Of a stretch of 32,000 nucleotides of DNA, positions 1 to 32,000 are shown one piece after another. How positions within the stretch are numbered: the first letter of the stretch is position 1; each line of letters starts with the position of its first letter. A model generated the notes under the pieces. The model saw nothing but the letters and a program-made list of their open reading frames with translations, ran no database searches and was not told the origin of the DNA. Source of the DNA: Candidatus Heimdallarchaeota archaeon. Lineage in GTDB: Archaea; Asgardarchaeota; Heimdallarchaeia; JABLTI01. Location: positions 1 through 32,000 of the forward strand of contig JAUWKS010000031.1 of the NCBI GenBank assembly GCA_030614005.1. Reading direction: 5' to 3'. The position numbers and the translations under genes were made by a program.

Positions 1-2
1 GA

Positions 3-677
3 GCAGCAAACAATACTCTTCCTAAAGAAGATCTGAGTATTAATTTAATCCCTAATGGAACTGCAGGAATGGATTGGACCTTAAAAGAAGTGCTTAGTGG
101 TTTAACAATGAGTTTTTCATCATTCGCGGGTAAAGTAGTATTGCTTGAATTTTTCGAAACTACGTGCCCCCCTTGTTTAACGTTTTTAAAAGAGTTAAGA
201 GAAGTAAGAACCCAGTTTTCTTCGAGCGAATTAATTATGATTAGTGTTGATACTAATCCGGTTGAGAGTGAAGCTGAAATACAAGTATATGCTGAAGAAC
301 AGGATATAGATTGGTACATTTTTAGTGATACAGCTGGAATTCAAATTTTCTATGAGATAGCACAAATTCCCACATTTTACATTTTTAATAGTGACCAAAA
401 AGTCGTTTATTCAAATGATTTTCCAACAGATGCTGAAATTATAATAAGTGAAATAAACGTACTTTTAGACAGTCCACAAACGTCTACAAATCCTAATGGT
501 GAGCCAATTCCAGATTTTTGGGCTAGAAATTGGTATTGGTTTGTTATAGGTGGAGTTCTTCTCATTATTAGCGTGGGCATATCTGTGCAGAGGATAAGAA
601 TAGTAAATCATAATAAAAAAGTGCGCCAACAAAAAGCAGAAGAAAAACAGCGAAAATACAATAAGAGATATCATTAA
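3..677 (+). CDS. TlpA/ResA-like thiol-disulfide oxidoreductase (redoxin) with C-terminal membrane anchor; probably 5'-truncated by the window edge
   Basis: CPPC motif in VVLLEFFETTCPPC context; cis-Pro motif QIPTFY; C-terminal hydrophobic helix then basic tail. The frame is open from position 3 (AANNTLPKEDL...) with no stop before the ATG at 69. Confidence 0.8.
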   Translation, partial: AANNTLPKEDLSINLIPNGTAGMDWTLKEVLSGLTMSFSSFAGKVVLLEFFETTCPPCLTFLKELREVRTQFSSSELIMISVDTNPVESEAEIQVYAEEQDIDWYIFSDTAGIQIFYEIAQIPTFYIFNSDQKVVYSNDFPTDAEIIISEINVLLDSPQTSTNPNGEPIPDFWARNWYWFVIGGVLLIISVGISVQRIRIVNHNKKVRQQKAEEKQRKYNKRYH

Positions 678-697
678 GATTTAAGCAATTAGCAAAT

Positions 698-735
698 AAT
701 TCAACACATTAAATTTACTATCTATGTGTTGAATT
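698..735. other. Perfect 12-bp inverted repeat (hairpin or operator) in intergenic region
   Basis: AATTCAACACAT (698-709), 14-nt spacer, ATGTGTTGAATT (724-735). Confidence 0.6.
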
Positions 736-827
736 TATCAATTTATTTTTAAGATTATGAAAATTCTACTATAATTATTGTTGACCAATAATTTTAAGAG
801 AGTTCTTAAAGAGTAGATTATACTTAG

Positions 828-1421
828 GTGAAAATGATGAAAGAAGAATTAATTGCATTGCTCAAAGAATTGGAAGAAAAGGATTTGGTAGAACGAGCTA
901 AAGGTCTTCCGGTAAGTGTTCGAATGAGAAACATAACTCCTGATGTTGGGCTATTTTTGAATATCATGGTAAAGACTTCAAAAGCAGTGAATTTGCTCGA
1001 GATAGGAACATCTACTGGGTATTCTACAATTTGGCTTGCTCTTGCAGCGAAAGAAAATAACGGAAAAATAACTACTTTGGAATATGACCCTCGAAAGGTA
1101 AAAATGGCAACGGAACATATTAGGAGAGCCAACTTGGAAGATATTGTTACAATTATTGAAGGTGATGCAAAAGCGACGATTAAAAGCTTAGATCAAGAAT
1201 TTGATTTTATTTTTATTGATGCAGAAAAAGAGGATTATATTGAATATTTTGATCTTGTATTTCCTAAACTAAAAGTTGGTGGTATTATAATCGCTGACAA
1301 TGTTATATCTCATTCTGATTCACTGAAAGAATACGTAGACTATGTGAGAGCAAATCCAAATACCCAAAGTGTACTTATTCCTGTAGGTCGAGGTGAAGAA
1401 TTAACATTAAAAATACGTTGA
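828..1421 (+). CDS. Class I SAM-dependent O-methyltransferase (caffeoyl-CoA OMT/TrmR-like family)
   Basis: LLEIGTSTGYST motif I, TLE motif II, DFIFIDAEK and IIADN motifs. GGTGA RBS suggests the true start is the ATG at 834 or 837. Confidence 0.9.
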   Translation: MKMMKEELIALLKELEEKDLVERAKGLPVSVRMRNITPDVGLFLNIMVKTSKAVNLLEIGTSTGYSTIWLALAAKENNGKITTLEYDPRKVKMATEHIRRANLEDIVTIIEGDAKATIKSLDQEFDFIFIDAEKEDYIEYFDLVFPKLKVGGIIIADNVISHSDSLKEYVDYVRANPNTQSVLIPVGRGEELTLKIR

Positions 1422-1527
1422 ATAACTGGTGTTACGATTAAATATTGCGAGGAAACCAAAATTTTATTATCTCTACTTCTGTGTAAGCGTAGTAGATATA
1501 TGAAATTAGACAGATAGATAGGAGCAA

Positions 1528-3546
1528 TTGTTCTTGCAGCGAAAAAAAGTACTTTTAGTTAGTGGCATCATTACAGTTTTACTATTTGTAATCCAGATTG
1601 GTTTAGTTGCTGGTATTACTTTAATGGTTGACCCGAGCAATGATGTTCAATATTATGAAGATGCGGTGTACAAGAAAAAGGGGAATTTTCACGAAGAAAT
1701 TGATATTATTGGTATCACCTTTGTTGGTCTGAAAATTAATCTTCACTTAGAGGACACACCTGTTATTAATGATGGAAAACATTTCTATCAAGTGGAAATC
1801 TATTGGAATTCCGGAACGTATGCCAATAGTACTGTGATAAAAGTTGGCGGTGTTTTAGGTCAAGATTATGAGGACACTATTACCACTAATTTAGTGAATG
1901 GAACCGGACACAGTATTGAATCATATCCGCTTTCTTACCCATTAGTATCTGAGAATTCTACTATCGTGTCTTCTAATAAGCTAACTTGGGAATTATACAT
2001 AAATGATATTTCAAATGTTGCAAAACCAGCAATAGTGAATGCAACATCTTATTACAAATCAGTTACCGATGATGGAACAAATGAATACAAGGATTTTGCT
2101 TCTAGTGAAGATGCTCCTCCGATATTCAGCACAGCAAATCTCTTACCACTTATAGGGACACTTTTAGTCTGTGGATTTGCCGGCTATACTCTAGGATCAA
2201 TTACTGTATATTATTTAACTACAAATATCAAAGCAAAAGAAAAGAATGCACTATTCATGGGTGCAACAACATTTTTACTTGCAATTGTAGTCAATTGGCT
2301 TTTCTGGGTAACCCCCTGGCAGATTCTCTGGAATGCCATTATTTACCTACTAGCTACCGTTTTTGGCTTTATTTGGGCAAATAGAGGGATAATGAAGATT
2401 AAATTTCAATCACCATTACCCGACGGATTACCAATTGAATCTGACGAAAAGAAGAATGCAGTAATTATTCTTGCGAAAGGTGAATCTGAAGAATACACTC
2501 CAATACCAATGATTAGAAAATTCAACGCAAAAGTAGAAACAGGCGTACCTCAAAAGGGTAAGTTATTGCAACCATTCGAGTTCTTTAAGGTTAAGAGGAA
2601 ATATGCTAAGATTAGTGGTTCATTAGACGAACTTTCCGCAGAAGAGATACGAGGAAATATTGGTGGAAATCCATACAAGAAAATAATGAAGAAAGTAGTC
2701 AAAAAAATAGAAGGCTCATTCTTAGATGTGGATGAATATCAAGAAGCTTTTGTCAATGATTGGCCTACTCTTAATCAAGCATTATTGCGTACAATATCTA
2801 TTGGTGCTGACAATATAACAATTCTTAATTTATTTATGGCAGATAACTTCGAATATCAATTAGCCATCGATGAAATGAAAAGAATTGATTTCTCACAAAT
2901 AGGTGTAACAATTAAGATAACAGATTTTCTAGCAAAATCAGCAGACATGCAATCATATATTGCTAAGAAAGTAACAGAAGCTGTTCCTGAACACTTAGCT
3001 AAAGATAAAGTAGGAATTATTCTTGTTGCTGATGGACAACCAACACAATGGGATAAAACGTATCCTTTAACTGAAGAAGAAAACAATTTCGTAACTGGCA
3101 TTAAAGGAAAATTGCAAAAAGCCGGTTTCAGGGAAAGATTAATCCTAAGTGCTTGGATAGAAGAACGAGATCCGACTATCATTGATGCATTCAACGACCT
3201 CAAAGAATCAAAATGTATAACCATCGTTACCGTAGCAACAACAACTCCAGTTGATTGTATAGACTCATTGGTAGAAGTTGCAATGGCCCTAGAAAAACCA
3301 GCAAAAGATGCAGATATTGATCTTATCTCAGTAGGTGCATGGAATGATGATGAAGAAGTAATTAATGCCTATCTCGGTTTAATAACTGAAGCAAAAGAAA
3401 TGCCTCTAGAAGAATTAGGTCAAGATGCTTCAATTGTCCTCCAAGCCACAACCACTGGAGCAAAACTATCTAATGCACAAGAGGAAGTAGAAAAAGTTCC
3501 TGCTAAGGAAGATTCTGAGTCAGAAAAATCTGAAGAAGAACAATAA
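1528..3546 (+). CDS. Membrane protein: signal/TM + extracellular beta-rich domain + 3 TM + C-terminal ferrochelatase (HemH)/class II chelatase-like domain
   Basis: TTG start after GGAG; hydrophobic N-terminus; three hydrophobic segments mid-protein; chelatase-like motifs VIILAKG, VGIILVADGQP and VDCIDSLVEV, with catalytic positions apparently substituted. Confidence 0.65.
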   Translation: MFLQRKKVLLVSGIITVLLFVIQIGLVAGITLMVDPSNDVQYYEDAVYKKKGNFHEEIDIIGITFVGLKINLHLEDTPVINDGKHFYQVEIYWNSGTYANSTVIKVGGVLGQDYEDTITTNLVNGTGHSIESYPLSYPLVSENSTIVSSNKLTWELYINDISNVAKPAIVNATSYYKSVTDDGTNEYKDFASSEDAPPIFSTANLLPLIGTLLVCGFAGYTLGSITVYYLTTNIKAKEKNALFMGATTFLLAIVVNWLFWVTPWQILWNAIIYLLATVFGFIWANRGIMKIKFQSPLPDGLPIESDEKKNAVIILAKGESEEYTPIPMIRKFNAKVETGVPQKGKLLQPFEFFKVKRKYAKISGSLDELSAEEIRGNIGGNPYKKIMKKVVKKIEGSFLDVDEYQEAFVNDWPTLNQALLRTISIGADNITILNLFMADNFEYQLAIDEMKRIDFSQIGVTIKITDFLAKSADMQSYIAKKVTEAVPEHLAKDKVGIILVADGQPTQWDKTYPLTEEENNFVTGIKGKLQKAGFRERLILSAWIEERDPTIIDAFNDLKESKCITIVTVATTTPVDCIDSLVEVAMALEKPAKDADIDLISVGAWNDDEEVINAYLGLITEAKEMPLEELGQDASIVLQATTTGAKLSNAQEEVEKVPAKEDSESEKSEEEQ

Positions 3547-3558
3547 AACAAATAAGAT

Positions 3559-3605
3559 ATGAGCTGCCTTTCAAGGTAACTCATCTCTATCGTTTCTTTT
3601 TTTTT
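3559..3605 (+). terminator. Imperfect hairpin followed by a T-tract, probable terminator
   Basis: ATGAG...CTCAT arms with inner CC/GG pairing, followed by TTTCTTTTTTTTT downstream of the 3546 stop. Confidence 0.45.
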
Positions 3606-3713
3606 AATTTAACTAACGAGTTTTTCGAGAATACTTAATTACTCAAAAGTGAGACTATTTCGACTATCAAAAGGAATGTTTCATTTGAAATAATCAATTT
3701 GTGATGAGTAACT

Positions 3714-4670
3714 ATGAAGGATAAAGCCGTAATTGATGGACACACAGATGTTTTGCTTGCACTGATTCAACAAAGAAGAAAATTCTCAGAAGAATCCAAT
3801 AAGGGCCATGTTGATTTTCCTCGTATGAAAAAAGGCAATGTTGTTGCCGCTTTTTTCGCAATTTGGCCAGGCATTAATCAATATTATATGCAAAAAGGCA
3901 CTCGCCAACTTTTGGAATTAGTTGAAGAACCAAAGAACAATGCTATGTTTATCAAAAAACCTGACGATTTAGAAAAAGCGAATAAAGAAGGAAAAGTTGG
4001 TGTTATTTTTCACATCGAGGGTATTGGTGGTTTTGATACCGAATTTCATTTATTGAACATTCTTTATAGATTGGGATTGCGCTCGTTCGGAATCACTTGG
4101 TCCGATGTGAATATTTTCGGTTCGGGGTCTTCTTTTGACCCTAGCACTCCAGAGGATACTCGAGGTATTGCCGGTGAGGGACGTGAATTAATTCTAGAAG
4201 CAAATAAGCTAGGTGTTATTGTGGATGTTTCTCATCTTTCCGATAAAAGTTTCTGGGATGTCCTTGATATAACAAAGAAACCTATCATTGCTTCCCACTC
4301 AAGCTGCAGAGCAATTAGCCCTCTCTCTAGAAATCTAACTGATGAAATGATACACGCTTTAGCTGATAATGGTGGTGTTATGGGCATCAATTTTGGAAAT
4401 ATGTTTCTAAGAGAGGATTGTGGGCGTGGAGATGATACTCCATATACAAAAATCATTGATCACGTTGATCATGTTAAAAATCTTGTTGGTTCAGATCACG
4501 TAGCGTTTGGTAGTGATTTTGATGGTACCGGAGTTCCTGCAGAAGTAAAGGATGTCACGGGTTTCAATAAATTAGTTGCAGAGATGGAAGAACGAGGGTA
4601 TTCTAACGAAGATATCAACAAAATCTGCCATGGGAATTTTATTCGAATATTCAAAAAAGTTTGGAGATGA
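3714..4670 (+). CDS. Membrane dipeptidase family (peptidase M19, renal dipeptidase-like)
   Basis: DGHTD (HxD), HIEG, VDVSH, IASHS and FGSDFDG motifs. Confidence 0.92.
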   Translation: MKDKAVIDGHTDVLLALIQQRRKFSEESNKGHVDFPRMKKGNVVAAFFAIWPGINQYYMQKGTRQLLELVEEPKNNAMFIKKPDDLEKANKEGKVGVIFHIEGIGGFDTEFHLLNILYRLGLRSFGITWSDVNIFGSGSSFDPSTPEDTRGIAGEGRELILEANKLGVIVDVSHLSDKSFWDVLDITKKPIIASHSSCRAISPLSRNLTDEMIHALADNGGVMGINFGNMFLREDCGRGDDTPYTKIIDHVDHVKNLVGSDHVAFGSDFDGTGVPAEVKDVTGFNKLVAEMEERGYSNEDINKICHGNFIRIFKKVWR

Positions 4671-4684
4671 TTCTCCTTTTTCAT

Positions 4685-7600
4685 TTATATATTGGAGAAA
4701 TGAATTGTTATTTCTGTTCCTTTTCCTTCTTCACTTTCCAATGTAATATGACCATTGTGTGCTTGGATAATTTTTACTACAATTAACAATCCAAAAGATG
4801 AATAACGTTTTGTACTCCAAGACTCTATAATTTCCTTCTTCTTCTCATTTGAAATTCCTTTTCCATCATCTTTGATAATTATCCGTAACTCATCTCTATC
4901 CTTTTCGAATTTAATTTCAAGCTTTGAAGCTTCTGCATGTTTAACTATATTCATCATTAGATTTTCAAAAACTTGTCCTAGTTTCATCGGATCTCCGATT
5001 ATCGTAGGTAGTTTGTCAATTTTAATTTCAAGCTCAGGTTTTAATGAACAAACCCTTGTTTTTATATTTTCAACTAAATCATTTAGATTTACTTTTACTT
5101 TTTCCCCAAGAAATTCACCTTTTTTAGCTAGAAGTAATAAATCTTCGATAAAATCAGACATATCTTCAATACTTTCAGTAATTTTATGGCTATATTCTGT
5201 TTCAGACATTGAATTATATAAAGAAATAATTTGCATTTTTCCCCTAAGGTCATGTGCAATCGTTGAAGCGAACGATTCCAATTCATCTCTCTGTTTTTGT
5301 AATTCAATTTGTTGATTTTGTAGTTTCATTTCTACAGCTATTCTTTCAGTAATATCTGTTATTACCGCATATGTTCCTAGGAATTTCCCATCTGCATCCA
5401 AAATTGCTTTCGGAGAAACAATTGTCGGTATTAGTTTTCCATCTTTTCTTTTCCAATTGACTTCATATGGTCGATAAACACCCTTTTTCCTTTCATTGTT
5501 TTCCATTAAATATAATTCTTGACTTGCTTCATCTAAAAACTCAAATGCTTTTTTACCTACCATCTCTTCTTGGCTATAACCAAGCATTTCACTATATTTA
5601 ACATTGACATAGGTAATAAGACCATTTTCATCATCCATTCCAAAACCGTCATTCATTGATTCTACAAGATCTCTGAACCGCTCTTCACTTTCTTGAAGTT
5701 CTTCTTCTGTAAACTTTCGAAGCAATGCAACAGATGTTTGACTACAAAAAGCTTCAATAAGTTCTATGTTTTCTATTTGCTTTCCTTTTTTCATTACAAC
5801 GAGGACTGTTTCGGATACTTTTCCATCTTCACTAAAATCAAAAGAATACATATCACCTAGATTCAGCAATTTCCATAGAATTGTGCTTTGCTTTTTGCTT
5901 ATCGAGTTATTCGTAAGTTCATCAAGAGTGCAAGGGAGTTTTTTCATTTTTCCTATACTTTCCGCATTTAGATAACTCTTAGCTACTTTTACGGATATTT
6001 TATCTTGATTTTGCCCCAAAATATTAACAAGACCGTTTAAGTATCGGTTTATTCCTATTATTGCAGAAGCAGAAAATGTGTCACTTTCTTCATTATAAGA
6101 AGAGAAAATTACTATAGAATCTCCTGCGAGTTCATTTATTTTTTCAGCGATGAAATGATAAATATCCTTATCAGATGATAATCCAACAAATTCCATAGCG
6201 GAGTTTGAAATAAATCTCAAAGTGTTAATGTGTCTTGTTCTAATTTCTTCGACAATTTTCTTTTGAGTAATATCTCTGAAGATGATTTGTATTAGTTGTT
6301 TATCCCCAATTTCAATATAGTTTGCAGTAATTTCTACAGTGAATACTTTGTCTAACTGATTTCTTAAATCCATCTCAAATTTGGTAAATTTATTGTTTTG
6401 TAAATTCTTTATTTGCTCAAGAAATCTCTTTACATTTTGCTGAGGTAAAATATCAGTAATTTTTTTCTCTCGTAGAATATCTTCTTTAAATCCTAAAAAT
6501 TCCTCTGCTTTTTGGTTATTATCTATTATATCCAATTCAGGACTAAAAATAACAATTCCATCATTCGAATCACTAAATAAAATGCGATATTTTTCTTCAC
6601 TGTCATGCAAATCTTTCTCAGCTTTTCTTCTCAACAAAGCAACAGCGGTTTGATTTGCAAATGCTGAAAGTAATTCTCTATTTGGTAGATCTTTATTTTC
6701 TTTTACAGTAGGTGATATAAGAACTGAACCAAATAGTTTGCCTTTATGAGTAAAAGATACTGTATATATATCAGTTATTTTATGCAATTTGCGAATTAAT
6801 TTCTCCTGAACTTTAGAGATAAAGCCATTTGAAAGTTTATTCAATGTCATATTGAATTTCCCAATTGGATTAGCCTTAACAAAATCTCGAACATCTTTAG
6901 TAAGCTTCATTTTTATTCCAATTAGATCTATATTAAGAATTTTTTTAATTTCATTTTTTCGAAGTCCTATGAGAGTTTGTGTTGAGAAAATTTCGCTCTC
7001 ACTTTCATACGAAAATGTAATTACTATTGATTCCCCAACAATCTCTCTAATCTTCAATCCAATATATTCATAGATATTTTCATTTAACGGAAGACTTACG
7101 AAATTAACTGCAGTCTGGGAAAGGAACATTAGATCATTTATTCGTTTTTCCTTTTCCTCTTCCAATTCCACTTTTTGAGATACATCTCGGAAAATCACTT
7201 GAATATAATGCTTACCCTCTAGCTCAATTAATCTCGCATTAATTTCAGAAAGAAATTGAAAATTACTTTTTGTTTCTATATAAAGATTGAAGTTAGCATT
7301 ACCGGTTTCAATAATTTTCTTATAATAAACTGAAAAGCTTCGTTCATTCTTTTTGTTAATGAAATCACTGAACATCATAGTTTCCAATTCTTCTTGTGAG
7401 AATCCAAGAATTTCTGAAGATTTTTTGTTTGTGTCAATAATATTTCCTTGGAAATCAAACAATATTATTCCATCATTTAAATTATCTAGTAATCTTCTAG
7501 TGTTTTGTTCATTTTCTCTTAATTGTATTTCCATTTCTTTTTGTTCAGTTATATCACGAATAATCGTTATAACTCTAACAACTTCTCCATCTTCAATAAC

Positions 7601-9616
7601 AGGTATTTTTCTAGTTTCATTCATTACTTTGAAATCACTTACATAAGAAGTATCTTCTGAAATTACAATTTGCTTATTTTCAATTGCTTGTTTATATTCT
7701 TCACTGACACTCTTTGGCAGAAATGGAAAGACATCAAAAATTTTCTTACCAATAATATTGGAGTCAACATCCAAATTTTCAAGCCAATCTCTGAGACTTT
7801 TATTAGTTAGAATAATTCGCAAATCCTTATCTGCAACATGGATAGGTACACCCATTGAGTCTAAGGTTGAGCGATAGTTTTCTTCTGACATTACTAATGC
7901 GTTATTTGTTAACATCTCAGTTGTTCTATCTGTTACAAATATAAATCGATTAACAACATTTTCATCCTCATAAGCATAGTAGATTTTATTCTGAATGTAT
8001 TTCCTTTCACCATTTTGAGTTATAGTCCAGAAAGATGCTTCTTCAACCTGCTTACCTTCATCCCTTACTTTTTTTAATAATAACTCTAACTGAGGTTTTT
8101 CTTCAGGTGCGCATATCTCTAACAAATCAAAATTCATTAATTCTTCCATTGATCGACCATAAATTTCACATGTTTTATTGTTTAGAAATACTATATTATC
8201 CTTTTCAGCAATGATTATTCCTTGATCAACATTTTCTAATAATCTTTTATAGCGCGTTTGAAAAATTTTCAACGATTCTTGGGTTTTTATTTCATTGGTA
8301 ATGTCAATACCTGAGCTGAGGATACCAATTATTCTATTTTGCTGGTCTCTACGAATACCTGTTTTCCATCGAATAATTCTCTCTTCACCTGATTTTTTTA
8401 CAATTGGATTTGTTACTGTAGATATAGATTCGGGTTTTCCATTCATTAAAGCTTTAAATCTGGTATATACAATATTCCTATTTTTCTCAGGAACGAAATT
8501 TTCATACCAATTTTTACCTATGATTTCATCCTCTGAACGACCAAGAATCTCGCATCCTGTTCTATTTATCGTAACAACATTAGCGTTACAGTCTAATGAA
8601 ATAATCAGCGCATCAGCAAGATTGAGATATTTTTGTGTTCGATTTTTTTCTTCCATTAGATTTTGAGTCATTTGATATTGATTGCTAAATAACCGTGCAT
8701 TTTGAATGGAAACAGCAGCAACATTAGCCATGCCAGAAAGTAATTCAATATCAGCTTTAGAATAGGCATCATATCTATAACTTTGAACTTGCAAAACACC
8801 AATTATCTCACCAGCTATTTTCATTGGTACATAAACAGCTGACTTTGTAATTCCATCACTAGATGAAGATTTATCTAATTCCTCATTATCATTACTTCCG
8901 TTAGTGTTCTTATAAAAATCGGATTTGTATACGACTTCCCCTGATTCAATTACTTTTGTTTGTATTTCGCTTTCTCTGTGACCCAAAGGAATCGGTGGGA
9001 ACATCATTATGTCTAATACATTGCCTTCAATGAGTGTATAACCGTGTGAAATTGTTTTGTTTTCTTTGTTATAAAAATCAACAACGAATGTATCTGCGTC
9101 CATAATTGCATAAATATATTGAAATACAGTTTTGTAGATTTTATTTAAATCTCGAGTATCTCCAAGAGTTAATGCTAACTTATTGATTGAAATTTGCTGT
9201 TCAAGCAATCTTTTGCGTGCGAAATCTATTTGTTTTTTCTCGACTAATTTTTCAATTAAATTGACCAATTCTCTGAATTGACTTCTCGTCTCTCCTCCTT
9301 TTTGGAGGTAATAATCTGCACCAAGATTAAGTGCTTGGATGGCTACTTCTTCTCTGCCTTTACCTGTGAAAATTATAAAAGGAGTTTCGTTTCCCAAATC
9401 TCGTAATTTGGCAAGAAAATCTAAACCATTCATTTCTGGCATTTGGTAATCGGAAATTATAATATCAAAAGTTGTTGATTTTAATTTTGCTAGAGCCTTT
9501 TTTGCTGAATTAATTGGATAGATTTGAAATTTCTCGCTAAGTTTCTCTAAATAGAGTTTAGATGCATCTAGAAGTGTTTCTTCATCATCTACCAGCAAGA
9601 TTTCTATAATGTTCAA
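4685..9616 (-). CDS. Hybrid sensor histidine kinase: REC-GAF-4xPAS-GAF-like-PAS-GAF-like-PAS-HisKA-HATPase
   Basis: N-terminal receiver (LLVDDE, IISDYQMP, FTG, YLQKG); six PAS-like segments ending in DIT/DRT/DVS; H-box AHDLR, N-box FENLMMN, G1 DDGKG; TTG start after GAGG. Confidence 0.92.
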   Translation of the reverse strand: MNIIEILLVDDEETLLDASKLYLEKLSEKFQIYPINSAKKALAKLKSTTFDIIISDYQMPEMNGLDFLAKLRDLGNETPFIIFTGKGREEVAIQALNLGADYYLQKGGETRSQFRELVNLIEKLVEKKQIDFARKRLLEQQISINKLALTLGDTRDLNKIYKTVFQYIYAIMDADTFVVDFYNKENKTISHGYTLIEGNVLDIMMFPPIPLGHRESEIQTKVIESGEVVYKSDFYKNTNGSNDNEELDKSSSSDGITKSAVYVPMKIAGEIIGVLQVQSYRYDAYSKADIELLSGMANVAAVSIQNARLFSNQYQMTQNLMEEKNRTQKYLNLADALIISLDCNANVVTINRTGCEILGRSEDEIIGKNWYENFVPEKNRNIVYTRFKALMNGKPESISTVTNPIVKKSGEERIIRWKTGIRRDQQNRIIGILSSGIDITNEIKTQESLKIFQTRYKRLLENVDQGIIIAEKDNIVFLNNKTCEIYGRSMEELMNFDLLEICAPEEKPQLELLLKKVRDEGKQVEEASFWTITQNGERKYIQNKIYYAYEDENVVNRFIFVTDRTTEMLTNNALVMSEENYRSTLDSMGVPIHVADKDLRIILTNKSLRDWLENLDVDSNIIGKKIFDVFPFLPKSVSEEYKQAIENKQIVISEDTSYVSDFKVMNETRKIPVIEDGEVVRVITIIRDITEQKEMEIQLRENEQNTRRLLDNLNDGIILFDFQGNIIDTNKKSSEILGFSQEELETMMFSDFINKKNERSFSVYYKKIIETGNANFNLYIETKSNFQFLSEINARLIELEGKHYIQVIFRDVSQKVELEEEKEKRINDLMFLSQTAVNFVSLPLNENIYEYIGLKIREIVGESIVITFSYESESEIFSTQTLIGLRKNEIKKILNIDLIGIKMKLTKDVRDFVKANPIGKFNMTLNKLSNGFISKVQEKLIRKLHKITDIYTVSFTHKGKLFGSVLISPTVKENKDLPNRELLSAFANQTAVALLRRKAEKDLHDSEEKYRILFSDSNDGIVIFSPELDIIDNNQKAEEFLGFKEDILREKKITDILPQQNVKRFLEQIKNLQNNKFTKFEMDLRNQLDKVFTVEITANYIEIGDKQLIQIIFRDITQKKIVEEIRTRHINTLRFISNSAMEFVGLSSDKDIYHFIAEKINELAGDSIVIFSSYNEESDTFSASAIIGINRYLNGLVNILGQNQDKISVKVAKSYLNAESIGKMKKLPCTLDELTNNSISKKQSTILWKLLNLGDMYSFDFSEDGKVSETVLVVMKKGKQIENIELIEAFCSQTSVALLRKFTEEELQESEERFRDLVESMNDGFGMDDENGLITYVNVKYSEMLGYSQEEMVGKKAFEFLDEASQELYLMENNERKKGVYRPYEVNWKRKDGKLIPTIVSPKAILDADGKFLGTYAVITDITERIAVEMKLQNQQIELQKQRDELESFASTIAHDLRGKMQIISLYNSMSETEYSHKITESIEDMSDFIEDLLLLAKKGEFLGEKVKVNLNDLVENIKTRVCSLKPELEIKIDKLPTIIGDPMKLGQVFENLMMNIVKHAEASKLEIKFEKDRDELRIIIKDDGKGISNEKKKEIIESWSTKRYSSFGLLIVVKIIQAHNGHITLESEEGKGTEITIHFSNI

Positions 9617-9787
9617 TTTATAACCTCTGAGATAGTTAGTTCAAAGATGTTTACAATGCTTTATACAGTTTGACTATTTAATTGTTTTAGTTTTGAGGCA
9701 AAAGGCATATTTACTTGTCAAACTTTATAACAAATAGTTACTTGTTTAATTATTGATGGAATAAGATAAATTTAACTGATTAGTTAG

Positions 9788-11248
9788 GTGAACAAAATGG
9801 ACTTTGAGGTTGTTTATAATAAGAAAAGTGCTGAGTTTGATAAAACAAAATTAGCTAAAAAATTGATAGCTATTTTTGGAGAAGCGAATGTTTCACAAAA
9901 AGAAATTGATATTCTTTCCTACAGTAAAGATTTCATATTATTATCTGCTCGGTGGACACTAGATGGCAAAGTAGCTGCCAAACCGGACTTTATAGTTTGG
10001 CCAACTTCTGCAAAACAGATCAGTGACTTGCTTATATTAGCAAATAAAGTAAAAGTGCCCATTGTTCCTTTTGGTGCTGGGAGTGGTGTTGTAGGTGGAG
10101 CGTTACCAATTTTAGGTGGCGTTATTGTTGATATGAAAAAAATGGATAAATTGTTAGAAATCAACGATCAAAACTTGACAGCAACCATCCAAACTGGTAA
10201 GAATGGAATGAATATTGAAAGAGATTTGAATAATAAAGGATATACCCTCGGGCATATCCCGCAAAGTATTTTTACTTCAACATTGGGTGGTTACCTTGCC
10301 CACAAAGCAGCAGGACAGTTTAGCACAAAATACGGAAAAATAGAAGATATGATCATTAGCTTTGAAGCAGTTCTTCCCACTGGTGAAATTATTAAATCAA
10401 AAGCTGCCCCAAGAACTTCTGTAGGACCTCAAGTAGATAAATTACTAATTGGTTCAGAAGGGACTTTAGCAATTATAACAGAAGCTACTGTAAGAATTTG
10501 GCCTCAACCTGAGAAAAGAGCATTGGTCTCTTTTGCTTTTGAAAAAATGGAAGATGCCCTGAATTCAGTCAGGGAGATTTTGCGAAAACAAGTATATCCA
10601 GCAGTAGTGCGTATTTATGATAGTGATGAAACTGAAAGACATTTTGGTAGCGAGAAAAACTACAAAGATCGATGTATGACCATTTTTGTATGCGAAGGTG
10701 ATACAGATGTTGTTGCACTCGAAGAAAAAGTCACAAAACAAATTTGCCTGAAAAACTTTGGCATTGATTGTGGGGAAGCACCTGTCGAGCATTGGTTTGA
10801 AACTCGATTCAATGTAAGTGAAATCTCAAAATACACTCCTATTGGTGTAATCGTTGATACTATTGAAGTAGCAATTATGTGGGATGGTGCTGCGAATCTC
10901 TATTATGAAACAATTAAAGCAATGAAGAAGGTACCTGGTGTTGTTACAGCAACGGGATATGTATCTCATGCTTATCCACAAGGTGTGGGATTTTATTTCT
11001 CTTTTAGTGGTGTCCCTGATAAACAAAGTCCTGAGGGTTTCTCAAAAGCAGTTTGGGATATAACTATGGAATCAACAGTAAAGTCTGGAGGTTCAATAGC
11101 ACATCACCATGGAGTAGGTGTTGTTCGATCAGCATGGATGGAAGCCGAATGGGGAAGTATTATGCCCTTATTGAAGAAAATTAAGAAAGCCTTGGATCCA
11201 AAGAATATCCTTAATCCTGGGAAATTATATGATGGACCAATTGAATAA
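9788..11248 (+). CDS. FAD-binding oxidoreductase of the VAO/GlcD family, alkyl-dihydroxyacetonephosphate synthase (ADAPS/AGPS)-like
   Basis: PFGAGSGVVGG FAD loop, GHIPQS...STLGG, KYGKIEDM, GSEGTLAIIT, SHAY, IAHHHGVG and DPKNILNPGK. Likely start is the ATG at 9797 after a GGTGA RBS. Confidence 0.85.
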   Translation: MNKMDFEVVYNKKSAEFDKTKLAKKLIAIFGEANVSQKEIDILSYSKDFILLSARWTLDGKVAAKPDFIVWPTSAKQISDLLILANKVKVPIVPFGAGSGVVGGALPILGGVIVDMKKMDKLLEINDQNLTATIQTGKNGMNIERDLNNKGYTLGHIPQSIFTSTLGGYLAHKAAGQFSTKYGKIEDMIISFEAVLPTGEIIKSKAAPRTSVGPQVDKLLIGSEGTLAIITEATVRIWPQPEKRALVSFAFEKMEDALNSVREILRKQVYPAVVRIYDSDETERHFGSEKNYKDRCMTIFVCEGDTDVVALEEKVTKQICLKNFGIDCGEAPVEHWFETRFNVSEISKYTPIGVIVDTIEVAIMWDGAANLYYETIKAMKKVPGVVTATGYVSHAYPQGVGFYFSFSGVPDKQSPEGFSKAVWDITMESTVKSGGSIAHHHGVGVVRSAWMEAEWGSIMPLLKKIKKALDPKNILNPGKLYDGPIE

Positions 11249-11260
11249 AGGTGAAAGTGG

Positions 11261-12520
11261 ATGTCTCTTATTAAAAAGCTAAAAAAGTACGGCTGGATAG
11301 TTAAAGCAATCGCCCAGACGAAATTTTCCACAAAGAGAACTATGGCAAAAGGATTAAGAAACAAGAAAAACTATTTTCCGAAAAAAAAGGTAAAAGCTGA
11401 TGTTCAAAATCTGATGAATTGTGCTCTTTGTCCAAATATGTGTCGATTCGATTGCCCGACCGTTCAAGCTTCGAAAAAAGAAACACATTCACCTGCAATG
11501 AAAGCCAAGATTGGTTATTATCTCGAGATGGACTATTTAGAAAAGGTGGATGAGAACATCATACCACTTTTTGAAGGATGTGTTCATTGTTCGGGATGCA
11601 AAATTTGGTGCCCATTTGATTTTGCTGTAGGAGATCTGCTTGATGGCGTTGCTGCAGATTTATTTGAACAAGACGTTCTGCCACAACCAATCAAAAACTT
11701 CTCTCAAAGAATTAGAGACAATAATGGATTGTATAAAAAAGAACATTACATTTCAGCAACGAAAACCCTGGAAGCATTCAAAGAAGGCGACATTTACTAT
11801 TTTCCAGGTTGTGTGACAATGGGAAATAATGCAAAAGTAATTGAGAGTATCAAAATTATTGCTGAAAAATCTTCTAGCTCAATAATTGCAAAACCAGAAG
11901 AACGATGGTGTTGTGGCGCACCTTCAATATATGCTGGGGATGTTGATAAAGCAAAAGAATTAGCTTCACATAATTCTGAACATATTAAGTCATTAGATAT
12001 AAAAGCTATCATTTGTGAATGTCCAGAATGTACTCATATGTTGAAAGAACAATATCCTCAACTGGGTTTTGATCTAAAAATTCCTGTTTATCATGTTGCT
12101 GAATGGGTGAATATTCTACTTAAGGAGAAAAAAATAGCACTTAAGAATGGCGAAGAATTGGTGGACTATAAAGATAGTTTACCAATTAGCTTCCATGATC
12201 CCTGTGTTTTAGCAAGAAAATTGGATGTAGCTGAACAACCAACAGAAATCATGAAGCTTATGTTTCCAGAGAAATTCAAAGAGAATGCTTATTCAAAAGA
12301 AAACACTCATTGTTGTGGATTTGGTGGTCTGGTGAATATCGTTAATCCTGATTTAGCTCTGAAAATGGCAAAAAACCGTTTGGACGAGTTCTCGCAAGAT
12401 AATATTAAAACAATTGTGACTAGCTGCCCAACTTGTTGGTATAGTTTTATGAAAGCAAATGAGAATTTTGAGTTCGAAATTCGCGATTTACTTGAAATAA
12501 TTGCAGAATTAATAGAATAA
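11261..12520 (+). CDS. (Fe-S)-binding protein, GlpC/GlcF/HdrD-like (4Fe-4S dicluster + two CCG domains)
   Basis: CALCPNMCRFDCP and CVHCSGCKIWCP; YFPGC, WCCG, CPEC; FHDPC, HCCG, SCPTC. Lies 12 bp after the upstream stop, so probably co-transcribed. Confidence 0.9.
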   Translation: MSLIKKLKKYGWIVKAIAQTKFSTKRTMAKGLRNKKNYFPKKKVKADVQNLMNCALCPNMCRFDCPTVQASKKETHSPAMKAKIGYYLEMDYLEKVDENIIPLFEGCVHCSGCKIWCPFDFAVGDLLDGVAADLFEQDVLPQPIKNFSQRIRDNNGLYKKEHYISATKTLEAFKEGDIYYFPGCVTMGNNAKVIESIKIIAEKSSSSIIAKPEERWCCGAPSIYAGDVDKAKELASHNSEHIKSLDIKAIICECPECTHMLKEQYPQLGFDLKIPVYHVAEWVNILLKEKKIALKNGEELVDYKDSLPISFHDPCVLARKLDVAEQPTEIMKLMFPEKFKENAYSKENTHCCGFGGLVNIVNPDLALKMAKNRLDEFSQDNIKTIVTSCPTCWYSFMKANENFEFEIRDLLEIIAELIE

Positions 12521-12548
12521 AAAAAAAAATAAGATTGAGTAAAACCAC

Positions 12549-13628
12549 TTAATCTTTGTTTTTAATAAAATGATCTTCCCATCTACGTAGGAGTAACACT
12601 TTCTTGTTTTCATAGTCAATAAAATTATTTTCTTCAAGCCATTTAACGGAATCTTTGACAACCTGCTTGCTATCAGTGTATTTTGGTTTCCAGTTCAATT
12701 CATTTTGTAATTTTGTTGTGTCAACTACACGAGTGTTTCCATAACGCATTACGCGATGTCTGGTCAAAGTTGCTTTTCCTTTCCCTTTAATTTTTGCTGA
12801 TACTTCTTTTGTCCATGCATAGAACATCGCAAACCATTTGGGAAAGGTAGGAATTTTGACATCAGAGTAACCAATTGCATTCATATGAGTAATCCAATAA
12901 TCCTTCTGTGAAATATCGAAGCTTTTCACATTATATACGCTACCATTACCTTCTTTCTTTATACCCATAGTAATTATTGCACGGGCTGCATCTCTCACCT
13001 GAACACTTGAGAAAAGATTCTTGCCATTTCCAATGAATTTTACTTTTCCATCAAAAAATGCTTGAATAACTCTAGGAGTAGTCAGCGTATCTCCAGGCCC
13101 GAGTATCATTGGAAGTCTAGCAACTGCAACCGGAACATTGTGTTGTTGATGATATTTCCAAACAATTTCTTCTGCATCTACTTTTGATTTATGATAATCT
13201 GTTGTAGGGTTGAATGGTTGATCTTCAGTCATTGGTTTAGCTTTTACCTTGTATCCATAGACACCCCATGTGCTCACAAATACGAACTTCTTAGCTTCTT
13301 TTTCCTTAGAAAAAGCATCAAGAAGTGCTTCTGTACCGAGAACGTTTACTTCGTGCAATAATTCAGGTGGAGATTGATCAAGGACAACAGCTCCTAAATG
13401 AAAAATAACTGATTTATTTTTTACTGCTTTCTTCAGAGTGTCGGGTTTTTTGAGGTCACCAATAATAAATTGAACACCTAATTTTTTCAGCTGATCAATA
13501 TTACTTTCTTCTCGAACAAGAACAAAAATATCTTTTTTATCTATACCCCATTCTTTTTGATTTTGAATTAATTCTTCTACTAAATTTCCTCCAACATACC
13601 CTGTTCCACCTGTGATTAATATTGCCAT
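12549..13628 (-). CDS. Extended SDR, NAD-dependent epimerase/dehydratase (3-beta-HSD-like)
   Basis: ITGGTGYVG Rossmann motif, FVST, YHKSK (YxxxK), ILGPGD. Confidence 0.88.
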   Translation of the reverse strand: MAILITGGTGYVGGNLVEELIQNQKEWGIDKKDIFVLVREESNIDQLKKLGVQFIIGDLKKPDTLKKAVKNKSVIFHLGAVVLDQSPPELLHEVNVLGTEALLDAFSKEKEAKKFVFVSTWGVYGYKVKAKPMTEDQPFNPTTDYHKSKVDAEEIVWKYHQQHNVPVAVARLPMILGPGDTLTTPRVIQAFFDGKVKFIGNGKNLFSSVQVRDAARAIITMGIKKEGNGSVYNVKSFDISQKDYWITHMNAIGYSDVKIPTFPKWFAMFYAWTKEVSAKIKGKGKATLTRHRVMRYGNTRVVDTTKLQNELNWKPKYTDSKQVVKDSVKWLEENNFIDYENKKVLLLRRWEDHFIKNKD

Positions 13629-13893
13629 TTTAGAATTATCTCCAGTTTTTTTAAAATCTTTAGAATTATCTTATTTACATTCCTTTTAAAAATTTCCAGA
13701 AATGGACTGTTTTTCAGTCGACTTTTTTACTCCCAGACCAAAAACTGTTAATAGTAGGGAAACGTACTGCAAAGAAGATACAAAACAATCGATAGATTGA
13801 TTGAAGAGATTATATTTGACGAAACTTTGTTTAATGATAATCTTGAAATAGGACTAATAGATATTAGTATATATATTCGGAGGAAAAAAAAAA

Positions 13894-14634
13894 TTGGCAC
13901 AAGAAAATATAGCACCCGCAAGATTTGGTTTACCTATTTTAGATGCCGCATTCGGTGGCGGAATTCCTCGAGGATCCGTTATTCTGGTTGAAGACGAAAT
14001 TGGTGTTGAGTCTGATTTAATTACACTCAATTTTCTCACAGAAGGGTTACGTGGAGGAGAAACTGGTTGGGTAATGAGCACTGAACACCCATTCAAATAC
14101 TATGCCGATAATTTACGATCGCTGGGTGTGAATGCAGACATTCTTCTTGAAACTGAAAGAATGGTGTATATTGATGCCTTCTCAAATCCTTATGGTTATT
14201 CTGATATGCGTTCTCAATTCAAGAATGTCGTTAATAATCTTATTCAACCACGAGCCATTAGTGAAGCAATTCGTAGAGCAATGTTGCACACTCAAACTCA
14301 AAAAATACAATGTAGAGGTGTTGTTGATAGTTTATCTGCAGTTTTACTCGCAAGTGAAACATTGCGACCTGCTCTATCATTTGTTCAAAATCGAATTGCA
14401 AGTAACAAAAAAGATGGAACTGTTACGTTGATGTCTTTGCACAGAGACATTCACCAAGAGCATGATGTAAGGGCACTTGAACATTTAGTAGATGGAGTAC
14501 TCCGAGTGACAGTTGGAGATGATGCATTTAGTACTGTTAAAATCATTAAACTACGTGGTTCTTATACCTTCAGCAAAAAACCAATGGCAATGACCGTTTC
14601 TGCTGGACAATTATCCATTATGGAATATCAATAA
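13894..14634 (+). CDS. RAD55/KaiC-like RecA-superfamily ATPase domain with degenerate Walker A
   Basis: FGLPILDAAFGGGIPRGSVILV, STE, VVDSLS and EHLVDGVL motifs. The Walker A position reads EDEIGVESD, with no GKT/S. GGAGG RBS precedes the TTG. Confidence 0.8.
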   Translation: MAQENIAPARFGLPILDAAFGGGIPRGSVILVEDEIGVESDLITLNFLTEGLRGGETGWVMSTEHPFKYYADNLRSLGVNADILLETERMVYIDAFSNPYGYSDMRSQFKNVVNNLIQPRAISEAIRRAMLHTQTQKIQCRGVVDSLSAVLLASETLRPALSFVQNRIASNKKDGTVTLMSLHRDIHQEHDVRALEHLVDGVLRVTVGDDAFSTVKIIKLRGSYTFSKKPMAMTVSAGQLSIMEYQ

Positions 14635-14639
14635 TTAGC

Positions 14640-14666
14640 AAGGGATTTTTCCCTTCTTTTTCTTTT
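14640..14666 (+). terminator. Hairpin + T-rich tract after the KaiC-like gene
   Basis: AAGGGA-TTTT-TCCCTT followed by CTTTTTCTTTT. Confidence 0.55.
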
Positions 14667-14763
14667 GTAAAAATTAGCTGTCTTACATTTTTAAGACTAA
14701 ATTGAACTTTACCTTTTTATTTTATAAAGACAAACAGAAATTAATAGATAAGGATGGAAAGCA

Positions 14764-15630
14764 ATGACTAATTTAATCGCTGAAATTAGAGACTCACTAA
14801 GAGAAGCTGGTATTAGCCCAAGAAAGATTTTGAGTCAAAATTTTTTAGTAAATAGTCACATCCTTGAGAGACAGATAGAATATGCCGCAGTTTCTAAAGA
14901 CGATGCTGTGCTTGAAATCGGAGGAGGAACAGGTGTCCTTACTGAGAGATTAGCAAGAAAAGCTGCTCATGTATATTGCATAGAATATGATAAAATGCTT
15001 GCAAGTTATCTTCGTAAGAAGTTTAAATCATTTGAAAATGTAACAATAATTGAAGGAGATGCGTTGAAATTAGATTTACCGAAAGTAAATAAAATTGTGG
15101 CTAATCTTCCTTATCATATCTCTTCTCCAATAACTTTCAAATTACTCGAGATGAAATTCGAAGTTGCTATTTTAATGTATCAGCTTGAGTTTGCAAAAAG
15201 AATGATCGCTCTCCCTAAAACCGATGATTATTCTAGACTATCAGCAAATTTACAATATCAAGCAGAAGTTAAAATTGTAGAAAAAATATCTAAAGGGAAT
15301 TTTTATCCACCTCCTAAAGTTGACAGTGCTATAGTGGAAATTAAACTTAGAGTTGAAGAGCTCCCTGTTGATCCAAAATCATATGGAATTGTCACAAGAA
15401 TTCTGTTTAATACTAAGAACAAGCTAGTTGCAACAGTTTTTTACGCTTATTTCAAGAAATCTCTCGAGAAGGATAGCCGAATTAATTTCAAGAAGAAAAT
15501 GGATGCTGCTCTATCCTTAGCAAAAACGAGAGTACGAGAACTAAGTATCGAAGATTTAGTTGTGATTACAAATGAGTTAAGAGTCTTCTTAAAAGAGACA
15601 AATAATCAACACCTCTTGCCTGAAAAATAA
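14764..15630 (+). CDS. rsmA: 16S rRNA (adenine-N6,N6)-dimethyltransferase RsmA/KsgA/Dim1
   Basis: LSQNFL, VLEIGGGTGVLT, IEYD, GDAL, VANLPYHISSPI, FYPPPKVDSA. Confidence 0.95.
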   Translation: MTNLIAEIRDSLREAGISPRKILSQNFLVNSHILERQIEYAAVSKDDAVLEIGGGTGVLTERLARKAAHVYCIEYDKMLASYLRKKFKSFENVTIIEGDALKLDLPKVNKIVANLPYHISSPITFKLLEMKFEVAILMYQLEFAKRMIALPKTDDYSRLSANLQYQAEVKIVEKISKGNFYPPPKVDSAIVEIKLRVEELPVDPKSYGIVTRILFNTKNKLVATVFYAYFKKSLEKDSRINFKKKMDAALSLAKTRVRELSIEDLVVITNELRVFLKETNNQHLLPEK

Positions 15631-15654
15631 TCAATTAAATGTTGGTGCATATCT

Positions 15655-16260
15655 ATGAAGAAATCAGTAGATGGGTTGGATTTAGTCATTCCGGATAATG
15701 TCTATGATCCTGCTGAAGATTCTTTTCTGTTAGCTGAGAATGTAGTTATTCAATCAAATCAGAAAATCTTAGAAGTAGGTTCGGGTTCTGGGTATGTTTC
15801 TCTCTATTTAGCACAAAAATTCCCATTAGCAGAATATTTTTGTTTGGATGTAAATTTTTCCGCAGCAATTACCACTCATCAGAATGCTATAAGGAATGAA
15901 ATGAATTTACATGTTTACTCGTCAAATTTATTCACTGCAACAATATCCCAAAATAATTTCAAACAGTTTTTTGATATAGTGTTATTCAACTCACCTTACC
16001 TCCCGTATGCAGATAAAGGCGTGCTAGAAAAAGCTTGGTCAGGAGGAAGAGATGGCCTGGAGGTTATTATTCCATTTATTGAGAATCTTTCAATGGTTCT
16101 GAAATCGGCTGGAGTAGTTTATTTAGTTGTCTCTTCGAAAACGAATCTTTCTAAATTGATTGAACTATTTAATTCAAATCACTTTCTCTACAAAATGCTT
16201 GATAAAGTATCTGAAGGAAAAGAGGAGATTATTCTCTATAAATTAGTAAGAAAATTATAA
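15655..16260 (+). CDS. HemK2/MTQ2 (archaeal PrmC-like) SAM-dependent methyltransferase
   Basis: VYDPAEDSFLL N-terminus, LEVGSGSG, FNSPY (NPPY variant), AWSGGRDG. Confidence 0.85.
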   Translation: MKKSVDGLDLVIPDNVYDPAEDSFLLAENVVIQSNQKILEVGSGSGYVSLYLAQKFPLAEYFCLDVNFSAAITTHQNAIRNEMNLHVYSSNLFTATISQNNFKQFFDIVLFNSPYLPYADKGVLEKAWSGGRDGLEVIIPFIENLSMVLKSAGVVYLVVSSKTNLSKLIELFNSNHFLYKMLDKVSEGKEEIILYKLVRKL

Positions 16261-16363
16261 CAATTCTTTATTGTTGACTCATTTTTTTCTTAATAATCCA
16301 ATTAATTTAATTAATGAGGTTGTCAATAACTACTATTGTTGATGTATAAAGGAGTAAAAGGAC

Positions 16364-17332
16364 TTGGCAAATAAAAAGGAAAAAGATTACGTCGCTTGGT
16401 ACATTCTTGCACTATTTGATTTTGGTTTACCTATCTCTAACCTCTCATCAAGACAACAAGATGAATTGTGGATAAAAATACTAAAATCATTCAAGAAAAT
16501 GATACCACATCCTGATTTCTTTCTAAAAGGTACCATTAAGGAAATCGATATGCCAAGTTTCGATGAATCATTTAAACTTGCAACAGTAGATCCCTACACT
16601 TCATATGTGGATATAATTAGATCACCCCTTATCGGTTTTTATAATCAAAGATTGATAATTCGGTTGACATTGGGGTTAGAAGAATTTTTTGACATTAAAG
16701 AACATAGAGATGATATTCTTCGTGATTTAAAATTTGTTTTTGAAGACTTGAAAGGAGTCAAAGTTTCTGCAGAAGACCCTGATGGCGTTGGGGAAAAACC
16801 TTGGGAAATAAAAGATATCTTTTATTATCCATTGATAATCGTAAAAAATGGTGCGGATTTCATTAAAGAAGAGTACAAATATTCTAGGCTACACAATGTC
16901 GATCCGATATTTTCAATTCCTAGTACTGCTTTAACTTATACTTTGCCCGAAAGAGGTAAATGGTTTAGTTTATTTAGTTTTAAAGAACATTTTATTCGAG
17001 TTAGCGTTAGAAGTGTTATGGTCTTCTGTGACGGTTGGATTCCACACGAGTTTAAACAGACGCTAATCAATGCAATTTATCAAGGTGGAATTTATGAACA
17101 AATGCGTCGTTTACGAAGTGACTCTAAACCAGTAACAAGACAACGAATGCGTGCAATAGATGATGATATTCTTTTGAAACTAGCTGACGTAATTAAAGAC
17201 ATGTTGAAAACTAATATTGATTCTGCACGGATAGCAGAAAAACAGCGCTTCATTAGTTTCTTCATTGCTTCTCTATCATTTCTAATTTCAGTTATTGCCT
17301 TTATAATTAGCATTCTAACAATCCTTCTCTAA
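16364..17332 (+). CDS. Hypothetical protein with a single C-terminal hydrophobic helix (tail-anchored)
   Basis: 322-aa ORF, GGAG/AGGA RBS before the TTG, terminal 26-residue hydrophobic stretch; no family recognised. Confidence 0.7.
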   Translation: MANKKEKDYVAWYILALFDFGLPISNLSSRQQDELWIKILKSFKKMIPHPDFFLKGTIKEIDMPSFDESFKLATVDPYTSYVDIIRSPLIGFYNQRLIIRLTLGLEEFFDIKEHRDDILRDLKFVFEDLKGVKVSAEDPDGVGEKPWEIKDIFYYPLIIVKNGADFIKEEYKYSRLHNVDPIFSIPSTALTYTLPERGKWFSLFSFKEHFIRVSVRSVMVFCDGWIPHEFKQTLINAIYQGGIYEQMRRLRSDSKPVTRQRMRAIDDDILLKLADVIKDMLKTNIDSARIAEKQRFISFFIASLSFLISVIAFIISILTILL

Positions 17333-17356
17333 GAATTTAAGGATGGCAAACCGAGC

Positions 17357-18148
17357 CTATTCTTTCCCTATAAGCAAATTTTGTATGATATAATGCGCTT
17401 TGCTTGTATCTCCTCTAGGAATGAGATAGAAATTAACTGTGCTCCCCTTTGCCTCTTCCATTTTTCTATCGGATTCAGAATCTCCAAAAGCATACCATTT
17501 CTTGACTTCCTTTTCAGGGTCTAACTTTTTAATCGCTGTTTCTGCTCCTTTTTTCTTGCTAGCAGAAATGGGTAAAATATCTGCAGCATAAGGATTCGCT
17601 TCTAATCTCAATAGATCACTATAATCTTCAATAATTGGTTCAATTAATTCCTGATAAACTTCAATAGTCAAACCGAATGTAGGCATTGTTCTAAAAGTTA
17701 ACATTATTTCCTTTGGTTCAATCCATAGTGCTCTTTTTTGTGGAGCTTGATAGCTAACAATCGTTTCTAAATCTCTATCAAAACAAATTTCATCAATTAT
17801 TTTCTTCTTAACTTCCGCAAGAGCATTTTTGGTATCTGGATTTATTCTTCCCTTCCTCTTTTTACCCTTGTGCCATACAACAAGACCAAATTCACCGAAA
17901 ATTTGTATGTGATCCTTCAAAGATTCATTAATATGTTCAAAGAATATTTGTCTCACCCAAATGACACTTCTCCCTGTAACTAACCCTATTGGATGTTTTC
18001 TCTTTCTAATTGCTTCTAGATCATTAATGATGAGAAGATCAACGATTGAATCGTTTCCCCGATAGTAGGTCAATGTACCATCTACATCGAAGAGAAATCC
18101 AATTTTTGGTATATTCATCAAGAGAGTGTAACTCCAATTAATACTCAC
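17357..18148 (-). CDS. HAD-superfamily hydrolase (type IIB/Cof-like)
   Basis: FDVDGTL motif I, VTGRS motif II, SKK, FGDSESD motif IV. Possible true start is the ATG at 18118. Confidence 0.85.
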   Translation of the reverse strand: MSINWSYTLLMNIPKIGFLFDVDGTLTYYRGNDSIVDLLIINDLEAIRKRKHPIGLVTGRSVIWVRQIFFEHINESLKDHIQIFGEFGLVVWHKGKKRKGRINPDTKNALAEVKKKIIDEICFDRDLETIVSYQAPQKRALWIEPKEIMLTFRTMPTFGLTIEVYQELIEPIIEDYSDLLRLEANPYAADILPISASKKKGAETAIKKLDPEKEVKKWYAFGDSESDRKMEEAKGSTVNFYLIPRGDTSKAHYIIQNLLIGKE

Positions 18149-18318
18149 AATTGATTGTTATAAAGATTATTTCGAACAAGCAATAATAAAATCACTTTTT
18201 TATAATTAGTTATTCTACTGACATGTTTATTAATCAGCAAAAATTCTGTGCTTACATAAGATTTTGTCGAAGGTTTTACGAATTGATTAGAGATGATTTA
18301 ATTATTGAAGAAGATTTA

Positions 18319-19680
18319 ATGAGTATCGATAAATCTTCTCAAGATGATGAAATGCCTCCTAGCTTAATGGAAGTGCTTTCAAACAAATCATTTTTTATTG
18401 CATTCTCAGGCCACATTTTTGAAATGCTAGGTGCAAGTGCAATGTATATTGCCCTTATGTTTCTAATATATTCTTACACACAAAGTGTTACAATGATAGG
18501 AATATTTCAAATAGTTACAATGCTTCCAGCCATTTTTCTTGCTCCTTTTGCTGGTGTAATCGTAGATAGAACGGATCAACGAAAAATAATGCTGTTTTCT
18601 ATAGCTATACGTTTAGTAACTGCTGTAGGATTGGCTATTGTTTATTTTTTCCATAATACTATACACAGTAATCTGTATTTGATATTATTATATGTGATTT
18701 TTACAATAAGAGTTTCAATTTGGCCCTTTTTCTCTCCCGCAAAGAGTGCATATACAAAACTAATAATCCCAAAGAGAAATTTGTTAAAAGCAAATTCTTT
18801 TAGCTCGACTGCATTGAAAATTGCAGGAGTGTTAGGGCCAATTATTTCCGGTGCACTTATCGCTATTAATTATTCAATTGGATTCATTTTTGCAATTGCT
18901 GCTTCAACAATTTCAATTTTGTTTTTCTTGTTACTGGTTTTTACAGGGCAAAAGCCTCCTACAAATGAGCATTCTCTTGAAGAGTTTAGAAACTCGAAAT
19001 CCAAGTTTAGAATTGTTGCAGATGATTTTAAAGTTGGAATCGATGCAATAAAATCCTCACCAAAAATCGGATATGTAATAGTGATTTTAGCATTTGTTCA
19101 TTTTGCATTTGCTGGGATTGACATTATGTGGCCTGTAATATTGCAATCTCCAACCGAAATGAATCTTAATAGCACTTGGTTTGGTGCCATGGAATCTGTG
19201 ATTGCTGGTGCTGCAATTCTAGCTGGATTGGTTGTGATGTTCTTTAAGCGTATTGACCGAAAGATCATACTTATGACGGGCTTCCAAGTGCTAGAAGGAC
19301 TAGCAATGATTTTAATGGCATTTATCCGTAATGAATGGTTAATGATTTTTCTAATAATGTTACCCTTTGGAATAGTAAATGGTTTTTATAACATCGCTTT
19401 TGAAACATTGGTCCAAGAAAATACCCCGTATGAAAAACAAGGTCGGGTTTTCAGTGTAGAATATTTTCTAAGTTCATTAACCCTTACAATAGGATTAACA
19501 ATAATAACTTTGATTACTATGTTTATTGAAAATATTCCACCAGGTGTTTTTCTATATATAGCTGGTGGCATTGAATTGGTTGTTTTATTGGTTGGTTTTC
19601 TTTTTATTTTTAAGAAAAAACTATATACTTCGGATTATCCTATAAGCGAAACTATTGTACAAACCAAAGATATTCAATAA
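18319..19680 (+). CDS. MFS transporter (DHA3/MefA-like)
   Basis: About 12 hydrophobic segments; AGVIVDRTDQRKIM motif A; QGRVFS. Start moved from 18223 to the ATG at 18319 because the track's first 32 codons look non-coding. Confidence 0.9.
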   Translation: MSIDKSSQDDEMPPSLMEVLSNKSFFIAFSGHIFEMLGASAMYIALMFLIYSYTQSVTMIGIFQIVTMLPAIFLAPFAGVIVDRTDQRKIMLFSIAIRLVTAVGLAIVYFFHNTIHSNLYLILLYVIFTIRVSIWPFFSPAKSAYTKLIIPKRNLLKANSFSSTALKIAGVLGPIISGALIAINYSIGFIFAIAASTISILFFLLLVFTGQKPPTNEHSLEEFRNSKSKFRIVADDFKVGIDAIKSSPKIGYVIVILAFVHFAFAGIDIMWPVILQSPTEMNLNSTWFGAMESVIAGAAILAGLVVMFFKRIDRKIILMTGFQVLEGLAMILMAFIRNEWLMIFLIMLPFGIVNGFYNIAFETLVQENTPYEKQGRVFSVEYFLSSLTLTIGLTIITLITMFIENIPPGVFLYIAGGIELVVLLVGFLFIFKKKLYTSDYPISETIVQTKDIQ

Positions 19681-19716
19681 ATGATAAATTCCATTCTTTA
19701 AAATTGTTTTTTGAAG

Positions 19717-19750
19717 AAAAATTAGATTAAACTTCTGGTACTTTTTTATA
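19717..19750 (+). promoter_or_regulatory. 34-bp direct repeat, copy 1, ending in a TATA-like element
   Basis: AAAAATTAGATTAAACTTCTGGTACTTTTTTATA; 31/34 identical to 21176-21209. Confidence 0.65.
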
Positions 19751-19883
19751 TTGATACGCTTTCAGCATCACTCAAAATGCTACTATTGAATAGTTCTCAT
19801 TATATTAGAAATTCGTTATTTCCTCAAGATTTATTTTCTACTTATGACAATAGGAACTAAATTATTCTTTCGAGTGAATCAAA

Positions 19884-21158
19884 TTGCTACGGGAACTAAA
19901 TGAGCTGGAATACATTGGTTATGCATTAGGCCAACCTTTCAATGTTGCAGTGATGCTCAAACTTCAAGGTCAAATATCAGCTGATTTGTTAGTTTCAACA
20001 CTATCCAAACTTCAGAAGAGGCACCCATTATTACAGACTAGAATTATTTTCGATGATAAACAGCGCCCTTGGCTAACTTCTGAAGGAGTTGGTTCAATTC
20101 CAGTAACAATTATAGCTCGAGAGAATGAGTCTCAAGGTATAGATGAACTAAACAGACAACTAGCAACTTCTTTTGATCTTGAAAATGAAGAATTGCCATT
20201 AGCGAGAGTTATTTTATTTTCATCACCTGAAAGATCTGAATTGATCATTTGTGCTCTTCATATCATAACAGACGGAATGTCTATGACTCATTTTATTAAA
20301 GACTTTGTAAAATACATGGCGAATCCAGATGAACCAATAATACCATTAGAATTACCAACTAAGGATATTAATCCATTAACAAAGAAAGTATTAAGAATAA
20401 TTCCGAAATCAAAATTGTCTGTATATGTGATTTATGCTTTTTTAAGAATCTACAATTTTACTAGGTATCTATTTACAGGTAGAAGAAAAACAGCTAAATT
20501 CAACATACAAGAAAAAGACATGGCAGTCTATTCTTGTCAATTTAATCAAAAACAAACACAAGAATTCTTAGAGAGAAGCAAAAAGGAAAAAGTTTCTATT
20601 CATAGCTCTTTATGTACAGCGTTTTTATCTGAATATCCAATAATAGCTACTACAGTAAACCTTAGAAAAAGATTAAGACATAAAATAGGAGAGTCATTTG
20701 GTTTTTACTCAAGTGTTATTGTTTTTAATAAAAGATATAATAAATCTCAAGGTTTTTGGAGCAATGCTCGTAAGTTTCAAAGAAAATTGCGCTGGAATTT
20801 ACGAGATAGAAAGGTGTATCTAATTCACAGACTCCTTCTAAAGAAAGCTTCATTTAAGTTTCTACAAAAAATAAGCACATATTATACTGAAATTGCTACA
20901 AATAAGAATCCTTTTTCAGTCAACAATCTTGGTTCGTTGGAAGATTTTGCTCAAACTATTGACAATGAAGATTTTATTAAAATAGATTCATTTTTTGGTG
21001 GAGTCACTAGTTTTCTCAATACATTTATTGTTCTGGTCTATACTTTTAGAAATGAAATGCATTTACATTATCACTATCCAACTGAGCTTTATTCTTTAGA
21101 TAATATAATTTCTATCTCTGAAACAGCTAAAGAAAGAATATTGAATGCACTAAAATGA
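19884..21158 (+). CDS. Condensation-domain/CoA-dependent acyltransferase (PapA5/alcohol acetyltransferase-like)
   Basis: N-terminal RELNELE, LQKRHPLLQTRI, PLARV and catalytic HIITDG (HxxxDG); C-terminal SVNNLG. Confidence 0.8.
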   Translation: MLRELNELEYIGYALGQPFNVAVMLKLQGQISADLLVSTLSKLQKRHPLLQTRIIFDDKQRPWLTSEGVGSIPVTIIARENESQGIDELNRQLATSFDLENEELPLARVILFSSPERSELIICALHIITDGMSMTHFIKDFVKYMANPDEPIIPLELPTKDINPLTKKVLRIIPKSKLSVYVIYAFLRIYNFTRYLFTGRRKTAKFNIQEKDMAVYSCQFNQKQTQEFLERSKKEKVSIHSSLCTAFLSEYPIIATTVNLRKRLRHKIGESFGFYSSVIVFNKRYNKSQGFWSNARKFQRKLRWNLRDRKVYLIHRLLLKKASFKFLQKISTYYTEIATNKNPFSVNNLGSLEDFAQTIDNEDFIKIDSFFGGVTSFLNTFIVLVYTFRNEMHLHYHYPTELYSLDNIISISETAKERILNALK

Positions 21159-21175
21159 AGAGAAGTGATAAAGGT

Positions 21176-21209
21176 AAAAATTGAATTAAACTTCTGGTGC
21201 TTTTTTATA
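21176..21209 (+). promoter_or_regulatory. 34-bp direct repeat, copy 2; probable promoter of the TIM-barrel gene
   Basis: AAAAATTGAATTAAACTTCTGGTGCTTTTTTATA; its TATA-like end lies 37 bp before the TTG at 21247, with a GAGGT RBS in between. Confidence 0.65.
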
Positions 21210-21246
21210 GTAGAACGAGTATTGGATTAATGAGGTAGGAAAATAA

Positions 21247-22083
21247 TTGAAAATTGGTGCTTCTTTTACATTGGAAAAATTGCAGTTAGCAGATCTCGTT
21301 GCAGCAAAACGAATTGGGTTTGATTTTGTTGAGTTCTACATTGGAGATTATTATGCAGATGTAGACGAACTCAATTTGCAATTAATTGCAATTAGAGAGA
21401 TTATTGATTCTTATGATCTATTTACAGTAATTCATTTAGCACATCTAAACACACAAATTATATCTGATGTTGCACTGTGGACGGATTATGTTGATCGAAT
21501 ATCAGATGAGATAGAATTAATTGGAAAATTGGGCATAACTAAAAAATTAGTTTTTCATGGCGTATTTGGTCATACAGAAGATCCTAAAGATGTTTCACTA
21601 GAAAAGTTATCTGAAGCGAAAGATGCTGCAATTAGTGAATGGATAAAAATTGCTAAGCGGAATAATCTTCAAATGTTGCTTGAAAATACAGACGAATCTG
21701 TAGATGATCTCAAACCTGTTTTCAAAAAACACAAAGATTTAGGTTTTACTTTTGATATTGGACATGCAAATATCATCTTTCCTGGAACGGCTCATAAAAC
21801 CTCTGAAGAAAAAATCTACTCTCTGCTTGAAACATTCAAGAAACAATTGAAACATATTCATTTACACGACAATTTTGGTGGATATTCTGAGCAAGCGGAT
21901 ATTCATTTACCAATAGGTACGGCTTCCATTGATTTCAAAAGATTTATTTCAAAATTAAAAGAAATGAACTACACTGAAACAATTACTCTCGAGATATATA
22001 ATCGAGAATTTTTACCTATCTATTTGGAAGCATCTTTTCTAGCTTTGATGGAAATTTTCTCTGATTGCGGTATCAAGCCCTAA
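21247..22083 (+). CDS. Sugar phosphate isomerase/epimerase (xylose isomerase-like/AP endonuclease 2 TIM barrel)
   Basis: VEF, FHG, LLEN, TFDIGHAN, HIHLHDN, HLPIGTASIDF and TLE metal-binding motifs. Confidence 0.88.
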   Translation: MKIGASFTLEKLQLADLVAAKRIGFDFVEFYIGDYYADVDELNLQLIAIREIIDSYDLFTVIHLAHLNTQIISDVALWTDYVDRISDEIELIGKLGITKKLVFHGVFGHTEDPKDVSLEKLSEAKDAAISEWIKIAKRNNLQMLLENTDESVDDLKPVFKKHKDLGFTFDIGHANIIFPGTAHKTSEEKIYSLLETFKKQLKHIHLHDNFGGYSEQADIHLPIGTASIDFKRFISKLKEMNYTETITLEIYNREFLPIYLEASFLALMEIFSDCGIKP

Positions 22084-22136
22084 TTTAGCTACCTTAAAAT
22101 AAGCGTCTCTAACCAACCTCTTCTGAGGAAACATAA

Positions 22137-22898
22137 ATGAATAATTTGTCATTAGAAGAAAAAATAGAACTAACAGCTGAATGGATTGCGAATTCAAAAC
22201 ATCTCGTAGCATTTACTGGTGCTGGGATAAGTACTCAATCTGGCATTCCCGATTTTCGAGGACCAGATGGAGTTTGGACGAGAAGAGATAAGGGTTTACC
22301 TCCGCCAAAAATAAAAAAAGATTGGTCTGAAATTGGTCCAAATGAAGGTCATCTCGTACTCGTAGAATTACAAAAAATGGGTTTGCTCAAATTTTTGATA
22401 ACTCAAAATACTGATAATCTTCATAGGCGGTCTGGAATTGATTTTGATTCAATTTCTGAATTACATGGTAATGGCACATTGTTGAAGTGCCTCTCGTGTG
22501 ACAAAAGAATGACTTATGGAGAAGCAGGTTGGGATAAGAATATCCTTGGACCGGGTTATTTAACACAACCAACCAAACCAGCGCAACCGAACTGCCCTCA
22601 TTGTCAAGGAAGATTGATATCTTCAGTAATTAACTTTGGAGATCCAATGCCTGAATATGATTTCAAAATTGCACACGAACATTCAGAAAAATCAGATGTT
22701 TATTTGATGATCGGCTCTTCTCTTGTGGTTAATCCTGCAGCAGATTTACCAATTTTAGCAATGGACAATGATGCTAAAACAATTCTGATTAACATTGGTG
22801 AAACTCCATTAGATGAAAAAGTGGATATTAAAATCGAAGAAAAAATTGGTGGAATACTAACTCAAATCTTATCGAAGGTCAAGGCAAAACTAGTTTAG
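22137..22898 (+). CDS. cobB: Sir2-family NAD-dependent protein deacylase
   Basis: TGAGISTQSGIPDFRG, TQNTD, ELHG, CxxC...CxxC Zn site, INFGD, IGSSLVVNPAA, IN. Confidence 0.9.
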   Translation: MNNLSLEEKIELTAEWIANSKHLVAFTGAGISTQSGIPDFRGPDGVWTRRDKGLPPPKIKKDWSEIGPNEGHLVLVELQKMGLLKFLITQNTDNLHRRSGIDFDSISELHGNGTLLKCLSCDKRMTYGEAGWDKNILGPGYLTQPTKPAQPNCPHCQGRLISSVINFGDPMPEYDFKIAHEHSEKSDVYLMIGSSLVVNPAADLPILAMDNDAKTILINIGETPLDEKVDIKIEEKIGGILTQILSKVKAKLV

Positions 22899-22907
22899 CT
22901 TTGCTTT

Positions 22908-23237
22908 TCATATTTGAGACCATTTAATACTGATTTGAAATGATTTTGCAGATGCACGATAATATTTCATTACAATGCTGAATTCATTTACTTTTTCACG
23001 TGAGATAAATACTAAATGATTTTCTAATAGATCAGTTAGATGACGTTTAACTGTTCCTGGATTCATACCAGTTGCATGCTTCAAATCAATGATGGTCATT
23101 TCTTTACTGATAAGAAGTTTAAGAATTTCTTCTTTTTTAGGATGGAAAAGAATTGGAACAGCATCAGGATTAGTTATTTGCATCTCATCTTGAATAAAGG
23201 CTATTTTTTTTCCTTCAGTCTCTTCTGATTCATTCAT
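22908..23237 (-). CDS. ArsR-like winged helix-turn-helix regulator
   Basis: LFHPKKEEILKLL, MTIIDL, VKRHLTDL and KYYRA pattern. Confidence 0.85.
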   Translation of the reverse strand: MNESEETEGKKIAFIQDEMQITNPDAVPILFHPKKEEILKLLISKEMTIIDLKHATGMNPGTVKRHLTDLLENHLVFISREKVNEFSIVMKYYRASAKSFQISIKWSQI

Positions 23238-23263
23238 TTAACTTTCACACCCTATGATTGTAA

Positions 23264-24187
23264 TTATTTTTCCCTAGTCTTTTCTTCCCCATTGTTTTTC
23301 AGCTGATTGTGGTCCAAATCATCATGATTTTCAGTCAATGGTTTAAATCTTTCAAAATCAACACTGTTGTATACTCTTGTAGAAATTAGTGTTTTTAATG
23401 GATATCCAATAAAGAGATAGACGAGATAGAGTAGTAAAGCGAAGATATCAAATATTAGAAACAATCTATTTGGGCCCAAGAAATTGTGGAGTTCCATACG
23501 CACAAAAGATAATGCTACTATTGGAAAGATAAAAATAAAAAAATACGTTCCCCAGGTTTTGAGGATTCGCATTGGATGCTTTCTTAAGATACGGAAAGTT
23601 TCTACAAAACTGTTTTTGAAACTTCCTTGTGCTGTTACACTCGGTAGGGTTCCACTTGAAATTACTATAAAGATAAAATAGATCATTAGTTGTATAACCA
23701 TAATTCCGATGTCAAAGTAAATATTACTTGTTATTTCATTAAACTCAAGATATTCTCTTCTTCTTGGAATGAATATACTAACTACTGAGATGAGCGAAAA
23801 TAGCATATACTGCCACCAAAATCTCTGAAAATATTTGAATGCTCGTTTAAATTCAGAGAACATATCACCAGAAGACATCACATCATAAGCAAGTCCATAT
23901 TGACAATTAAGAAAACTCACTACCAAAGTGTGTGTGATACCCATAAAAATTGTTCCGATAATTGAATACCGGATATCATCTCTATTTTTAATATTTGATA
24001 TAACACCACTAAAGGTAAGAGATGGTACAGAGGCAATAACCATAGCAAAGATACCGCCAGCAAGTAGGAGTGCTAAAATGAAGGATATGAAGACAAAAAG
24101 CTCTGTCATTAGAAAAGCTCTATAATTAGCTTTTAGCAGTTTCCAACTTATTTTATAATCAAGTTTGACTTCAGATTCTTTGGACAT
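23264..24187 (-). CDS. Multi-pass membrane protein of unknown function
   Basis: About six hydrophobic segments; ATG preceded by GAGAGATGCTG; 26 bp upstream of the co-oriented wHTH gene. Confidence 0.75.
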   Translation of the reverse strand: MSKESEVKLDYKISWKLLKANYRAFLMTELFVFISFILALLLAGGIFAMVIASVPSLTFSGVISNIKNRDDIRYSIIGTIFMGITHTLVVSFLNCQYGLAYDVMSSGDMFSEFKRAFKYFQRFWWQYMLFSLISVVSIFIPRRREYLEFNEITSNIYFDIGIMVIQLMIYFIFIVISSGTLPSVTAQGSFKNSFVETFRILRKHPMRILKTWGTYFFIFIFPIVALSFVRMELHNFLGPNRLFLIFDIFALLLYLVYLFIGYPLKTLISTRVYNSVDFERFKPLTENHDDLDHNQLKNNGEEKTREK

Positions 24188-24310
24188 ACAGCATCTCTCG
24201 TTTGCTTTTTTAAATGCCTTTCACAATAATTATTTATGTGGATACAACCATAATAGAAAGCATCTGATTTTAGGTTTTTGTTTAGTTTTCTTATTTTTAT
24301 TAGAAAATGA

Positions 24311-24349
24311 AAAAGAAAAAGAGCGTTGAGCGTTCGCTCTTTTCTTTTC
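24311..24349 (-). terminator. Strong hairpin with U-tract terminating the ABC operon
   Basis: AAAAGAAAAAGAGCG-TTGAGCGTT-CGCTCTTTTCTTTT. On the minus strand the stem is followed by TTTTTCTTTTT, just past the permease stop at 24363. Confidence 0.7.
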
Positions 24350-24362
24350 CGTGAGTCCTAGT

Positions 24363-25256
24363 CTATTTCTTCTGCCGAAACCGGAATAAGATATAGGAAC
24401 TAGCTATGAGAAGCGTTGTATAACTTAGCATACCTGCTACTGCTCCGCCTATGCTTGGTGTAATCCATTGAAAAACAGTGATTCCTTCACCGGGTCCTCT
24501 TCTGAGAGTGATTTCTGCATATCTTTCTACAGGCATATCAAATATACTACTAATAATATTTGAGTAGTAGGTTAGAATAAATACAGGTTCAAATGTTGCT
24601 CCCGTCACCCTTAGTAACTGATCTATTAAATTAAAGACTATTAATATTAGCAATATACTTAGAATGATTGTTCCAGCATTGCTTTTCATTAAACTACTGA
24701 AAAATATTACTACGGAAAATACAGTCAATGTATATAGTAATGCCCATCCCCATGAAGCAAAGAATAATGAGGAAATGGTTCCATAATAAATAAGAGTAGT
24801 AATTCCAACTAGAAGATAATATGTTGTTACAGCAACTATGGCATAGATAAATCGGGCTACAAGTCGACCAGTAAGTAGACGAGCTTTTGTTGTTTTTGGG
24901 AATATCAAATTACCTGTGTCTTTTTGATAATCTTCAGAAATAATAGATGAACCTAATGTTACAGCAATTACCATTACTAATAATGGAAATATCATCGTTA
25001 GATAATTACCTGTAATATAATTTACATTTGATTCTGGAAGCTCTAACCCTCTACCTTGTTGTATAAGGTCTATTATGAAAAATAGTAAAAAGACAAATAC
25101 TGATGCACCAATTGCAATGAGTAGATTCATTTTGTTCCGAATAAATTCAAATTTAATTGTAGAGCCTATCTGCCTCGAGCCAATGTACATAGCATCTTGA
25201 AATTTCATAATTCTTGATTCTTTAGTTTCTGCTTGTTGTATGTTCATTTTTTTCAC
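24363..25256 (-). CDS. ABC-2 type transporter permease
   Basis: About six TM segments; SIISEDYQKDTGNLIFPKTTKARLLTGR (EAA-like loop); adjacent to the ATPase gene. Confidence 0.88.
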   Translation of the reverse strand: MKKMNIQQAETKESRIMKFQDAMYIGSRQIGSTIKFEFIRNKMNLLIAIGASVFVFLLFFIIDLIQQGRGLELPESNVNYITGNYLTMIFPLLVMVIAVTLGSSIISEDYQKDTGNLIFPKTTKARLLTGRLVARFIYAIVAVTTYYLLVGITTLIYYGTISSLFFASWGWALLYTLTVFSVVIFFSSLMKSNAGTIILSILLILIVFNLIDQLLRVTGATFEPVFILTYYSNIISSIFDMPVERYAEITLRRGPGEGITVFQWITPSIGGAVAGMLSYTTLLIASSYILFRFRQKK

Positions 25257-25270
25257 CTTATCTGCTTTTT

Positions 25271-26293
25271 TTATGACCCGTTTTCCAAGAATCCAATATA
25301 CAAACTCTCAAGAAGATTTGTTCTTGGTACCGAAAACTCAGCAATTTTTACTTTGTTTTCAATAAGTGCTTCAAGAATTTTATTTTTATTTTCTGCACTT
25401 CCATCAAATTGCACTTCAAACACTTTGAGATTGGAATTGTATTGAACAATATCTTCTCCATTCAAATCTCCAACAATATCTATGATGATTTTAGTTAACT
25501 TTTCAACCATTTCATCAATATTTTCAGGTTGTTCTTGCAACTCAATTTGTAACATGCTCTTTTTCACTTTAGCTTCAAGCTTTTCAACAGTATCAAACGC
25601 AATTATCTTTCCGTTGTTGATAATAGCAATTTTATCAGATATTTCACTTACTTCATAGAGTAAATGACTGCTCAAAAAGATCGTTTTCCCTTGTGCTTTT
25701 AGTTTCATTAAAATCTCTCTAACCTCTTTTCGAGCTTTTGGATCTAAACCTGTTTGAGGTTCGTCAAGAACTAAAACAGAAGGATCATGTACAAATGCTG
25801 AAACAAGACCGATTTTTTGTCTCATTCCCTTTGAGAAGGTTTTGATTTTTTTATCAATCCACTCTTTCATTCCTACTAATTCTAGAACCTCCTCAATACG
25901 GTTCTTTATTTCTTTTCGAGGATAACCTTTCAATTCTGCGAAATAAGTTAAAATTTGTCTCGGAGTCATATGATCATAGAAAGTTGGATTTTCTATTAGG
26001 AAACCGATGTCTTTTAGTATCACATCTCTATTTCCTCGATCTAATTTTACCAATTCTTCATCCTTACAGAAAAATATCTCTCCTTCTGATGGACTAATTA
26101 AACCAGCTATCATTTTCATTGTCGTCGATTTCCCAGCTCCGTTTGGTCCTAAGAAACCTATTATTTCTCCATGTGGGAGATTTAATGATAAATCTGATAC
26201 TGCTGTAAAATTTCCAAAGTTCCGAGTTAAACCTTGCAAACTAATCGCAACATCTTGTGCTTCTTTTGTCAATTTAATCGCTACCTTTTGCAT
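25271..26293 (-). CDS. ABC transporter ATP-binding protein
   Basis: GPNGAGKST Walker A, FSKGMRQ signature, VLDEP Walker B, SSH H-loop. Start placed at the ATG at 26293 (the track uses TTG 26302). Confidence 0.95.
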   Translation of the reverse strand: MQKVAIKLTKEAQDVAISLQGLTRNFGNFTAVSDLSLNLPHGEIIGFLGPNGAGKSTTMKMIAGLISPSEGEIFFCKDEELVKLDRGNRDVILKDIGFLIENPTFYDHMTPRQILTYFAELKGYPRKEIKNRIEEVLELVGMKEWIDKKIKTFSKGMRQKIGLVSAFVHDPSVLVLDEPQTGLDPKARKEVREILMKLKAQGKTIFLSSHLLYEVSEISDKIAIINNGKIIAFDTVEKLEAKVKKSMLQIELQEQPENIDEMVEKLTKIIIDIVGDLNGEDIVQYNSNLKVFEVQFDGSAENKNKILEALIENKVKIAEFSVPRTNLLESLYIGFLENGS

Positions 26294-26357
26294 TATTTGC
26301 AAACACTATAGTTTTCTGGGTTCATTAACTATATAAGCGTTTGCAAAAGTTGCAAAC
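26287..26357. promoter_or_regulatory. Two TTTGCA-N5-TGCAAA palindromes flanking the TATA box of the ABC operon
   Basis: Site 1: 26287-26303, TTTGCA-TTATT-TGCAAA. Site 2: 26340-26356, TTTGCA-AAAGT-TGCAAA. TATATAAG at 26330-26337 reads CTTATATA on the minus strand. Confidence 0.7.
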
Positions 26358-26462
26358 ACCATGCGTCTTACAATAACTAATAAAAGAAAAGTTTCCAAAA
26401 AACAGCAATAGACCTTTTCAAAAAAGGAATAAATATAGTCTAATTTTTTTAATTTGGTGAGG

Positions 26463-26621
26463 AATGATGAGATACAAAAAACTGATGCTCTACAAAAACA
26501 ATATGATTCTTTTGATGCTAAAGCTTCTGATTGTTCATAATGTGGTGACTTTATAGAACGTTGTCCATTTGAAGTGCAAGTTATAGAAAAAATGAAAGAA
26601 GCAGCTACGTTGTTTGAGTAG
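26463..26621 (+). pseudogene. Remnant of a C-terminal 4Fe-4S domain, resembling aldo/keto reductase-ferredoxin fusion C-termini
   Basis: Translates as NDEIQKTDALQKQYDSFDAKASDCS*CGDFIERCPFEVQVIEKMKEAATLFE*. In-frame TAA at 26538-26540 and Cys->Phe in the CxxCxxCxxxCP motif. Confidence 0.7.
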
Positions 26622-27867
26622 ATGCTTTTATTTTTTTATTCTTAACTAAGATAAATCTCATTTTCATAAAATCAAAAGTAAGTGCATAATGTCTAAAGAA
26701 TTGATGTGAAATAATACCCCCAATGCGAAATCCTACTGAATATTCAATGGGAAATCTTTCGGTGAAAACTCCTCGAATGTTCTTTTCAACAGCATCACCA
26801 AATGTTAATTCCTCCACTTCGAATGGTATAGCCTTAACTTTCCCTCCACCACCTATCCCTTCGAAAGCATTTGCTTCATCGAGTTTTACCCCTGCATCAT
26901 CAAGAGTTTTTCTAGCGCCGGTAAATCCTCCACCAGCTAAACCTGTATCTAGGAAGAATAGTGTTCGTTCGCCTTTATTGACTCTACCCCAAGCAACCAT
27001 AAAGTGATCTTCTGCCATCCAAAATGGTATTTTAATTGGTTTTTTGTTTTCAATTGCTTTCTCTAAGGTTGTTAAATTTTCCTTAGTTTGTTTTCGAAAA
27101 ATTATTTCACCTTTTGGATAATCTAAAGTGGTAATAAAATGATAAAAAAGAACTGTACCAATAATACCATCAATTTGTGTTCCACCAAAAATCTGAGAAA
27201 CAGGACGAACTGGCAGAATTTTTACTGGAATGTTCTGCACTTTCAAATTACCTAAAGAAATAGACTCTATCTTACTCAAATAAGTAGTTGCTTTTTGACC
27301 TCCTGCAAACACCCCTGTTTTTTCTCCAAATGATTCCAGTTTAATTTCTTTAGCAAAATCTGCATCAATCATTATTTCTGCTGCTCCGGTATCTACAAGA
27401 AAGTTCACTTCTTTGTGATCATTTATTTTCACTTTTACTATTGGTAATGGATCGACTTGCTCCATTTTTACTTTGAAAACAGTTTTTTCACCTTCAATTT
27501 GATATGGTACACTACCTTTGAAGCTCTCCAATCTTTCAGCCATATCGTCAATACCATAAAACCTTAGATGGTCTGCTGCTTCTTTGAATTTATCTTGTCT
27601 GTAATTAACTTCTGCTAGCAATGCATGAGGTGCTGGTTCCTCTGGTTCAACTTTCATTGCTTTCTTTAACCACTTCTCAGCTTCTTTGAATTTATTCGAA
27701 ATTAGTGCAATATTTCCCAAAAGAACTAATGTTTGAAAATCAGTTGGGTTTTCTTTTAATATTTTTAAGAAAGACTTCTTCGCATCAACAAAGTATCCCG
27801 TTTGAAATTGAATATTTGCAATTACTGTTGGATCAAAATTACCACTATCATTTTTCATTTTTCTCAA
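26605..27867 (-). CDS. TPR + tandem retropepsin-like aspartyl protease (two DTG motifs)
   Basis: N-terminal TPR helices (AKKSFLKILKENPTDFQTLVLLG; AEKWLKKAMKVEPEE); FLVDTGA with DGIIG, and FFLDTGL with GGIIS. Confidence 0.85.
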   Translation of the reverse strand: MRKMKNDSGNFDPTVIANIQFQTGYFVDAKKSFLKILKENPTDFQTLVLLGNIALISNKFKEAEKWLKKAMKVEPEEPAPHALLAEVNYRQDKFKEAADHLRFYGIDDMAERLESFKGSVPYQIEGEKTVFKVKMEQVDPLPIVKVKINDHKEVNFLVDTGAAEIMIDADFAKEIKLESFGEKTGVFAGGQKATTYLSKIESISLGNLKVQNIPVKILPVRPVSQIFGGTQIDGIIGTVLFYHFITTLDYPKGEIIFRKQTKENLTTLEKAIENKKPIKIPFWMAEDHFMVAWGRVNKGERTLFFLDTGLAGGGFTGARKTLDDAGVKLDEANAFEGIGGGGKVKAIPFEVEELTFGDAVEKNIRGVFTERFPIEYSVGFRIGGIISHQFFRHYALTFDFMKMRFILVKNKKIKASTQTT

Positions 27868-27879
27868 TCCTTTAAAAAA

Positions 27880-27969
27880 TTAAACACCAAGTGTCAATAG
27901 CAATTCATTTCGTATTTTATCTTTATCTTTCTTTATTTGTTTTCGTATTTTATCTTTATGTGTAAGCAT
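27880..27969 (-). CDS. Putative small ORF (29 aa, MLTHKDKIRKQIKKDKDKIRNELLLTLGV) not in the ORF track
   Basis: AGGTGA RBS 8 nt before the ATG; stop 12 nt upstream of the co-oriented protease start; contains an internal 19-bp direct repeat. Confidence 0.4.
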   Translation of the reverse strand: MLTHKDKIRKQIKKDKDKIRNELLLTLGV

Positions 27970-28231
27970 TTTTTCTTTCACCTTGATTTATTTCAATGAA
28001 CTTTGTCTCAAGTTCAGTTATTACTATAAGTGGTCATATAATATCAGTTATTTGAGGAATAGTGACCAACACAAAGTGAAAAGAGGGAAGAAAGGAAGTT
28101 ATTTTTGTTTGGGATAAGCTTTTCCTATAGGCTAAAATGAAATATAATCAATAGATTTTATTGTCCATCAACGAGTAACTTTTTTATTTGAGGAAGATAA
28201 TTCGAGAAGTATAATATTTGAAGTGTAAATT

Positions 28232-29206
28232 ATGGTTGTTGTTACAGGGACTAAAGCAAATGGTGAGCAATTTAGTAGAGAAATAGAAGATGATGTACAA
28301 GAACTTTTTCTTGAAGGTCATCAACTTATTTCAATTGATTTGTCATCATTAAATGAGTGTTCAAAATTACGTATTCTTAGGCTTTCTGATAATCTACTTG
28401 CATCAATAGATCTTTCCCCACTTCAAGCTTGCACAGATCTACAAGAGCTCTGGCTTCATAGAAATAGGCTTACCACTATAGATTTATCCCCATTGAAAGC
28501 TTGCAAAACTTTACAACAGCTCGATCTTGGATATAACCCATTTACTTCAATAGACCTTTCTCCATTGAAAGCTTGCAAAGAACTTCAAATACTCTGGTTT
28601 GATAATAACCCTCTTACTTTAATTGACCTTTCCCCACTTGAAGCGTGTACAGAATTACAAGAGCTTATGCTTGATAATAATCAGCTTGCATCGATTGACC
28701 TTTCTCCATTGAAAACGTGCACAAAATTGCAAGCACTCTTGATTGGTAATAATCCGTTTACTTCTATTGATCTTTCTCCGTTGAAAGCATGCACAAAATT
28801 GAAAGCGCTCAAACTTTATAGTACTCCGCTCACTTCTATTGATTTATCTCCACTGAAAACATGCACCGAGTTGGAATGCCTTGAGCTTGATAAAAATCAG
28901 CTTACTTCTATTGATCTTTCTCCTTTGAAAGCTTGCACAAAACTGCAAGAGCTTGTCCTTCCTAATAATCAGCTTGCTTCTATTGATCTATCACCAATGA
29001 AAGCATGTACTGAACTAGAATTTATCGAGCTTGATATTAATCAGCTAAAAAAGCTTGATATCACAGTTCTTAAAGCATGCATGAAATTAAAAGGGCTTTA
29101 TATTGATGATACTGTTACTCTTATTTGGCGAGAAGAAGATATTCCTGATAAGGATGACCTTCCTATAGGATTACAAGAACACTATTCTAGGTTAACATTT
29201 TCATAG
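28232..29206 (+). CDS. Leucine-rich repeat protein (11 x 24-aa repeats, SIDLSPLxxCxxLxxLxLxxN type)
   Basis: 72-bp periodicity; consensus LTSIDLSPLKACTxLxxLxLxxNx; no signal peptide or TM segment. Confidence 0.95.
   Translation: MVVVTGTKANGEQFSREIEDDVQELFLEGHQLISIDLSSLNECSKLRILRLSDNLLASIDLSPLQACTDLQELWLHRNRLTTIDLSPLKACKTLQQLDLGYNPFTSIDLSPLKACKELQILWFDNNPLTLIDLSPLEACTELQELMLDNNQLASIDLSPLKTCTKLQALLIGNNPFTSIDLSPLKACTKLKALKLYSTPLTSIDLSPLKTCTELECLELDKNQLTSIDLSPLKACTKLQELVLPNNQLASIDLSPMKACTELEFIELDINQLKKLDITVLKACMKLKGLYIDDTVTLIWREEDIPDKDDLPIGLQEHYSRLTFS
28325..29116 (+). repeat. Coding tandem repeat, 72-bp unit x 11 (last copy degenerate)
   Basis: ATT/ATA GAT codons recur at 28334, 28406 and onward; many synonymous differences between units. 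Confidence 0.9.
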
Positions 29207-29306
29207 TAACTAACAACACTTCTAATTCTTTCATCTTTCTTCTTTGAATTGTGCATATTGAGAAACTTCAAGCTCTTCAAAATGGGAAAAAGTGAAAGAA
29301 AAAAAG

Positions 29307-31115
29307 CTATTTTTGCACTGGATAAGTTTTCTCAATTAACTCTTTAAGCACTTTAGCTTTTTCTTTTTGATTTGTTTGTTCATAAATAAACAAAAGCTCT
29401 TGCATACTTGTTTTGTTTACTTGTCTATGTTTTGGATCTTCTTGAAGCAGTTTCTTTATTTTCTCAACAGAAATTTGTTCATCTTTATCCCATTGGATCG
29501 ATGGCATTATTAGTTTCTTATTTTTGAAAAACACATTTTGACCATCTGCAGTAAAGAATATTCCAGGTTTATGTTCAGAAAGTTTGTAGATTTTATTATT
29601 CAAGGAAGTAATTAAATGAAGGTGCCCATTTCTAACTTCAGTTGTCGAGTATAAACAGAAGTCACTATAGTTGAATCTATATATGTTTGAATATTGTTTC
29701 CATTCCTCTTTACCTGGACCCACTTCATCGGCTGGACCTGAATCATAATCCAAATAGTCTATTTTTCCAGAGTAATCTGCAAGTTTGATAGTAATTGGTC
29801 TAGATTTTTCATCTAAATCGAATGTAACCATCATCGTATCTGAGGAAAAAATTGTGTCTGAATGGGGTGCTAATGACATTTCTGTACCGCGGAAATTCAT
29901 TATTAATTTTCCATCGATATAATTTATTGGAATATCTAACATTCTAGAAACATATAATCCAACTAAACGTTTGAGTTTTGATTCTTCAAGTTCGATTGGT
30001 ACTGATAGTTTTATTTTATTTCCTAAATCAATATTTTCTGGAATATTTCCCATCTTAAATTTAACTAAACTTGGTTCAACTTTTTCAACAATACCCATCA
30101 TAAATTGCATACTACCAACTTGATTAGTTAGCAATAAACAACCTATACCTAATTTTGGAAAGAACAGGTGTAAGCAAAAGTAACCCGGACCATCTCCGAA
30201 GAATCTTAACAACAATTCTCCGCCATATTTGTTTAACCCAACGCCTATTCCCATTCCTATTGTTGATAGCTGATTCTCTTCTGTAAATGGGATTTTATAC
30301 ATTTCTTCCAAGTATTTTTCCTCAAGGAATTTCTGGTCATTCGAATATCCATTATTAAAATGCATCATAAGATATTTTGCCATATCATTTACAGAGGAAT
30401 ATTGACCACCAGCTCCTAGATATGGTACAAGTAAATCTTGATAGGGAGTTTCAGTTTCACCTCGATAACCTATTGCTACATTATTTGTCTTTAGAGCATC
30501 TGCAGGATTAACTTGGCTGTTGGACATCCTAAGGGGTTGATAAATTTCTTCTTTCATAAAATCAGCAAAGGTTTTTCCAGAAATTTTTTGTAAAACATAA
30601 GCTACTAAATCGAAACCAGCATTCGAATACGATATTCTACTTCCAGAAGGATATTTTTGCCAACTATTACTGATTTCTTTAATATATTCTTCAAAAGAGT
30701 AATTTTTTTCTTGATTTGGTTTTGCAAAGAAAGTATTATGTTGAAATCCAGCCCAATGAGTAAGCATCTGTCTAAAAGTTATTTTGTCTAATTCATCTTC
30801 ACCAAAACGAGTATTCATTGTAAATTCAGGATAATGTTTTCTTAATGGATCATCAAGGTTTATTTTTCCTTTTTGCATTGCTCGGAGAAAAGCTGTCACT
30901 GTATAAGCTTTTGATAAAGAACCTATCATAAAAAGAGTATCAGCTGTTACTTTTGTTTTCTTTGAGTTATCTGTGTAACCAAATCCTTCTGACCAGAGTA
31001 TTCCTTCTTTATCTACAATTGCTATTGAAATTCCGGGAATTTTATATTGCTCCAATCCTTCTTCAATGTCTTTTGTGATTTCTTTTTTCAATTCTTCAAC
31101 GTTTTCAAATACCAT
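29307..31115 (-). CDS. Serine hydrolase, beta-lactamase class C/PBP-like family with C-terminal accessory domains
   Basis: FMIGSLSK (SxxK), RQMLTH, YSN (YxN), GAGGQYSSVNDMAKY. Confidence 0.9.
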   Translation of the reverse strand: MVFENVEELKKEITKDIEEGLEQYKIPGISIAIVDKEGILWSEGFGYTDNSKKTKVTADTLFMIGSLSKAYTVTAFLRAMQKGKINLDDPLRKHYPEFTMNTRFGEDELDKITFRQMLTHWAGFQHNTFFAKPNQEKNYSFEEYIKEISNSWQKYPSGSRISYSNAGFDLVAYVLQKISGKTFADFMKEEIYQPLRMSNSQVNPADALKTNNVAIGYRGETETPYQDLLVPYLGAGGQYSSVNDMAKYLMMHFNNGYSNDQKFLEEKYLEEMYKIPFTEENQLSTIGMGIGVGLNKYGGELLLRFFGDGPGYFCLHLFFPKLGIGCLLLTNQVGSMQFMMGIVEKVEPSLVKFKMGNIPENIDLGNKIKLSVPIELEESKLKRLVGLYVSRMLDIPINYIDGKLIMNFRGTEMSLAPHSDTIFSSDTMMVTFDLDEKSRPITIKLADYSGKIDYLDYDSGPADEVGPGKEEWKQYSNIYRFNYSDFCLYSTTEVRNGHLHLITSLNNKIYKLSEHKPGIFFTADGQNVFFKNKKLIMPSIQWDKDEQISVEKIKKLLQEDPKHRQVNKTSMQELLFIYEQTNQKEKAKVLKELIEKTYPVQK

Positions 31116-31140
31116 ACTTAGACCTTCTATTTTCTGTTTG

Positions 31141-31833
31141 TTAAAATTTCATAAACCAACTAATTAATTCCTTATCAAAGGAGAAATTTCCATGACCTCC
31201 TCCTTCAACTCGAGTATATTCAACATTATAGCCTTCATTTTTTAACACTTCGATGAATTCATCCGTAGGTTCGATAGCTACCGCATGATCATCAGTTCCA
31301 TGCATTACAAAATATGCGATATCCTTTGATTTGCCAACGAAGTTTCGCATATCATCTTCAGCGTTATTGCGACCTCTTTTGAATGCATATCCTGCGATAA
31401 TTATAGCTTTATCAAAATATTCTGGATATTTGAAGGTTAAACGCCAAACTCCGTATCCGCCCATACTGAAACCAAATACATAGGTTTCATCGATTTGAAA
31501 CATCTCTTGCATTATTTTTAGCAGATCTATTGAATCTATTTCTGATTGTCCTTTATATTCGTCACTCAATCCTCTTCCTCTAGGACCGAATATGATAAAT
31601 CCTTTATCAGAAAATCCTTCTCCAGCCTTTTTCACAGGGGATAATTCATCAACACCGCTCCCATGAAGAACCATAAGTAGATTGTATTTTTTCTTTGGAT
31701 CAAAATCATCTGGAAGAAACAAGGAATAAGGTTGAAGTTCATTATCAGTTGGTGAGATAAAACTTGCAAGTAGATATCCACTTTTTATGAAAATCGATTT
31801 CTTCTCAATTAAATCTTCAATTTCTGACAGCAT
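31141..31833 (-). CDS. Alpha/beta hydrolase (esterase/prolyl oligopeptidase-like)
   Basis: VLHGSG oxyanion region, GFSMGG nucleophile elbow, HGTDDHAV acid, GGGHG His; GAGGT RBS. Confidence 0.88.
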   Translation of the reverse strand: MLSEIEDLIEKKSIFIKSGYLLASFISPTDNELQPYSLFLPDDFDPKKKYNLLMVLHGSGVDELSPVKKAGEGFSDKGFIIFGPRGRGLSDEYKGQSEIDSIDLLKIMQEMFQIDETYVFGFSMGGYGVWRLTFKYPEYFDKAIIIAGYAFKRGRNNAEDDMRNFVGKSKDIAYFVMHGTDDHAVAIEPTDEFIEVLKNEGYNVEYTRVEGGGHGNFSFDKELISWFMKF

Positions 31834-31889
31834 TAAATAACCTCAATTAATAGTCCAATAAATAGATTTCTTTTTTTGTGCACGAAAAA

Positions 31890-32000
31890 CTAAATGTAGC
31901 CAATAGCGCTGTTTGCTGCTATTAATGCCCATGCTTTATTTCTTCGTTCTTCAGCGTTCTTAATAATTTGTTTAGTATTTTTTTTGTTGTAGCTCATTTT
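31890..32000 (-). CDS. 3' end of a gene probably running in from beyond the window, or a 35-aa ORF; product unknown
   Basis: Open frame from the window edge: KMSYNKKNTKQIIKNAEERRNKAWALIAANSAIGYI*, TAG at 31890-31892. Confidence 0.45.
   Translation of the reverse strand, partial: KMSYNKKNTKQIIKNAEERRNKAWALIAANSAIGYI

Follow-up and report, generated by a model that had tools for sequence, protein, structure and literature searches.

A class II chelatase fold joined to three transmembrane helices, with a histidine-free site and a sequon-rich ectodomain, in a Heimdallarchaeota lineage

Class II chelatases are soluble or peripheral enzymes that complete the synthesis of haem, sirohaem, B12 and F430, with eukaryotic ferrochelatase acting at a membrane face. 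Some proteins of this fold are non-catalytic or haem-binding, among them the periplasmic haem-binding CbiK(P) (PDB entry 2xvx) and the ‘haem-binding protein FetB’ (9b86). Ferrochelatase homologues are also found where haem is not made, since haem-auxotrophic nematodes retain ferrochelatase-like (FeCL) genes whose function is not known (10.1101/236539). We found no paper describing a membrane-anchored class II chelatase or the architecture discussed here, nor a Pfam or NCBIfam model for it, in agreement with a preliminary description of this DNA in which the architecture was not recognised.

In this study, we analyzed a stretch of 32,000 nt, referred to as the window (assembly GCA_030614005.1, contig JAUWKS010000031.1, positions 1 to 32,000), from a Candidatus Heimdallarchaeota archaeon with a 90% complete genome. 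All coordinates are window positions (Table 1). The membrane-protein gene is confirmed as a real gene, as first described, by its open reading frame and by ~30 full-length homologues of the 672-aa protein with 45-85% identity. Because homologues open with ‘MQRKK’ and the upstream GGAG suits the second TTG better, the start codon is more likely 1534 than 1528; the match to the gene in a whole-genome search spans 1534-3519. The gene is separated by 106 bp from a methyltransferase gene upstream and by 167 bp from an M19 dipeptidase gene downstream. The A/T-rich stretch ahead of it could be its own promoter, and the T-rich run behind the stop codon is likely an archaeal terminator, which makes the gene look monocistronic. 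Public DNA sequencing runs containing the sequence are cold-seep and marine-sediment metagenomes, and no RNA run is listed among the public runs containing it.

Table 1. Features of the membrane-protein gene and its flanks (window positions)
Feature	Position	Strand	Basis
Membrane-protein gene	1528..3546	+	ORF; 672 aa from TTG at 1528 (670 aa from TTG at 1534)
Upstream region of the gene	1459..1527	+	Read from sequence: TATA-like A/T-rich stretch ~1459-1472, GGAG 1521-1524
N-terminal basic stretch and hydrophobic signal anchor or signal peptide, residues 1-29	1528..1614	+	Hydropathy
Extracellular all-beta domain (predicted), residues 30-204	1615..2139	+	AF2 model, sequon counts
Three TM helices and conserved Pro-rich linker, residues ~205-305	2140..2442	+	Hydropathy, conservation
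Cytoplasmic (predicted) class II chelatase-fold domain, residues ~306-645	2443..3462	+	Pfam, profile, AF2/Foldseek
Acidic C-terminal tail and stop codon	3463..3546	+	Column identity 0.32, poorly conserved
T-rich run 3′ of the stop codon	3591..3606	+	Read from sequence

The order of the parts is confirmed: a signal anchor is followed by a beta-sandwich ectodomain rich in sequons, then by three transmembrane (TM) helices, the class II chelatase-fold domain and, last, an acidic tail. The N-terminal signal/TM segment, the three TM helices and the acidic tail had all been noticed earlier and were found again, the anchor at ~residues 9-29 (hydropathy maximum 2.67, with three K/R ahead and four D/E behind), the helices at ~205-228, 241-260 and 266-284 from hydropathy and K/R counts, and the tail in the translated ORF. 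A topology with a glycosylated domain outside and the chelatase fold inside, as previously proposed, is borne out by hydropathy, K/R counts and a sequon bias (5.3 per 175 aa of ectodomain and 0.9 per 353 aa of C-terminal domain), which together support an external ectodomain and a predicted cytoplasmic C-terminal domain. The TM block, which contains a Trp-rich outer loop (WFWxTPWQILWN), is the best-conserved part of the protein, with a mean column identity of 0.80; the C-terminal domain reaches 0.68 and the ectodomain 0.57. A homodimer prediction for the unit of TM helices and C-terminal domain scored 0.00, a result that counts neither for nor against an oligomer.

Pfam and NCBIfam searches with the whole protein returned nothing beyond a weak ferrochelatase match, with PF00762 at E 2.7e-4 and 20.5 bits (under the cut-off of 27) and TIGR00109 at 13.4 against a cut-off of 124.6; PF01903 did not match. 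A few homologues just reach PF00762 (e.g., P0017 with 27.7 bits) and some reach PF01903 (e.g., P0010 with 29.8 bits). Comparison of the C-terminal domain by profile and Foldseek, suggested in the preliminary description as a check, established the chelatase fold. A family profile compared to the PDB matched B. subtilis ferrochelatase with E 3.5e-9, and the AF2 model (pLDDT 88.4) had 1doz as its top Foldseek match (E 2e-12, probability 1.00, TM 0.64/0.72), followed by CbiK and SirB, both weaker than HemH. The structure and profile matches also include 2xvx and 9b86.

The relatives of this protein reach well into Bacteria. A phmmer search with the C-terminal domain detected >100 proteins of ~405-420 aa in which the domain starts from ~residue 100, many with E 1e-23 to 1e-10, from Anaerolineae (Chloroflexota), Actinomycetota and Bacillota. 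The homology includes the membrane part, as the TM block aligned to that of the bacterial 410-aa relatives with 92.5% probability (hhalign, E 4.8e-7), and the closest cluster in the ESM Atlas (TM 0.83), a 407-aa one from Chloroflexota, carries the name ‘cobaltochelatase family’. These comparisons indicate that three TM helices followed by a chelatase fold make up the conserved core of a widespread, uncharacterized bacterial family of ~410 aa. All bacterial relatives lack the ectodomain, and only this added domain and the His-free site are Asgard-specific. Automatically assigned names on the ~410-aa relatives include ‘sirohydrochlorin cobaltochelatase family’ and ‘protoheme ferro-lyase’. The neighbors of the Anaerolineae relatives encode a PEP-utilizing enzyme, PlsY and a MacB-type ABC transporter, none of them related to tetrapyrroles.

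The site itself is altered in the way initially read from the letters, i.e., His to Asp, His to Cys and Glu to Asp: the HMM alignment to B. subtilis HemH places D502, C577 and D579 opposite His183, His262 and Glu264. B. subtilis H183 and E264 are equivalent to human H263 and E343. Among 29 Asgard homologues, position 502 is E (19), D (8) or N (2) and never His, while position 579 is D (13), N (10), E (3), H (1) or another residue including L and A, and the His262-equivalent position is Cys or Gly in the Asgard clade. Conservation of the Asp substitutions among Asgard homologues had also been named as a check; position 502 is always E, D or N, and position 579 is variable. In the Anaerolineae clade six His are conserved, two of them forming a CbiK-like pair. 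In the 29 Asgard sequences these six positions are K (27), Y (26), variable, E/D (26), E/D/N (29) and D/N/E (26), five of which are represented here by K317, Y383, E442, D502 and D579; D411, Q504 and D509 are further invariant polar residues of the domain. Near its end, a segment at ~residues 626-647 is conserved too. Since five of the six former His positions are occupied by K, Y, E/D, E/D/N and D/N, the Asgard site looks like a re-tuned polar site as opposed to the product of random decay. The loss of the canonical His/Glu pair is real, but the earlier term ‘pseudo-chelatase’ is too strong for a site in which five of six positions are held polar.

The ectodomain carries 4-5 conserved N-x-S/T sequons. 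All four that had been reported are present and conserved, at N100, N124, N143 and N171 (26/26, 20/26, 22/26 and 26/26 homologues, respectively), and the region described as beta-rich is all-beta in its AF2 model (pLDDT 83). D35, D39, D59, H85, Y87, W93, W154 and D189 are invariant, with H85, Y87, W93 and W154 being candidates for haem-ligating or sugar-binding residues. The fold is harder to place. The 25 ectodomain sequences had no Pfam match, Foldseek detected nothing in the PDB below E 0.05, and the language-model atlas returned nothing usable. In the VIA structure alignment the best match was Glucodextran_C of 1ulv (residues 777-1007; Z 9.0, rmsd 4.2 over 147 residues, the Z being just above this tool’s background of 7-8), followed by other DOMON-like matches to EBDH gamma (2ivf_C, Z 6.5), DOMON (4zel, Z 5.0) and CBM9 (1i82, Z 4.9). 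Glucodextran_C is similar to CBM9 and is classed as a member of the DOMON-like superfamily (PMC10074034). Short Asgard sister forms (e.g., P0033 and P0035) have the three TM helices and the chelatase fold without an ectodomain, with just 100 bp between the gene and its upstream neighbor at the short-form locus L007, and stand-alone ectodomain paralogues of ~228 aa are encoded in the same genomes. Due to the existence of both forms, the ectodomain is best seen as a lineage-specific, accessory addition.

The metabolism of the host restricts what the protein could do. The gene is present in all 12 genomes of the host’s taxonomic family (f1), and HemB (PF00490, ALAD) is absent from every one of them, including the window’s own genome, which has no other PF00762 or PF01903 match; PF00490 is found in other families of the same class. 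Given the absence of HemB, a biosynthetic role is unlikely, which upholds the original view that this is not a haem biosynthetic enzyme. Searches for cytochrome b, COX1, cytochrome bd and cytochrome c maturation genes found none. Proteins with B12-binding domains occur in 12/12 genomes of the family, as does an ECF S-component (PF09819), which we take to be of the CbrT cobalamin-uptake type, so corrinoid import has no obvious gap and the idea that the protein supplies a missing B12 importer was dropped. The genome’s FecCD matches turned out to be ABC-3 permeases of the ZnuB type that have ZnuA partners, and no BtuCD was seen. A link to cytochrome c maturation, suggested by a neighboring TlpA-like thioredoxin and the Trp-rich loop, was also rejected, there being no CcmC, CcmF or CcsA gene and no thioredoxin in some loci.

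Genomic context adds little. The order O-methyltransferase, membrane-protein gene, M19 dipeptidase is kept in every Asgard locus examined, as are ~10 unrelated flanking genes. Because these flanks are conserved as well, the gene has start and stop signals of its own and M19 has different neighbors in other families of the class, we read the order as lineage synteny and rejected a functional operon or module. No tetrapyrrole or metal link was found in the genomic context of the Asgard loci.

Our favored explanation, held tentatively and with low confidence, is that the protein sits in the membrane and binds or handles an exogenous tetrapyrrole or a metal, each being a candidate ligand only. The conserved unit of the family is three TM helices joined directly to a predicted cytoplasmic class II chelatase-fold domain. 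One Heimdall-type Asgard lineage may then have gained an N-terminal signal anchor and a glycosylated DOMON/CBM9-like ectodomain, drawn from a family of small surface proteins, together with a cleft in which imidazoles have given way to carboxylate, Lys and Tyr residues. As the hosts lack a tetrapyrrole pathway, the protein would not finish haem, sirohaem or B12 synthesis. Instead, the conserved TM bundle could hold the cleft to the inner membrane face, where it would bind an externally acquired ligand, either a metallated tetrapyrrole (haem, or a corrinoid, which these organisms need) or a metal ion, and hold it or hand it on without inserting a metal in the canonical, His-dependent way. The ectodomain would then serve as a surface accessory outside the core of the mechanism. 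While architecture, topology, fold, residue replacements, phyletic pattern and the missing pathway are observed, we infer the binding of a ligand, its identity and any transfer step. The silent genomic context, the variable Glu264-equivalent position, the ECF S-component that leaves no evident need for another corrinoid importer, and the unrelated neighbors of the Anaerolineae relatives all speak against this explanation.

Other explanations share part of this evidence. Acidic or amide residues fixed at three former His positions (E/D442, E/D/N502 and D/N579), the invariant D411, Q504 and D509, and a fold and cleft that are intact in a confident AF2 model are what a working chelatase or de-chelatase with carboxylate ligands could look like, with a salvaged porphyrin, haem or corrinoid, supplied via the membrane, as its substrate. 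Eukaryotic ferrochelatase offers a precedent for action at the membrane face, and the Anaerolineae with the CbiK-like His pair are mostly without HemB (absent in 4/5 carriers), hinting at a family-wide salvage role. However, the two residues known to be indispensable in HemH/CpfC are both replaced, the Glu264-equivalent position is variable (D/N/E/H/L/A), Asn is found at the first ligand position in two sequences, and no haem proteins that would use the product were detected. To our knowledge no class II chelatase has an all-carboxylate site, and we consider an enzyme unlikely. A ligand-free structural pseudoenzyme, for instance a scaffold or anchor for membrane or surface proteins, would account for the lost catalytic residues and the host without a pathway, and the ferrochelatase-like genes that persist in haem-auxotrophic nematodes are a parallel. 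It is nevertheless very unlikely, as the strictly conserved polar residues and the acidic character kept at the former ligand positions argue for a functional site.

The single-chain sensor of the preliminary description fared poorly. As a transmembrane receptor, the glycosylated ectodomain would sense and the chelatase fold would signal inside, possibly to a 1643-aa response-regulator/GAF/PAS hybrid histidine kinase encoded two genes off in most loci; the layout of ectodomain, TM helices and cytoplasmic domain is receptor-like, and very conserved TM helices are expected for signal transmission. On the other hand, Pfam and NCBIfam detect no transmitter or output domain in the protein, and the kinase gene is absent near the gene in L007 and in the window lies on the opposite strand with M19 between. 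The ectodomain is also dispensable, and since the short Asgard forms and all bacterial relatives keep the core without it, the core function should be independent of an outside sensor, which leaves a receptor quite improbable. We regard it as just as doubtful that the protein handles metal ions alone, as a membrane-tethered protein that would bind, chaperone or buffer them. Metal receptors of the TroA/ZnuA type have a fold related to that of chelatases, and a change from a His-rich site for Zn, Co, Ni or Fe(II) in Anaerolineae to carboxylates in Asgard archaea would be a shift of metal preference to a harder cation. In one Anaerolineales locus a CobW/COG0523 GTPase gene and a ribosomal L33 gene adjoin the gene, presumably a pattern typical of zinc-starvation regulons, but they are seen in this locus only and are not among the recurrent neighbors in 80 loci, and the window has no metal-regulon signal. 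A much fuller scheme, to which we give very little credence, would make the whole family of three TM helices and chelatase fold a tetrapyrrole uptake or processing system of tetrapyrrole-auxotrophic anaerobes, in which the DOMON-like ectodomain captures haem or corrinoid, a TM oligomer with the Trp-rich loop passes the ligand, and the His-free domain receives it or strips its metal.

It is important to recognize that a sizeable, unstudied branch of the chelatase superfamily is integrated into the membrane by way of three conserved helices and is found mainly where the organism has no means of making tetrapyrroles, and that the Asgard form adds a glycosylated surface domain and a histidine-to-carboxylate swap apparently maintained by selection. 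Should these proteins handle scavenged cofactors or metals, they would close a gap in the picture of how cofactor-auxotrophic microbes of sediments, among them close kin of the eukaryotic ancestor, acquire or manage molecules of the B12 or haem type. Automatically assigned labels such as ‘protoheme ferro-lyase’ are misleading and would falsely imply that Asgard archaea make haem when their metabolism is reconstructed.

Compared to known systems, the protein shares with HemH/CpfC (1doz/1ak1 and human FECH) the same two-lobed fold over ~340 aligned columns, with profile homology across nearly the whole domain, and eukaryotic FECH likewise works at the membrane; it differs by an identity of 13-16%, a PF00762 score under the cut-off, fusion to three TM helices and an ectodomain, and a host without the pathway. 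CbiK, CbiX and SirB, including CbiK(P) 2xvx and FetB 9b86, belong to the same fold superfamily and some of them bind haem in a non-biosynthetic role. They are ~260 aa, soluble or exported, without a TM bundle and with a His pair, which the Asgard protein lacks. The nematode FeCL proteins are also ferrochelatase homologues in haem auxotrophs, but are eukaryotic, of a different architecture and known here as kin at the superfamily level. The ectodomain model aligns best to DOMON-like beta-sandwiches (1ulv Glucodextran_C, CBM9, EBDH gamma and DOMON; Z 4.9-9.0), though with no Pfam sequence match and no significant Foldseek match. The nearest relatives outside Asgard archaea are the bacterial ~410-aa proteins, which at 20-28% identity share the same core, with homology spanning TM block and soluble domain alike, and which differ in having no ectodomain or signal anchor, in keeping the His residues in Anaerolineae and in their neighboring genes.

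The C-terminal domain of P0001, the protein encoded at window 1528–3546, has a class II chelatase fold as predicted by both profile and model comparisons. In Pfam the match to PF00762 is sub-threshold (20.5 bits vs. a cut-off of 27) and NCBIfam returns a weak hemH match. Searched against the PDB, a profile built from 64 family members retrieved B. subtilis ferrochelatase (E 3.5e-9), with a match spanning almost the entire domain. The AF2 model from this 64-sequence alignment is confident (pLDDT 88.4, pTM 0.87), and its top Foldseek matches are ferrochelatases (1doz, E 2e-12, TM 0.64/0.72), followed by CbiK and SirB. The preliminary description had claimed that the His and Glu residues of the chelatase site are replaced in P0001, and the HMM alignment bears this proposal out exactly: against B. 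subtilis ferrochelatase, D502 pairs with His183, C577 with His262 and D579 with Glu264.

The Anaerolineae relatives carry six conserved His, namely H114, H166, H170, H228, H287 and H365 in the numbering of P0040, a member of that clade; H287 and H365 are the CbiK/HemH ligand positions. Among 29 Asgard sequences compared at these positions, H114 corresponds to K (27/29), H166 to Y (26/29), H228 to E/D (26/29), H287 to E/D/N (29/29) and H365 to D/N/E (26/29), and the H170 position is variable. The loosest of the six is the Glu264 equivalent. A third bacterial group has neither the Anaerolineae His pattern nor the Asgard pattern. The Asgard replacements are thus fixed and chemically coherent, with imidazoles exchanged mostly for oxygen ligands, which argues against simple decay of the site.

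About 30 full-length homologues (45–85% identity) were found in Asgard bins whose labels read Heimdallarchaeota, Thorarchaeota or 'Asgard group'. With the C-terminal domain as query, exhaustive phmmer searching uncovered two additional groups. Short Asgard forms of about 484–498 aa keep the three TM helices and lack the signal anchor and the ectodomain, the outer all-beta part; with only 100 bp to the upstream neighbour in L007, a locus carrying such a form, these are therefore complete genes. The second group comprises >100 proteins of about 405–420 aa with a chelatase-fold domain beginning near residue 100, and their N-terminal 100 residues form three TM helices homologous to the Asgard TM block at the profile level (probability 92.5%, E 4.8e-7). 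They are mainly from Anaerolineae (80/80 best loci, some odd bin labels allowed for), with Actinomycetota and Bacillota also carrying relatives according to atlas clusters. In the source annotations they are named 'protoheme ferro-lyase' or 'sirohydrochlorin cobaltochelatase', and literature searches turned up no paper about them. P0001 is a member of an unstudied family. Because both groups lack the ectodomain, the conserved unit is three TM helices plus a chelatase fold, to which one Asgard lineage later added the ectodomain.

The open reading frame proposed at 1528–3546 is present on the + strand, with 672 codons and a TTG start. Since a second TTG at 1534 is better spaced to a GGAG (1521–1524) and homologues begin 'MQRKK', the true product is probably 670 aa; residue numbers are kept as in the preliminary description, i.e. 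in the 672-aa frame from TTG 1528. An A/T-rich gap of 106 bp upstream, together with a T run (3591–3606) after the stop and 167 bp of intergenic sequence before the next gene, suggests that the gene may form its own transcription unit. Among public sequencing runs, those listed as containing the sequence are DNA metagenomes from cold seeps and marine sediment, with no RNA run among them. Mean column identity is highest in the TM block (0.80), compared with 0.68 in the C-terminal domain and 0.57 in the ectodomain. All four N-x-T sequons listed in the preliminary description were found, and they are kept in 26/26, 20/26, 22/26 and 26/26 full-length homologues. This conservation, and a sequon density higher in the ectodomain (5.3 per 175 residues) than in the C-terminal domain (0.9 per 353), fit an N-glycosylated outside domain.

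The AF2 model of the ectodomain is an all-beta sandwich (pLDDT 83) for which Foldseek returned nothing significant. An exhaustive VIA search placed the glucodextranase C-terminal domain at the top (1ulv 777–1007, Z 9.0, 147 residues aligned), ahead of ethylbenzene dehydrogenase gamma (Z 6.5), a DOMON domain (Z 5.0) and CBM9 (Z 4.9). Glucodextran_C, which resembles CBM9, is a member of the DOMON-like superfamily (PMC10074034). By VIA's own calibration, a DOMON-like affinity is a lead and not proof. Invariant residues are D35, D39, D59 and D189, with E57 nearly so, and also H85, Y87, W93 and W154; this set would suit a candidate Ca2+-stabilised binding module. Most genomes of the window's taxonomic family also encode one or more stand-alone paralogues of the domain (about 228 aa), from which the fused ectodomain likely derives.

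Features of P0001 (layout from hydropathy and charge counts), of the Anaerolineae loci L015–L094 and of a stand-alone ectodomain paralogue
Feature	Position	Side or strand	Occurrence or content
Basic N-terminus	P0001 start	inside	
Hydrophobic anchor	about 9–29		
Acidic all-beta domain	30–204	outside	
TM1	about 205–228		
Lys-rich loop	between TM1 and TM2	inside	
TM2	about 241–260		
Short uncharged Trp-rich loop	between TM2 and TM3	outside	WFWxTPWQILWN
TM3	about 266–284		
Basic stretch and Pro-rich linker	after TM3, before soluble domain		
Soluble domain and acidic tail	C-terminal	inside	340 residues (soluble domain)
PEP-utilising enzyme, 774 aa	ends about 28 bp upstream	same strand	PPDK_N + mobile domain; 40 loci
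PlsY-like acyltransferase	begins about 28 bp downstream	same strand	34 loci
MacB-type ABC ATPase + permease	after PlsY-like gene	same strand	
Stand-alone ectodomain paralogue, 228 aa	L014:5915–6601 = G000 (window's genome):C35, about 113914–114600	+	signal peptide, domain, C-terminal TM anchor

The family was surveyed in 82 genomes of the class. It occurs in 12/12 genomes of the window's taxonomic family; the only instances outside that taxonomic family are a fragment at a contig end and a weak form of 423 aa. None of the 12 genomes has HemB (PF00490), which several other families of the class do possess and which is missing in 4/5 Anaerolineae carriers, two of the four being chromosome-level assemblies. 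P0001, whose hosts cannot make tetrapyrroles, is thus very unlikely to act in de novo tetrapyrrole synthesis, and the same perhaps holds for the entire protein family. The window's own genome (90% complete) has no further ferrochelatase or CbiX match, and searches there for haem-copper oxidase, cytochrome bd and cytochrome c maturation genes found none; cytochrome b was found in none of the 12 genomes. B12-binding-domain proteins, among them corrinoid proteins of about 220 aa, occur in all 12, as does a PF09819 ECF S-component; FecCD matches are ZnuB-type permeases. This archaeal lineage looks to be one of obligate corrinoid scavengers without detectable cytochromes.

The gene order O-methyltransferase, P0001 gene, M19 dipeptidase is kept in every Asgard locus examined, short form included. 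We read this as lineage synteny, since about ten unrelated genes are likewise kept as a block and the surroundings of M19 differ in other families of the class. A pair resembling glycolate or D-lactate dehydrogenase (9788–12520, +), an FAD-linked oxidase (PF01565/PF02913) followed by a CCG/4Fe-4S protein, lies in the same syntenic block of related loci. A 1643-aa cytoplasmic hybrid sensor (4685–9616, −) with an N-terminal receiver, GAF, many PAS and a histidine kinase occupies the same position in most related Asgard loci and is missing near the gene in L007. A TlpA/AhpC-type thioredoxin-fold protein (3–677, +), found upstream in some related loci but not all, carries a CPPC motif and, at its C-terminal end, a TM helix and basic tail; it probably acts as an extracytoplasmic thiol-disulfide oxidoreductase. 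Elsewhere in the window, a 424-aa protein (19884–21158, +) carries an NRPS-type condensation domain (PF00668, E 5.5e-19) with no other NRPS modules nearby, which is unusual for an archaeon; a TPR protein with a fused retropepsin-like aspartyl protease domain (26605–27867, −) adjoins a leucine-rich-repeat protein (28232–29206, +), eukaryote-flavoured domains typical of Asgard genomes. The His-rich Anaerolineae arrangement, exemplified by L050:3640–7949, has the PEP-utilising enzyme directly upstream and the PlsY-like and MacB-type genes downstream, and none of these recurrent neighbours indicates tetrapyrroles. On one Anaerolineales contig (L009:4580–8431), genes for a Zn-ribbon protein, a CobW/COG0523 GTPase and ribosomal protein L33 flank a relative; this single occurrence resembles a zinc-starvation regulon.

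P0001 is a real, conserved membrane protein, probably glycosylated, whose cytoplasmic-side domain is a re-tuned class II chelatase fold. The preliminary observation holds and its interpretation is supported in part, the receptor or sensor reading being weakened by the lack of an output domain and by relatives without the ectodomain. We infer that the cleft still binds a typical ligand of this fold; it could be a metallated tetrapyrrole obtained by scavenging (the host needs corrinoids) or a metal ion, which P0001 may hold or hand over at the membrane. On rival readings the protein may, besides a receptor, be a carboxylate-based chelatase or de-chelatase, a pure metal handler or a ligand-free scaffold. 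The fold superfamily is already known, and what is new is the architecture and the His-free site.

Follow-up and report, generated by a model that had tools for sequence, protein, structure and literature searches.

An AGPS-like Flavoprotein Paired with a CCG Iron-Sulfur Subunit in a Heimdallarchaeal Genome: Most Likely a Redox Enzyme

Introduction

Alkyl-DHAP synthase (AGPS or ADPS; EC 2.5.1.26), represented by solved structures from Dictyostelium (2uuu) and guinea pig (4bby), combines the two-domain fold of the VAO flavoprotein family with a catalytic set of one Arg, one Tyr and an HHH loop. It works alone, without an electron-transfer subunit, in a reaction that involves no net redox, and a second catalytic Arg, R447 in Dictyostelium, is important by mutagenesis (PMC3509576). 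GlcDEF, the Dld-II type D-lactate dehydrogenases and mouse LDHD (8jdc) provide another point of reference, namely a GlcD-fold flavoprotein together with a subunit of two [4Fe-4S] motifs and two CCG domains. GlpABC of E. coli and FngABC, a characterised and soluble G3P oxidoreductase of P. furiosus (PMC13689815), bind their substrate in a flavoprotein of the DAO type.

A further known system is the PA3026-PA3023 operon of Pseudomonas aeruginosa, part of the GliR regulon, in which an AGPS-like FAD oxidoreductase accompanies a GlpD homologue and two kinases, an FGGY kinase and a lipid kinase of the YegS type (PMC8151288). The data on this operon are confined to transcription and deletion, and deletion of PA3026-PA3024 gave no phenotype (PMC8151288). 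Apart from this study, our literature search found none that connects AGPS-like genes, CCG partners and G3P dehydrogenase (G3PDH) operons.

Annotation pipelines name such AGPS-like (AGPSL) proteins "alkyldihydroxyacetonephosphate synthase," and environmental studies have inferred a capacity for ether-lipid synthesis in bacterial and archaeal MAGs from BLAST matches to Myxococcus xanthus Agps with E < 1e-30 and an identity of 30% or more (PMC11868695). Here, we describe an AGPSL gene with an iron-sulfur partner in a 32,000-nucleotide stretch of a Candidatus Heimdallarchaeota genome (contig JAUWKS010000031.1; hereafter the window), and we compare the pair with these systems and with its own relatives in other archaea and bacteria.

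Gene Organization

The locus consists of two plus-strand genes, and a separate AGGTGA ribosome-binding site precedes each of them. As the preliminary description had stated, the two reading frames (9788-11248 and 11261-12520) are co-oriented and 12 nt apart. Read from GTG 9788, the first would encode 486 residues; however, this codon falls within the Shine-Dalgarno sequence itself (9786-9791), and the closest homologue (P0003; 99% identity) is a 483-residue protein that begins MDFEV, so the flavoprotein likely starts at ATG 9797, 5 nt downstream of that site. We accordingly place the AGPSL gene (P0001), assigned to the AGPS-like VAO family by Pfam, sequence matches in the PDB, an AF2 model and Foldseek, at 9797-11248. 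The second gene (P0002; 11261-12520, 419 residues) encodes an HdrD/GlpC/GlcF-type iron-sulfur subunit, recognized by its Pfam CCG, Fer4_8 and Fer4_17 matches, and its Shine-Dalgarno sequence (11249-11254) lies in the 12-nt gap, 6 nt upstream of ATG 11261.

No kinase or G3P-dehydrogenase gene lies near the pair in the window. Converging on it from the minus strand (12549-13628) is a gene for an extended SDR, epimerase/dehydratase-like by Pfam and NCBIfam, which is the top NAD_binding_4 match of the genome. Its adjacency to the pair is confined to three closely related Heimdall genomes, and it is treated here as a neighbor of the flavoprotein/iron-sulfur unit; a role as an acyl/alkyl-DHAP reductase or FAR partner was considered and, given this narrow occurrence, is unsupported.

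The AGPS-Like Flavoprotein

The flavoprotein matches FAD_binding_4 (1e-35) and FAD-oxidase_C (1e-36) in Pfam and has the VAO-type FAD_binding_4 plus cap-domain fold of AGPS. All of the motifs on which the preliminary description relied are present (GHIPQS at residues 155-160, STLGG at 164-168, PAVVRIYD at 271-278, SHAY at 393-396, FYF at 402-404 and HHHGVG at 439-444), and its assignment of them to the AGPS branch holds: in sequence searches of solved structures, Dictyostelium ADPS (4e-65) and guinea-pig AGPS (1e-56) are the best matches, ahead of D-lactate dehydrogenase (1e-37), with bit scores of 224 to AGPS vs. 133 to D-lactate dehydrogenase. The AF2 model (pLDDT 95) likewise finds AGPS (4bby/4bca) as its top Foldseek matches (TMq 0.85-0.88). 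Fold alone does not separate the two families, as the model superimposes on AGPS (VIA) with Z 40.6 (rmsd 2.1, 463 residues aligned) and on mouse LDHD (8jdc) with Z 41.4, on par with AGPS.

In the active site, Arg275, Tyr403 and His439-441 correspond to the AGPS catalytic Arg (R352 in Dictyostelium, R419 in guinea pig), the catalytic Tyr (Y508/Y578) and the HHH loop, and across 68 family members each of these residues is either invariant or conserved to 90% or more. Residues H398, H405 and E442 of mouse LDHD, which we take to be the metal ligands of D-lactate dehydrogenase (D-LDH), align to H394, Y403 and H440, such that the His-His-Glu site of that group reads His-Tyr-His in the window protein, two of the three ligands having been swapped in the AGPS fashion (H405 to Tyr403, E442 to His440). 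Moreover, although glcD (TIGR00387) is the best NCBIfam model for the flavoprotein, its score of 217.8 is far below the cut-off of 567.9, and NF008408 scores 135 against a cut-off of 897. The replaced triad and the low glcD score argue that this is not a D-lactate or glycolate enzyme, and support the earlier placement in an AGPS-like branch rather than in the GlcD/D-LDH clades.

The protein is nonetheless not a full AGPS. The position of Dictyostelium Arg447 is occupied by Ser347, and none of the 17 members of the window's clade has Arg there (Ser, Thr or Ile instead), whereas Arg is present in all six members of a clade of ~550-residue proteins as well as in Dictyostelium and guinea pig. The N-terminal or gate domain found only in ADPS is also absent: the 454-residue LDHD core covers model residues 18-481, the structural alignment with AGPS begins only at residue 155 of the guinea-pig chain or residue 82 of the Dictyostelium chain, and the HMMER alignment begins at flavoprotein residue 60, equivalent to Dictyostelium chain index 132, which together leave no room for an extra domain. 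At one further site, residue 391, the window's protein carries Tyr, a substitution private to its MAG, where 66 of 68 relatives carry His.

The Iron-Sulfur Partner

The second protein contains two stretches of CCG (PF02754; 5e-29) and a 4Fe-4S dicluster motif (Fer4_8, Fer4_17). Its two 4Fe-4S ferredoxin Cys motifs begin at residues 54 and 107 and its CCG domains at 217 and 351, preceded by a Lys/Arg-rich N-terminal extension of ~50 residues; this is the domain plan of GlpC, and the arrangement of two Cys motifs and two CCG domains that defines the HdrD/GlpC/GlcF type. It is not a strict GlpC orthologue, with scores of 86.6 against a cut-off of 278 (NF008369) and 56.1 against 279.9 (TIGR03379); indeed, every NCBIfam score for TfrB, LdhH, GlpC and GlcF falls under its cut-off, and the protein shares 22% identity with E. 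coli GlpC and 23% with GlcF. Unlike GlpABC and FngABC, the pair has a substrate-binding flavoprotein that is VAO/AGPS-type rather than DAO-type.

Gene Context in Relatives

Of 84 archaeal and bacterial loci, 82 have a CCG iron-sulfur gene directly beside AGPSL, mostly overlapping it or within ~20 nt, and in some proteins, such as P0127, the two are naturally fused as AGPSL::Fer4::CCG. In operons of the Syntrophomonas type, a CCG::FngA fusion lies immediately downstream of AGPSL. Most loci with enough flanking DNA place the pair in an operon with G3P dehydrogenases, either FngABC or GlpAB, and with kinases of the FGGY or YegS type, a set of which the window has the pair only. Thermoplasmatota carry AGPSL-CCG-FngA-FngB-FngC-GlpK, the kinase scoring above the GlpK model cut-off (574 > 498); Dehalococcoidia carry AGPSL-CCG-FngA-FGGY-FngB-FngC; and Lokiarchaeia carry AGPSL-CCG-FGGY-hydrolase. 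In Jordarchaeia the order is GlpA-GlpB-CCG-AGPSL, with the CCG gene in the GlpC position following GlpA-GlpB. In other phyla the pair lies upstream of FngABC.

The gene set of PA3026-PA3023 matches that of many relatives, and YegS-type lipid kinases occur in some operons, P. aeruginosa PA3023 among them. PA3026-type proteins, however, pair with GlpD and lack a CCG partner, whereas the window pair has the CCG protein and lacks a nearby kinase or GlpD. Other relatives are fused to a kinase of the PfkB hexose/1-phosphofructokinase type or to a Cof-type sugar phosphatase (HAD), and the PfkB-fused relative has an aldolase and an isomerase as neighbors, along with a ROK kinase and a sugar ABC transporter. 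The hosts of the pair are mostly anaerobes, represented by sediment and subsurface MAGs.

Host Genome and Distribution

No PF01553 acyltransferase (GNPAT/PlsB/PlsC type) was matched in the 90.4%-complete host genome, while the control search matched 10 of 14 genomes. The genome encodes a GlpD-type G3P dehydrogenase (C49:1995-3647) and an FGGY kinase (on C54) away from the window, which leaves no evident gap for the pair to fill, and substitution for a missing G3P dehydrogenase was accordingly rejected. A second pair of FAD_binding_4 and CCG genes (C110) was considered as a paralogue; with only 25% identity over the FAD domain and no solved relative at E < 1e-20, it falls outside the AGPSL family.

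Within the host's class the AGPSL gene was found in five of the 80 sampled genomes; GlpD occurs in 51 of the 80 in any case, which makes its co-occurrence with the pair uninformative. The tree supports a family relationship of the window's protein with members of modules combining AGPS-like, G3PDH and kinase genes. Asgard copies are polyphyletic in it, occupying two separate places nested among Thermoplasmatota, Dehalococcoidia and Bacillota sequences. As the tree contains no eukaryotic or M. xanthus sequences, closeness to AGPS was gauged by bit scores to the solved structures, a weaker proxy, by which the mostly bacterial, GlpD-linked ~550-residue clade (347-401 bits to ADPS) stands much closer than window-type proteins (211-224 bits). 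The best 120 matches of two protein searches (queries P0001 and P0250) were all prokaryotic, and neither of two candidate sequences, P0292 and P0223, is of the eukaryote type. It had been proposed that the locus would bear on the origin of eukaryotic AGPS; on these sequence comparisons the Asgard copy instead appears to be an accessory gene of patchy occurrence, to which other proteins are preferred as nearest kin of the eukaryotic enzyme, and for eukaryogenesis the result is negative.

Discussion

The pair belongs to a widespread family linked to genes for glycerol phosphates and sugar phosphates, which makes a redox enzyme its most likely identity, in preference to an ether-lipid synthase or a forerunner of eukaryotic AGPS. 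Specifically, we consider it probable that the pair is a flavin/iron-sulfur oxidoreductase acting on a small glycerol-phosphate- or DHAP-like compound. The two proteins would form a heterodimer in which the AGPS-like subunit holds a small phosphorylated C3-type substrate beside FAD, using Arg275, Tyr403 and His439-441, the set with which AGPS binds the DHAP moiety. Candidate substrates are glycerol phosphate and DHAP, as well as related phosphates of polyols or ketoses with the same CH2OP-C(=O/OH)-C head.

The near-universal adjacency of the CCG gene and the AGPSL::Fer4::CCG and CCG::FngA fusions argue for net electron transfer, since an obligate iron-sulfur partner implies what the stand-alone AGPS does not do. 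Retention of the AGPS Arg, Tyr and HHH residues, together with the G3PDH and kinase operon types, points to a triose- or polyol-phosphate substrate, and the PfkB-type kinase and Cof-type phosphatase fusions to one that is small and soluble. Because many of these operons already include a G3P dehydrogenase, the AGPS-like enzyme must have an additional role in them. From the fold, conserved residues, pairing and operon partners we infer the substrate class, net redox turnover and the direction of turnover. The preliminary description had offered a redox-active AGPS relative on a DHAP- or glycerol-phosphate-type substrate as one of its options, and the iron-sulfur partner, the fusions and the G3PDH and kinase operons all agree with it.

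Several observations sit less comfortably with the oxidoreductase reading. The window pair lacks kinase and G3PDH neighbors, its genome has a GlpD-type enzyme and an FGGY kinase elsewhere, the YegS-type lipid kinases of some operons hint at lipid substrates, the PA3026-PA3024 deletion had no phenotype (PMC8151288), and the window copy has Tyr where His prevails among relatives.

The other option offered earlier, ether-lipid metabolism, has to be weighed against the same evidence. A true alkyl-DHAP synthase for G3P-type ether lipids, its iron-sulfur subunit merely keeping or restoring oxidized flavin in a reducing, anoxic cytoplasm, would account for the retained Arg, Tyr and HHH loop and for AGPS being the top sequence and Foldseek match, and ADPS does require oxidized flavin (PMC3509576). 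The adjoining SDR could be enlisted as well, being the genome's best NAD_binding_4 match, and an epimerase/dehydratase-family gene also occurs in the M. xanthus AGPS operon. We nevertheless regard this as unlikely and the proposal as unsupported: the acyltransferase was not found in the 90.4%-complete genome, the Arg447 equivalent is lost throughout the window's clade but kept in the one nearer ADPS, the LDHD-type core accounts for the whole protein, relatives have soluble sugar kinases and phosphatases as fusion or operon partners, and the SDR adjacency does not extend beyond three close relatives. Less credible still is a conventional GlcD plus GlcF dehydrogenase acting on D-lactate, glycolate or a D-2-hydroxyacid. 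It would fit the tie in fold with mouse LDHD, the GlcF/GlpC architecture of the partner and the rank of glcD as top NCBIfam model; yet that score misses its cut-off widely, two of three D-LDH ligands are replaced, AGPS is clearly nearer in sequence, and relatives share operons with genes for glycerol and sugar phosphates rather than for lactate or glycolate.

AGPS chemistry might alternatively run in a catabolic sense, removing the C1 chain from alkyl- or acyl-DHAP for oxygen-independent breakdown of glycerol ethers or esters, and to this we give only a small chance. A kinase and a G3PDH-type enzyme would first convert scavenged alkyl- or acyl-glycerol into alkyl/acyl-DHAP, after which water could serve as the acceptor, or cleavage could be reductive with electrons from the iron-sulfur subunit. 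The combination of a kinase (FGGY or YegS lipid kinase), a G3PDH type and AGPSL does recur across many phyla; Hydrolase_4 family alpha/beta hydrolases lie downstream in Lokiarchaeia; the homologous P. aeruginosa operon is co-regulated with phospholipase C (PMC8151288); AGPS cleaves the C1-O bond via a flavin adduct (PMC3509576); and anaerobes predominate among the hosts. Set against this are the missing ADPS gate domain, the soluble nature of FngABC as a G3P enzyme, the sugar phosphates indicated by the PfkB and HAD fusions, and a window without any nearby pathway partner. Similarly improbable is the broader form, in which the pair would be the core of an oxygen-independent C1-O cleavage or remodeling of glycerol ethers and esters at the DHAP oxidation level by AGPS-type flavin-adduct chemistry, its iron-sulfur subunit setting the flavin redox state or donating electrons for reductive cleavage; if true, it would explain ether-lipid recycling in sediments by anaerobes, including Asgard archaea.

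The evidence points to a large share of Agps matches of the kind scored in MAGs being Fe-S-wired or G3PDH-linked enzymes of glycerol- or sugar-phosphate metabolism, and ether-lipid inferences drawn from them may for that reason be wrong. The AGPSL family is large and common in anaerobes, comprising 1,722 clusters at 50% identity with E < 1e-30, and its chemistry may represent a novel redox role for the active site of AGPS.

The gene pair

Two co-oriented genes lie 12 nt apart on the window's contig, C114 of a 3.6 Mb, 90% complete MAG, as the preliminary description held, and every motif that it quoted is present in the product of the first. Gene 1 (9788-11248, forward strand) encodes P0001, a 486-residue AGPS-like (AGPSL) flavoprotein with FAD_binding_4 and FAD-oxidase_C domains. 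Gene 2 (11261-12520, forward strand), preceded by its own Shine-Dalgarno sequence AGGTGA (11249-11254, forward), encodes P0002, a 419-residue protein with two CCG domains and 4Fe-4S dicluster motifs. The true start of gene 1 is most likely ATG 9797, since GTG 9788 sits within the AGGTGA (9786-9791, forward) of that gene and a 99%-identical homologue of 483 residues (P0003) starts likewise. Codon 391 counted from 9788 (10958-10960) specifies Tyr in ...TGYVSHAY..., a position occupied by His in 66 of 68 family members, including homologues of 99%, 89%, 76% and 70% identity; this substitution, private to the MAG and at a nearly invariant site, could be genuine, could stem from an assembly error, or could inactivate the protein.

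P0002 follows the domain plan of GlpC, GlcF and HdrD, shares 22-23% identity with GlpC and GlcF of E. coli, and passes the cut-off of no curated equivalog model. The CCG gene adjoins the flavoprotein gene in 82 of 84 loci (80 from one-genome-per-species contigs, three from assemblies, and the window), mostly overlapping it or starting within about 20 nt after it; in Jord- and Freyarchaeota it precedes the flavoprotein gene. One protein, P0127, is a natural AGPSL::Fer4::2xCCG fusion, and one sequence in its cluster carries the name "FAD-binding and (Fe-S)-binding domain-containing protein." Such conserved adjacency and fusion suggest that the two proteins work together, which would imply electron exchange with the flavin. 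P0002 also carries an N-terminal extension of about 50 residues (residues 1-53; 11261-11420), rich in Lys and Arg (16 K+R, 1 D+E) and bearing a conserved K-K-Y-x-W-hydrophobic motif. This extension, which may form a helix that binds the membrane or a partner, is common to Asgard, Thermoplasmatota, Theionarchaea and Bathyarchaeota CCG partners, and is missing from those of Dehalococcoidia, Caldisericota, Baldr- and Jordarchaea and from E. coli GlpC.

Operon context in relatives

In the Heimdall, Hermod and Bathy loci, including the window, the pair stands alone. Elsewhere, Pfam and NCBIfam annotation of conserved neighbors reveals a variety of operons. Thermoplasmatota have AGPSL-CCG-FngA(DAO+BFD)-FngB-FngC(DUF1667)-GlpK, with a kinase above the GlpK subfamily cut-off (574 against 498); Dehalococcoidia and Caldisericota have AGPSL-CCG-FngA-FGGY-FngB-FngC; and the Syntrophomonas type is GntR-AGPSL-[CCG::BON::FngA fusion]-FngB-FngC followed by a YegS/Rv2252-family lipid kinase. 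Jordarchaeia and some bacteria have GlpA-GlpB-CCG-AGPSL, Lokiarchaeia AGPSL-CCG-FGGY-alpha/beta hydrolase, and Baldrarchaeum FGGY-AGPSL-CCG. FngABC was recently demonstrated to be a ferredoxin- and NAD-dependent G3P oxidoreductase, many homologues of which are thought to use other polyols; AGPS-like and CCG genes go unmentioned in that work (PMC13689815).

Fusions extend this pattern. A Cof-type sugar phosphatase::AGPSL fusion is followed by FGGY and GlpD, and a PfkB hexose/1-PFK-type kinase::AGPSL fusion neighbors a Cys-less CCG-like protein, DeoC aldolase, a cupin-type phosphoglucose isomerase, a ROK kinase and a sugar ABC transporter. Downstream in the PfkB::AGPSL operon, the product of L113:5030-6328 shows homology to the CCG subunit in its C-terminal half, with 6 Cys only and no CCG motif, and seems to have lost its clusters. 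The sole relative with experimental work is P. aeruginosa PA3026-PA3023 (AGPS-like, GlpD, FGGY, YegS), which GliR activates together with a phospholipase C and whose deletion gave no phenotype (PMC8151288).

Active site and alternative functions

Among all solved structures, the closest to P0001 by sequence is Dictyostelium ADPS (4e-65, 224 bits), with guinea-pig AGPS at 1e-56, D-lactate dehydrogenase at 1e-37 and LctD at 4e-34. The AlphaFold model (pLDDT 95, pTM 0.92; 68 homologues as input) resembles guinea-pig AGPS (Foldseek TMq 0.85-0.88, E 1e-42; VIA-align Z 40.6, rmsd 2.1, 463 residues aligned) and mouse LDHD (TMq 0.82, E 1e-37; Z 41.4, 443 residues aligned) to a similar degree, such that the predicted fold by itself does not choose between them. 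Three residues of Dictyostelium ADPS have been probed by mutagenesis, and our numbering, counted along the chain in the HMMER printed alignment plus 3, puts all three on the expected letters (reviewed in PMC3509576). On this scale R352 is R275 of P0001, invariant across the family, Y508 is Y403, conserved in at least 90% of it, and the HHH loop is H439-441.

We favor, somewhat above even odds, a flavin/Fe-S oxidoreductase for a small glycerol-phosphate/DHAP-like or polyol/ketose-phosphate substrate; the analysis shows the fold, the active-site residues, the pairing and fusions and the operon partners, and we infer the substrate, as well as whether net redox turnover occurs and in which direction. 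The DHAP-binding portion of the AGPS active site would hold the small phosphorylated substrate, and the flavin would exchange electrons with the GlpC-like subunit. The redox-active AGPS relative that the preliminary description offered as one option holds, given the CCG pairing, the fusions and the G3P-dehydrogenase/kinase operons of relatives. Its other option, a part in ether-lipid metabolism, finds no support. A true ether-lipid AGPS, with the CCG partner serving redox maintenance, would fit the ADPS-like residues and is nonetheless improbable. Position R447 is Ser347 in P0001 and Arg in 0 of 17 members of its clade. Moreover, an LDHD-type core spans the whole model (residues 18-481), and the AGPS match begins only at residue 155 of the guinea-pig chain or 82 of the Dictyostelium chain, so that the additional domain described as confined to ADPS (PMC3509576) is absent. 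Away from the pair, the genome carries a gene of the GlpD type (C49) and one for an FGGY kinase (C54) that passes the xylulokinase cut-off; the acyltransferase family PF01553 has no match in this 90% complete genome.

A catabolic enzyme taking the C1 chain off alkyl- or acyl-DHAP is, in our judgment, as improbable as an ether-lipid synthase. Least likely is an ordinary D-lactate/glycolate dehydrogenase, the grouping against which the preliminary description had set its proposal: the LDHD-type core speaks for it, but the glcD model gives 218 bits, below its cut-off of 568, and ADPS is closest by sequence. Residues H398, H405 and E442 of mouse LDHD (counted along the HMMER-printed chain plus 13), which form its metal site, align with H394, Y403 and H440 of P0001, so the 2-hydroxyacid dehydrogenase site is not present. 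The remaining probability falls to something not considered.

Distribution and phylogeny

Among the matches listed, close homologues of P0001 (55-70% identity) are nearly all Asgard. The wider family, 1,722 clusters (50% clustering) at E < 1e-30, includes Thermoplasmatota (50-57%), Syntrophomonadaceae (45%) and Dehalococcoidia (43%), and also Bathyarchaeota, Caldisericota, Thermodesulfobacteriota and others. When a tree of 133 rows is rooted on GlcD and YdiJ of E. coli together with the genome's second VAO-family protein (C110), P0001 falls within an Asgard and Bathyarchaeota clade (support 99), sister to Thermoplasmatota and Theionarchaea (96); the enclosing clade adds Dehalococcoidia, Caldisericota and Syntrophomonas-type sequences (98), and Jord- and Baldrarchaeal copies lie elsewhere.

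Prokaryotic proteins of ~550 aa, among them P0250 and P0361, make up a separate clade with full support. This clade is far more ADPS-like (347 and 401 bits, nearly full length) than the Heimdall and Loki proteins (224 and 211 bits), and 6 of 6 members, like both eukaryotic structures, have Arg at the R447 position. Of five loci checked, three (L095, L100, L101) have the gene immediately before GlpD and a fourth (L097) has it beside GlpABC and GlpD; in none of these four does it adjoin genes for FAR or GNPAT. Judged by such neighborhoods, even the "best" AGPS homologues of bacteria may not be ether-lipid enzymes. The suggested bearing on the origin of eukaryotic AGPS finds no support, as the AGPSL gene occurs in 5 of 80 sampled genomes of the window's class and the ~550-aa clade scores closer to ADPS; the tree comprises non-eukaryotic sequences, placement relative to eukaryotes being by scores only. 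A published study of plasmalogen origin found the phylogenetic signal of AGPS too small.

Several copies (L042, L043 and L046, from MAGs of PRJNA951521, and L089) carry taxon labels at odds with their placement. The PRJNA951521 MAGs, labeled Solirubrobacterales, Methylocystaceae and Chitinophagales, share near-identical AGPSL-[CCG::FngA]-FngB-FngC-YegS operons that group with Syntrophomonas, and a "Methanophagales" copy nests within Dehalococcoidia; the likely cause is either mis-binning or a very recent transfer.

Other features of the genome

The route to the glycerol-phosphate backbone of the organism's lipids is not obvious from searches of the 90% complete genome: PF01884 (PcrB/GGGP synthase) has no match, and GpsA-type and G1PDH-type matches are weak (25-41 bits). 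A second, very divergent CCG and FAD_binding_4 pair lies at C110:27463-30864 (locus L002, 1982-3118 and 583-2016, both minus strand), its genes overlapping with the CCG gene first; over the FAD domain its flavoprotein shares just 25% identity with P0001, and no relative of solved structure matches it at E < 1e-20. In the window, an SDR gene convergent with the pair (12549-13628), the genome's best NAD_binding_4 match, adjoins it in only three, closely related genomes. The PAS/GAF hybrid kinase, M19 dipeptidase, KaiC-like ATPase, KsgA and HemK-like methyltransferase genes of the window show no link to the pair. About 7 kb from the pair, 19884-21158 encodes a stand-alone 424-residue protein, possibly an acyltransferase like PapA5 or wax synthase, with a match to the NRPS Condensation domain in the N-terminal part of that domain (5.5e-19).
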